Source: a virus. Taken from it: a DNA stretch of 10,304 bases. The notes beneath the pieces were generated by a model. The model was given only the letters and a program-made list of their open reading frames with translations, did no database searches and was not told the DNA's origin. The translations under genes were made by a program, and so were the position numbers. This document shows positions 1-10,304 of this stretch, piece after piece. Within the stretch, counting starts at the first letter, position 1; each line of letters begins with the position of its first letter. Where the stretch lies: the UHGV virus genome UHGV-1714029; one strand, given 5' to 3'.

Positions 1-74
1 ATGAAGTGAACGGTATTTCCCGCGTGGTGTATGACATCAGCGGCAAGCCGCCAGCGACTATTGAGTGGGAATGA
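1..74 (+). CDS. guaA: GMP synthase C-terminal end (host gene, 5' part outside window)
   Basis: Frame 3 translates to EVNGISRVVYDISGKPPATIEWE followed by TGA at 72-74; I recognise this as the conserved C-terminal tail of enterobacterial GuaA. An intrinsic terminator follows. Confidence 0.75.
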   Translation, partial: EVNGISRVVYDISGKPPATIEWE

Positions 75-122
75 TTAACAGCTAACTCATAGCAAGTCAT
101 TCCTATTCAGATGCTAATTCAA

Positions 123-153
123 CCCTCTGTTTTTACAGGGGGTTTTTGTTTTT
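123..153 (+). terminator. Rho-independent terminator downstream of guaA
   Basis: Stem CCCTCTG (123-129) pairs with CAGGGGG (136-142) with one G-U wobble, 6-nt loop, then TTTTTGTTTTT. Confidence 0.6.
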
Positions 154-202
154 ATGTATTCATTTCTATTCACTCTATACCATATTTTTCGGCGGTACAG
201 GT

Positions 203-238
203 GACGGTATTACCTTAAAGGTATACTCTCATACCGTC
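203..238. promoter_or_regulatory. Nested dyad-symmetry element upstream of int, containing an operator-like TTACC-N5-GGTAT site
   Basis: 8-bp inverted repeat GACGGTAT (203-210) / ATACCGTC (231-238) encloses TTACC-ttaaa-GGTAT (210-224), a 9/10 match to the palindrome found at the other phage promoters. Confidence 0.35.
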
Positions 239-266
239 ATGAAAATGGTTTCTATACGGGTGAATT

Positions 267-1517
267 GTGCTTACCGATACAAAATTAAAAAACCTCAAGC
301 CGCAGGACAAACTATACAAAGTCTCCGATCGTGACGGGCTGTATGTAGCTGTGCTTACGTCCGGTACGGTCTCGTTTCGCTATGACTACCGTATCAACGG
401 TCGCCGCGAAACACTGGTAATCGGGCAGTATGGGCGTGACGGTATCAGCCTGGCAGAAGCGCGGGAAGAACTGATTGCTGCAAAGAAGCTTCTTAAAGCA
501 GGCCAGTCGCCGGCTGCGGCTAAACGTGACGGTATCAAAAAGATTCGTGGTGCCGAGACGTTTGCGGTACATACCGACAGTTATATGAAACACGTCATCC
601 TGGCTGACAGTACCCGCGCAATGAAGCAGGCGGTGATCGACCGTGACATATTTCCGGTTCTTGGCAACAAAATGATGGCTGAAATTACCACATTGATGGT
701 TCGTGATTTGTGTGACCGGATTGTCGAACGCGGTGGTCGGGCAACAGCAGTACAGGCCAGGGAAATCATCAGCAGCGTATACCGTTACGCCAATGACCGT
801 GGTCATGGTTTGTTTAATCCTGCGGCTGACATTAAACCTTCGTCTATCGCCATATTTAAACCACGAGAGCGAACACTGACACCAGAAGAAATTGGCCTGT
901 TCTTCCGTACGCTGGATGCCATTGGTGCTATGGGCACTATGAAAATGGCTTTAAAGCTGGTGCTTATCACTATGGTTCGTAAAGGCGAATTCACCAATGC
1001 AACGTGGGATGAAATAGATTTTAAAAAATGGACATGGACAATTCCTTCAGACCGCATGAAGGGAAGCCGGGCGCACGTTATTTACCTGCCTAAACAGGCA
1101 CAGGATATATTGGTTGGGTTGCAGATGTGCGCTGGTGGAAGTGAATATCTGGTTCCTGGTCGTTACAATTTCCGGAAGCCATTATCTAATGCCGCGCTGA
1201 ACTCTCTGATCGACAGAACGGTGAAAATAATAAATGAAGATGGTGAGCATATTCAGGGCTTCACCGTACACGATATGCGCCGTACAGCCAGTACGTTGTT
1301 GCATGAGGCTGGTTATCCTTCAGACTGGATTGAAAAGGCTCTGGCACATGAGCAGAAAGGTGTGCGCGCCGTATATAACAAAGCGGAATACGCCAGACAG
1401 CGCGCCTACATGTTGCAGCAGTGGGCCGATATGATCGATTCCTGGATTGACGGGGAGCATACGGATCTGATTCCGTTCTCCCCGTCGAAGTTTGAGAAGT
1501 GGATGGCGGGGGAATAA
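267..1517 (+). CDS. int: Tyrosine site-specific integrase (P4/IntS-like phage integrase)
   Basis: GTG start at 267. N-terminus LTDTKLKNLKPQDKLYKVSDRDGLYVAV is typical of the integrase arm-binding domain; C-terminal catalytic region has HDMRRTASTLLHEAG (H-x-x-R) and a downstream Tyr (VYNKAEY). 416 aa. Confidence 0.9.
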   Translation: MLTDTKLKNLKPQDKLYKVSDRDGLYVAVLTSGTVSFRYDYRINGRRETLVIGQYGRDGISLAEAREELIAAKKLLKAGQSPAAAKRDGIKKIRGAETFAVHTDSYMKHVILADSTRAMKQAVIDRDIFPVLGNKMMAEITTLMVRDLCDRIVERGGRATAVQAREIISSVYRYANDRGHGLFNPAADIKPSSIAIFKPRERTLTPEEIGLFFRTLDAIGAMGTMKMALKLVLITMVRKGEFTNATWDEIDFKKWTWTIPSDRMKGSRAHVIYLPKQAQDILVGLQMCAGGSEYLVPGRYNFRKPLSNAALNSLIDRTVKIINEDGEHIQGFTVHDMRRTASTLLHEAGYPSDWIEKALAHEQKGVRAVYNKAEYARQRAYMLQQWADMIDSWIDGEHTDLIPFSPSKFEKWMAGE

Positions 1518-1520
1518 CGT

Positions 1521-1715
1521 TTAATTATTCTGCTGATTTTCTTCCATCTCGGCTTCTGCTGCCAGTGATTCAATTTTATCTGTGAATATTGCTGACAGTG
1601 TTGCAAATTCAGCATCAGTGACAGCGGGAATTGGAACAAACCTGATCCCGCTGTGTGCAAGCATGTTTGCAGTTTCAAGGCATTTCCTTAAATCTGCTGG
1701 TGATGCCCTGTTCAT
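1521..1715 (-). CDS. Hypothetical small acidic protein (64 aa), last gene of leftward operon
   Basis: ATG at 1715-1713 overlaps the methyltransferase TGA stop (ATGA coupling). Protein MNRASPADLRKCLETANMLAHSGIRFVPIPAVTDAEF... with acidic C-terminus. The longer 104-aa form in the ORF track would overlap the methyltransferase by about 120 nt. Confidence 0.45.
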   Translation of the reverse strand: MNRASPADLRKCLETANMLAHSGIRFVPIPAVTDAEFATLSAIFTDKIESLAAEAEMEENQQNN

Positions 1716-2362
1716 GCTGCACGCTCCCGCCCCTGGTTGTCTGTTGGTGACAGCGGAGAATTGCTGAATGCATTTGTTAATCCGCCAATATCCAACGCGT
1801 ATCCAGGGTGTAGTTGCACTGCCGGGTCTTCGCACTGATTACCCCAAACATCGAAGCCATGAGACGACTGGCGGGCGAACAGTTCAATGCGAGAAACATC
1901 GCCTAACAATTGCACAAGTTTTTCACGAACGACATCTGGTTTTCTTGAATGCTCAAGCCGCGGTGCGGTAAATGATTGAACGATCCCTGCATTAATGCGC
2001 GGAGGTAGTTTTCCCTTTACTGCAAACAGGCAATATTCACTATTTGCGCGAGTCATGTGTCCCATACCCATAACCAGTTTATCTGGTTGTCGACTACCAC
2101 ATTTTATCCACGTGAAGCCCTTCATGGTCATCAGACGGAATCCCCAGGCTTCAACAACTTTTAGCGCTTCGAGTGGTTGTGTTGGCACCCACCACATTGC
2201 CAACAGACAGTTTTCATCGGCCAAATCCCACACAGGAAGGCGGCAGATATCCAGCACACTCATAACCGGATATTTAAAACCGGCACCGCGATTACCATCT
2301 GCGGCTTTGTCCCGGTATACCCAGGGGGGATCTGCATAGATTAGTGTGTATTTCTTAGTCAT
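1712..2362 (-). CDS. MT-A70 family DNA N6-adenine methyltransferase (orphan, phage-encoded)
   Basis: Catalytic motif DPPW in YTLIYADPPWVY, plus downstream motifs (LAMWWVP, EAWGF, EHSRKP, RIELFAR). ATG at 2362 is preceded by GGTGG; the ORF-track GTG at 2374 is a less likely start. Confidence 0.85.
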   Translation of the reverse strand: MTKKYTLIYADPPWVYRDKAADGNRGAGFKYPVMSVLDICRLPVWDLADENCLLAMWWVPTQPLEALKVVEAWGFRLMTMKGFTWIKCGSRQPDKLVMGMGHMTRANSEYCLFAVKGKLPPRINAGIVQSFTAPRLEHSRKPDVVREKLVQLLGDVSRIELFARQSSHGFDVWGNQCEDPAVQLHPGYALDIGGLTNAFSNSPLSPTDNQGRERAA

Positions 2363-2654
2363 AAACCACCCCACAACATCCTATGCCGCTATAGTCGCCA
2401 CGGCGAAGGCCGTTACCTTTTGTGATACATTGGTCCCTGCGAACCGCGATCCTTGCACGCTCAACATCACCAGAAGCAACATCCATACACTGAAGCCAAA
2501 GGTGGGCGGCAATGCGGAACTGCCCTTTTTTCTCTCTTTCAATCGCGCGTTTTTCGATCTCTATCGCCGCAGGAGTAACGGCAACAACCTTTGAAGGGCT
2601 GCGCATTGAAACCTTGTTCATGTGATATTTTTCAAGTCGGCTTAACTTTCTCAC
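2355..2654 (-). CDS. Hypothetical protein, translationally coupled to the methyltransferase
   Basis: ORF ends ...GVVYD with TAA overlapping the methyltransferase ATG (ATGACTAA). Start is uncertain: GTG 2654 with an AGAGGG SD 9 nt upstream, or internal ATG at 2621 or 2606. No recognisable domain. Confidence 0.55.
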   Translation of the reverse strand: MRKLSRLEKYHMNKVSMRSPSKVVAVTPAAIEIEKRAIEREKKGQFRIAAHLWLQCMDVASGDVERARIAVRRDQCITKGNGLRRGDYSGIGCCGVVYD

Positions 2655-2710
2655 TTAATCCAACCCTCTCTGAAAATTAATGCCAGCAGATAAAGCCATG
2701 CTGAAACAGA

Positions 2711-2736
2711 GGTCAGGAATAAGTACCATCCTGACC
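2711..2736 (-). terminator. Hairpin downstream of the AlpA-like gene, possible weak terminator or attenuator
   Basis: Perfect 8-bp inverted repeat GGTCAGGA (2711-2718) / TCCTGACC (2729-2736) with 10-nt loop. On the minus-strand transcript it is followed by UCUGUUUC, a weak U-tract. Confidence 0.25.
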
Positions 2737-2763
2737 ATTTGCTCCAGTGCCTTAGCAGCACAC

Positions 2764-3012
2764 TCATGCCGCGTTGCTCACAGGACGATATACACGTTGC
2801 TGAACAGGAGGTTTTTTACCCTGGAACTCTGCCGGGCTTGCTGCCTGACGTTCATCAAGCCAACGCTCAACTTCGTCACGGTTCCATGCGCAGCGTTTGT
2901 CAGTGATATACCAGCGTTTAGGAAATTCACCTGCGCGCTCCATACGGTCGATAGTGCTCCATGACAGTGGCACCACCGCCAGGAGTTCCTTCTTACCTAA
3001 TGCACCTTTCAT
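2764..3012 (-). CDS. AlpA-family helix-turn-helix regulator / excisionase-like protein
   Basis: 82 aa. LLAVVPLSWSTIDRMERAGEFPKRWYITDKRCAWNRDEVERWLDE matches the AlpA/Vis-type winged-HTH pattern. SD AGAGAGG sits 5-6 nt upstream of ATG 3012. Confidence 0.75.
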   Translation of the reverse strand: MKGALGKKELLAVVPLSWSTIDRMERAGEFPKRWYITDKRCAWNRDEVERWLDERQAASPAEFQGKKPPVQQRVYRPVSNAA

Positions 3013-3034
3013 AAATACCTCTCTTGGTTGCAGT

Positions 3035-3053
3035 GCGGCGCGTGTGGCGCCGC
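3035..3053 (-). other. GC-only hairpin between recT stop and the AlpA-like start
   Basis: GCGGCGC (3035-3041) and GCGCCGC (3047-3053) form a perfect 7-bp stem with a 5-nt loop. No U-tract on either strand. Confidence 0.4.
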
Positions 3054-3061
3054 GGTGGTGG

Positions 3062-4084
3062 TTACTCGAATTCTGGACGCATATCGTTAAGCGTCATCAT
3101 GAATTTTTGGTGATATTCATCACCGAGCTTGTCAGCCATGGTGTTAATTTCATTTTCAGCGCGCTTGAACATCGTTTTTGCATCTTCAGCAGATGGATCC
3201 AGGCTATTAAGTATCGCGATGATATATTCTCGAGCTTCTTCTCGTTCTGAATCTGAAATTGGCGATAGGTGTTGACGCTCATCGTCAACTACGGAATATT
3301 CACCAGTGATAACAGCTGCGTTATCTTGGCTAAGTCCAGCTTCAGCGCGCTCATCCATAACAACAGCCTTCTGCATTTCAATAGAAACAGGAAGATATTT
3401 GAACAGTCGGCGAATTACTGTTTTTTTAGCCATCTCATCGAAGTGATCAACCCATGGGCCACTGCTACCGGCTTTGCTCAGTGCACGAACTTTCTCAACG
3501 TCTGCCCGGCTCATAACTTCAAATTGGACACCGCCATCTTTCAGTCGGGCAACGGCGTAAACGTGCGTTAGTTCTCCGCGGTCACCTGTTTCGCAAGGTA
3601 AATGCTCGAGCGTTTCTTCCAGGCCGTATGAGTAGCTGAATTTGTCGTTTGTATGTACGGTACGAGCCGAGATGCTCAGGATCTGCCCTGAGCGGCGGGC
3701 AAGGTCAATCATTCCGCGATAGCCGATAATCAGCTGTGCTTCTGTAGATACGGTTTCCCATCTTCCATTTACTTTCTGGCGTTTGTCGAACGGTATCAGG
3801 TAAGCGTGTCCAAGAGCTCCGCCTGGTTCAAGACCCAATTGGGCACATTGCATAATTGCCCCCAGGAAGCTGGCTTGGTCGCATGATGCAAGTTTTGGAA
3901 CCTTTCGGATCTCTGTGGTTGCTATGCGCGCCAGACGGTCTGCTGTCATGTGCTTTGGAAGTGCCAAAGCCATCTGAGCTTTAATTTTTGGGTCTGCCAG
4001 AAGTCCGGCCAGAGTTGTTGGTTTCTCATTATGATGTGCAACTTGGTTACCGGTAGCCGCTGCCTTAAGTGCATTGATAGACAT
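3062..4084 (-). CDS. recT: RecT family single-strand annealing recombinase
   Basis: 340 aa. Strong resemblance to RecT across the core (IATTEIRKVP, GAIMQCAQLGLEPG, GHAYLIPF, IIGYRGMIDLARRSGQ, THVYAVARLKDGG, EMAKKTVIRRLFKYLPVSIE). Strong SD AAGGAG before ATG 4084. Confidence 0.92.
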   Translation of the reverse strand: MSINALKAAATGNQVAHHNEKPTTLAGLLADPKIKAQMALALPKHMTADRLARIATTEIRKVPKLASCDQASFLGAIMQCAQLGLEPGGALGHAYLIPFDKRQKVNGRWETVSTEAQLIIGYRGMIDLARRSGQILSISARTVHTNDKFSYSYGLEETLEHLPCETGDRGELTHVYAVARLKDGGVQFEVMSRADVEKVRALSKAGSSGPWVDHFDEMAKKTVIRRLFKYLPVSIEMQKAVVMDERAEAGLSQDNAAVITGEYSVVDDERQHLSPISDSEREEAREYIIAILNSLDPSAEDAKTMFKRAENEINTMADKLGDEYHQKFMMTLNDMRPEFE

Positions 4085-4093
4085 TTTTTCTCC

Positions 4094-4993
4094 TTACTTC
4101 ATTCTGAAGACGCGTTGTGTCGTTGTTGTTTTGAATTTTTCGAATAACTCAGGGTGTACTGACTGGAATAGCTTCTGGTCGAATCTGTTGCTGATCTGAG
4201 ATTTCCATGTGCAGAGCGGCTTTCCGTCCAGGGTCAGGACTGAATGCTCTTGCATGTACATCTTCAGCTTCTCTTCTGATATAGCTATTTCTTCTTCCAG
4301 TGATTTTCTGCGTGACTTCATGTCTCGTAGATCGTTGAATAGTGCGAGTGCCTTTCCGTCAGCCTCGATACTTGTCCCGGCATCTTTCTCAAACATCAGC
4401 GATACATCGCTTACGCTGGTAGCTTCCGGCGGGTTAAGATTTTTCACTCGGTCCCAGAAAGCGATTTCTTTTTCTAAGATCGCCTGGATAGTTTCTTCAT
4501 CACGCTCAACCCGATAGATTCGGAAGTCGTCGCCACCGATAAGCACACCGAAAACGCATACCTGTTTGTTTGTAACCATCAACCCATGCATGGCCTGGGC
4601 CGTGTAATGCACAGGAATTGCATCTGTCTGGATTTCTCCCCATTCTTTGGCTTTGAACGGGCTAACTGTTTTGATCTCAATGTTCTCTCCTGACGCTGCT
4701 TCTGCATCGATCTCAGCTGCAATAAAATCGTAATCACGGTGGATATAGCGGTTTCCGCGATGAACGATTTCCATCCCTGTTTCCTCAGAAAGCAGGTCTA
4801 TTACGTATGGCTCCATACGCTGGCCACGCGTGAAAACTTTCTGCTTGCTTGGGTCTACTGGTTTGACACGTGGCTGGACCTTATCCAGATAAACCTCAAG
4901 CGGGGTGCGCCATGGGCTAATTCCAAGAATCCCTGCAACATCGCTTCCTCCGATGTATTTTCTTCTATCCATGATTCCAGCGTTCCGCATCAT
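4094..4993 (-). CDS. YqaJ-like (lambda Exo / RecE-type) recombination exonuclease, partner of RecT
   Basis: N-terminal YIGGSDVAGILGISPWRTPLEVY is the YqaJ signature. PD-(D/E)xK-like residues in DFIAAEIDAE...IEIKTV. ATG 4993 overlaps the upstream gene stop (ATGA); an alternative ATG lies 7 codons in. Confidence 0.85.
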   Translation of the reverse strand: MMRNAGIMDRRKYIGGSDVAGILGISPWRTPLEVYLDKVQPRVKPVDPSKQKVFTRGQRMEPYVIDLLSEETGMEIVHRGNRYIHRDYDFIAAEIDAEAASGENIEIKTVSPFKAKEWGEIQTDAIPVHYTAQAMHGLMVTNKQVCVFGVLIGGDDFRIYRVERDEETIQAILEKEIAFWDRVKNLNPPEATSVSDVSLMFEKDAGTSIEADGKALALFNDLRDMKSRRKSLEEEIAISEEKLKMYMQEHSVLTLDGKPLCTWKSQISNRFDQKLFQSVHPELFEKFKTTTTQRVFRMK

Positions 4994-5289
4994 GCCGCGT
5001 CCCTCTGCCCATCAATCCGATCCGCCAGATCCCAGCGGGCGATAATTGCCATTGCCTCGCGCCGGTAGGCATCCATTAGTTCTTCGAACTCAGGGCTGTC
5101 TTTAGCGGCCTCCAGTACTTCCTGGCGAACGCCTTTGCCTGTTACAACGTCGAAAGTTGAGGCCAGTTGATGAAGCCGGATACTCTCAATCAGTTCAACT
5201 TGTCGGTCATATAGCTGTTCTGACAGGCAGTAGTCCTTGTCGAATGCCAGCATGATTTTTTGAAGATTTTTCTGCTGATTAACGTTCAT
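4990..5289 (-). CDS. Small protein in the Gam/RacC position (possible host-nuclease inhibitor)
   Basis: 99 aa starting MNVNQQKNL at ATG 5289, 6 nt after a GGGAGGG SD. Sits directly upstream of exo-recT as gam does in lambda. C-terminal EFEELMDAYRREAMAIIARW weakly resembles the lambda Gam C-terminus, by recollection only. Confidence 0.6.
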   Translation of the reverse strand: MNVNQQKNLQKIMLAFDKDYCLSEQLYDRQVELIESIRLHQLASTFDVVTGKGVRQEVLEAAKDSPEFEELMDAYRREAMAIIARWDLADRIDGQRDAA

Positions 5290-5291
5290 TA

Positions 5292-5444
5292 TCAGCCCTC
5301 CCATATCTCGTTATCGTTGGCCACATCGCGAGCTTCTTTGCTGACGAAAGCCCACTTAATGCCTTCCTGTAAGGTGCGGAACTTCCAGCTCATGAATCCG
5401 CATGCAGTAACGCAGTACCAACCGTTGATGATTTTCCACTGCAT
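5292..5444 (-). CDS. Unreported 50-aa Trp-rich ORF, first gene of the leftward early operon (Kil position)
   Basis: Not in the ORF track (under 60 aa). ATG 5444-5442 with SD GAGGT 8 nt upstream; translation MQWKIINGWYCVTACGFMSWKFRTLQEGIKWAFVSKEARDVANDNEIWEG; TGA at 5294-5292, 2 nt before the next gene's ATG. Confidence 0.4.
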   Translation of the reverse strand: MQWKIINGWYCVTACGFMSWKFRTLQEGIKWAFVSKEARDVANDNEIWEG

Positions 5445-5463
5445 AATTTGTTACCTCGGTCTG

Positions 5464-5540
5464 TTACCGTTGAGGTAATGATTATGCGTATTTGGTTTGA
5501 TGTCAATAGATATGAGTTAAAAAAATTACCCATAAGGTAA
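5464..5540 (-). promoter_or_regulatory. Leftward early promoter region with two operator palindromes (OL-like)
   Basis: Perfect TTACC-N5-GGTAA at 5464-5478 and 5526-5540, flanking a perfect minus-strand -35 hexamer TTGACA (5506-5501). A -10-like CATAAT / TAATCA lies 14-16 nt downstream, overlapping the 5464 site. Confidence 0.5.
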
Positions 5541-5550
5541 TCTTGATGGC

Positions 5551-5577
5551 AATAAAAAAGCCGCCATGAGGCGGCTT
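5551..5577 (-). terminator. Rho-independent terminator of the repressor-like gene
   Basis: Minus-strand transcript reads AGCCGCC-UCAU-GGCGGCU followed by UUUUUUAUU, about 20 nt after the TAA stop at 5600-5598. Confidence 0.65.
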
Positions 5578-5597
5578 ACTTGCTGAAAACTATAGTT

Positions 5598-6182
5598 TTA
5601 TTGTTTATTTTTTTCGTTCTGGTTGATGACAAATTCAATGTAACTTTCGATCTTTGCTTTCTCGGTTTCGGGTAACAATGCGTAGCGCGAGCGGTCATAG
5701 TTGATGGTCGCAGGGTCGTGCGGGTGAATCAGTAATTCATAGCCGTGACGCCCGAATGCGGATGCAACATTCTCCAGGGTGGAAATGGAAACGCTGACTT
5801 CATTGTTTAACAGGCGGCTGATTGTCACCTGGGCGACGCCGGATGCGCGGTGAAGTTTTCCTTGTGTTGAAAGGTCGCGGCTTTCGCTCATCCAGCGTTC
5901 CAGGTTGTGAGCCGCCAGCTGACCAATGTCGCTTGGTCCGACAGGCTGAAAACCCTCCTGAGAAAGCGAGCGATCGATATCAAGCCAGTTACGTGGTTTA
6001 TTGGCGGCAGCTTCAATTTTTCGCGCAACCTGGTCGCCGATAACCTTCTTGCCAAGAGCCCAGCGGTTTACCAGATTTGCCTGAGTTCCAAGTTTTTCTG
6101 CCATCCGCGTCTGAACACCATTGAATTCACGGTCGATCAAGTCGTTGAGATTTTGCCTGCGGACGTCCTGGATACTTTTCAT
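5598..6182 (-). CDS. Repressor-like protein with two HTH (XRE/Cro-C1 type) domains and no S24 peptidase domain
   Basis: 194 aa. HTH 1 around TRMAEKLGTQANLVNRWALGKKVIGDQVARKIEAA; HTH 2 around ASGVAQVTISRLLNNEVSVSISTLENVASAFG. No Ala-Gly cleavage site or Ser/Lys dyad region. Divergent from a Cro-like gene across an operator-rich spacer. Confidence 0.7.
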   Translation of the reverse strand: MKSIQDVRRQNLNDLIDREFNGVQTRMAEKLGTQANLVNRWALGKKVIGDQVARKIEAAANKPRNWLDIDRSLSQEGFQPVGPSDIGQLAAHNLERWMSESRDLSTQGKLHRASGVAQVTISRLLNNEVSVSISTLENVASAFGRHGYELLIHPHDPATINYDRSRYALLPETEKAKIESYIEFVINQNEKNKQ

Positions 6183-6237
6183 TTTCTGGAAAATCGTCTC
6201 ATATATGAATCAGTAGATGATTCAATTTAAAGCAATA

Positions 6238-6300
6238 TTACCCAACAGGTAAATGCACCTCATAGGTAACTATCCTTGATTTTTGTTACCTTATGGGTGA
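6238..6300. promoter_or_regulatory. Divergent immunity-region operator cluster (OR-like, three sites)
   Basis: TTACC-caaca-GGTAA at 6238-6252 (perfect), GCACC-tcata-GGTAA at 6255-6269 (8/10), TTACC-ttatg-GGTGA at 6286-6300 (9/10), lying between the repressor-like ATG (6182, minus) and the Cro-like ATG (6337, plus). Confidence 0.55.
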
Positions 6301-6336
6301 ATATTTATTATCTGAAATAAATATCAGGCAATAGCT

Positions 6337-6567
6337 ATGAGCGATAACGGACATTTCGATTTCAAAAAGCACTGGCTTGCACTTACTCCGGATGAGCGTG
6401 AAGCCTTCGCACAGGAAGCCGGAACGACGAGTCACTATATCCAGACTCACTTAACAGGTAAGCGCAAAATGCCAGGTAAAGTATTGATGAATGGGCTTTT
6501 TAAAGCCTGTAAAACAAGACAATGGCTGCGCTCAAAAGCAGAACTGGCATACTTCTTCTACTCATGA
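6337..6567 (+). CDS. Cro-like HTH regulator (first gene of rightward early operon)
   Basis: 76 aa with an XRE-type HTH (FAQEAGTTSHYIQTHLTGKRKMP). Divergent from the repressor-like gene and followed by an intrinsic terminator. Confidence 0.6.
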   Translation: MSDNGHFDFKKHWLALTPDEREAFAQEAGTTSHYIQTHLTGKRKMPGKVLMNGLFKACKTRQWLRSKAELAYFFYS

Positions 6568-6588
6568 TATCCAGCTACAACCCTCTGT

Positions 6589-6611
6589 AGACCGCCACCC
6601 GGCGGTCTTTT
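6589..6611 (+). terminator. Rho-independent terminator after the Cro-like gene (tR1-like)
   Basis: AGACCGCC (6589-6596) and GGCGGTCT (6601-6608) form a perfect 8-bp stem with loop ACCC, followed by TTTT. Confidence 0.65.
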
Positions 6612-6622
6612 CATATCTATTC

Positions 6623-6637
6623 GTACCTCAAAGGTAA
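6623..6637. promoter_or_regulatory. Operator-like palindrome downstream of the tR1-like terminator
   Basis: GTACC-tcaaa-GGTAA, a 9/10 match to the TTACC-N5-GGTAA motif, about 80 nt upstream of the next gene. Confidence 0.4.
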
Positions 6638-6717
6638 TAAAAAACCAAATCTGGTTGATCTTTTTTTTGTGTCAGCACAAAATAACCGTAATCCCAATAC
6701 TAATAACAGGGCTTACC

Positions 6718-6918
6718 ATGGAAATCATTACACGTATTGATGCCGCAAAGCGCGGACTTAAACGCTATTACACCGGAAAACAATGTAAGCACGGACATGA
6801 CAGTGAACGCTGGGTTTACAACGGACACTGTGTTGAGTGCACCATGGAATCAAACCGTCGCATCAGGGCAGAGATTAAGCAGATCATGATTAATTCCTCC
6901 CCACAACATTCAAGCTGA
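6718..6918 (+). CDS. Small Cys/His-rich protein (putative zinc-binding regulator, cII position)
   Basis: 66 aa from ATG 6718 (SD AGGG 6 nt upstream): MEIITRIDAAKRGLKRYYTGKQCKHGHDSERWVYNGHCVEC... with a C-x-H-x-H ... H-C-x-x-C arrangement. The TTG-initiated 87-aa form in the ORF track is unlikely. Confidence 0.55.
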   Translation: MEIITRIDAAKRGLKRYYTGKQCKHGHDSERWVYNGHCVECTMESNRRIRAEIKQIMINSSPQHSS

Positions 6919-6933
6919 TAGCGGAGATTAATC

Positions 6934-7749
6934 ATGAGCAGACATGCAACAGATTGGGCCTGGGAGACAGATCCAGGTAGCTCGTCATTAAAGCTCATAC
7001 TGCTCTCGATGGCTGACAGAGCCGATGAATATAACCTCTGCTACCCCAGCATAGAACGCCTCGTTAAAGACACTTGCCTGAATAAAAAAACCGTGCAGGC
7101 CGGGCTTATATCGCTCATGAAAATGGGTCTTATTTCAGATACCGGAGAGAGAAAGGGGGCGACGAAAAGAGTACGGGTTTTCTCTCTTAATATAACCAAA
7201 AACGGGAACATTAAAGGCGACCGGGAGGGGGGTAATGAACCCGAAAACGGTAATGAACCCGAAAACGGGAATATACCCAAAAACGGGATGTTGAATGATC
7301 CCAAAAACGGGATGTTGAATGATCCCAAAAACGGGATCCAGAACCAGTCATATAACCAGTCATTTAACCAAGAGAGGGAGAGCAGGACAAAAAACGGGGA
7401 TTCTGTGCATCATGACCCCGGCGCAAACAACGCCGTGATGAATAACTTTGTTCCTCCTGGTGGGCCAGGGCAATTAGGCAAATTTGTCATGCATGAACAA
7501 TGGCAACCATCAGATGACTTTCTTCGGAAAAGCTCATTGCAGGGGATCTACCTGGACAGTCTGCCAACGGCACAGGAACTTGCAGAGTTCAGAATTTACT
7601 GGATGGCTGAGGGTAAGGCATACCATCAGGCACAGTGGGAGCAGAAGCTGGCAAGGCGGCTGCAGATTAGCAGACAGAAGCAATCAACATTATCTGATAA
7701 CAACGTTCCGCACTGGAACAGCCCTGAAGCATGGGAGGATTTCTTGTGA
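6934..7749 (+). CDS. Replication initiator, lambda O-like (N-terminal HTH domain, iteron-encoded low-complexity linker)
   Basis: N-terminus DWAWETDPGSSSLKLILLSMADRADEYNLCYPSIERLVKDTCLNKKTVQAGLISLMKMGLI is a replication-protein HTH. Middle NGNEPENGNEPENGNIPKNGMLNDPKNGMLNDPKNG is encoded by tandem DNA iterons. TGA stop overlaps the P-like GTG. Confidence 0.8.
   Translation: MSRHATDWAWETDPGSSSLKLILLSMADRADEYNLCYPSIERLVKDTCLNKKTVQAGLISLMKMGLISDTGERKGATKRVRVFSLNITKNGNIKGDREGGNEPENGNEPENGNIPKNGMLNDPKNGMLNDPKNGIQNQSYNQSFNQERESRTKNGDSVHHDPGANNAVMNNFVPPGGPGQLGKFVMHEQWQPSDDFLRKSSLQGIYLDSLPTAQELAEFRIYWMAEGKAYHQAQWEQKLARRLQISRQKQSTLSDNNVPHWNSPEAWEDFL
7196..7399. repeat. Iteron array / probable origin of replication embedded in the O-like gene
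   Basis: Seven copies of CC(C)-R-AAAACGGG: a tandem block 7231-7332 with unit lengths 18, 18, 18, 24, 24 bp, plus outliers at 7196-7206 and 7389-7399. Each has short dyad symmetry (CCCG-AAAA-CGGG), like the lambda ori iterons. Confidence 0.7.
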
Positions 7750-8531
7750 ACAACGTTTTTACCGCGATACAAAACCGTGACGGAGAAGCCCTTTCTCGCA
7801 TGTCAGGTTATGAGCATCAGTACACCAACAATGACAACGTGGTGAACATGTCAGCAGAGAGGCTTGTTGATGCCCTTTTCAAACAGCTGAAACAACTGTT
7901 TCCGGCGGCAGTGGTAACCAACCTGAAGACGCCAGAGCAGGAAGTTGCTGCAAAACAGCAGTGGATTGCTGCGTTTGCCGAAGGGGGGATCCGAACCCGT
8001 GAACAGGTTTCTGCTGGTATGCGCCACGCCCGCGCCAGTGAATCTCCGTTCTGGCCGTCGCCAGGGCAATTCATCAAGTGGTGTAAAGACAGCAAGATGG
8101 TTCTTGGCGTCACCATTGACGATGTGATGGCGGAGTTTCACCGGTACAGCAAGGAAAAAAGTTTATATCCTGGTGGTCCCGAAAGATTCCCGTGGCGACA
8201 TCCGGTTATGTACTGGGTCGTATGTGATACCCGCCGTGCAATGTATCAGCGCCAGCTTAGCGAGATTGAGGTTGAGAAACACGCGCGCAGGCTGCTCGAT
8301 GATTGGGCGAAAAAGGTGGCTTCCGGACAGCAGATACCCGATCCGGTGATCAGCATACAGGCAAAGCCAGAACCCATGAGTACGCCTCCGGACACAGGGA
8401 GAGACGTTTACCATCCACCAGGGCGAAGTTTCGGGTGCATGCCTAACGCCGCCACCCTTGGGGGAATAACACCGGCGCAGTGGCTGATGGAGGAATACAG
8501 GCGGGGAAAGGCGTCAGGATTTATCAAGTAA
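7746..8531 (+). CDS. Replication protein P-like (DnaB helicase loader, lambda P family)
   Basis: Conserved core AAKQQWIAAFAEGGIRTREQVSAGMRHARASESPFWPSPGQFIKWC resembles lambda P. GTG 7746 overlaps the O-like stop (GTGA) 6 nt after SD GGGAGGA; an in-frame ATG at 7731 is the alternative start. Confidence 0.85.
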   Translation: MNNVFTAIQNRDGEALSRMSGYEHQYTNNDNVVNMSAERLVDALFKQLKQLFPAAVVTNLKTPEQEVAAKQQWIAAFAEGGIRTREQVSAGMRHARASESPFWPSPGQFIKWCKDSKMVLGVTIDDVMAEFHRYSKEKSLYPGGPERFPWRHPVMYWVVCDTRRAMYQRQLSEIEVEKHARRLLDDWAKKVASGQQIPDPVISIQAKPEPMSTPPDTGRDVYHPPGRSFGCMPNAATLGGITPAQWLMEEYRRGKASGFIK

Positions 8532-8536
8532 TACCA

Positions 8537-8557
8537 GCGCGATAGCGCATTTTTTTA
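8537..8557 (+). terminator. Weak intrinsic terminator candidate after the P-like gene
   Basis: GCGC-GATA-GCGC, a 4-bp GC stem, followed by A and seven T residues (8549-8556). The stem is short, so this is tentative. Confidence 0.3.
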
Positions 8558-8568
8558 CGTCTCGATAA

Positions 8569-8645
8569 TTACCTTCGAGGTAATAAAATATTCTAAAATC
8601 TATTGATTTCGTGTCTTATGTGGTTTTTAATTACCTAAGGGGTAA
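8569..8645. promoter_or_regulatory. Promoter/operator region upstream of the DUF1064 gene with two perfect operator palindromes
   Basis: TTACC-ttcga-GGTAA at 8569-8583 and TTACC-taagg-GGTAA at 8631-8645; TTGATT at 8604-8609 is a possible -35. The second site overlaps the RBS of the gene starting at 8649. Confidence 0.5.
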
Positions 8646-8648
8646 ATC

Positions 8649-8993
8649 ATGAGAAAACAGATACAGGCTCTTGGTCGACTCAAAACAGGCCAGATGAACA
8701 AAACAGAATCTGCGTATTGCCAGCACCTTGAGCTGCGTAAACGTGCAGGAGAAATCGTCTGGTATCGATTTGAGGGTATCAAGCTGCGGTTAGCTGACAA
8801 CACGTTCTATACGCCCGATTTTGCTGTGATGCTCGCCACCGGCGAGATGGAACTGCACGAAGTGAAAGGTTTCTGGAGCGACGACGCCAGGGTGAAAACC
8901 AAAGTCGCCGCAGATCAGTATCCGTTCCGAATCATCGGGGTAACGGTTAAACCAAAGAAAGCAGGTGGTGGCTGGAACATCGAAAAGTTCTGA
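8649..8993 (+). CDS. DUF1064-like phage protein with PD-(D/E)xK nuclease-like motifs
   Basis: 114 aa. YTPDF followed by ELHEVKG fits a PD-(D/E)xK core (D ... E-x-K). This family is typically found next to phage replication genes. Confidence 0.7.
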   Translation: MRKQIQALGRLKTGQMNKTESAYCQHLELRKRAGEIVWYRFEGIKLRLADNTFYTPDFAVMLATGEMELHEVKGFWSDDARVKTKVAADQYPFRIIGVTVKPKKAGGGWNIEKF

Positions 8994-9054
8994 ATCGACG
9001 ATCTTTTTAGTTATCAATGTAATCAATAAGTTATGTGGATAAGCGAGGGTAAAG

Positions 9055-9657
9055 ATGGAAAGTATGGCTGAAGGTATGATCAAAGATTTAGTGGCATCAG
9101 GGCATGCGTTAGCTGACGACATGACAGGCGCACCATCCGTGCTTGTTCGCTGTTTGGCAGCGCAACTGGAAGTTCAGTTGGTGCGTGCTAATGAGCTGGC
9201 CGAAGACCACCAGAGAGCGATTGAGTCAATTAAGCAGGCTGATGCAGCTGTTAAGTTGGCACACGAGAAGTTTTCGACGCTGGCAGCGGAGAATGCGGGG
9301 CTAAAGGCGATATGTGATGACCGTCGCAGATTCATCATGAATGGGGTGCAGATGGGTTATATCAAGGTGCCAGCAGCGGAAACAGATCCAGACCTTGAGA
9401 CAATTCGCATTGCTATATCACCACAAAAGCCCATTCCAGCCACCGATGCTTTCCTGTCTGAAGTGCGGGCGCAGGGGGTGGATGCTGCTATAGAAGCTGC
9501 AAAAAATCTGGTGGCCCAAGAATATGAGTATAAGGATTTCAAAGCGGCGCAGAGTGATTGCTGTATGCACCCTGGTTCAGACCTGGTAGGGAAGGTTGAA
9601 ATGACTGAGTGGTTAGTTGACTTTGCTGCCCAGCTTCGCAAAGGAGGCAACCAGTGA
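9055..9657 (+). CDS. Hypothetical phage protein (200 aa)
   Basis: ATG 9055 with SD GAGGG 5 nt upstream; TGA stop overlaps the next gene's GTG. No recognisable catalytic motif. Confidence 0.6.
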   Translation: MESMAEGMIKDLVASGHALADDMTGAPSVLVRCLAAQLEVQLVRANELAEDHQRAIESIKQADAAVKLAHEKFSTLAAENAGLKAICDDRRRFIMNGVQMGYIKVPAAETDPDLETIRIAISPQKPIPATDAFLSEVRAQGVDAAIEAAKNLVAQEYEYKDFKAAQSDCCMHPGSDLVGKVEMTEWLVDFAAQLRKGGNQ

Positions 9658-10253
9658 GCAAGATTGATTATCAGGCACTGCGTGCTAAGGCAGAAAAAGC
9701 AACGTGTGGCGAGTGGTCGCTCGAATATGGAGAGGGCCGATTTGATGGTGATGATGCTCTAATTCATCGCGAGGCTGCTGGATATATTCCCATTTGCAGA
9801 ATTGAAGGGGCGCATCCAGAAAGCGGTTTCGATGAAGATTTCCAAATGGAACAGCAGGCCAATGCTGAATTCATCGCCGCAGCCAATCCCGCTACCGTCT
9901 TAGCGCTGCTGGGCGAGCTGGAAGCAGAGGCAGTTATGTTCTGTATATCAGGACAAAATGTAGATTCAGAAGAACATGTATCAACCAGCAAAGCGGTTGT
10001 TGATGCCTGGGTTGAAGAATGGAATCAGGTTGACGGAAGTCCTGGCGAACCACTGTACAAAACTATGCCACTCTACTATCACGCTGCCTTGCCAGCGCCG
10101 GTAGTGCCGGAAGGGCTTGTTAAAGCGGTACGCTTTTATGAACAGGTAAAGTGTGAGAATCCGCCAGCCGAAACCGGAGCATGGAAAGACGCTGTTGACT
10201 GGGTACTCGAAGAAGCTTGCCAGGCTGTAAACATTGGCATCAAAGGAGGGTGA
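9654..10253 (+). CDS. ead/Ea22-like family phage protein (tentative)
   Basis: GTG 9654, 6 nt after SD AAGGAGG. N-terminal IDYQALRAKAEKATCGEW and the block NAEFIAAANPATVLALLGELEAE resemble the conserved N-terminal module of ead/Ea22-like prophage proteins, as recollected. Confidence 0.55.
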   Translation: MSKIDYQALRAKAEKATCGEWSLEYGEGRFDGDDALIHREAAGYIPICRIEGAHPESGFDEDFQMEQQANAEFIAAANPATVLALLGELEAEAVMFCISGQNVDSEEHVSTSKAVVDAWVEEWNQVDGSPGEPLYKTMPLYYHAALPAPVVPEGLVKAVRFYEQVKCENPPAETGAWKDAVDWVLEEACQAVNIGIKGG

Positions 10254-10254
10254 T

Positions 10255-10304
10255 ATGGCAACTTTGCAGGAATTAATCGACCTGACGCCAGAACAGGAAA
10301 AAGC
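10255..10304 (+). CDS. Start of a further phage ORF (partial, runs off the window)
   Basis: ATG 10255 preceded by SD AAGGAGGG and 2 nt after the upstream TGA; translation begins MATLQELIDLTPEQEK. Confidence 0.4.
   Translation, partial: MATLQELIDLTPEQEK

Follow-up and report, generated by a model that had tools for sequence, protein, structure and literature searches.

The stretch of DNA analyzed here (10,304 nucleotides; hereafter the window) opens with the last codons of a host gene and continues into an integrase gene and further genes of phage type, the coordinates of which are collected in Table 1. Translation of positions 3–74 yields EVNGISRVVYDISGKPPATIEWE followed by a stop codon, i.e., the 3' end of Escherichia coli guaA. 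The same tail forms the annotated end of full-length guaA in the two closest records, NZ_CP122448.1 and NZ_CP196906.1, and in a megablast search the window start (1–76 or slightly less) was matched by all 5426 complete E. coli genomes. The occurrence of the window start in every E. coli genome, together with the annotation of the feature as guaA, means that the guaA-like tail on which the original prediction was built is genuine rather than a chance peptide match. From the guaA stop codon to the beginning of the integrase gene (int) the gap measures 192 bp, in agreement with the figure of about 190 bp that had been given for it.

Table 1. Host-derived, phage-derived and shared features of the attL region, with the integration genes that follow
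Feature	Position	Strand	Basis or remark
Host guaA 3' end	1..74	+	coding 3–71, TGA stop 72–74
attL core ATTGAGTGGGAATGATT	60..76	+	identical 17-mer in attR, attP and attB
Phage P' arm of attL	77..266	+	36% GC; between core and int
Inverted partial core copy	95..109	+	inverted repeat I1
Direct repeat TCATTyCTATTCA, copy 1	97..109	+	repeat family D1
Phage-borne rho-independent terminator	121..155	+	stem 121–144, then T-run; terminator scan
Direct repeat copy 2, TCATTTCTATTCA	160..172	+	63 bp after copy 1
Putative arm-type integrase site GTGACGGTAT (P' arm)	201..210	+	epsilon15 protein_bind annotation
Inverted putative arm-type site ATACCGTCAT	231..240	-	inverted repeat I2, 9/9 bases complementary
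Tyrosine integrase, epsilon15/phiV10 type	267..1517	+	GTG start, 416 aa; Pfam domains
GTGACGGTAT copy within int reading frame	436..445	+	homologous position annotated as integrase-binding in epsilon15
GTGACGGTAT copy within int reading frame	526..535	+	homologous position annotated as integrase-binding in epsilon15
AlpA-family small helix-turn-helix protein	2764..3012	-	Pfam Phage_AlpA, E 3e-5

The boundary between host and phage DNA can be delimited from both sides. Homology between the window and those E. coli genomes in which the site is empty stops at base 76, and the phage genomes, among them phiV10, vB_EcoP_ZX5, phiv142-3, PAS61 and epsilon15, align from base 60 onward. Thus, the end of the bacterial homology and the beginning of the phage homology, obtained in two independent searches, define a shared core at 60–76. 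In the guaA frame this core reads ATT GAG TGG GAA TGA TT, that is, I-E-W-E and the stop codon, with two further bases behind it; bases 60–74, the end of guaA itself, occur in the phage attP too. Strand exchange must fall within these 17 bp, and the comparison of the two kinds of genomes thereby places recombination in the 15 bases with which the guaA reading frame ends, not downstream of guaA. The core is conserved because it is protein-coding and specifies the GuaA C-terminus IEWE. Since the phage brings its own copy of the core bases, the guaA reading frame is rebuilt unchanged on integration: the C-terminus PPATIEWE, with the stop after it, is the same in the lysogen and in K-12.

As the window ends inside the prophage, attR was read in two near-identical lysogens, strain 85.0412 (NZ_CP122448.1; L002) and ECE170 (NZ_CP196906.1; L052), whereas attP was taken from phiV10 (L003) and epsilon15 (L005) and attB from a K-12 strain (L004), with the att data for epsilon15 coming from its GenBank annotation and from secondary citations. 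The identical 17-mer lies at 18789 in L002 and 39865 in L052 (attR), at 1501 in L003 and 601 in L005 (attP) and at 660 in L004 (attB). The left arm of attL is identical to attB at 57 of 59 positions and to attP at 18 of 59; its right arm (77–266) agrees with phiV10 attP at 184 of 190 positions and with K-12 attB at 45 of 190 (ungapped). The left arm of attR, in turn, is identical to attP at 177 of 190 positions, and the ungapped count for its right arm is low (52/190) because this arm corresponds to the guaA–yfgI spacer of K-12 attB with one base added. To judge from these counts, the arms sort as Campbell-type integration predicts. The two cores are 39,897 bp apart in strain 85.0412 and 39,805 bp apart in ECE170, and attR adjoins yfgI: beyond its core come the native guaA terminator, AAAACCCTCTGTTACTACAGAGGGTTTTTT, and then yfgI. 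Of the two comparisons envisaged in the original prediction, that with uninterrupted guaA regions ended at 76, and that with the other prophage end revealed the duplicated core some 39.8–39.9 kb away in both lysogens.

That prediction had the prophage inserted immediately downstream of guaA, with an attL core in 75–266 that possibly lay over the guaA terminator. The prophage end beside guaA is indeed there as an attL, with phage DNA from base 77; the point of insertion has to be moved into the last codons of guaA, and the true core shares two bases only with the interval that had been proposed. Insertion in intergenic DNA downstream of guaA, with a core in 77–266 perhaps overlapping the terminator of that gene, has some appeal in that the hairpin at 121–144 is terminator-like and identical to the native guaA terminator at 24 of 27 positions, and anyone who sees nothing but the window could readily take it for host sequence. 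It is nonetheless very improbable: no empty-site genome matches past base 76, the whole of 77–266 follows the virion DNA of phiV10 at the 184 of 190 positions mentioned above, the native terminator persists intact beyond attR, and the only sequence common to attL and attR is 60–76, no second direct repeat of 77–266 having been found at the right end.

The prophage delimited in this manner is of a size (~39.8–39.9 kb) that matches the genomes of phiV10 and epsilon15 (39.1 and 39.7 kb, respectively). Its interval holds the full Uetakevirus set, namely terminase, portal, capsid, an epsilon15-type capsid staple, tail and lysis genes, along with a Bbp16 cement protein. ECE170 is 100% identical to the window over 1–10113 and differs in 10114–10241; strain 85.0412 is identical up to about 9650 and diverges at 9650–10232, and attL is the same in both lysogens. 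The region of the eae-like and ead-Ea22-like genes (9650–10241) is the only part that differs between these otherwise identical prophages, which makes it a mosaic or repeat-variable spot. Farther along in ECE170, outside the window, the prophage also carries a tRNA-Arg gene (L052, 15093–15169) and a YafO-family toxin gene (L052, 31838–32383).

The guaA site is not the preserve of phages. The GIsul2 island has its insertion site, GAGTGGGA, in the guaA 3' end (PMC9376610), and this core corresponds to window 63–70, i.e., it lies inside the 17-mer. That GIsul2 and related islands use the same gene end, and that strain 85.0412 has its tail-fibre gene marked as a pseudogene, might speak for a non-phage genomic island of the GIsul2 kind, or for a decayed remnant, merely sharing the site with phages. 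Such an origin is highly unlikely in view of the complete Uetakevirus gene set encoded by the window and its continuation, of the ~97–98% identity to phiV10 over the aligned parts, and of ECE170, in which the tail-fibre gene is intact, as are both att sites. The backbone of GIsul2-type elements (rep, tra-related, toxin-antitoxin, ars and CR2-sul2 genes) was not encountered, the genes behind int being phage genes. In light of the four att sites and the gene content, window 1–266 is almost certainly the attL of a ~39.8–39.9 kb prophage of the phiV10/epsilon15 type (genus Uetakevirus) in E. coli, and no evidence contradicting this reading was found.

The integrase itself carries the Pfam domains Arm-DNA-bind_3 (PF13356, 4e-20), Phage_int_M (PF22022, 3e-13) and Phage_integrase (PF00589, 7e-19), so that its designation as a P4-type enzyme is upheld in the sense of a P4-like (Arm-DNA-bind_3) tyrosine integrase. 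Its N-terminus matches the phage and CP4-like integrase N-terminal domains of PDB 3ju0 and 3jtz, its C-terminal part matches lambda Int, and the gene has ~97–98% nucleotide identity to the corresponding region of phiV10. The translation contains the motifs VRKGE (237), MKGSR (264), HDMRR (335), LAHEQ (359) and VYNKAEY (369), which we assign by eye, and tentatively, to the catalytic R...K...HxxR...H...Y. A scan of 1–400 found no sigma-70-like promoter for int. The protein of the AlpA family encoded farther downstream is likely the excisionase (recombination directionality factor), to judge from its homologues, which are annotated as an "AlpA family protein" in phiV10 and as an "excisionase and transcriptional regulator" in epsilon15. 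Next to it on the same strand, RecT and a YqaJ-type exonuclease (3062–4084 and 4094–4993, minus strand) are separate open reading frames here and in epsilon15, and the phiV10 record has a single fused RecE/RecT coding sequence of 1761 bp.

The association of this integrase type with guaA extends far beyond E. coli. In a survey of one genome per species, 31 related integrases reached 47% identity or more and had sufficient sequence upstream, and 30 of these (47–90% identity) sit 191–360 bp after the guaA stop codon, in gamma-, beta- and alphaproteobacteria (Enterobacterales, Aeromonadales, several betaproteobacterial families and Caulobacterales). The motif (A/C)TCGA(G/A)TGGGA(A/G) is conserved at the guaA end among them. 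The one exception is Rahnella sp. PCH160 (L031): its integrase is 57% identical, the 2.5 kb upstream contain no guaA, a tRNA is likewise missing, and the element may represent a tandem insertion or a different target; repeats of the GACGGTAT type and a terminator stand upstream of its integrase (L031, 2171–2500). In Citrobacter sedlakii (L016) and Edwardsiella piscicida (L019), GGGAA is followed by TAA, not TGA, as would be expected if in the lysogen the stop codon came from the element. These two genomes also have the same post-stop sequence and the same terminator (L016, 2295–2375; L019, 2285–2365), and they possibly harbor the same element type in two genera. In Pseudescherichia vulneris the contig starts exactly within the att core (AATGAT...; L015, 1–10), as though the assembly had broken at this repeat.

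A different picture emerges at ~30% identity, where a tRNA-Cys gene is adjacent to the integrase in two relatives (L041, 2246–2319; L043, 2185–2258) and a tRNA-Leu gene (500–584) is about 500 nt away in a third (L042). The position of these distant relatives beside or near tRNA genes indicates that guaA specificity is that of a sub-branch within a mostly tRNA-targeting group. They also lend some color to the idea that the real target of integration is an overlooked tRNA-like or small-RNA gene 3' of guaA, in keeping with classical integrases of the P4 type. This is extremely improbable given that ARAGORN finds no tRNA or tmRNA gene in the whole window, that an Rfam scan of 1–600 with E values up to 10 returns noise only (no hit exceeding 18 bits, where the gathering scores are 37 or higher), and that the core is coding sequence for the GuaA C-terminus IEWE. 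The original observation that no tRNA is present at the junction is thus confirmed. As an attachment site within the end of guaA accords with the published behavior of this integrase cluster (PMC9782041, PMC8138268), the missing tRNA is no anomaly.

The phage DNA between the core and int was compared in an 11-sequence alignment comprising the window, the attP sites of phiV10 and epsilon15, and the junctions of eight prophages in other genera of the Enterobacterales. Conservation is concentrated in the core, in CTATTCA at 103–109 and 166–172, in the terminator stem and in a dense block at 193–239 that reads CGGTAC-AG-GTGACGGTATTACC-TTAA-AGGTATAC-TCT-CATACCGTC. The two copies of the 13-nt direct repeat flank the terminator, and their CTATTCA part is nearly invariant in these elements. 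They were also considered as candidate second sites of the core type, a reading that was set aside for want of an assignable binding protein. Within the dense block, GTGACGGTAT has eight of its ten bases invariant and one more nearly so. The GenBank record of epsilon15 annotates this sequence as bound by "integrase" four times. The window has its counterparts at the places given in Table 1, and the prophage carries one more copy in the P arm, 79 bp ahead of the attR core. The shorter GACGGTAT occurs six times in the 40-kb prophage, five of these within 480 bp of the core, against a chance expectation that we roughly estimate at ~1 in 40 kb. Annotation, clustering and conservation taken together suggest that the N-terminal domain of Int would bind the GTGACGGTAT repeats as arm-type sites; with two copies inside int, the putative array reaches ~270 bp into the very gene that it serves.

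The second conspicuous element of the arm is the rho-independent terminator, with a fold of -15.1 kcal/mol (z -4.6). The original prediction had int starting about 115 bp after the terminator of guaA: the distance stands, and the ownership has to be reversed, the hairpin at 121–144 being phage DNA that is present in the virion genomes of phiV10 and epsilon15 and annotated there as a rho-independent terminator. When 121–147 is set against the native guaA terminator (L004, 700–726), epsilon15, like the window, agrees at 24 of 27 positions and phiV10 at 25 of 27; the differences are confined to the loop and one stem position, and none of 2000 shuffles reaches the alignment score. This resemblance implies that the homology of attP and attB extends, with an interruption, past the 17-bp core. 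Most simply, the resemblance would mean that a guaA 3' flank was once captured, gave rise to the P' arm and kept its terminator. Such retention would end guaBA transcription properly and prevent read-through into int.

An additional structure is predicted around the guaA stop codon itself. In RNA, 62–76 pairs with the inverted partial core copy to form a 15-bp hairpin, the fold of 55–160 having -36.8 kcal/mol (z -5.8), and at the corresponding place the epsilon15 record bears a putative RNase III site. Pairing is retained in about 90% of cells for this hairpin across the 11 elements, in which the core is invariant and hence offers no covariation. For the hairpin and terminator together the figure is 92% of cells, a value matched by 126 of 500 shuffles, with one double change and the core again invariant. 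The conservation of the hairpin could equally reflect a DNA-binding site. From the terminator similarity and the predicted hairpin one might go further and regard the P' arm as a captured and maintained replacement of the guaA 3' UTR, by means of which lysogeny would subtly alter how the guaBA mRNA is processed, how stable it is or how its translation terminates, and hence the guanine-nucleotide supply, while shielding int from read-through. We consider this proposal rather unlikely; for the ZX5 lysogen no growth phenotype has been reported (PMC9782041).

Taken together, these features outline the probable course of integration. The tyrosine integrase almost certainly recombined the attP of the circular phage genome with the bacterial attB at the common 17-bp core, keeping the guaA frame and leaving everything from base 77 on as phage DNA. 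The phage terminator now stands where the native guaA terminator stood before the prophage displaced it, and it probably ends the guaBA transcripts in the lysogen. Int would bind the GTGACGGTAT repeats, and the AlpA-like protein would presumably direct excision.

The consequences of this interpretation matter little beyond correct annotation, and they can be stated in that spirit. In this widespread prophage family, the att core includes the guaA stop codon instead of being situated in the intergenic spacer. A match to at least 80% of window 1–266 is found in 569 of the 5426 complete E. coli genomes, such that in ~10% of them the terminator just 3' of guaA is phage DNA. The absence of a tRNA is normal for the epsilon15-type integrase cluster and does not warrant being flagged. 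The likeness of the phage and native terminators, for its part, shows on a small scale how a phage can bring a replacement 3' end for the gene that it interrupts, as is the case with tRNA-integrating phages.

The guaA attachment site of this phage family is already known and not new. In vB_EcoP_ZX5, a phage with a ~98% identical integrase described in 2022, the attP core "attgagtgggaatgatt" was located 190 bp 5' of int, an identical attB was found at the guaA 3' end, and attB, attL and attR were verified by PCR and Sanger sequencing (PMC9782041). Induction, excision and plaque formation have been shown for this relative as well, and according to its authors the same sequence had already been proven as the attP of phiV10 and epsilon15 (PMC9782041). 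A phiV10-like phage inserted in guaA has likewise been described in an O103:H25 strain (PMC3293862), and according to Smyshlyaev et al. 2021 all members of the "epsilon15 cluster", which belongs to the IntSXT subgroup of tyrosine recombinases, target the guaA 3' flank (PMC8138268).

Against this background, the window shares an identical 17-bp core with phiV10, ZX5 and epsilon15, as well as the distance of ~190 bp from core to int, the terminator and the GTGACGGTAT sites, with identities over the aligned parts of ~97–98% to phiV10 and ZX5 and ~81% to epsilon15; the alignment to phiV10 covers about 71% of the window, with 97.6% identity. The gene order of the phiV10/epsilon15 group is also shared (int, DUF1382, MT-A70, PerC, AlpA, RecT, exonuclease, repressor and replication genes), the differences from this group being only mosaic ones in accessory genes. 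With the epsilon15 cluster the integrase has in common the arm-binding N-terminal, core-binding and catalytic domains as well as the guaA 3' flank as target, no difference having been found, and it is a typical member of that cluster. A more distant parallel can be drawn with the GIsul2-type islands, which share with the window the conserved guaA end and the pairing of int with alpA, although GIsul2 is a 15-kb resistance island and not a phage. The classical P4/CP4-type elements, finally, have the same integrase architecture and likewise bring along a copy of the target's 3' end, by which the gene is rebuilt on integration; they insert at tRNA or tmRNA 3' ends, whereas here a protein-coding gene is entered at its 3' end.

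Follow-up and report, generated by a model that had tools for sequence, protein, structure and literature searches.

What does a nested dyad directly in front of a prophage integrase gene do: does it place the gene under the immunity repressor, does it belong to the attachment site, or does it act in the transcript? We addressed this question for positions 203-238 of a 10,304-nucleotide stretch of the virus genome UHGV-1714029 (hereafter, the window). The initial annotation had described an 8-bp inverted repeat at this place, enclosing a sequence that resembles the operator palindrome of the phage. The repeat was recovered both by reading the sequence and with a repeat finder (GACGGTAT at 203-210 and ATACCGTC at 231-238), and the perfect inverted repeat is in fact 9 nt long (TGACGGTAT at 202-210 and ATACCGTCA at 231-239, 20 nt apart). 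The palindrome inside it, TTACCTTAAAGGTAT at 210-224, is one mismatch away from TTACC-N5-GGTAA, as had been reported. This mismatch is a change from A to T at 224, and the first base of the palindrome, T210, is common to the left arm of the repeat. The position in front of the integrase gene was also correct, with 27 bp separating the end of the dyad from the GTG start codon of int at 267.

The window starts with the last 74 bases of guaA, stop codon included. This guaA end has a match in all 5,426 complete Escherichia coli genomes, and the match continues into the integrase gene in 566-569 of the 5,426, while in the listed genomes without the element, K-12 derivatives included, it ends at base 76. 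A 100% identical genome (L001) carries a 40-kb prophage between guaA and yfgI. The 17-mer core is identical at attL (60-76), at attR (40789-40805 in L001) and in the empty K-12 site; the same core was established by experiment in vB_EcoP_ZX5 and is also cited for phiV10 and epsilon15 (PMC9782041). The window region shares 98% DNA identity with phiV10 and 81% with epsilon15. The window covers the left end of a prophage of the phiV10/epsilon15-like (Uetakevirus) kind that is integrated at the 3′ end of guaA in E. coli. Since only bases 1-76 are shared with empty guaA sites, bases 77-266, dyad included, are phage DNA, and they constitute the arm of attP on the integrase side, which in the prophage is the phage arm of attL. 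The comparison with empty guaA sites, which had been proposed as a way of defining attL, thus delimited the core and led us to reject the reading of 203-238 as ordinary host DNA.

The phage also supplies a terminator downstream of the core (Table 1), which is annotated in phiV10 and epsilon15 and kept in relatives. It is predicted to replace the guaA terminator and to insulate int from guaA read-through. The stem of this terminator resembles that of the native guaA terminator, and the phage copy of the core restores the guaA reading frame and stop codon.

Table 1. Features of the window relevant to the dyad and to integrase control (coordinates are window positions)
Feature	Position	Strand	Remarks
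att core ATTGAGTGGGAATGATT	60-76	.	Host/phage junction; holds the last guaA codons and the TGA stop (72-74)
Intrinsic terminator, phage-supplied	121-152	+	10-pair stem followed by a T run (terminator scan)
Degenerate extra arm-type repeat GGCGGTAC (putative)	191-198	+	12 bp upstream of the next copy; found by alignment
Predicted arm-type site GTGACGGTAT, left dyad arm	201-210	+	Overlaps the -35-like GTGACG; invariant in 14 relatives
Operator-like palindrome TTACC-TTAAA-GGTAT	210-224	.	Candidate Rep repressor site
-10-like hexamer TATACT (TATAAT in epsilon15)	222-227	+	Putative weak int promoter; heuristic scoring
Predicted inverted arm-type site (ATGACGGTAT on the minus strand), right dyad arm	231-240	-	9/10 match to the arm motif
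int	267-1517	+	RefSeq CDS of the 100% identical genome; GTG start at 267
Arm motif GTGACGGTAT inside int	436-445	+	Codons R-D-G-I, residues 57-60; annotated in epsilon15
Second arm motif GTGACGGTAT inside int	526-535	+	Residues 87-90; annotated in epsilon15
AlpA-family gene	2764-3012	-	Pfam Phage_AlpA; leftward early operon, convergent with int
Reference operators left of rep	5464-5540	.	Two exact palindromes 62 bp apart; epsilon15 equivalents annotated 'repressor'
Rep, immunity repressor	5598-6182	-	Homologue of the Salmonella phage SPC32H repressor 5D50 (E 2e-41); Pfam HTH_3
Reference operators between rep and the cro-like gene	6238-6300	.	6238 exact, 6255 with two mismatches, 6286 with one

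The outer halves of the repeat (201-210 on the plus strand and 231-240 on the minus strand) are very probably arm-type integrase sites with the consensus GTGACGGTAT. Exact copies of this motif occur four times in the 40-kb prophage, all of them in attP or in int: one about 80 bp away from the core on the opposite attP arm (40708-40717 in L001), one at 201-210, and two inside int, at 436-445 and 526-535. The inverted copy at 231-240 is the fifth in the prophage. The motif differs from the core ATTGAGTGGGAATGATT and is found on both attP arms, and the integrase, as expected of a heterobivalent tyrosine integrase, has a separate N-terminal Arm-DNA-bind_3 domain (PF13356) at residues 2-87 (E 4e-20) in addition to Phage_int_M and Phage_integrase. 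In the epsilon15 record, the same four direct GTGACGGTAT copies are labelled as 'integrase' protein_bind features, and their status as integrase sites is, therefore, not new. A published definition of GACGGTAW arm sites was not found in the literature searched.

The distribution of the motif was assessed in 46 integrase relatives taken from species-representative genomes. In nearly all of them, down to 47% integrase identity, GACGGTA(T/A) precedes int, with hosts belonging to Enterobacterales, Morganella, Edwardsiella, Oceanimonas, Chromobacterium, Rhodocyclaceae, Cupriavidus, Caulobacter and Phenylobacterium. Each relative typically has 2-7 copies, in both orientations, with unrelated sequence between them. 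In the window and 34 related loci, GACGGTA reaches 11.3 per kb within the 300 nt upstream of int, compared to 0.20 per kb elsewhere, an enrichment of about 56-fold that spans alpha-, beta- and gammaproteobacteria. One or two direct copies followed downstream by an inverted one are a constant arrangement in relatives down to 47% identity, and many relatives carry tandem copies at 12-bp spacing. The degenerate repeat at 191-198 occupies such a tandem position, its counterpart reading GACGGTAC or GACGGTAT in Tyrion, BUCT554 and a Klebsiella phage. The 300 nt upstream of int in beta- and alphaproteobacterial relatives (L021-L047), whose hosts are very distant, keep GACGGTAW in a similar layout, made of a direct tandem pair spaced 12 bp apart, an inverted copy and one or two proximal direct ones; the guaA-targeting integrases of this set possibly include those of GIsul2-like islands.

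The two motif copies within int fall in the part of the gene that codes for the arm-binding domain and are kept down to about 59% protein identity. At 436-445, the codons GAC GGT AT are retained in 16 out of 16 relatives listed down to L023, as well as in Tolumonas (L030, 59%), while the codons flanking them vary among those relatives. At 526-535, relatives swap the amino acid from I to K and keep GACGGTA(T/A) in the DNA. This switch with GACGGTAW retained suggests that selection acts on the DNA at the in-int copies. More distant relatives lack copies inside int and have more copies upstream of it instead. A more speculative and less likely possibility is that the functional arm reaches about 450 bp through the in-int motifs, or that these serve as autoregulatory roadblocks.

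The comparison with close relatives brings up another function for the dyad. Epsilon15 (AY150271.2), phiV10 and vB_EcoP_ZX5 have a homologous region, with the same core, terminator, four GTGACGGTAT copies and dyad, but the epsilon15 record marks 26874-26912 (window 202-239) as 'RNaseIII, mRNA processing' and has no integrase-site feature on the right arm and no repressor-site feature on the inner palindrome. The dyad would, in that case, be an RNA hairpin processed in the int leader, and the predicted RNA fold (-16.1 kcal/mol, z = -3.9 compared to shuffles) agrees with this, although the same fold is expected from any two inverted copies of one protein site. Covariation gave no support for the hairpin: over 15 pairs in 14 sequences, the score was no better than that of shuffles (94/500). 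The left arm does not vary among these sequences, and several close relatives carry right-arm mutations that have no counterpart on the other side. Right-arm changes mostly break pairs or give G-U, and the sole two-sided change affects the terminal pair. RNase III stems are long and nearly continuous, extending over about two helical turns, and by that measure the stem of the dyad is short, with 9-10 bp plus 5 bp separated by a 7-nt asymmetric bulge. Moreover, the left arm would lie outside the RNA if transcription starts near 234, and a hairpin leaves unexplained both the direct motif copies and the copy on the other attP arm. We regard the hairpin as very unlikely; the comparative evidence favours protein sites, and the RNase III label in epsilon15 is a probable mis-annotation. 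As for termination, no T run follows the stem of the dyad, and this reading was rejected, the real terminator being the one at 121-152.

If the outer repeat binds the integrase, it remains to ask what the palindrome between its arms represents. The operator palindrome to which it is similar is over-represented and is the dominant one in the window. The rep gene is flanked by clusters of TTACC-N5-GGTAA operators, and exact palindromes are found at 5464, 5526, 6238, 8569 and 8631 of the window. Allowing up to two mismatches, the window contains 10 such sites compared to 2.9 expected, a number reached in none of 200 shuffles. Seven repressor sites, reading ATTACC-N5-GGTAAT, are annotated in epsilon15, and about 14 were seen in this prophage. 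The epsilon15 repressor is only 42% identical to that of the window, yet it has the same TTACC-N5-GGTAA operators; Tyrion, BUCT554 and the Klebsiella phage share these operators too, so that none of these phages offers a clean natural swap experiment. The immunity region is similar to the Rep/Ant system of SPC32H, whose repressor is a homologue, and it shares with epsilon15 the palindrome that is found at OL and OR and ahead of most transcription units.

Repressor palindromes also extend well beyond the immunity region. They occur at 13205, 16416, 33522, 34563, 34656 and 35776 of the identical genome (L001) and at 12, 2932, 19896 and 24704 of epsilon15, preceding most transcription units (terminase, portal, antirepressor, tail fibre and lysis genes). 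Given these locations, the repressor seems to work as a silencer across the whole genome in these phages. Two operator pairs, 5464/5526 to the left of rep and 8569/8631 upstream of the gene that follows the replication genes, have a fixed start-to-start spacing of 62 bp, which is kept in epsilon15 (L005, 32555/32617 and 35907/35969) and in Klebsiella, Enterobacter and Pantoea relatives. The Rep protein of SPC32H is described as binding as a tetramer (summarised in PMC9638917), and the 62-bp pairing may reflect a tetrameric repressor bridging two sites.

We consider it rather likely that the inner palindrome at 210-224 is a functional operator for the SPC32H-type Rep. Its half-sites are invariant at 10 out of 10 positions in 14 relatives, while the spacer is variable at 4 out of 5 positions, at 3 of them freely (TTAAA, CTAAA, CTTAA, TGTAA, CGAAA, ATTAC and CCAAA were found). 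A matrix was built from 73 exact operators (consensus TATTACCTTAAAGGTAATA), and the int-proximal site, TATTACCTTAAAGGTATAC, came 12th with it out of about 50,000 positions in 50 kb, ahead of three sites of the rep-cro immunity region (6286, 6255 and 6623). A site with one mismatch at most would arise by chance somewhere in the 190-nt arm with a probability of about 0.012, which drops to about 0.0007 when both arm sites are kept in place and only the intervening 20 nt are shuffled. These values also bear on the possibility that the whole dyad is an accidental short inverted repeat in AT-rich intergenic DNA. Short two-copy repeats are common, and three other weak inverted pairs exist in the same 300 nt, but GACGGTAT occurs four times in the window (203+, 231-, 438+ and 528+) compared to 0.15 expected. 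Together with the conservation in 14 relatives and the family-wide motif enrichment, this count effectively refutes a chance origin, to which we assign a negligible probability.

The association of the palindrome with Rep extends to other relatives. Among Rep-bearing relatives with the same upstream layout, it was found in every one whose upstream sequence was covered. A second layout, which cannot be aligned with the first and is found in Pantoea and Rahnella types, has xxACC-N5-GGTxx 42-46 bp before int, between inverted arm sites (TTACCAGATTGGTAG, TCACCATTTTGGTAT and ACACCATTTTGGTAA, for example). Most relatives with this layout contain the palindrome, and two Rep-bearing ones (L209 and L211) lack a good one. 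Scans of IMG/VR were informative with the Pantoea and Rahnella integrases, while the window integrase retrieved only copies 98-99% identical to it. No comparable palindrome was detected before int in about 20 relatives without Rep-type operators, and a de novo palindrome search in relatives with other immunity types revealed no clear operator families. A 6.5-kb prophage remnant in Scandinavium manionii (L014, 9797-16272), bounded by core-like repeats, keeps int, methylase, PerC, AlpA and recombination genes and the whole nested dyad, and has lost the repressor and everything beyond it. Persistence of the site in this Rep-less remnant may mean that its decay has not yet happened.

The site before int differs from the SPC32H and epsilon15 operators in that it is single, has one outer mismatch and does not appear as a Rep target in the literature searched. 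This outer mismatch (GGTAT) is always present, and the site overlaps the -10-like hexamer and has a GGTA core in common with the arm motif, so that part of its conservation could have another cause. This opens the way to a reading in which the arm-type sites alone are functional and the operator likeness of TTACC-N5-GGTAT is a by-product, its conservation deriving from the -10 of the int promoter (GGTATACT) together with GGTA cores of degenerate, arm-like sequence. The hexamer and the right half-site overlap, with the conserved mismatch T224 as the third base of the hexamer, and GGTA is shared by GACGGTA(T/A) and the operator half-site GGTAA. In addition, a nearby partner operator is absent (by sequence reading, no palindrome lies at +/-17 or +/-62 bp, the spacings of the main operators), the int-proximal palindrome is not among the repressor sites marked in the epsilon15 record, and the Scandinavium remnant keeps the palindrome without Rep. 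Nevertheless, TACC in the left half is invariant, and it lies outside both the -10 and the arm consensus, the other copies of the motif continuing with ATA, CAG or CAA. The flanks and the spacer fit the consensus of the 73 operators, and the operator-like palindrome recurs in an independent layout, only together with Rep-type immunity. We, thus, consider it unlikely, though worth bearing in mind, that the operator likeness is a by-product. Codons 2-3 of int contain a lone TTACC half-site (270-274), 60 bp downstream from the operator-like palindrome; relatives keep this half-site unchanged, which conserved Leu-Thr codons can explain.

The palindrome could also be bound by a different protein, namely an AlpA-type excisionase (recombination directionality factor, RDF) or a host bending protein, within the excision complex formed at attL. 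The AlpA-family gene of the leftward operon is a probable excisionase: AlpA homologues accompany the integrase in nearly all relatives, and alpA is the excisionase in GIsul2, an island that targets guaA (PMC9376610). Furthermore, the RDF sites of KplE1 are on attL, beside the P′ arm sites, and also repress int (PMC2951348). Against such an assignment, relatives with AlpA but without Rep-type immunity have no such palindrome, and the sequence, flanks included, fits an operator consensus that was defined independently. RDF sites are usually direct repeats, which also counts against it. We find binding by an RDF or a bending protein improbable and retain the Rep operator as the preferred assignment.

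If Rep binds here, the effect would depend on the position of the int promoter. The int gene is convergent with the leftward early operon and shielded from guaA by the terminator and, therefore, needs its own promoter in 153-266. We infer that GTGACG (201-206) and TATACT (222-227), separated by 15 nt, form a weak int promoter, the sole candidate in the arm. The score of this element is within the top quarter of random windows. It was picked up with a looser promoter matrix, and a stricter consensus promoter scan of 1-700 found none. The last base of the -10 is not T in two relatives. With this promoter, the left arm site would cover the -35, the operator would cover the spacer and the -10, and the right arm site would cover the start, near 234. 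The palindrome at 210-224 is probably a Rep operator placed over this weak promoter.

This geometry suggests a scheme in which Rep would repress int in the lysogen and Int would damp its own expression, a scheme to which we give an even chance. Expression of int would be released early after infection and on induction, alongside the convergent AlpA-type excisionase. The arm sites of the dyad, presumably bound by the N-terminal arm-binding domain of the P4-type integrase, would join the copies on the other attP arm and inside int in the recombination complex. A further effect, that Rep sitting between the arm sites within attL also physically blocks the assembly of the excision complex, besides shutting off int, appears doubtful. 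If true, it would mean that immunity directly locks prophage excision, with release only when the antirepressor removes Rep.

Arm-type sites that overlap the int promoter predict negative autoregulation. In KplE1, the promoter of IntS is embedded in attL and overlapped by arm-type sites, and its negative autoregulation has been shown experimentally; a comparable arrangement is described for P4 Int (PMC2951348). As in the intS-attL region of KplE1 (CPS-53)/HK620 and in P4 int, the int gene of the window adjoins attL and is transcribed away from the core, the order being core (60-76), arm sites (201-240) and int (267-1517, +). Also shared are the presence of arm-type (P′) sites between the core and the start codon, where they would overlap the int promoter, and the separate transcription of the RDF gene (PMC2951348). 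Here, however, the target is the 3′ end of guaA rather than a tRNA gene, the arm motif is GACGGTAW and there are two extra motif copies inside the int coding region. The regulators in KplE1 and P4 are Int and the RDF (PMC2951348), whereas the second regulator suggested here by the sequence would be the immunity repressor rather than the RDF.

Lambda offers a second comparison, as integrase expression is also tied to immunity in that phage (PL is under CI) and its arm-type and core-type sites differ as well. The lambda int gene is transcribed from PL along with xis, and an RNase III site (sib) lies beyond attP. In contrast, int of the window converges with the early leftward operon and requires a promoter of its own within attL, and any link to immunity would operate through an operator placed directly at that promoter.

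The initial annotation had presented repressor operator and attL arm-site architecture as alternatives. Both now appear to apply, on different parts of the dyad, with arm sites in the outer repeat and a candidate operator in the inner palindrome. Its suggestion that either would represent an unusual coupling of immunity and integration control was not borne out, since int promoters within attL that are overlapped by arm-type sites are widespread (KplE1 IntS and P4 Int; PMC2951348), the repressor palindrome precedes most transcription units in this phage group and the epsilon15 record already marks the left arm. The nested dyad is, in our assessment, more plausibly than otherwise a composite protein-binding region in the integrase-proximal arm of attP, that is, a control region of an ordinary kind. 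The arrangement is already partly annotated in epsilon15 and involves no new principle.

About one in ten complete E. coli genomes has this integrase at guaA, and members of the same integrase family insert phages and islands at guaA throughout Proteobacteria, the resistance island GIsul2 among them. The GACGGTAW arm motif and the likely int control region provide targets for work on prophage stability and induction in the phiV10/epsilon15 group.

Follow-up and report, generated by a model that had tools for sequence, protein, structure and literature searches.

Positions 1521–2654 of the window, by which we mean the whole stretch of 10,304 nucleotides of viral DNA analyzed here, hold three overlapping genes that are best read as three separate accessory genes at the end of an early-left operon: a PerC-like regulator, an orphan MT-A70 methyltransferase and a homologue of Orf63, with stop/start overlaps of a generic kind. 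We give this reading a probability of roughly 0.6. The cassette itself is ordinary, being an annotated part of a prophage in which each gene comes from an already named family.

Genomic Context of the Cassette

In a phiV10/epsilon15-like prophage lying beside guaA, the region is the last part of the early-left operon, and nucleotide identity, synteny with the type phages and the integration site next to guaA all place this prophage in the genus Uetakevirus. DNA identity to phiV10 is approximately 98% across int, the DUF1382 gene, the methyltransferase gene, PerC, the membrane ORF, AlpA and RecT. A sequence 100% identical to the window is present in E. coli 85.0412, where the locus adjoins guaA, and matches to the cassette were found in 566 of 5426 complete E. 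coli genomes, or about one in ten. The features of the locus are collected in Table 1.

Table 1. Features of the early-left accessory region and its surroundings in the window.
Feature	Position	Strand	Basis or remark
P4-type tyrosine integrase	267..1517	+	convergent with the cassette, 3 nt between both stop codons
DUF1382 protein, 64 aa, lambda Orf63 homologue	1521..1715	-	PF07131
4-nt overlap ATGA, methyltransferase stop / DUF1382 start	1712..1715	-
Orphan MT-A70 family N6-adenine methyltransferase (predicted), 216 aa	1712..2362	-	PF05063
DPPW catalytic motif (motif IV), methyltransferase residues 11-14	2321..2332	-	read from sequence
8-nt overlap ATGACTAA (tATGACTAA), PerC stop / methyltransferase start	2355..2362	-
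PerC-family small protein, 99 aa, GTG start	2355..2654	-	PF06069, phrog_868
38-aa ORF, membrane protein by annotation in phiV10 (p35) and epsilon15 (gp32)	2651..2767	-
AlpA-type excisionase/regulator	2764..3012	-	PF05930; upstream gene, same operon
Candidate early-left promoter TTGACA-17-AATCAT	5478..5506	-	consensus scan only

Among 46 colinear, near-identical cassettes, substitutions fall mostly on third codon positions, and pN/pS ratios of 0.13 for the PerC-like gene, 0.15 for the methyltransferase gene and 0.16 for the DUF1382 gene indicate purifying selection on all three. The reading frames of 99, 216 and 64 codons picked out by a first-pass annotation of this DNA are thus real genes. 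Its description of a three-gene cassette was correct as to these three ORFs and incomplete in that it missed a fourth, of 38 codons, which overlaps both the AlpA and the PerC gene by 4 nt and carries no PGAP annotation in the identical E. coli record.

The candidate early-left promoter is located downstream of the repressor-gene terminator (5558–5577). Since the consensus scan predicted no promoter or terminator between this candidate and position 1521, the interval 1521–3012 included, the cassette probably lies at the far end of the early-left operon.

No restriction endonuclease is encoded in the window or at the loci of its relatives, so that the cassette does not amount to a type II restriction-modification system and the earlier designation of the methyltransferase as an orphan can be retained; its neighbors in the window are PerC, DUF1382 and int. 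A PADLOC search gave generic MTase_II matches for the methyltransferase (E=7.4e-77) and none for the small proteins. The sole nuclease-like extra is a DUF1064 protein encoded in the right operon.

The Orphan MT-A70 Methyltransferase

The match to PF05063 (78.1 bits against a cut-off of 23.9, E=9.7e-22) runs from residue 5 to residue 176 and covers model positions 1–172 of 172, which bears out the initial assignment of a DPPW-bearing enzyme to the MT-A70 family. Among solved structures, the enzyme matches chains of the ciliate MTA1 complex (7f4r and 7f4l, “MT-a70 family protein”; E=6e-13) and METTL3 (E=1.5e-6); eukaryotic MT-A70 enzymes act as heteromers. The catalytic domain spans approximately residues 1–187 (pN/pS 0.12) and is followed by a variable and less constrained C-terminal tail, residues 188–216 (pN/pS 0.54). 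No correlation was seen between this tail and the neighboring genes: genes encoding this long tail are followed by DUF1382, NinI or an unknown protein of 124 aa and preceded by PerC, DndB or PDDEXK_5. Identity with the non-specific adenine methyltransferases of the M.EcoGII type was ruled out, M.EcoGII being a protein of 349 residues with a DPPY motif as opposed to the 216 residues and DPPW of the enzyme studied here.

An anti-restriction or epigenetic role is most likely for this orphan enzyme. We suggest that the genes would be transcribed from the repressor-controlled early-left promoter upon infection or induction, and that the methyltransferase would then modify adenines in phage DNA and, incidentally, in host DNA, which could act as a shield against restriction. 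DNA is the presumed substrate because, in sister prophages, PerC is followed in the same slot by unquestioned DNA methyltransferases, either a PF05869 Dam or a C5+Dam fusion; GATC, the specificity reported for similar enzymes, might be the target.

The DUF1382 Protein

It had been stated that neither small protein has a recognizable domain. Profile HMM searches overturned this, matching the 99-aa protein to PF06069 and the 64-aa protein to PF07131, the latter with 105.7 bits against 27 (E=1.4e-30). The 64-aa protein already has a family name in RefSeq; it is 50% identical to the Orf63 of lambda/DE3 over 62 residues and matches PDB 8dsb (E=5.8e-13). An NMR structure is known for the Orf63 family, and lambda Orf63 is a homodimeric protein with a phenotype of its own (PMC10869804). 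It has been studied as a pro-lytic developmental protein of the exo-xis region, with the phenotype tested only in lambda and Phi24B (PMC10869804).

The distribution of DUF1382 is patchy. Where the methyltransferase is at least 97% identical to that of the window, the gene was found at 50 loci and is missing from the other 30 of the 80, its place being filled by other genes such as the NinI phosphatase, and it occurs in none of the 37 methyltransferase loci from other species. DUF1382 adjoins or follows DUF1317, not a methyltransferase, in lambda and 933W, and these two phages as well as VT2-Sakai and BP-4795 carry it without any methyltransferase. Given its absence from so many near-identical loci and its position beside DUF1317 in lambda and 933W, the methyltransferase does not have a specific partner in the 64-aa protein. 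It may instead work independently as a pro-lytic developmental factor of the exo-xis type, freely swapped for other genes.

The PerC-Like Protein

The PF06069 match of the 99-aa protein (30.1 bits against a cut-off of 22.6) aligns residues 35–80 with model positions 5–50 of 90, and phrog_868 (“transcriptional activator”) is matched over the full length (E=6.5e-62); RefSeq names the protein “PerC family transcriptional regulator.” The model for ANR, the AraC negative regulators (NF033650), scored 23.6 bits, below its cut-off of 32. Conservation of residues 1–99 in the epsilon15 protein (78.8% identity) backs the 99-aa form, and the most constrained part of the protein is its tail, residues 86–99, at a pN/pS of 0.05. 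An AF2 model with a mean pLDDT of 73.6 predicts a four-helix core (residues 6–18, 28–43, 46–59 and 63–80) and a conserved, disordered C-terminal tail (...DYSGIGCCGVVYD) with pLDDT below 50. No DNA-binding motif was seen in this model, and a fold search with it found nothing significant in the PDB, an MIT domain ranking first (E=0.53); the core weakly resembles MIT/TPR-like protein-binding bundles, below significance.

PerC adjoins the methyltransferase gene in 77 of the 80 E. coli-type loci, and one or two genes lie between them in all seven Uetakevirus-like loci of other genera, in epsilon15 and in E. coli EC21. At the loci of 37 close MT-A70 homologues PerC is present within 4 kb in about 14 and absent in about 23. 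The three genes are not co-inherited as a unit, with DUF1382 patchy and PerC separated or absent in many relatives. When loci were instead reached from the PerC side in IMG/VR, a methyltransferase lay downstream in 29 of 35 (this and the other neighborhood counts are uncorrected for contig relatedness) and in the equally long upstream flank in none; PerC was without an adjacent methyltransferase in the remaining 6, as it is in Fels-1 and the N4-like Shigella phage B2.

The partner need not be of the MT-A70 family. This PerC subfamily also pairs with methyltransferases of unrelated folds or families (PF05869, PF02086, PF00145), and PerC followed by a methyltransferase was found in SfV, ST64B, 1720a-02, Lys8385Vzw, phiSTEC1575 and 118970_sal3 as well. 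PerC-domain genes thereby stand just upstream of DNA methyltransferases from four Pfam families, in three phage lineages and at two genome positions. A PerC/MT-A70 pair with the identical 8-nt overlap is found in an unrelated lambdoid context in a Lonsdalea prophage, and the two are also paired in Buttiauxella, Dryocola and Acerihabitans loci. We found no description of an association between PerC-domain proteins and methyltransferases in the literature, and likewise nothing relevant on yfdN.

Two apparent fusions were considered and set aside. P0001, a PerC-methyltransferase fusion of 297 aa, comes from a single contig, shares 99% identity with the proteins of the window and has a junction (…GVV-MTKK…) such as one base change within the overlap would produce, so that it does not qualify as a Rosetta stone; P0002 results from an in-frame deletion and is not an evolved fusion either. 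There are natural variants in which the methyltransferase is retained while PerC is truncated or deleted.

Since PerC-domain genes habitually lie just upstream of several phage methyltransferase families, a regulatory role is most likely for the PerC-like protein, and it is the gene neighborhood that points to it. Rather than serving as a structural subunit specific to MT-A70, the protein would be a regulator tied to the DNA-modification module, for example one governing how much of a potentially toxic methyltransferase is made, or when. A wider proposal, which we regard as possible but put forward tentatively, is that PerC-domain proteins (the 99-aa protein, SfV Orf40, ST64B Sb43 and K-12 YfdN) are dedicated companions of the orphan DNA methyltransferases of temperate phages, controlling expression or activity in the manner of C-proteins or Com, or coupling methylation to transcription, whatever the methyltransferase family.

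Stop/Start Overlaps

The overlaps reported at the outset, ATGACTAA and ATGA, are present and measure 8 and 4 nt, the longer one having a Shine-Dalgarno-like run, GGGGTGG, immediately upstream. The conclusion that had been drawn from them, that such tight coupling implies stoichiometric partners, does not stand up to comparison. About 11 of the 21 same-strand junctions of the prophage overlap, and elsewhere the methyltransferase overlaps unrelated neighbors, its close homologues doing so with NinB, NinD, DndB, PDDEXK_5 and the NinI phosphatase. The genes upstream of it belong to more than 15 Pfam families across 29 species-level loci, and an ending like ...GCAGCATGA (“AA*”) is found in many homologues that have other downstream genes. 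The same ATGACTAA junction links PerC to DUF1317 in related prophages, and for this reason the junction between PerC and the methyltransferase looks secondary. The overlaps are ordinary phage gene packing and no evidence of partnership.

Alternative Explanations

A physical partnership would have a precedent in the Stx2a phage PA8, whose enzyme M.EcoPA8orf6770P (gp5) has negligible activity on DNA alone and forms a 1:1 complex with the upstream product PNB-2 that acts as a 16S rRNA methyltransferase; gp5 loses function when its DPPW is replaced by APPA (Gong, Chakraborty and Koudelka, NAR 2024, PMC10810198). Activity on rRNA is established for PA8 only, and a similar enzyme, M.EcoGV of E. coli O104:H4, was reported to methylate GATC when overproduced (PMC10810198). 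Because the PA8 homologue is all but inactive on DNA without its partner, a stand-alone DNA role of the enzyme in the window is unsafe. The PerC-like protein could accordingly be an analogue of PNB-2 that binds the methyltransferase at about 1:1, perhaps via the disordered tail, and confers specificity, possibly for 16S rRNA, the complex tuning prophage induction instead of protecting DNA. The dependence of the 82%-identical gp5 on the product of a coupled upstream gene supports such a scheme, and both the adjacency in 77 of 80 loci and the overlapping pair in Lonsdalea, with the further pairs in Buttiauxella, Dryocola and Acerihabitans, would fit it; a tail that is strongly constrained yet predicted to be disordered is the typical pattern of a binding motif, and the likeness of the core to protein-binding bundles, although not significant, points the same way. 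We nevertheless consider it distinctly unlikely. Homology of the PerC-like protein with PNB-2 was rejected, as BLASTP yields no alignment between them and the N-terminal domain found in the longer PerC proteins of Buttiauxella is dissimilar to PNB-2 too. The C-terminal tail of 27 residues typical of STEC, proposed by Gong et al. as maybe important for holoenzyme formation (PMC10810198), is replaced here by a different and weakly constrained one. Pairing of PerC with three other methyltransferase families argues against an interface specific to MT-A70, genes are often inserted between the two, most close MT-A70 homologues have no PerC within 4 kb, and the natural variants retain the methyltransferase without an intact PerC. 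The suggestion that the small proteins are subunits of the methyltransferase therefore keeps some support for the upstream protein, from the PA8 complex and the recurrent adjacency of PerC, and loses it for the 64-aa protein, given the 30 loci that lack it.

A stoichiometric module of all three proteins, in which the 64-aa protein would serve as another subunit for specificity or regulation, is highly improbable. All three genes do overlap, and Stx2a phages carry a methyltransferase-DUF1382 pair too, in diverged form (82% and approximately 51% identity, respectively), so that the linkage predates recent transfer; but the absence of DUF1382 from 30 near-identical loci and from all 37 loci of other species, its presence without a methyltransferase in four phages, and the separate phenotype and homodimeric structure of lambda Orf63 are difficult to reconcile with an obligate subunit. 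At the other extreme, the PerC-like protein could be a moron, a PerC/Pch-type transcription factor that acts on the host and has nothing to do with methylation, its nearness to the methyltransferase coming from shared accessory hot spots. Canonical PerC/Pch proteins activate the LEE ler promoter, PerC stands without an adjacent methyltransferase in Fels-1, phage B2 and 6 of the 35 IMG/VR loci, and both types of gene tend to sit at the beginning of the nin region and in the accessory region near the integrase. This is unlikely, however, in view of an adjacency that recurs at two genome positions in three phage lineages, outlasts the swap to non-homologous methyltransferase families, often with overlapping codons, and is one-sided, with no methyltransferase in the upstream flank of any of the 35 loci.

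Implications

The window is a natural comparison for PA8, since it combines nearly the same catalytic domain with a different upstream gene and a different C-terminal tail. The comparison bears on whether phage MT-A70 enzymes at large depend on a partner and target rRNA, or whether only those of Stx phages do. The recurrent placement of PerC before four methyltransferase families likewise provides a lead on the function of PerC-like proteins, the PerC/Pch virulence regulators included. If PerC-domain proteins were indeed dedicated companions of phage methyltransferases, a phage module for the control of methylation would be the origin of the PerC/Pch regulators of EPEC and EHEC, and the cassette in the window, with PerC joined directly to the methyltransferase start, would be its minimal version.

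Comparison with Known Systems

Among the closest described systems is phiV10, which has the same gene order and the same overlaps as the window (p32 corresponds to DUF1382, p33 to the methyltransferase and p34 to PerC) and differs in being annotated with a RecE/RecT fusion where the window has YqaJ and RecT as separate genes. In epsilon15, also a member of Uetakevirus, gp29–gp31 are the counterparts (77% identity for the methyltransferase); unlike in the window, a 35-aa ORF and a gap lie between PerC and the methyltransferase, and the gene downstream of the latter is the serotype-conversion repressor in place of DUF1382. Lambda Orf63, of the exo-xis region (PDB 8dsb; PMC10869804, PMC5575149), shares with the 64-aa protein its family, a similar length and a place among the early-left accessory genes that separate int from the recombination genes. 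In lambda, however, it follows orf60a (DUF1317) and precedes orf61, whereas in the window it comes after the methyltransferase, with int as the next gene.

The PA8 enzyme is alike over residues 1–187, to which the 82% identity applies, with DPPW conserved, and the surroundings are similar: a small, translationally coupled gene upstream, DUF1382 after the methyltransferase, and int/xis close by. The upstream genes differ, PNB-2 being a 143-aa HTH-type protein with a weak HTH_11 match only as opposed to a PerC-like protein; the tails of approximately 30 residues after position 187 are unrelated, and the phage backbones belong to Sepvirinae and Uetakevirus, respectively. With the PerC/Pch virulence regulators of EPEC and EHEC (PF06069) the 99-aa protein has in common that it is small, basic and helical and has no classical DNA-binding motif. 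Its match covers just half of the Pfam model, members of its subfamily carry one more helix at the N terminus and a conserved C-terminal tail containing YSGI, and its gene belongs to a phage early operon and stands beside that of a methyltransferase, with the related ANR family below cut-off.

A parallel arrangement is evident in orf40-dam of SfV, sb43-sb44 of ST64B and yfdN-yfdM of the K-12 prophage CPS-53, where a PerC gene lies directly upstream of an orphan adenine methyltransferase gene and overlaps its start. The PerC proteins of these pairs are longer (162–174 aa against 99 aa), with a weak, sub-threshold MarR-like winged-helix match at the N terminus of SfV Orf40; the methyltransferase is of the phage Dam family (PF05869), not MT-A70, and the pairs come after the replication genes in the right operon. 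Com of phage Mu is a zinc-finger translational activator, and the C-proteins of restriction-modification systems are HTH proteins. The PerC-like protein of the window is related to neither in sequence or fold, and the likeness to com-mom and the C-protein systems would be one of functional analogy: a small regulator gene placed upstream of, or overlapping, the gene for a potentially toxic DNA-modifying enzyme.

Gene content and layout of the cassette

The three genes, conserved accessory genes of known families, close the early-left operon of a phiV10-like prophage. The 216-aa protein belongs to the MT-A70 family (PF05063, 78.1 bits in a profile search, cut-off 23.9), with the DPPW motif at residues 11-14 (window 2321-2332) as first reported, and among solved structures it is related to chains of the ciliate MTA1 complex and to METTL3. 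The first-pass annotation had found no recognizable domain in the two small proteins, yet both match known families: the 99-aa protein passes the gathering threshold for PerC (PF06069) and aligns along its whole length with phrog_868 (‘transcriptional activator’), and the 64-aa protein is a DUF1382 member (E=1.4e-30), the family of lambda Orf63, with 50% identity to lambda/DE3 Orf63 and a match to PDB 8dsb (E=5.8e-13). Orf63, a protein of the exo-xis region, has already been studied: it exerts pro-lytic effects, and its structure has been solved by NMR (PMC10869804). Phage phiV10 shares 98% identity with the region and has p32, p33 and p34 annotated as DUF1382, methyltransferase and PerC; identity reaches 100% with a prophage next to guaA in E. 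coli 85.0412, where RefSeq gives ‘DUF1382 family protein’, ‘MT-A70 family methyltransferase’ and ‘PerC family transcriptional regulator’; a 1.7-kb query matched 566 of 5426 complete E. coli genomes. The cassette is widespread and already annotated, and its enzyme is an uncharacterized member of a family with one characterized close relative.

Coordinates and strands of features in the window
Feature	Position	Strand	Remarks
Candidate early-left promoter	5478-5506	-	Predicted; immediately downstream of the repressor-gene terminator
38-aa ORF	2651-2767	-	“Membrane protein” by annotation in phiV10 (p35) and epsilon15 (gp32)
99-aa PerC-like ORF	2355-2654	-	GTG start
216-aa methyltransferase ORF	1712-2362	-	
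64-aa DUF1382 ORF	1521-1715	-	
DnaT-like replication protein	6934-7749	+	Short tandem peptide repeats
DUF1064 protein, 114 aa	8649-8993	+	Right operon

The genes form part of a minus-strand chain of closely packed genes running from the candidate promoter to the convergent integrase gene. The overlaps are as originally described, ATGACTAA being common to the 99-aa stop and 216-aa start and ATGA to the 216-aa stop and 64-aa start. All three ORFs are real genes: across 46 colinear cassettes (IMG/VR contigs with a methyltransferase at least 97% identical) pN/pS is 0.13, 0.15 and 0.16 for the 99-aa, 216-aa and 64-aa ORFs and substitutions fall mostly at third codon positions. The 38-aa ORF, which overlaps the AlpA and PerC genes by 4 nt each, is left uncalled by PGAP in the 100%-identical E. 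coli record. The integrase and DUF1382 genes converge with 3 nt between their stop codons (window 1517-1521), where no terminator-like structure was predicted.

The absence of a restriction endonuclease gene from the window was confirmed. The DUF1064 protein, with its PD...E.K-like motif (YTPDF...ELHEVKG), is probably a phage resolvase-type nuclease and is no partner of the methyltransferase. The repeats of the DnaT-like protein (GNEPENGNEPENGNIPKNGMLNDPKNGMLNDPKNG) occupy about residues 100-135.

Gene overlap and exchange of neighbors

Tight coupling had been taken to imply stoichiometric partners. This implication fails, because overlap is the default here, the methyltransferase overlaps whatever adjoins it, and the partners are not co-inherited. 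Overlaps occur at the AlpA/38-aa, 38-aa/PerC, PerC/methyltransferase and methyltransferase/DUF1382 junctions, and at about 11 of the 21 same-strand junctions of the whole prophage. A 69%-identical homolog lies between NinB and NinD in P22-like E. coli prophages with a 4-nt overlap on each side; in E. coli EC21 the gene for a DndB-like DGQHR protein stands between PerC and the methyltransferase and overlaps the latter; the order in Enterobacter hormaechei is PerC, DUF1317, PDDEXK_5, methyltransferase and a 124-aa unknown; and in phage PAS61 a NinI phosphatase gene lies downstream. Among the 29 loci with a scorable upstream ORF (of 37 species-level genome loci found), the upstream neighbor nearly always ends a few bases from the methyltransferase start, and these neighbors represent more than 15 Pfam families.

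Of the 80 near-identical loci, only 50 have DUF1382 behind the methyltransferase, and it was found in none of the 37 other-species loci; in lambda, 933W, VT2-Sakai and BP-4795 it adjoins DUF1317 without a methyltransferase. PerC directly adjoins the methyltransferase in 77 of 80 E. coli-type loci, and one or two genes separate them in other-genus Uetakevirus-like loci (7/7), epsilon15 and Klebsiella prophages. In these related prophages ATGACTAA also connects PerC to DUF1317 (begins MTN...), so a deletion between the two ‘ATGAC’ starts appears to have produced the direct junction seen in the phiV10 lineage. Tight gene packing is generic, DUF1382 is exchangeable, and PerC is syntenic without its adjacency being obligatory.

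DUF1317, the lambda Orf60a family, follows PerC via this sequence at L146:2787-2945, L137:2343-2501 and L142:2790-2948 (compare window 2355-2362). Together with the downstream DUF1382 (Orf63), this gene order indicates that the methyltransferase sits within the equivalent of the lambda orf60a-orf63 pair, the segment therefore being the Uetakevirus counterpart of the lambda exo-xis region. A 355-aa DndB-like DGQHR protein (L125:1457-2524; PADLOC DndB, E=5.8e-38) overlaps the methyltransferase start; its gene lies between PerC and MT-A70 in some otherwise near-identical prophages (L125, also L010, L056, L057 and Salmonella phages SPC32N / VB_ST_SPNIS2).

Three natural variants (P0001, P0002 and L058) affect the PerC-methyltransferase pair: an in-frame fusion that could stem from the change of one base in the overlap, an in-frame deletion by which half of PerC is lost, and a degraded prophage (L058:3600-4010) that keeps an intact methyltransferase although its deletion starts with the first left-operon gene and reaches the last 14 PerC codons. 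An Enterobacter hormaechei homolog (P0073, L137:3001-3717) shows mosaicism within the gene: it is 60% identical overall and its N-terminal half is divergent, yet its long C-terminal tail (…LHPGYALDIAGLTRAFGNAPMSPTDNQVRERAA) is that of the window enzyme. In two Stx2a phages (L120:2774-3004, L121:2648-3004) the same methyltransferase follows unrelated genes of 76 aa and 118 aa, whose products both end in LYIDEFENAL; about 30 nt before the methyltransferase start are common to both, which has the appearance of recombination with a sharp boundary at the upstream gene's 3' end.

PerC genes precede DNA methyltransferases of several families

Searching from the PerC side, not the methyltransferase side, we found DNA methyltransferase genes downstream of PerC-domain genes in Uetakevirus, lambdoid and SfV/ST64B/CPS-53 contexts, where the codons of the two genes frequently overlap (window 2355-2654; loci L135, L142-L154, L155-L189 and L190-L197). 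These enzymes fall into four Pfam families, PF05063, PF05869, PF02086 and PF00145. In sister Uetakevirus prophages the position behind PerC is occupied by MT-A70, a PF05869 ‘Dam’ or a 637-664-aa C5+Dam fusion. Lambdoid prophages carry, after the replication genes, a diverged PerC subfamily with the core AA..W..D..R..C and the C-terminal YSGI motif in common; depending on the locus, what follows is MT-A70 with the same 8-nt overlap, a series of PAPS-reductase, Dam and C5 methylase, Dam, a PAPS-reductase-Dam fusion, a D12-class Dam, or a ParB-HTH protein and then MT-A70. In a third lineage (SfV, ST64B, 1720a-02, Lys8385Vzw, phiSTEC1575-Stx2k, 118970_sal3) a 157-174-aa PerC-domain protein directly precedes a PF05869 methyltransferase, a pair that corresponds by ST64B annotation to K-12 yfdN-yfdM.

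Among 35 IMG/VR loci found with a PerC alignment, 29 have a same-strand DNA methyltransferase downstream (overlapping PerC in 11), and in no locus does an upstream flank of the same length contain one; with counts uncorrected for relatedness, the order recurs far too frequently to ignore, at two genome positions and with four methyltransferase Pfam families. Exceptions with no adjacent methyltransferase are Fels-1, one N4-like Shigella phage and the remaining 6 of the 35 loci. The association is one-way, a PerC gene lying within 4 kb in only about 14 of 37 close MT-A70 homolog loci. We did not find the pattern described in the literature searched.

The ParB-HTH protein (300-490 aa) lies between PerC-like and MT-A70 genes in several lambdoid viral contigs (L165:3805-5145, L171:3643-5118, L187:3838-5148, L169:3796-4695), and in some contigs it follows PerC and no methyltransferase was detected. 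RefSeq names L190:2692-3345 (SfV ‘dam’) and L197:1992-2885 ‘phosphoadenosine phosphosulfate reductase’; Pfam gives PF05869 Dam alone for the SfV protein (E about 1e-45), and PF05869 is the sole Pfam match of ST64B Sb44 (L193:2192-3085), which has the same length as the L197 protein. True PAPS-reductase domains fused or adjacent to Dam (L157, L150) may explain the transfer of the name.

In an AF2 model built with 52 homologs, the PerC-like protein has four helices, after which residues 86-99 form a C-terminal tail with pLDDT < 50. Conservation is highest in this tail (pN/pS 0.05), which is what one would expect of a short binding motif. The model has no significant match among solved structures, the best being MIT-type helical bundles (E about 0.5), and no DNA-binding motif is evident in this short form. 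In longer PerC-domain proteins an additional domain at the N terminus gives weak, sub-threshold hits to MarR-like winged-helix models (P0135, P0137, P0169, P0213 [Buttiauxella, 152 aa]; SfV orf40, L190:2204-2692; ST64B sb43, L193:1668-2192); the position of these proteins directly upstream of methyltransferases suggests that the PerC domain can act jointly with a DNA-binding domain.

Proposed function and comparison with the PA8 system

The slot after PerC is filled by DNA methyltransferases, which supports a DNA substrate for the window enzyme. As PerC genes stand before four methyltransferase families, the PerC-like protein appears tied to DNA-modification modules in general and is unlikely to be an MT-A70-specific structural subunit. 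We propose that the cassette would be expressed from the early-left promoter upon induction or infection, that the methyltransferase, probably a homodimer of the kind argued for beta-class enzymes (PMC7544214), would methylate DNA adenines and thereby protect from restriction, that the Orf63 homolog would act separately on the lysis-lysogeny course, and that the PerC-like protein would regulate, or be functionally coupled to, the modification module. For this mechanism as a whole we estimate a probability of about 0.6.

The main alternative derives from the Stx2a phage PA8 (Gong, Chakraborty and Koudelka, NAR 2024; PMC10810198), whose M.EcoPA8orf6770P shares 82% identity with the window enzyme across residues 1-187. 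Alone it has negligible activity; with PNB-2, which is encoded directly upstream, it assembles into a complex of roughly 1:1 stoichiometry that prefers 16S rRNA in 30S subunits, and its gene increases spontaneous prophage induction. According to the same authors, M.EcoGV, a highly similar enzyme, methylates GATC on overproduction (PMC10810198). By analogy PerC would be the specificity subunit of a holoenzyme, possibly acting on rRNA. The earlier proposal that the upstream small protein is tied to the methyltransferase gains from this precedent of a required upstream partner, but PNB-2 is unrelated to the PerC-like protein, and the C-terminal tail for which the PA8 authors proposed a role in forming the holoenzyme with PNB-2 (PMC10810198) is unrelated in the window enzyme, where it is weakly constrained (pN/pS 0.54 vs 0.12 for the domain). 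Given also that PerC genes precede methyltransferases beyond MT-A70, we regard such a holoenzyme as rather improbable, and the complex of all three proteins can be given almost no weight in view of how often DUF1382 is missing beside the methyltransferase.

The PA8 order is PNB-2, methyltransferase and DUF1382, with overlaps of the same kind as in the cassette, and in Stx phage 06-3462 the same methyltransferase stands behind yet another upstream gene. The interest of the cassette rests on the PerC-methyltransferase neighborhood pattern and on the natural contrast that it offers to the PA8 system.

Follow-up and report, generated by a model that had tools for sequence, protein, structure and literature searches.

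With a probability of about 0.88, a 15-bp palindrome (TTACC-N5-GGTAA) repeated in the window, the 10,304-nt stretch of DNA analysed here, is a genuine operator set for the main repressor (Rep) of a very common E. coli prophage of the phiV10/epsilon15 type. The sites would act within the Rep-Ant lysis-lysogeny switch of the epsilon15/phiV10/SPC32H-like podophages (genus Uetakevirus). The window covers the 10 kb next to attL in such a prophage, whose insertion site is guaA. Identity to phiV10 across the region is 98%, and the attL core attgagtgggaatgatt (PMC9782041) was found at 59-75, adjoining guaA. The palindrome finding of the earlier note is correct but largely a rediscovery and is not new for this phage family, because the motif is already marked as repressor-binding in the GenBank record of the epsilon15 depositors (AY150271.2 / NC_004775.2). 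Seven ATTACC-N5-GGTAAT sites carry the label 'protein_bind: repressor, lysogeny' there, and the homologues of two distal operators described below (PL and P3) are among them. Three things are added here: a two-operator, 62-bp module clamping the -35/-10 elements of PL and of the DUF1064 promoter, a fixed three-site OR in which one half-site is always degenerate, and the near-invariance of the half-sites beside hypervariable spacers over 80 natural variants.

A motif scan of the whole window recovered exactly five perfect copies of TTACCNNNNNGGTAA, all at the coordinates claimed earlier (5464-5478, 5526-5540, 6238-6252, 8569-8583, and 8631-8645). A perfect palindrome appeared in none of 200 dinucleotide-preserving shuffles of the window, and the earlier expectation of about 0.01 copies per 10 kb is arithmetically right (4^-10 × ~10,290 positions). 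The four variants named before were each present in the scan, at 210-224 (9/10), 6255-6269 (8/10), 6286-6300 (9/10), and 6623-6637 (9/10). The earlier note had proposed a whole-window scan and held that the listed sites are all intergenic; the coding overlap of the nine sites is indeed zero. Since only 956 of the 10,304 bases (9.3%) are non-coding, the placement of 9/9 sites there has a probability of ~5e-10. One extra 8/10 match, absent from the earlier list, was found at 6447-6461 within the gene of the 76-aa Cro-like protein. It is not conserved in comparison with Tyrion and epsilon15 and fits chance, as 2.9 matches are expected at ≤2 mismatches. In complete genomes, palindromes were also found at the terminase, portal-region, tail-fibre, and lysis genes. 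One complete prophage whose immunity region is identical carries 15 sites at ≤1 mismatch; 12 of these are intergenic, and two others of the 15 lie in the start of terS, which is probably mis-called.

The reading of the sites as operators set on promoters is supported. The leftward early promoter PL was predicted at 5478-5506 on the minus strand, with a -35 TTGACA (5506-5501), a 17-nt spacer, and a -10 AATCAT (5483-5478). Its hexamers match the consensus at 10/12 positions in the promoter scan, and its start is a predicted one. As claimed before, the TTGACA is flanked by a pair of perfect sites. The first base of the proximal operator TTACCGTTGAGGTAA (5464-5478) is the last base of the -10 element, and the operator covers about -7 to +8; its position is conserved in 12 genomes. 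The distal operator TTACCCATAAGGTAA (5526-5540) lies 62 bp away, 19 nt upstream of the -35 element, at about -69 to -55. The string 'CTATTGAC' is invariant throughout the PL alignment. An intrinsic terminator predicted downstream of the repressor gene (5558-5577, minus strand), also annotated in phiV10, parts rep from PL.

Two more modules show the same geometry. Two perfect sites stand ahead of the DUF1064 gene (ATG at 8649), in agreement with the earlier note. The distal one (8569-8583) has an epsilon15 homologue at 35906-35922 annotated as 'repressor'. The proximal one, TTACCTAAGGGGTAA (8631-8645), has a spacer and right half that double as the Shine-Dalgarno region of the gene. Between them the promoter P3 was predicted on the plus strand (8603-8631; -35 TTGATT at 8603-8608, 17 nt, -10 TTTAAT at 8626-8631). 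This prediction is weak because P3 was not called by the promoter scan; the hexamers of P3, P2, and PR are weak consensus matches, and two of these promoters were missed by the scan. The P3 string 'CTATTGA' is conserved in 12 genomes, and its offset to both operators equals that of PL. The other module follows a predicted intrinsic terminator after the cro-like gene (6589-6608, plus strand; annotated in phiV10), and a site beyond this terminator was correctly described before. This site is the P2 distal operator, GTACC...GGTAA (6623-6637, 9/10), 17 nt upstream of the -35 element; in all six genomes compared, its GGTAA half is unchanged and the opposite half degenerate. The promoter P2, predicted for gp42 and the replication genes, lies at 6655-6687 on the plus strand (-35 TTGATC at 6655-6660, 17 nt, -10 CAAAAT at 6678-6683). 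A lone half-site TAACC (6683-6687) occupies the expected start of its proximal operator, where epsilon15 carries a perfect TTACC. The claim that the regulon is wider than the immunity region holds for the promoter downstream of tR and the one ahead of the DUF1064 gene, while its extension to the int promoter is doubtful.

Three sites were placed by the earlier note between divergent regulators, and they are found between rep (5598-6182, minus strand) and the cro-like gene (6337-6567, plus strand). The rightward promoter PR was predicted at 6276-6304 on the plus strand, with a -35 TTGATT (6276-6281), a 17-nt spacer, and a -10 GAATAT (6299-6304). The promoter scan chose the overlapping TTGTTA-17-TATTAT instead of these hexamers. 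The epsilon15 counterpart of PR is TTGATT-17-AATAAT, and TTGATTTTT of PR is conserved in all genomes aligned. Site a (6238-6252, perfect; about -73 to -59 of PR) overlaps the putative -35 of a leftward rep promoter and is fully invariant, even in its spacer, across 80 IMG/VR variants, namely those with an identical Rep. Site b, GCACC...GGTAA (6255-6269, 8/10), is 17 bp from site a, at about -56 to -42. Its degenerate GCACC half is invariant in the 80 variants and conserved in the phiV10/Tyrion/Enterobacter/Erwinia group. Site c, TTACC...GGTGA (6286-6300, 9/10), lies within the PR spacer at a distance of 31 bp from site b and overlaps the -10 element; in every genome examined one of its halves is degenerate, reading GGTGA or, on the opposite strand, TCACC/ACACC/CTACC. 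This layout of OR is conserved between genomes.

The same motif occurs at homologous positions in epsilon15, SPC32H, Tyrion, and the Klebsiella, Enterobacter, Citrobacter, and Erwinia relatives, and at the same four loci in 12 genomes. The paired operators are 61-63 bp apart in 24/24 modules of these 12 genomes and exactly 62 bp apart in 20, and the placement of the -35/-10 elements relative to them is conserved. Among the 80 variants, 6% of half-site positions are polymorphic, compared with 60% in the spacers and 21% in other intergenic DNA. An IMG/VR scan for the paired motif gave 120 loci, and a Rep homologue is present in 90. The other 30 loci each have one flank shorter than ~3.1 kb. Such a flank does not exceed the P3-to-rep distance observed in the pairs, and rep could therefore be located beyond the end of the locus.

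The binding protein was unassigned in the earlier note and is best assigned to Rep, the 194-aa product of 5598-6182. Rep is 100% identical to phiV10 gp40 and ZX5 ORF21. Overexpression of ORF21 abolished free phage and lowered the endolysin and holin transcripts by >99.9% (PMC9782041). Rep is also a full-length homologue of SPC32H Rep (PDB 5D50_A, E 4e-42, residues 1-190), and the epsilon15 record labels the identical motif 'repressor'. SPC32H Rep is described as a tetramer on palindromic DNA sites that is disassembled by Ant (PMC9638917, PMC9986798), an antirepressor described as LexA-controlled. An N-terminal HTH DNA-binding domain (~residues 1-72) is followed, by homology to SPC32H Rep, by a middle HTH-like dimerisation domain and a C-terminal tetramerisation and Ant-binding domain. 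No S24 peptidase (autocleavage) domain was found in Rep by the domain search. The helix NL[VI][NS]RW is near-invariant although the overall identity between Rep and its epsilon15 counterpart is only 42%. In addition, phiV10 gp24 is a homologue of SPC32H Ant (E 3e-46), and a LexA box, CTGTATAAATATACAG, lies immediately upstream of the gp24 homologue in E. coli 85.0412; the ant gene is outside the window.

The best surviving alternative, itself improbable, is that the Cro-like protein specifically reads TTACC-N5-GGTAA and Rep acts at other sequences. This 76-aa protein (6337-6567, plus strand) is a predicted five-helix HTH (phrog_35, E 5.6e-13). Its best fold matches are YdaS and lambda/434-repressor-like domains, with TM 0.56-0.62 and E values that are not significant. 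Six genomes from six genera share its putative recognition region, AGTTSHYIQxHLT, without change, and its gene is always beside the sites. Co-occurrence cannot tell the two readers apart because their genes are always adjacent. Against the Cro-like protein, the epsilon15 depositors gave the sites to the repressor, and Rep overexpressed alone silences the lysis genes (PMC9782041). At least 14 sites over all transcription units suit a maintenance repressor better than a Cro, and the site pairs suit a tetramer with two DNA-binding pairs. Moreover, the operators are the same in a lineage whose cro helix is much changed (AGTTAGYIAAHYC, five or six changes) and whose Rep helix differs by one residue, an argument that presupposes which residues touch DNA. 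The Cro-like protein is probably a second reader of the same operators, and the sites are likely shared by both proteins in the fashion of lambda.

Slightly less probable still is another binder, such as the AlpA-like excisionase-type protein, the PerC-like activator, the MT-A70 methylase (with the sites as modification targets), or a host regulator. The first three are all encoded in the window, and Xis and Int work on the attP arm region, which contains the 210-224 site. However, three sites stand exactly between rep and cro and overlap promoters, and the sites follow Rep across genomes that differ in their accessory genes, for instance SPC32H and BUCT711 with their different methylase and accessory gene sets. 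A target of methylation or restriction would not be restricted to the non-coding 9% of the DNA. The usual binding sites of excisionases are direct repeats beside att, which argues against a binder of this type, and the AlpA-like protein is unlikely to recognise dispersed palindromes. The 210-224 site, TTACCTTAAAGGTAT (9/10), is itself ambiguous because a pair of inverted Int arm-type sites flanks it, GTGACGGTAT, at 201-210 (plus strand) and 231-240 (minus strand). Its epsilon15 homologue has the same GGTAT mismatch and is not among the annotated repressor sites, and no sigma-70-like promoter was predicted near it upstream of int. Its proposed role as an int-promoter operator is therefore doubtful, and it may have no operator role at all. 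That the palindromes are RNA or DNA hairpins (terminators, processing sites, or structural elements) is very improbable: each could form a 4-5 bp stem, and RNase III sites near int in the epsilon15 record overlap the 210-224 homologue, but the folding is weak, at -2.6 to -3.9 kcal/mol, and T-tracts are missing, the Rfam search gave no match, the distal sites lie upstream of the -35 elements and thus are not expected in transcripts from those promoters, and the loops are free to vary but the arms keep their exact sequence, with no compensatory arm changes among 80 distinct sites, which favours a sequence-specific protein.

For Rep as the reader, we infer a mechanism in which one N-terminal HTH would contact each TTACC half-site through the putative recognition helix NLVNRW. 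Being tetrameric, Rep would offer two DNA-binding pairs. At PL and P3, operators 62 bp apart (about six helical turns, on the same face) would enclose the core promoter: the first occupies about -69 to -55, and the second runs from the last -10 base over the start site. With both filled, RNA polymerase would be blocked in the lysogen. Judging from the geometry, a single tetramer or two interacting ones probably bridge the pair. At OR, with sites 17 and 31 bp apart, the weakened-half site in the PR spacer and -10 and the two upstream sites over the presumed rep promoter would give graded occupancy and probably autoregulation. The module past the cro terminator, with its weakened operators, would control the replication genes. 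Every terminator-bounded transcription unit would thus have its own Rep-controlled promoter. Induction would proceed without RecA-mediated cleavage, the small antirepressor Ant, encoded elsewhere behind a LexA box, stripping Rep from the DNA. The Cro-like protein would probably read the same sites during lytic growth.

The proposed switch is closest to known relatives. The half-sites and spacing (A-TTACC-N5-GGTAA-T), the positions at PL, before the gene following the replication genes and before late genes, and the orthologous repressor gene (gp38) are shared with epsilon15. In contrast, the epsilon15 record holds only seven sites of a 16-17 bp pattern, leaving unmarked the three sites of OR, the proximal site of P3, and the one at the lysis genes; in epsilon15 itself a third PL operator follows after another 76 bp, the spacers are A/T-rich, and Rep is only 42% identical. 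SPC32H (PDB 5D4Z, 5D50) shares the Rep architecture, the palindrome at the same loci, and, with phiV10-type prophages, an Ant homologue behind a LexA box. Its Rep is 42% identical to Rep here, whereas the alignment of the Ant proteins is close and almost full-length. The resemblance to lambda OL/OR noted earlier stands for the layout only: a divergent repressor and cro around a three-site operator region, operators over the early leftward and rightward promoters, and palindromes graded in consensus match. The half-site is different, and lambda has three adjacent PL operators, whereas two are found here, 62 bp apart and flanking the promoter. Unlike in lambda, extra promoters past each terminator would be Rep-controlled, late genes carry sites too, the repressor has no S24 domain, and induction would be by an antirepressor. 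Rco of pLS20, LacI, and SaPI1 Stl are likewise tetramers with two DNA-binding units and an in-phase operator pair around a promoter (PMC9986798, PMC9638917). Compared with these, looping at the Rep sites is suggested by geometry, and this phage family has a motif and a 62-bp spacing of its own.

Scanning the window with TTACCNNNNNGGTAA gave exactly five perfect copies of the 15-bp palindrome TTACC-N5-GGTAA, at 5464, 5526, 6238, 8569 and 8631. Perfect matches were found in 0 of 200 dinucleotide-preserving shuffles of the window. The five copies reported in the earlier note, with their positions, were therefore borne out in every particular. When up to two mismatches were allowed, ten matches were obtained against 2.9 expected, and the four variants that it had described are present at the mismatch levels it gave, at 210 (9/10), 6255 (8/10), 6286 (9/10) and 6623 (9/10). 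Non-coding DNA constitutes 956 of the 10,304 bases (9.3%), and all nine of these sites are wholly non-coding (P about 5e-10), so that their restriction to intergenic DNA also held. The sole extra match (8/10, 6447-6461) is inside the gene of the 76-aa Cro-like protein. It was attributed to chance, being within the expected number and not kept in relatives.

The reading of the sites as operators is judged correct. In epsilon15 the motif already carries a repressor-binding annotation. Seven 'protein_bind' features with the moiety 'repressor' and the note 'lysogeny', all of the form (A)TTACC-N5-GGTAAT, are present in the depositors' epsilon15 entry (AY150271.2) and in its RefSeq copy. Three of them occupy the interval from gp37 to the repressor gene, which is homologous to the 5464/5526 region. 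One precedes the gene that follows the replication genes, the homologue of 8569, and three stand before the terminase, gp3 and tail-fibre genes. The palindrome of the window is thus found at positions homologous to the annotated region of PL, the predicted leftward early promoter, and to the annotated promoter after the replication genes. The epsilon15 record leaves unmarked, though present, the three sites between the repressor gene and gp39, the second site of P3 (the predicted promoter before the DUF1064 gene) and a site before the lysis genes. No operator features were found in the phiV10 record, the other phage records examined or the RefSeq entry of E. coli 85.0412. A full-text literature search for the motif itself gave no match. 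Given this annotation and the structural work on the repressor family, the finding is already known, and it is a rediscovery somewhat more complete than that record.

The immunity region is 98% identical to that of Escherichia phage phiV10 and its close relatives ZX5, PAS61, phiv142-3 and TL-2011b, and ~77% identical to that of Enterobacter phage Tyrion. All of these are epsilon15-like podophages of the genus Uetakevirus. The window starts with the 3' end of guaA, and the att core attgagtgggaatgatt at 59-75 is the one at which phiV10, epsilon15 and ZX5 are reported to attach (PMC9782041). The integrase gene (267-1517) is followed by a leftward operon encoding a DUF1382 protein, an MT-A70 methylase, a PerC-like protein, an AlpA-like excisionase-type protein, RecT, a YqaJ exonuclease and two small ORFs. 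The repressor gene (5598-6182, minus strand) and the Cro-like gene (6337-6567) come next. Beyond the latter there are a small Cys-rich ORF, DnaT-like and lambda-P-like replication genes, the DUF1064 gene, which belongs to a Holliday-junction-resolvase group in PHROG, and eae-like and ead-like genes. The same immunity region was found in 541 of 5,426 complete E. coli genomes, and relatives of it occur in Salmonella, Klebsiella, Enterobacter, Citrobacter and Erwinia. In one of these genomes, E. coli 85.0412 (locus L100), a 1.28-kb immunity region is identical to that of the window, and att cores at 60 and 39,957 bound the complete prophage. In the window, as in epsilon15, distinct genes encode RecT (3062-4084) and the YqaJ exonuclease (4094-4993), and the phiV10 record has one 1,761-nt 'RecET fusion' at the corresponding place. 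Either the left operon is mosaic, or phiV10 differs by a frameshift or in its annotation.

The earlier note had left the binding protein unassigned among the two-HTH protein, the Cro-like protein and the AlpA-like protein. The first of these candidates is Rep, the 194-aa repressor, and the sites can be assigned to it from its identity, its homology and the epsilon15 annotation. Rep is 100% identical to phiV10 gp40 and to ZX5 ORF21. Overexpressed ORF21 reduced free phage to zero and lowered the transcripts of endolysin by 99.99% and of holin by 99.97% (PMC9782041). This silencing of lytic genes is indirect evidence that Rep would bind the palindrome physically and repress the promoters flanked by it. 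Rep also aligns over its full length with the SPC32H repressor (PDB 5D50_A; E 4e-42, residues 1-190 to 2-197). According to secondary accounts, the SPC32H protein is built of a DNA-binding domain at the N-terminus, a dimerisation domain in the middle and a C-terminal domain for tetramerisation and for binding of the antirepressor Ant. It acts as a tetramer on palindromic sites, its DNA-binding pairs being formed from different dimers, and it is taken off the DNA by the tetrameric Ant (PMC9986798, PMC9638917). The gene adjacent to the operators thus encodes a homologue with all three of these domains. Pfam gave a strong HTH_3 match at residues 106-147 of Rep and a weaker N-terminal HTH at residues about 21-61. 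The former falls in the dimerisation domain of SPC32H Rep, and the latter is the putative DNA reader.

Although Rep shares only 42% identity with its epsilon15 and SPC32H counterparts, its NLVNRW stretch is invariant in six genera and varies only to NL[VI][NS]RW among 41 distinct IMG/VR Rep sequences. The invariance of this stretch can explain why the half-site is shared despite such divergence. At least 120 IMG/VR loci with two perfect sites 46-48 bp apart were found, and among the matches listed 90 have a Rep homologue. Each of the remaining 30 listed has one flank shorter than about 3.1 kb. Such a flank does not exceed the span that separates a P3 module from rep in the pairs seen, and rep could thus lie off the locus. 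No motif pair demonstrably without Rep was present among the IMG/VR matches listed. Co-variation of recognition helix and operator was also sought in five distant loci (Paraburkholderia, Hydrogenovibrio, Thiomicrospira) with DNA-binding domains 35-40% identical. TTACC-N5-GGTAA is absent from them and no clear alternative palindrome was seen. The recognition helix differs in both loci translated (L095 and L096). On such co-variation, these loci give weak negative support. L095, a Paraburkholderia MAG, encodes a distant Cro-like homologue (AGTTETYITVKL...FFY; 3659-3922, minus strand) divergent from a repressor (3572-4717, plus strand). The N-terminus of this repressor is Rep-like (MKSIQDVRR...), its C-terminal part does not align with that of Rep, and the intergenic DNA has ACAACC-type repeats in place of the palindrome. 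Overall, both Rep and the palindromes, as operators, are firmly identified, and physical binding between them is predicted.

Induction in this family depends on Ant. The ant gene and any LexA box are absent from the window, and a LexA-controlled Ant was found in the same prophage type. PhiV10 gp24 (L007:20543-20800, minus strand) is an Ant homologue with an E value of 3e-46 to 5D50_E. E. coli 85.0412, whose immunity region matches the window, has a homologue at L100:34610-34867 (minus strand) with a consensus LexA box upstream at L100:34889. The element is therefore a member of the epsilon15/SPC32H Rep-Ant switch, all of whose testable defining features were found, and no new kind of system is revealed. 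The Ant of phiV10 aligns closely with that of SPC32H over nearly the whole length, while the cognate repressors are only 42% identical. This comparison of sequences suggests that the Ant-binding surface is conserved and that cross-induction between these phages may be possible.

The layout had been likened to lambda OL/OR. The likeness stands for the divergent repressor and cro genes around a tripartite operator overlapping both promoters, and the rest differs. In lambda, repression acts on PL and PR alone, and expression of the downstream genes depends on antitermination. Here, the terminators at 6589-6608 and about 8537-8556 are each followed by a module of operators and promoter, and in the complete genomes further operators precede late genes. 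Moreover, Pfam gave only HTH families and no LexA-like autocleavage domain (Peptidase S24) in Rep, whose C-terminus is an SPC32H-type tetramerisation domain.

The Cro-like protein may be a second reader of the operators beside Rep. It matches PHROG 35, and its AGTTSHYIQxHLT segment is invariant in six genera. Its single-sequence model is a five-helix bundle (pLDDT 81.6), for which Foldseek returned HTH proteins, the best being YdaS and lambda/434-type HTH domains, all at non-significant E values of 1 or more. The model is consistent with an HTH fold but not decisive. On the other side, one IMG/VR lineage (L173 and L118) has AGTTAGYIAAHYC in the Cro-like segment and NLVSRW in Rep, and all three of its sites in OR, the rep/cro-like intergenic region, keep TTACC and GGTAA. 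A changed Cro-like segment with unchanged sites mildly favours Rep as the primary reader. A function of the palindrome as an RNA hairpin was rejected, as the hairpins are weak (-2.6 to -3.9 kcal/mol), the window has no Rfam match, and no compensatory arm changes occur across 80 distinct sites, which argues for direct reading of the sequence.

These 80 sites, from 12 genomes, are 94-99% conserved at the ten specified positions. Flank preference is mild: 56% of sites have A at -1 and T at +15, and the centre tends to be W. Selection was examined in 80 IMG/VR prophages in which Rep is 100% identical and the intergenic DNA differs. Among them the PL region occurs in 56 distinct versions and the P3 region in 59, and each haplotype was counted once. 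Polymorphic positions amount to 6% in half-sites (mean minor frequency 0.007), 60% in spacers (0.129) and 21% in other intergenic DNA (0.026). The Mann-Whitney P values, 2e-11 for half-sites against spacers and 6e-4 against other intergenic DNA, are indicative only, the haplotypes being phylogenetically related. The N5 spacers (5469-5473, 5531-5535, 6260-6264, 8574-8578 and 8636-8640) are polymorphic about three times as often as ordinary intergenic DNA. The exception is the spacer of OR site a (6243-6247), which is completely invariant among the 80 variants. Apart from it, the operator spacers look free to vary, or even diversifying.

For the organisation of the sites, the window was compared with 11 genomes, namely Tyrion, BUCT554, BUCT711, epsilon15, SPC32H and six prophages (Superficieibacter, Erwinia dacicola, Klebsiella pneumoniae, Citrobacter werkmanii, Citrobacter braakii and Scandinavium). 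The motif is at the same four loci in all of them. The operator pairs of PL and P3 are 61-63 bp apart from start to start in 24 of 24 modules and exactly 62 bp apart in 20. Along transcription, both modules consist of the distal operator, 19 nt, CTATTGA(C/T/A) as the -35, 17 nt and a -10-like hexamer that shares its final base with the proximal operator, as the first T of the latter. With the -10 taken as -12 to -7, the proximal operator would occupy positions from about -7 to +8, and the distal operator those from about -69 to -55. In the window, the promoter scan called PL as TTGACA-17-AATCAT. It made no call for P3, which was read from the sequence as TTGATT-17-TTTAAT. The predicted PL promoter is well supported by this geometry, and the putative PR (the rightward promoter), P2 and P3 are weaker assignments. 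The P3 proximal operator includes the ribosome-binding purines of the DUF1064 gene (TTACCTAAGGGGTAAatcATG).

In OR, the order from the rep start codon is the same in every genome: about 55 nt, site a (6238), 2 nt, site b (6255), 6 nt, TTGATT, 4 nt and site c (6286). TTGATT is the predicted -35 of PR, and site c runs into its -10. One half of site c is always weakened (GGTGA; on the other strand TCACC, ACACC or CTACC), and site b always has GCACC in the phiV10/Tyrion/Enterobacter group. These defects do not vary even among the 80 natural variants. They are thus maintained and suggest that the affinities are tuned. P2, after the cro terminator at 6589-6608, has a distal site with one degenerate half (6623), then TTGATC-17-CAAAAT and a lone TAACC or TTACC half-site where a proximal operator would begin. 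In complete genomes, further sites stand before the terminase, the gp6/gp3 region and the lysis cassette, and in the intergenic region between ant and the tail-fibre gene. Each terminator-bounded unit therefore has its own Rep-marked promoter.

A distance of 62 bp is about 5.9 helical turns and places paired sites on the same helix face. This strict in-phase spacing, with the tetrameric state of the SPC32H homologue, suggests that a Rep tetramer would bridge each pair. It is conceivable, although we consider it unlikely as a whole, that a fixed promoter clamp of this kind (an in-phase 62-bp pair at about -62 and +1, held by one tetramer through two trans-paired units) stands at every terminator-bounded unit. 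It would use 14 or more operators, including late and lysis ones, and would silence the whole genome directly without an antitermination cascade, the weakened half-sites setting the order of derepression. No description of the clamp geometry was found in the literature searched, among which the primary epsilon15 and SPC32H papers were not included. Possibly new are this geometry, the conserved weakened half-sites, the hypervariability of spacers, the overlap of operator and ribosome-binding site, and a second palindromic motif. The operator map can be used for annotation, as the phiV10 and E. coli 85.0412 records have no operators and that of epsilon15 lacks OR, and for induction-proof or inducible phiV10-based reporter phages. 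It also lets the SPC32H Rep tetramer structure be read against the 62-bp pairs and the 17/31-bp triplets.

The proposal of an operator at an int promoter did not find support. The site TTACCTTAAAGGTAT (210-224) has no predicted promoter nearby, and it is flanked by GTGACGGTAT at 201-210 and an inverted near-copy at 231-240. GTGACGGTAT recurs at 436-445 and 526-535, with a near-copy at 779-788 on the minus strand; these two exact copies and the near-copy are within the int coding sequence. In the epsilon15 record this 10-mer is an integrase-binding (arm-type) site, and the enclosing inverted repeat is an RNase III site. The epsilon15 homologue of 210-224 has the same GGTAT defect and is not marked as a repressor site. 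The site may be a weak operator coupling Rep to int expression or recombination; just as well, it may be a by-product of the way in which the arm sites are arranged.

In E. coli 85.0412 (L100:12373-12405) and phiV10 (L007:87-119), the small terminase gene as annotated contains two operators, spaced by 18 bp, in its 5' end, and their epsilon15 counterparts are just upstream of the terminase start. The start codon of the phiV10-type small terminase is probably called about 26 codons too early. The second palindromic motif, roughly A(A/T)CCATAT(A/G)TGGTT (ACC-N6-GGT), is located 20-53 bp downstream of a TTACC-N5-GGTAA operator, in or adjoining the -35/spacer of P2, P3 and late-gene promoters. It has no annotation in the epsilon15 record (copies at L008:2985, 19937, 24748 and 33749). 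Its copies in the window are at 6643-6656 (AACCAAATCTGGTT), 8614-8626 (CTTATGTGGTTT) and about 5488-5501, and those in phiV10 are at L007:3305, 20539, 20918, 24736 (a perfect AACCATATATGGTT) and 33132. With up to three mismatches, phiV10 has eight matches against 1.8 expected (0 of 100 shuffles). The motif might be bound by a second regulator, for instance a late activator, or be an element of the promoters themselves.

Follow-up and report, generated by a model that had tools for sequence, protein, structure and literature searches.

The Rep–Ant pair of Salmonella phage SPC32H (Uetakevirus) reportedly constitutes a lytic switch, as worked out by Kim and Ryu in 2013 (J Virol 87:11775) and by Kim et al. 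in 2016, with Ant said by Kim and Ryu to represent a structurally distinct class of protein. In PMC9986798, SPC32H Rep is described as consisting of an N-terminal DNA-binding domain, a middle dimerization domain, and a C-terminal domain involved in both tetramerization and Ant binding, with residues Phe187 and Phe190 located at the tetramer interface. It is as a tetramer that this Rep binds to DNA, as described in PMC9638917, with an Ant tetramer then splitting the Rep tetramer into dimers. For several Salmonella prophages, the review PMC7380047, which cites Kim and Ryu 2013 along with other work, describes a sequence of events in which LexA self-cleavage gives rise to antirepressor production, and the repressor then is inhibited via protein–protein contact.

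The DNA considered here, referred to as the window, is a stretch of 10,304 nucleotides. It comes from a prophage of the phiV10/epsilon15-like type (Uetakevirus) that is integrated at guaA, and makes up its left (early) arm. Positions 1-59 still belong to host guaA, being its 3' end, and positions 60-76 are the att core, ATTGAGTGGGAATGATT, which according to PMC9782041 is the attP/attB core of phiV10-type phages. Following att are, in order, genes for a P4-type integrase, a DUF1382 protein, an MT-A70 methylase, PerC- and AlpA-like proteins, RecT, and a YqaJ exonuclease, with RecT and YqaJ encoded separately, unlike in phiV10, in which RecET is fused. Two small ORFs then separate the exonuclease gene from the gene that is the focus of this analysis, rep, past which are found a divergent cro-like gene, another small ORF, and genes for a DnaT-like/O-like initiator, a lambda-P-like loader, a DUF1064 protein, and eae/ead. 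The window is 100% identical over positions 1-10113 to the chromosome of E. coli ECE170 (NZ_CP196906.1) and 99.9% identical over positions 1-9683 to that of E. coli strain 85.0412 (NZ_CP122448.1), with the prophage lying between guaA and yfgI in both. Over the rep-cro region (positions 5400-6700), phiV10 and its relatives, i.e., Uetakevirus, the epsilon15-like podophages, share 97-98% identity with the window, and among 5426 complete E. coli genomes the rep region is present in 562. An Rfam scan of the window returned zero matches.

The rep gene is an ATG-started ORF found at 5598..6182 on the minus strand and encodes an immunity repressor of 194 amino acids. It occupies the cI position, with the early-left genes for RecT/YqaJ on one side and the O-like/P-like replication genes on the other, and is divergent from the cro-like gene (6337..6567, plus strand), whose 76-aa product matches phrog_35, 'transcriptional repressor', at E = 5.6e-13. 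The ORF is found at exactly the coordinates originally given, and its placement in the cI position is borne out by the divergent cro-like gene as well as by the flanking early genes. Rep is 100% identical to both gp40 of phiV10 and ORF21 of vB_EcoP_ZX5, such that there is no protein-level difference among the three, and the identical protein is found in 15 phage records, which along with the spread of the rep region among E. coli genomes marks it as a genuine gene. The phiV10 GenBank record describes gp40 as possessing 'two helix-turn-helix motifs' and as a 'putative transcriptional repressor', while for ZX5, as reported in PMC9782041, overexpression of ORF21 reduced free phages to zero, endolysin mRNA by 99.99%, and holin mRNA by 99.97%. 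The gene at 5598..6182 encodes the immunity repressor that has been described previously for prophages of the phiV10/epsilon15 type, and the system is one that is already known.

It is with SPC32H that the likeness to a solved protein is seen. A phmmer search of the PDB with Rep returned 5d50_A, 'Repressor', at E = 4e-42 (query 1-190 versus chain 2-197), along with 5d4z_A at E = 4e-20, and the repressor chains of 5D50 and 5D4Z are Rep of phage SPC32H, a gene which the SPC32H record, KC911856, labels "rep: repressor". By BLASTP the two proteins are 42% identical over 196 columns (E = 2e-53), with all three segments aligning and without large gaps. The homology therefore is full-length, and the three-module layout and the divergence of rep from a cro-like gene are shared as well. 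Tyr181 and Phe184 of Rep align with Phe187 and Phe190 of SPC32H Rep, so one tetramer-interface residue is Tyr here versus Phe there. SPC32H differs further in that the present host is E. coli, with integration at guaA.

Within Rep three modules can be distinguished, consisting of an N-terminal HTH DNA-binding domain (approximately residues 1-70), a middle HTH-like domain (approximately residues 90-155), and a C-terminal tail (approximately residues 158-194). Against Pfam, whole Rep matches HTH_3 (PF01381) at E = 1.2e-9 over two stretches, of which the best is residues 106-147, and it is these same residues that are matched also by HTH_26, LacI, and HTH_31, with residues 21-61 instead matching the Cro-like YdaS_toxin model. 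Scanned alone, the middle segment scores 27.1 bits for HTH_3, above the cut-off of 23, versus an N-terminal segment that falls under cut-off (HTH_3 at 16.1 bits, E = 0.012; YdaS at E = 3.9e-4). That N-terminal segment nonetheless aligns to the DNA-binding domain of the solved repressor, and residues 1-76 are covered by three PHROG repressor families. The last 42 residues, also scanned alone, had zero Pfam matches. The original prediction of tandem HTH domains consequently holds in terms of the two HTH_3 stretches, but the second of these corresponds to the dimerization domain of the solved homologue, and the C-terminal module had been overlooked. To speak of Rep as having "two HTH domains" is, in other words, a sequence-level statement only, with the second HTH-like domain, the one with the better Pfam score, most likely serving as a dimerization module, as judged from the homologue. 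Comparison of the N-terminal with the middle half of Rep by BLASTP gave zero alignment, and recent duplication is therefore excluded. For Rep, AlphaFold2 modelling from the single sequence gave a mean pLDDT of 44.9 and a pTM of 0.22, too low to be of use.

Among five phages the predicted recognition helix of Rep, NLVNRW (residues 36-41), is invariant in proteins that otherwise are 43-78% identical, which fits with a half-site that is common to these phages. Many invariant residues are kept as well within the C-terminal module across the phage Rep alignment.

Rep resembles lambda cI, P22 C2, and LexA in its N-terminal HTH DNA-binding domain and, in terms of genomic position and role, in where and as what it is found, but it differs from them in being without an S24 domain, an Ala-Gly site, or a module for RecA-stimulated autocleavage. 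Zero matches to Peptidase_S24 were seen with the whole of Rep at E <= 1 or with its three segments at E <= 10, with HMMER filters restricting what appears above E ~0.1. Neither an Ala-Gly nor a Cys-Gly dipeptide occurs anywhere among the 194 residues. In addition, the solved homologue spans residues 1-190 of the 194, and therefore space for an S24 domain is lacking. The domain search which had been proposed, of HTH versus Peptidase_S24, hence resulted in HTH_3 being matched and S24 not, and the predicted lack of a LexA/S24-like module stands, given Pfam results without S24 and a protein without Ala-Gly or Cys-Gly. Because Rep, as its sequence shows, possesses neither an S24 autoprotease nor a cleavage site, its direct inactivation by RecA should be impossible.

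Might the gene instead be that of an antitoxin, or of a different regulator of the XRE type, with immunity supplied by another gene? The annotation of the phage BP9 protein, 'plasmid maintenance system antidote protein VapI', points in that direction, as does a weak NCBIfam match to HigA (E = 0.0012, far under cut-off), but in ZX5 the identical protein stopped lytic growth as well as the transcription of lysis genes, the SPC32H homologue is a Rep that has been defined by experiment, no toxin gene adjoins rep, and rep is found in the cI position with operator-like palindromes to either side. The probability of this alternative is close to nil. The VapI and HigA antitoxin labels for Rep were rejected in light of ZX5 repression, SPC32H homology, and the lack of an adjacent toxin gene.

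The palindromes just mentioned are of the form TTACC-N5-GGTAA, of which, allowing up to one mismatch, there are 8 in the window versus 0.19 expected, an approximately 40-fold excess that is reached by none of 200 shuffles (0/200 with 8). In the whole prophage there are 16 such sites, again with at most one mismatch, and all but 3 of these are intergenic and at the starts of transcription units. In the rep-cro spacer is an exact palindrome, TTACCCAACAGGTAA (6238..6252), which overlaps a candidate rep promoter, itself weak, at its -35 and spacer. A degenerate site with 2 mismatches, GCACCTCATAGGTAA (6255..6269), is found 17 bp from it, and a site with 1 mismatch, TTACCTTATGGGTGA (6286..6300), overlaps the promoter on the cro side, again at the -35 and spacer. 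The latter is a candidate early-right promoter leading into the cro-like gene, TTGTTA-17 nt-TATTAT (6283..6311, plus strand; 9/12 by consensus scan). These three sites, starting at 6238, 6255, and 6286, are spaced by 17 and 31 bp, nearly equal to the spacing of 17 and 30 bp among their SPC32H equivalents (34390, 34407, and 34437), with the TTACC-N5-GGTAA motif itself being common to both phages. Beyond the cro-like gene are a terminator (6589..6608, plus strand) and, past that terminator, a further operator-like site, GTACCTCAAAGGTAA (6623-6637).

On the other side of rep, a candidate early-left promoter for the recombination operon, TTGACA-17 nt-AATCAT, is predicted at 5478..5506 on the minus strand (10/12 by consensus scan), with one exact palindrome, TTACCGTTGAGGTAA (5464..5478), at its -10/start and another, TTACCCATAAGGTAA (5526..5540), upstream of it. 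Directly downstream of rep is an intrinsic terminator (5558..5577, minus strand), consisting of an 8-pair stem, 6 of these pairs being G-C, followed by a T run, and in the phiV10 record a terminator is annotated in the same place, downstream of the repressor gene. Two more exact palindromes (8569-8583 and 8631-8645) precede the DUF1064 gene and its operon, and a site with 1 mismatch, TTACCTTAAAGGTAT (210..224), is located 43 bp upstream of int, with the same sequence being found upstream of int in SPC32H as well, at 26960. In the epsilon15 GenBank record the equivalent ATTACC-N5-GGTAAT sites are annotated as "protein_bind: repressor; lysogeny". Given their positions and statistics, along with this epsilon15 annotation, the (A)TTACC-N5-GGTAA(T) palindromes are likely the operators of Rep.

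What, then, inactivates a repressor of this sort? That an antirepressor gene should be encoded outside of the window, as had been predicted, is supported by an Ant homologue, but the further suggestion that it might be found on another prophage is not, as in the two closest complete genomes (those of ECE170 and strain 85.0412), in which the gene was read, it belongs to the same prophage. This gene, ant, is an 85-aa ORF at 35879..36136 on the minus strand of locus L005, approximately 29 kb from rep. It is annotated as a "hypothetical protein" and is divergent from the tail-fibre gene, which is its placement in SPC32H as well, i.e., divergent from the tailspike/tail-fibre gene. SPC32H Ant is found in the PDB as chain 5d50_E, 'Anti-repressor protein', and the product of the present gene shares 88% identity with it. 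This product matches the profile of phrog_450 (unknown function) and, weakly, that of phrog_1760, with no family matched in Pfam.

A LexA box, TACTGTATATTTATACAGTT, begins 20 nt ahead of the ATG of ant, in the same place as upstream of SPC32H ant, and agrees with the consensus at 18 of 20 positions. LexA consensus scanning found no other site of at least 15/20 in the 46-kb locus, and none within the window. The box is conserved in both phiV10 and SPC32H. The proposed search elsewhere in the genome for an antirepressor gene preceded by a LexA box has in this way yielded ant. A sigma-70 consensus scan around the box found nothing at threshold, and a TATATT hexamer can be seen by eye inside of the box. 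Over a 2-kb stretch around ant, SPC32H and SPC32N differ at two positions, one of which is in the ACAG arm of the LexA box. An ACAG-arm mutation of SPC32N was reportedly linked by Kim and Ryu in 2013 to constitutive Ant, with which the one-base box difference agrees. There are 36 phage records with Rep and 35 with Ant, these being practically the same set, i.e., Ant accompanies Rep in 35 of the 36. Among E. coli genomes the ant region is found in 529, versus the 562 with the rep region.

Rep very probably is, accordingly with these relatives, a lysogeny repressor of the phiV10/epsilon15 type, one that is non-cleavable and is instead inactivated by a LexA-controlled Ant. By extension from the solved SPC32H homologue, which is 42% identical, Rep would act as a tetramer, with its N-terminal HTH binding DNA, its middle HTH-like domain dimerizing, and its short C-terminal module both tetramerizing and docking the antirepressor. 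In lysogens, going by motif position and epsilon15 annotation, it would sit on (A)TTACC-N5-GGTAA(T) sites over the cro-side and early-left promoters as well as at other operon starts. Upon DNA damage, again by homology with SPC32H, host LexA would be cleaved, freeing the LexA box that overlaps the presumed ant promoter, with Ant then binding to the C-terminal domains of Rep, breaking the DNA-bound tetramer and thereby allowing lytic transcription. Both the oligomeric state of Rep and its contact with Ant are in this scheme extrapolated across 42% identity. The idea that the repressor is inactivated by a LexA-controlled antirepressor, which was part of the original prediction, gains support from SPC32H Rep homology, from PMC7380047, cited above, and from the LexA-boxed Ant homologue. 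The precedent offered, i.e., that of Gifsy repressors, was on the other hand not the best choice, with SPC32H/epsilon15 Rep-Ant, from the same phage genus, being closer. A literature search on mitomycin C induction of phiV10-type phages provided nothing useful.

With Gifsy-1, Gifsy-2, and Gifsy-3, and also with the CI/Tum pair of phage 186, what is shared, according to PMC7380047, is a non-cleavable repressor which is bound by a small, LexA-derepressed antirepressor. This likeness is one of mechanism only. Rep differs in its predicted tetramer with two HTH-like domains, and differs as well in its antirepressor being supplied in cis, from the same prophage. Trans-acting antirepressors nevertheless are documented for Gifsy phages (PMC3121763), and crosstalk of that type, with an antirepressor from another prophage acting in trans, had been the option raised earlier for this repressor. 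In favor of crosstalk is that, relative to SPC32H, Ant is far more conserved than Rep, and the invariant residues of the C-terminal module of Rep make cross-reaction among related phages plausible. However, in both of the closest genomes the same prophage carries its own cognate, LexA-boxed ant, Ant travels with Rep in nearly every phage record, and an outside helper is not required for Rep inactivation, leaving dependence on another prophage as a highly improbable explanation. A separate matter is that Ant might cross-induce heteroimmune relatives, which is conceivable because Ant is so much better conserved than is Rep, with the latter having strongly diverged from its SPC32H equivalent though Ant has hardly changed.

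Inactivation of Rep by the LexA-controlled Ant does not open a new question since the mechanism has already been solved, both genetically and structurally, in SPC32H. Neither the phiV10 nor the ZX5 source had tied the repressor to a small, LexA-controlled Ant. A better name for the gene would be rep (SPC32H-type, antirepressor-inactivated) rather than 'helix-turn-helix domain-containing protein', and the small 'hypothetical protein' gene beside the tail-fibre gene could be named ant. An SOS-dependent induction route is relevant as well to prophage mobilization under DNA-damaging antibiotics, and this relevance comes from the rep region being carried by approximately one-tenth of complete E. 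coli genomes.

In this lineage there is, in addition, an insertion between the tail genes and ant, absent from SPC32H, which carries a YafO-family toxin gene along with a second antirepressor-like gene and its isrK/C4 leader. This module, found outside of the window, is the only element here with some potential for novelty. The second gene (L005 34047..34733, minus strand) encodes a BRO-N::Ant-like protein of 228 aa, the C-terminal 80 residues of which are homologous to Ant (5d50_E, E = 1.1e-13), and the protein matches both phrog_450 and phrog_130, 'anti-repressor Ant' (the latter at E = 8e-57). Upstream of its start by 49 nt is a full-length match to C4 RNA (Rfam RF01695; L005 34782-34868), at 79.5 bits versus a cut-off of 45, and the leader contains also a full-length match to isrK, at 56.7 bits. 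Two exact Rep-type palindromes flank the isrK/C4 leader, and the same isrK and C4 pair is carried by phiV10 and ZX5. With ORF4 of ZX5, its "anti-repressor", the BRO-N protein shares 82% identity overall and shows no differences within the C-terminal 150 residues, and overexpression of ORF4 is reported in PMC9782041 to have lowered lysogen titres 1000-fold, from 1e9 to 1e6. The antirepressor test of the ZX5 study made use of this BRO-N protein, not of the small Ant.

It could be argued from these observations that the main inactivator of Rep is instead the BRO-N::Ant-like protein, acting under its isrK/C4 leader, with induction then being spontaneous or RNA-gated more than SOS-gated. Consistent with this are the Ant-like C-terminus, the closeness to a ZX5 protein that cuts lysogen titres, the C4 and isrK elements found directly upstream, and the spontaneous release of 1e7 PFU/mL by ZX5 lysogens. 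The effect of ORF4 overexpression was only partial, however, and every relative examined keeps the small, LexA-boxed ant, including SPC32H and epsilon15, which are free of BRO-N, while the equivalent BRO-N protein of phiV10 provides no separate Ant match, there being a single place of match in the phiV10 record. Nor are the BRO-N and small-Ant routes mutually exclusive. A primary role for the BRO-N protein is, on balance, unlikely, and the small, LexA-controlled Ant is preferred here as the inactivator of Rep.

The P1 immI region consists of a c4-icd-ant arrangement, with c4 an antisense RNA. As in P1/P7 immI, a C4 match here precedes an antirepressor-like gene, the BRO-N::Ant-like gene, but there is an isrK-like element too, Rep-type palindromes flank the leader, and it is to the Ant of SPC32H, not that of P1, that the BRO-N protein is related at its C-terminus. 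By analogy this suggests that the BRO-N::Ant-like gene may be a second input in the style of P1 immI, either SOS-independent or feed-forward. One repressor would then be subject, in this E. coli lineage, to two antirepression inputs, a LexA-gated Ant and an isrK/C4-gated BRO-N::Ant, which is a possibility that is entertained here tentatively and with more doubt than confidence. Were such a circuit to exist, then removal of Rep by the first Ant could derepress the second, thereby locking the switch, or the second could alternatively serve as an anti-immunity factor upon infection, as in P1 or P22. In ZX5, a small ORF annotated as an 'ash family protein' is found upstream of the antirepressor gene, where it overlaps the C4 match.

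Throughout the genus, sites matching (A)TTACC-N5-GGTAA(T), that is, putative operators of the immunity repressor Rep, precede nearly all transcription units; the portal operon and the divergent region between the antirepressor gene ant and the tail-fibre gene are among these. In the window these palindromes are found at 210, 5464, 5526, 6238, 6255, 6286, 6623, 8569, and 8631, and in L005, i.e., the prophage locus of E. coli ECE170 (NZ_CP196906.1 2192000-2238000), at 16853, 33959, 35000, 35093, and 36213. For Salmonella phage SPC32H, 0.48 such sites would be expected but 18 are observed. This placement suggests that Rep controls many promoters directly, beyond just the early pair.

Ant and its target have not diverged equally. 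Between this prophage and SPC32H, Ant (L005 35879-36136) is 88% identical, whereas Rep (window 5598-6182) is only 42% identical, an inequality which hints at possible cross-reactivity of Ant among phages that are related but heteroimmune.

A second antirepressor-like gene, outside of the window and within L005 34047-35107, has a product in which a BRO-N domain is joined to an Ant-like C-terminal domain, the latter matching the SPC32H Ant structure (5d50_E) with E = 1.1e-13. Directly upstream are Rfam matches to isrK (34887-34963) and to C4 antisense RNA (34782-34868), along with two exact TTACC-N5-GGTAA palindromes, those at 35000 and 35093. The same arrangement is seen in another locus, L003 (9610-10670), and phages phiV10 and ZX5 also carry the isrK and C4 pair. 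This layout resembles that of P1 immI. Adjoining the BRO-N gene, in a moron-like insertion, is a YafO-family toxin gene (L005 33199-33744; Pfam YafO_toxin, E = 1.1e-5), the antitoxin for which could be encoded by a short ORF upstream.

Within the window, the recombination module (3065-4990) consists of RecT and a YqaJ exonuclease as separate genes, whereas phiV10 has a fused RecET gene in this location, and the module has no nucleotide match to phiV10. This is a mosaic swap between phages which otherwise are 97-98% identical.

The O-like/DnaT-like replication initiator gene contains three adjacent tandem-repeat arrays (window 7231-7370; 18 bp x3.1, 24 bp x2.6, and 12 bp x2.4), giving rise at the protein level to NGNEPE/NGMLNDPK repeats. 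As these arrays look like iterons, a replication origin may lie inside of the initiator gene, as is likewise the case with lambda O.

Host DNA occupies window bases 1-59, with the prophage starting at 60 and the attachment core ATTGAGTGGGAATGATT (60-76) found at the 3' end of guaA. At the right end, inside an ead/Ea22-like gene, 10114-10304 departs from the ECE170 prophage, to which the rest of the window is identical, and the window's own genome therefore is a close relative.

Follow-up and report, generated by a model that had tools for sequence, protein, structure and literature searches.

Comparative analysis suggests, with a probability that we put at roughly 0.8, that the short direct repeats at positions 7189-7336 of the 10,304-nucleotide stretch of DNA analysed here (the window), which belongs to a phiV10-like (Uetakevirus) E. 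coli prophage, are the iterons of the prophage replication origin and lie inside the gene of the very initiator that would bind them. An earlier sequence-only reading had proposed iterons and an origin at this place, and comparison with homologous loci supports the proposal: the motif is enriched directly after the N-terminal domain of the initiator, is translated in three reading frames with fixed synonymous sites, is linked to the N-terminal domain, and takes part in a natural hybrid with the lambda system in phage GF-2. An origin inside an initiator gene is a design already known from lambda, and would here occur in another family. A literature search returned no description of these iterons; an earlier mention in the epsilon15 or phiV10 genome papers is possible.

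The initiator gene and its neighbours

The genes and coding parts that concern the array are as follows.

6934-7749, plus strand: replication initiator gene, 271 aa, with a winged helix-turn-helix N-terminal domain, a repeat-encoded linker and a DnaT-like C-terminal domain
6934-7194, plus strand: part coding for the N-terminal winged helix-turn-helix (HTH_36) domain, the putative iteron-binding domain
7474-7719, plus strand: part coding for the DnaT-like C-terminal domain (aa 181-262), delimited by phmmer against the PDB
7731-8531, plus strand: lambda-P-type helicase-loader gene (Pfam Phage_lambda_P, PF06992, E 1.5e-56)
7041-7328, minus strand: antisense ORF, 95 aa, with the repetitive peptide LGSFNIPFLGSFNIPFLG...

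The initiator gene shares 96-98% DNA identity with the 'replication initiation protein' gene of phiV10 and phiv142-3. Residues 18-67 of its product match Pfam HTH_36 (E 1.8e-10) and residues 184-251 the Pfam DnaT DNA-binding domain (E 1.4e-15), and a phmmer search of the PDB matched the C-terminal domain to the C-terminal ssDNA-binding domain of E. coli DnaT (E 8e-20; 6aep, 4ou6 and 9zbt). The putative recognition stretch of the N-terminal domain, DT-x-L-[ND]-x-KT-[VI], is nearly invariant across the family. The loader gene starts either at ATG 7731 or, following the phiV10 annotation, at GTG 7746, overlapping the initiator stop codon. The description of the initiator as 'O-like' in the sequence-only reading is thus apt for its architecture and not for its domains, the N-terminal one being HTH_36 rather than Phage_rep_O and the C-terminal one DnaT-like.

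The antisense ORF looks like a by-product of the array and no gene, as had been suggested from the letters of the DNA: its peptide is repetitive, and among homologues the antisense frame stays open across the array for anything from 0 to 388 codons. Two apparent minus-strand terminators at 7284-7327 were rejected, as they consist of adjacent iteron arms (GGGAT..ATCCC) and the T-run of the next iteron. Promoter-like and terminator-like matches around the initiator gene occurred at chance level only, and an Rfam search of the window gave no matches. AlphaFold2, run on the initiator sequence alone, gave no usable model (mean pLDDT 37).

Sequence and spacing of the repeats

The element CCC-R-AAAACGG recurs across 7195-7399 as six good copies and one degenerate copy, with start-to-start distances of 45, 18, 18, 24, 24 and 63 bp. 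The repeated site spans about 19 bp, with the consensus AAyAnnCCC(A/G)AAAACGGkA, and the individual sites are listed below, followed by the 12-mers by start position.

7189-7207, plus strand: iteron 1, AATATAACCAAAAACGGGA, one core mismatch
7234-7252, plus strand: iteron 2, AATGAACCCGAAAACGGTA, 18-bp unit
7252-7270, plus strand: iteron 3, AATGAACCCGAAAACGGGA, 18-bp unit
7270-7288, plus strand: iteron 4, AATATACCCAAAAACGGGA
7294-7312, plus strand: iteron 5, AATGATCCCAAAAACGGGA, 24-bp unit with arms ATCCC/GGGAT
7318-7336, plus strand: iteron 6, AATGATCCCAAAAACGGGA, 24-bp unit
7387-7399, plus strand: seventh, degenerate copy, ACAAAAAACGGGG, of doubtful function
12-mer starts: 7195, ACCAAAAACGGG; 7240, CCCGAAAACGGT; 7258, CCCGAAAACGGG
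12-mer starts: 7276, 7300 and 7324, CCCAAAAACGGG; 7387, ACAAAAAACGGG

Seven copies had originally been counted, five of them in tandem at 18 and 24 bp. The tandem copies from 7240 to 7324 are spaced at 18, 18, 24 and 24 bp and six copies are good, while the seventh, at 7387, is weak because it has two mismatches, lacks the conserved AA flank and goes undetected at ≤2 mismatches in many close relatives. Iteron 1 has a copy kept at the equivalent position in homologue L088. Tandem Repeats Finder, the check put forward with the sequence-only reading, recovered both arrays, at 7231-7286 (period 18, 3.1 copies, 89% matches) and 7276-7337 (period 24, 2.6 copies, 100% matches), together with a third at 7342-7370 (period 12, 2.4 copies), and a second repeat search of the window yielded the same repeat families. 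The 24-bp units bear 5-bp inverted arms (ATCCC-AAAAAC-GGGAT).

With at most one mismatch, CCCRAAAACGG matches the whole window six times, always on the plus strand and within 7195-7334, against 0.38 matches expected; none of 200 shuffles reached six. The motif is likewise confined to the array in phiv142-3, a complete relative of 39.3 kb (six matches versus 1.18 expected). All copies in the window share the reading frame of the initiator gene (6934-7749), in which CCC AAA AAC GGG is translated as P-K-N-G, and the resulting linker is NITKNGNIKGDREGGNEPENGNEPENGNIPKNGMLNDPKNGMLNDPKNGIQNQSYNQSFNQ, in agreement with the earlier description of an array inside initiator coding sequence that encodes an Asn/Pro/Gly-rich linker.

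The repeats are constrained as DNA

We compared 85 diverse loci whose N-terminal domains are 40-100% identical to that of the window, from hosts ranging from Escherichia to Acinetobacter, Vibrio, Polaromonas and Erythrobacter. Allowing up to two mismatches, CCCAAAAACGGG has 203 matches in the 350 bp that follow the N-terminal domain (6.9 per kb) and 38 elsewhere (0.096 per kb), a roughly 72-fold enrichment directly after the domain, and 194 of these 203 copies lie on the coding strand versus nine on the opposite strand (96%). The plus-strand copies are distributed over all three frames, being read as PKNG in 126 cases, xQKRx in 42 and xPKTx in 26. Frames are mixed even within single genes (loci L105, L089 and L106), and at least two peptide-level 'frames' were found in 71 of 125 cluster representatives.

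Codon choice within the repeats is similarly fixed. Across 73 in-frame P[KE]NG peptides, CCC is the codon for Pro in 73/73 cases (15% in the rest of these genes), AAA for Lys in 53/53 (65%), GAA for Glu in 20/20 (61%) and AAC for Asn in 70/73 (54%), figures that are not independent counts because the sequences are related and the tandem copies may have been homogenised by recombination. Flanking bases outside the search motif are also kept in every frame, with A at -5 in 94% and A at -4 in 92% of copies. Taken together, the use of three frames and the fixed synonymous sites indicate that the constraint on the array acts on the DNA, independently of reading frame. Copy number ranges from four to nine among near-identical prophages, a variation that involves 18-bp as well as 24-bp units, and the corresponding proteins range from 263 to 311 aa.

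Two further ideas were set aside. Five homologues whose N-domain ORF stops within the array (L104, L118, L124, L145 and L165) were considered as instances of an array in non-coding DNA, and were left out as apparent frameshifts, truncations or pseudogenes. Programmed frameshifting on the A-runs was also rejected, as the runs have five A's, there is no in-frame X XXY YYZ heptamer, and the multi-frame pattern exists between genes and not within a transcript.

The array is linked to the N-terminal domain

The array occurs alongside C-terminal domains of DnaT-like, lambda-O-type and other kinds. SPN1S, Tyrion and TL-2011b, in which the DnaT-like C-terminal domain is combined with other N-terminal domains, lack it. 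The centre of the iteron also differs between domain subtypes: it is AAAAAC or GAAAAC in 57 of the 85 loci and AACAAC, AACAAT or AACGTT in the 28 loci whose N-terminal domain carries a 7-aa insert, counts that again are not independent of one another. In the loci compared, the array is therefore linked to the N-terminal rather than the C-terminal domain and its centre covaries with the N-domain subtype, and we infer that the iterons are bound by the N-terminal domain of the initiator.

In phage GF-2, the last 144 residues of the initiator match lambda O residues 156-299 at 62% identity (E 2e-67) and a lambda P gene lies downstream, while an HTH_36-type N-terminal domain, iterons and 12-mers stand in place of the N-terminal domain, iterons and AT-rich tract of lambda. 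This arrangement identifies GF-2 as a natural hybrid of the lambda-O and HTH_36 systems, in which the array is positionally equivalent to the lambda iterons.

A second set of repeats adjoins the last iteron

Directly 3' of iteron 6 lie three shorter repeats.

7341-7375, plus strand: three GAAYC direct repeats of about 12 bp, GAACCAGTCAT / TAACCAGTCAT / TAACCAAGAGA

Triples of [GT]AAYC units spaced 11-14 nt apart are found in 57 of the 85 homologous loci versus 2 of 1252 control segments, and they too are read in different frames among homologues. We consider these repeats a candidate unwinding element, or a candidate second binding element, of the origin. The duplex at this place is moderately unstable (92nd-94th percentile), unlike the AT-rich tract of lambda, which is the instability extreme of its locus; no tract of lambda grade adjoins the array, where GC content over 40 bp never falls below 0.35. 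The instability maximum of the window falls elsewhere, near 8581, in intergenic DNA downstream of the P gene.

Proposed mechanism and plasmid-type records

In the model that these comparisons suggest, the initiator would be made by rightward early transcription, and its winged-helix (HTH_36) domain would bind the six same-facing iterons, 18-24 bp apart, giving a nucleoprotein complex resembling the 'O-some'. The adjoining, moderately unstable stretch with the three GAAYC repeats might then open, and the DnaT-like C-terminal domain together with the neighbouring lambda-P-type protein would recruit the host DnaB helicase. We infer in this way unwinding at the 12-mers, helicase recruitment and a replication start at the array. 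The Asn/Pro/Gly/Lys-rich linker would be a passive translation of the DNA sites, so that sites would be tolerated in any frame and their number could vary among relatives.

Some records deposited as plasmids bear on this model. NZ_CP148379.1, which was submitted as a circular E. coli plasmid of 8,461 bp, has no evident replication genes other than a P gene and a homologous initiator gene containing three exact iterons, and the whole 41-kb phage also appears in two records deposited as circular 'plasmids'. NZ_CP148379.1 may have arisen by misassembly or by excision, and such records would lend circumstantial support to the origin reading.

Alternative explanations

The repeats might bind the initiator for purposes of control, for instance autoregulation, a transcriptional roadblock within the gene of the initiator itself, titration or handcuffing, with the true origin elsewhere, for example near 8581. 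Constraint on the DNA and linkage to the N-terminal domain would fit such a role equally well, plasmid iterons are known to serve both initiation and control (PMC3401445), and the array has no strong AT-rich tract beside it, the least stable DNA of the window being that near 8581. We nevertheless regard it as unlikely: the GF-2 cassette replaces exactly the lambda segment that contains iterons and AT-rich tract, a conserved second repeat set, typical of origin architecture, always follows the last iteron, and throughout the 39-kb genome the motif occurs only in the array, so that there is no second cluster of sites to mark another origin. That the sites belong to a different protein, whether a host factor or another phage regulator, and fell within the initiator gene by chance seems very unlikely, given that the array accompanies the HTH_36 domain through varied C-terminal domains, neighbours and hosts of three proteobacterial classes, is lost when that domain is exchanged, and alters its centre with the domain subtype; on the other side, the evidence on the binder is indirect, and phased sites rich in A-tracts could suit a nucleoid protein.

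Selection could instead act on the protein, favouring a flexible Asn/Pro/Gly-rich linker, with the regularity of the DNA arising from recent tandem duplication and codon preference. Such a protein repeat would be expected to keep to a single frame and to vary freely at synonymous sites, whereas the copies are divided 126/42/26 among frames that encode unrelated peptides (PKNG, QKR and PKT), their synonymous positions are invariant against codon usage (CCC in 73/73), the AA flank is kept in all frames and strand polarity is strong. We therefore consider selection at the protein level highly improbable, even with the window copies all in one frame, encoding a regular (N)-x-P-[KE]-N-G peptide, and with copy number shifting by whole codons. 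Variation from four to nine copies among near-identical prophages, in which 18-bp and 24-bp units are both polymorphic, would also suit a neutral, slippage-prone minisatellite without function, but the chance of this is close to negligible: the core is kept in different genera and classes whose proteins are 40-60% identical, occupies a constant place behind the N-terminal domain and is enriched ~72-fold, and neutral repeats would neither persist nor hold their sequence over such distances.

Wider implications

Reading the array as iterons of an intragenic origin would supply a concrete origin and initiator-site assignment for a module annotated only as 'primosomal protein' or 'DnaT-like', which 424 of 5,426 complete E. 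coli genomes carry and whose family comprises 3,793 cluster representatives in public data. Several non-lambdoid types of Shiga-toxin phage also encode related HTH_36 proteins in their replication regions, and PMC8951638 states that nothing is known about the replication proteins of these Eru phages. One motif in three frames with frozen synonymous sites may, in addition, serve as an in-silico signature of gene-embedded origins in other phages.

A broader proposal, which we put forward tentatively and hold to be possible though doubtful, is that the HTH_36 domain makes up a single ancient, portable origin cassette together with the CCCAAAAACGG iterons and the three GAAYC 12-mers. This cassette would be a distant homologue of ori-lambda and the N-terminal domain of lambda O, would have been recombined onto many helicase-recruiting C-terminal domains in prophages of Alpha-, Beta- and Gammaproteobacteria, and would open sequence-specifically at the 12-mers rather than at an AT-rich tract. 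Since the iteron core and the putative recognition stretch are nearly invariant across genera, co-resident prophages could cross-activate one another's origins or compete for them, and a portable cassette, if real, would imply replicon cross-talk or incompatibility between them. Candidates in E. coli would be phiV10-like and PPompW-like prophages and Stx phages of uncharacterised 'Eru' types with HTH_36 proteins.

Comparison with known replication systems

Conceptually, the proposed origin repeats the classical design of lambda (background in PMC7466680). In the annotated lambda record the iterons, ATCCCTCAAAACGAGGGA and variants, lie inside O and are read in different frames, and the parallel with ori-lambda drawn in the sequence-only reading holds against that record, both in the ATCCC..AAAAC..GGGA build and in the intragenic position. 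As in lambda, the iterons occur mid-gene between an N-terminal DNA-binding and a C-terminal recruitment domain, are sites of ~18-19 bp with short inverted arms and an A-rich asymmetric centre (ATCCCTCAAAACGAGGGA in lambda, AATGATCCCAAAAACGGGA here), share one orientation with an arbitrary frame of translation, and are spaced about 18-24 bp apart (20-24 bp in lambda), and a lambda-P-family gene lies directly downstream. The locus thus has two features of a lambda-type origin, at least four like-oriented ~18-19-bp iterons about two helical turns apart between two domains and a P-family loader gene immediately after them, and lacks a third, the AT-rich unwinding tract beside the iterons. Compared with lambda, the gap between the arms is 3 bp shorter, the sites number six or seven instead of four, and three GAAYC repeats of ~12 bp take the place of the 40-bp AT-rich tract and 28-bp palindrome.

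The proteins differ from those of lambda as well, with HTH_36 instead of Phage_rep_O and a DnaT-like domain instead of the lambda O C-terminal domain. The window protein gave no match to Pfam Phage_rep_O (PF04492) at E ≤ 0.01 and no significant BLASTP similarity to lambda O (E 0.075); among 38 family members, Phage_rep_O matched five weakly (best E 0.0074) and HTH_36 matched all 38. Because the initiator falls outside Phage_rep_O, the lambda mechanism is an analogy, backed at most by remote homology. An hhalign comparison aligned the winged-helix cores end to end over 70 columns, pairing aa 17-86 of the window protein with aa 47-115 of lambda O (probability 75.6%, E 2.4e-5).

The six-iteron origins of Stx phages 933W and P27 resemble the present array in that extra iterons lengthen the initiator, by 13 aa in the Stx O proteins (PMC7466680); unlike here, where the sites are known from sequence, their initiators are true members of the lambda-O family and their iterons have been footprinted. 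Iteron plasmids such as those of RK2 TrfA and pPS10 RepA likewise combine direct initiator sites with a neighbouring set of short ~13-bp repeats, and plasmid Rep proteins are described (PMC4081077; PMC4980987) as binding ~13-bp unwinding-element repeats as single strands, a part that the 12-mers at 7341-7375 could play by analogy. Plasmid iterons, however, lie outside the rep gene, their Rep proteins are of the Rep_3/WH1-WH2 type, for which neither the window initiator nor the family members gave a Pfam match (Rep_3), and their origins typically have DnaA boxes and a clearly AT-rich unwinding element, neither of which is evident here.

With E. coli DnaT (primosomal protein I), after which many annotations name this gene, the initiator has only the C-terminal domain in common, aa 180-264 corresponding to DnaT residues 85-169, a ssDNA-binding three-helix bundle whose structure is described in PMC4132743. 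Similarity to full-length DnaT, including its N-terminal domain, was not found, the N-terminal half of the initiator consisting of HTH_36 and the repeat linker. Unlike DnaT, the initiator has its gene in an early operon of a phage, next to that of a P-type loader, and the name 'primosomal protein' masks a probable role as an origin-binding initiator.

The initiator gene and its array of probable iterons

The early region of two Uetakevirus phages, phiV10 and phiv142-3, matches the window at 96-98% identity. Pfam assigns two domains to the initiator of the window, a HTH_36 winged helix at aa 18-67 and, at aa 184-251, a DNA-binding domain of the DnaT type, the latter matching solved structures of the E. 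coli DnaT C-terminus (E ~1e-19). As only this C-terminal domain is common to both proteins, the initiator does not qualify as an orthologue of DnaT. Directly downstream lies a lambda P family gene (E 1.5e-56), and the presence of a divergent repressor and two small rightward genes upstream gives the locus the layout of a lambdoid early-right operon. In the phiV10 RefSeq record the gene is named 'replication initiation protein', with no annotated origin.

5598-6182, - strand: divergent repressor, upstream of the initiator gene
6934-7749, + strand: initiator gene
7195, 7240, 7258, 7276, 7300, 7324 and 7387, + strand: starts of the repeated 12-mers (spacings 45, 18, 18, 24, 24 and 63 bp)

Between 7189 and 7399 the CCC-R-AAAACGG element recurs, six copies matching it well and one being degenerate. 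The copies keep the frame of the gene and are translated as P-[KE]-N-G in an Asn/Pro/Gly-rich stretch. The sequence-only reading had placed the repeats within the initiator coding sequence as the source of this stretch, with five in tandem at 18- and 24-bp periodicity, and both points were borne out, the tandem copies being those that start at 7240-7324. Tandem Repeats Finder resolved three arrays, with periods of 18 bp (7231-7286), 24 bp (7276-7337, perfect) and 12 bp (7342-7370), and a second repeat search of the window recovered the same families. The 24-bp units carry 5-bp inverted arms (ATCCC-AAAAAC-GGGAT). A search of the 10.3-kb window for the motif, with at most one mismatch, gave six hits, all on the + strand and within 7195-7334, versus a chance expectation of 0.38; none of 200 shuffles reached six, and in a complete 39.3-kb relative the motif is confined to this array. 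Of the seven copies originally counted six are good; the one at 7387, with two mismatches and without the conserved flank, goes undetected in many close relatives and is doubtful as a genuine site. Translation of the antisense ORF at 7041-7328 gives a repetitive peptide, and the length of this ORF is unconstrained among homologues; we agree with its earlier dismissal as an artefact, a by-product of a stop-free reverse complement.

Several other features of the window were noted. On the - strand at 7284-7327, adjacent iterons can pair through their facing arms (GGGAT..ATCCC, the right arm of one with the left arm of its neighbour) into 6-bp hairpins that precede a T-run; these score as terminator-like sites and probably reflect nothing more than the iteron arms. 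Scans of the window for Rfam families, promoters and terminators were uninformative. The least stable DNA of the window is the intergenic segment after the P gene (8532-8648; least stable 30-mer starting at 8581), which has promoter-like matches on both strands and where a terminator is annotated in phiV10. Two helix-turn-helix regions were recognized in the repressor-like protein, one matching the YdaS type weakly (aa 21-61) and the other HTH_3 (aa 106-147). An 11-bp tandem repeat, ATGATTTTTTG, is present in 2.5 copies at 5252-5280 in the leftward early region. Two adjoining ORFs of 340 and 299 aa (3062-4084 and 4094-4993, - strand) occupy the place of a single RecE/RecT fusion gene of 1,761 bp in the phiV10 annotation, and of distinct RecE-like and RecT genes in that of phiv142-3.

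The repeats are constrained as DNA

Conservation was assessed across 85 loci with a homologous N-domain (40-100% identical to that of the window), comprising the window, four phages (of Edwardsiella, Vibrio, Acinetobacter and E. coli) and 80 species-representative genomes. Allowing up to two mismatches, CCCAAAAACGGG has 203 occurrences within 350 bp downstream of the N-domain (6.9/kb) and 38 in the remaining ~396 kb (0.096/kb); these counts, like those for frames, codons and flanks, are phylogenetically non-independent, with effect sizes that are large. The coding strand holds 194 of the 203 copies, distributed over all three reading frames (PKNG 126, xQKRx 42, xPKTx 26), and frames are mixed within single genes, for example those of loci L105, L089 and L106, the last with 11 copies. 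Synonymous codon choice is frozen in the 73 P[KE]NG peptides read in frame: CCC encodes Pro in 73/73, AAA encodes Lys in 53/53, GAA encodes Glu in 20/20 and AAC encodes Asn in 70/73, versus 15%, 65%, 61% and 54%, respectively, in the rest of these genes. Flanking bases outside the search pattern are kept in every frame (A at -5, 94%; A at -4, 92%), extending the site to ~19 bp, AAyAnnCCCAAAAACGGkA.

Neither a repeat maintained for its peptide nor a neutral minisatellite can account for the enrichment and strand polarity, the use of three frames, the frozen synonymous sites or the conserved flanks. Frozen codons combined with the use of three frames make an unusually clean signature of constraint on the DNA. 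On the comparative evidence as a whole we consider it probable, at roughly 80%, that the repeats are origin iterons bound by the initiator.

The array accompanies the N-domain

The array is associated with the N-domain of the initiator and not with its C-domain. It is present with a DnaT-like C-domain in the window and in the PPompW prophage, with a lambda-O-like C-domain in Edwardsiella phage GF-2, and with other C-domains in Vibrio phage H20 and in Acinetobacter phage AP22, where a DnaB-type helicase gene is next. It is absent from SPN1S, Tyrion and TL-2011b, which have the same DnaT-like C-domain (46-50% identical) and unrelated N-domains. A looser site, AA-N4-NCC-N6-GG, occurs at 11.8 per kb in linkers versus 0.19 per kb elsewhere. 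The central hexamer is AAAAAC or GAAAAC in 57 loci without an insert in the N-domain, and AACAAC, AACAAT or AACGTT in 28 Acinetobacter-type loci with a 7-aa insert; the presumed recognition segment, DT-x-L-[ND]-x-KT-[VI], otherwise hardly varies, in keeping with an iteron core that is itself nearly invariant. On the simplest reading, the repeats would be recognized by the N-domain. The TL-2011b initiator gene has two 28-nt repeats of its own at 1130-1157 and 1339-1366 of locus L171, 209 nt apart and each with a palindrome (GTAACGCTGGCAGCGTTAC AAAAGGAGT), which may be intragenic origin sites of that replicon.

A second repeat element follows the probable iterons

Three direct repeats of ~12-13 bp and of the form GAAYCNNYCAW lie directly 3' of the last iteron in the window, GF-2 (L004), loci L005 and L006 and most of the homologous loci L088-L167. 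The sequence-only reading had not set them apart as an element of their own.

7341-7375, window: three direct repeats, GAACCAGTCAT, TAACCAGTCAT and TAACCAAGAGA

A [GT]AAYC triple with 11-14 nt spacing was found in 57 of the 85 loci versus 2 of 1252 control segments, and its units are likewise read in different frames (NQS, EPV, ESK). The 12-mers occupy the place of the AT-rich tract of lambda, with an A-run next in many homologues. In the window this segment shows no more than moderate instability, at the 92nd-94th percentile by 30-bp stacking energy, and no AT-rich stretch comparable to that of lambda was found anywhere in the initiator gene. On the model of plasmid unwinding elements with 13-mers (PMC4081077), the GAAYC 12-mers may serve as an unwinding or second binding element, which is the weakest step of the model.

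Plasmid-like records, copy number and distribution

Three records deposited as circular plasmids lend circumstantial support to the origin reading. The initiator and P gene are the only evident replication genes of an 8,461-bp E. coli record (NZ_CP148379.1) whose initiator is of the PPompW type and carries three exact iterons; the record resembles a lambda-dv-type replicon, or may instead have arisen by excision or in assembly. Two further records contain the complete 41-kb phage. The content of NZ_CP148379.1 is a prophage early region (dicA/dicC-like repressors, YdaT, initiator and P gene) plus hokD, rem, an HNH endonuclease and an ATP-binding protein.

Array size differs between the 83 near-identical prophages compared, from 4 to 9 copies, through changes in the number of both 18-bp and 24-bp units, and initiator proteins range from 263 to 311 aa. 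The gene was found in 424 of 5,426 complete E. coli genomes, and the N-domain in 3,793 cluster representatives (E <= 1e-3) among 1.84 billion; linker peptides are present in 115 of the 125 long representatives from the best 150. PMC8951638 notes that in several types of non-lambdoid Stx phage the replication region encodes HTH_36 proteins, and states of the Eru phages that nothing is known about their replication proteins. Our literature search found no experimental study of this initiator family. The phiV10-like replication module of the window is also present, at 95-98% identity, near one end of PP488543.1 (phage BP9, 138 kb, Vequintavirus) and PP350014.1 (phage PH444, 115 kb); it is unexpected for such phage types, and the records may be chimeric assemblies.

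Comparison with the lambda origin

Over its last 144 residues the GF-2 initiator aligns with lambda O residues 156-299 (62% identity, E 2e-67), and a lambda P gene comes next. This match includes a DNA stretch, 22/24 identical, around the EcoRI site of lambda just right of its AT-rich tract, which we take to be the lambda ori palindrome. In place of the lambda N-domain, four iterons and AT-rich tract, GF-2 has a HTH_36 domain, a CCCAAAA(AC/TT)GGG array and 12-mers. As everything left of the lambda-O match is exchanged, the cassette is positionally equivalent to the left part of ori-lambda. This initiator gene (2001-2843 of L004) is a natural hybrid, and three of its iterons form perfect palindromes of 16 bp, ATCCCAAAATTGGGAT.

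The lambda iterons annotated in NC_001416 (ATCCCTCAAAACGAGGGA, ATCCCCTAAAACGAGGGA, ATCCCTCAAATTGGGGGA and ATCCCTCAAAACAGGGGG, 20-24 bp apart) are similar to the sites in the window and are likewise read in different frames (IPQNEG, SPKTRD, SLKLGD, YPSKQG). The window protein has neither pairwise similarity to lambda O nor a Phage_rep_O match, and among aligned family members HTH_36 matched 38/38 and Phage_rep_O 5/38, weakly. In a profile-profile comparison the winged-helix cores align end to end (window aa 17-86, lambda O aa 47-115; 76% probability), which, together with the similar iterons, suggests that the two cassettes of N-domain plus ori may be distant relatives. The label 'O-like' fits the overall architecture alone, as the N-domain is HTH_36 rather than Phage_rep_O and the C-domain is DnaT-like. 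The proposed parallel to ori-lambda likewise stands for the intragenic, multi-frame iterons and the positional equivalence in GF-2, but not for the AT-rich tract.

The mechanism in lambda is established, and Stx phages with six iterons have a correspondingly longer O protein (PMC7466680). Taken together, our analysis gives good support to the interpretation of the locus as a predicted iteron origin embedded in a phage initiator gene. It would work like ori-lambda, yet both the Phage_rep_O domain and the AT-rich tract are missing here; the design is the classical one of lambda, and the family that carries it is widespread.
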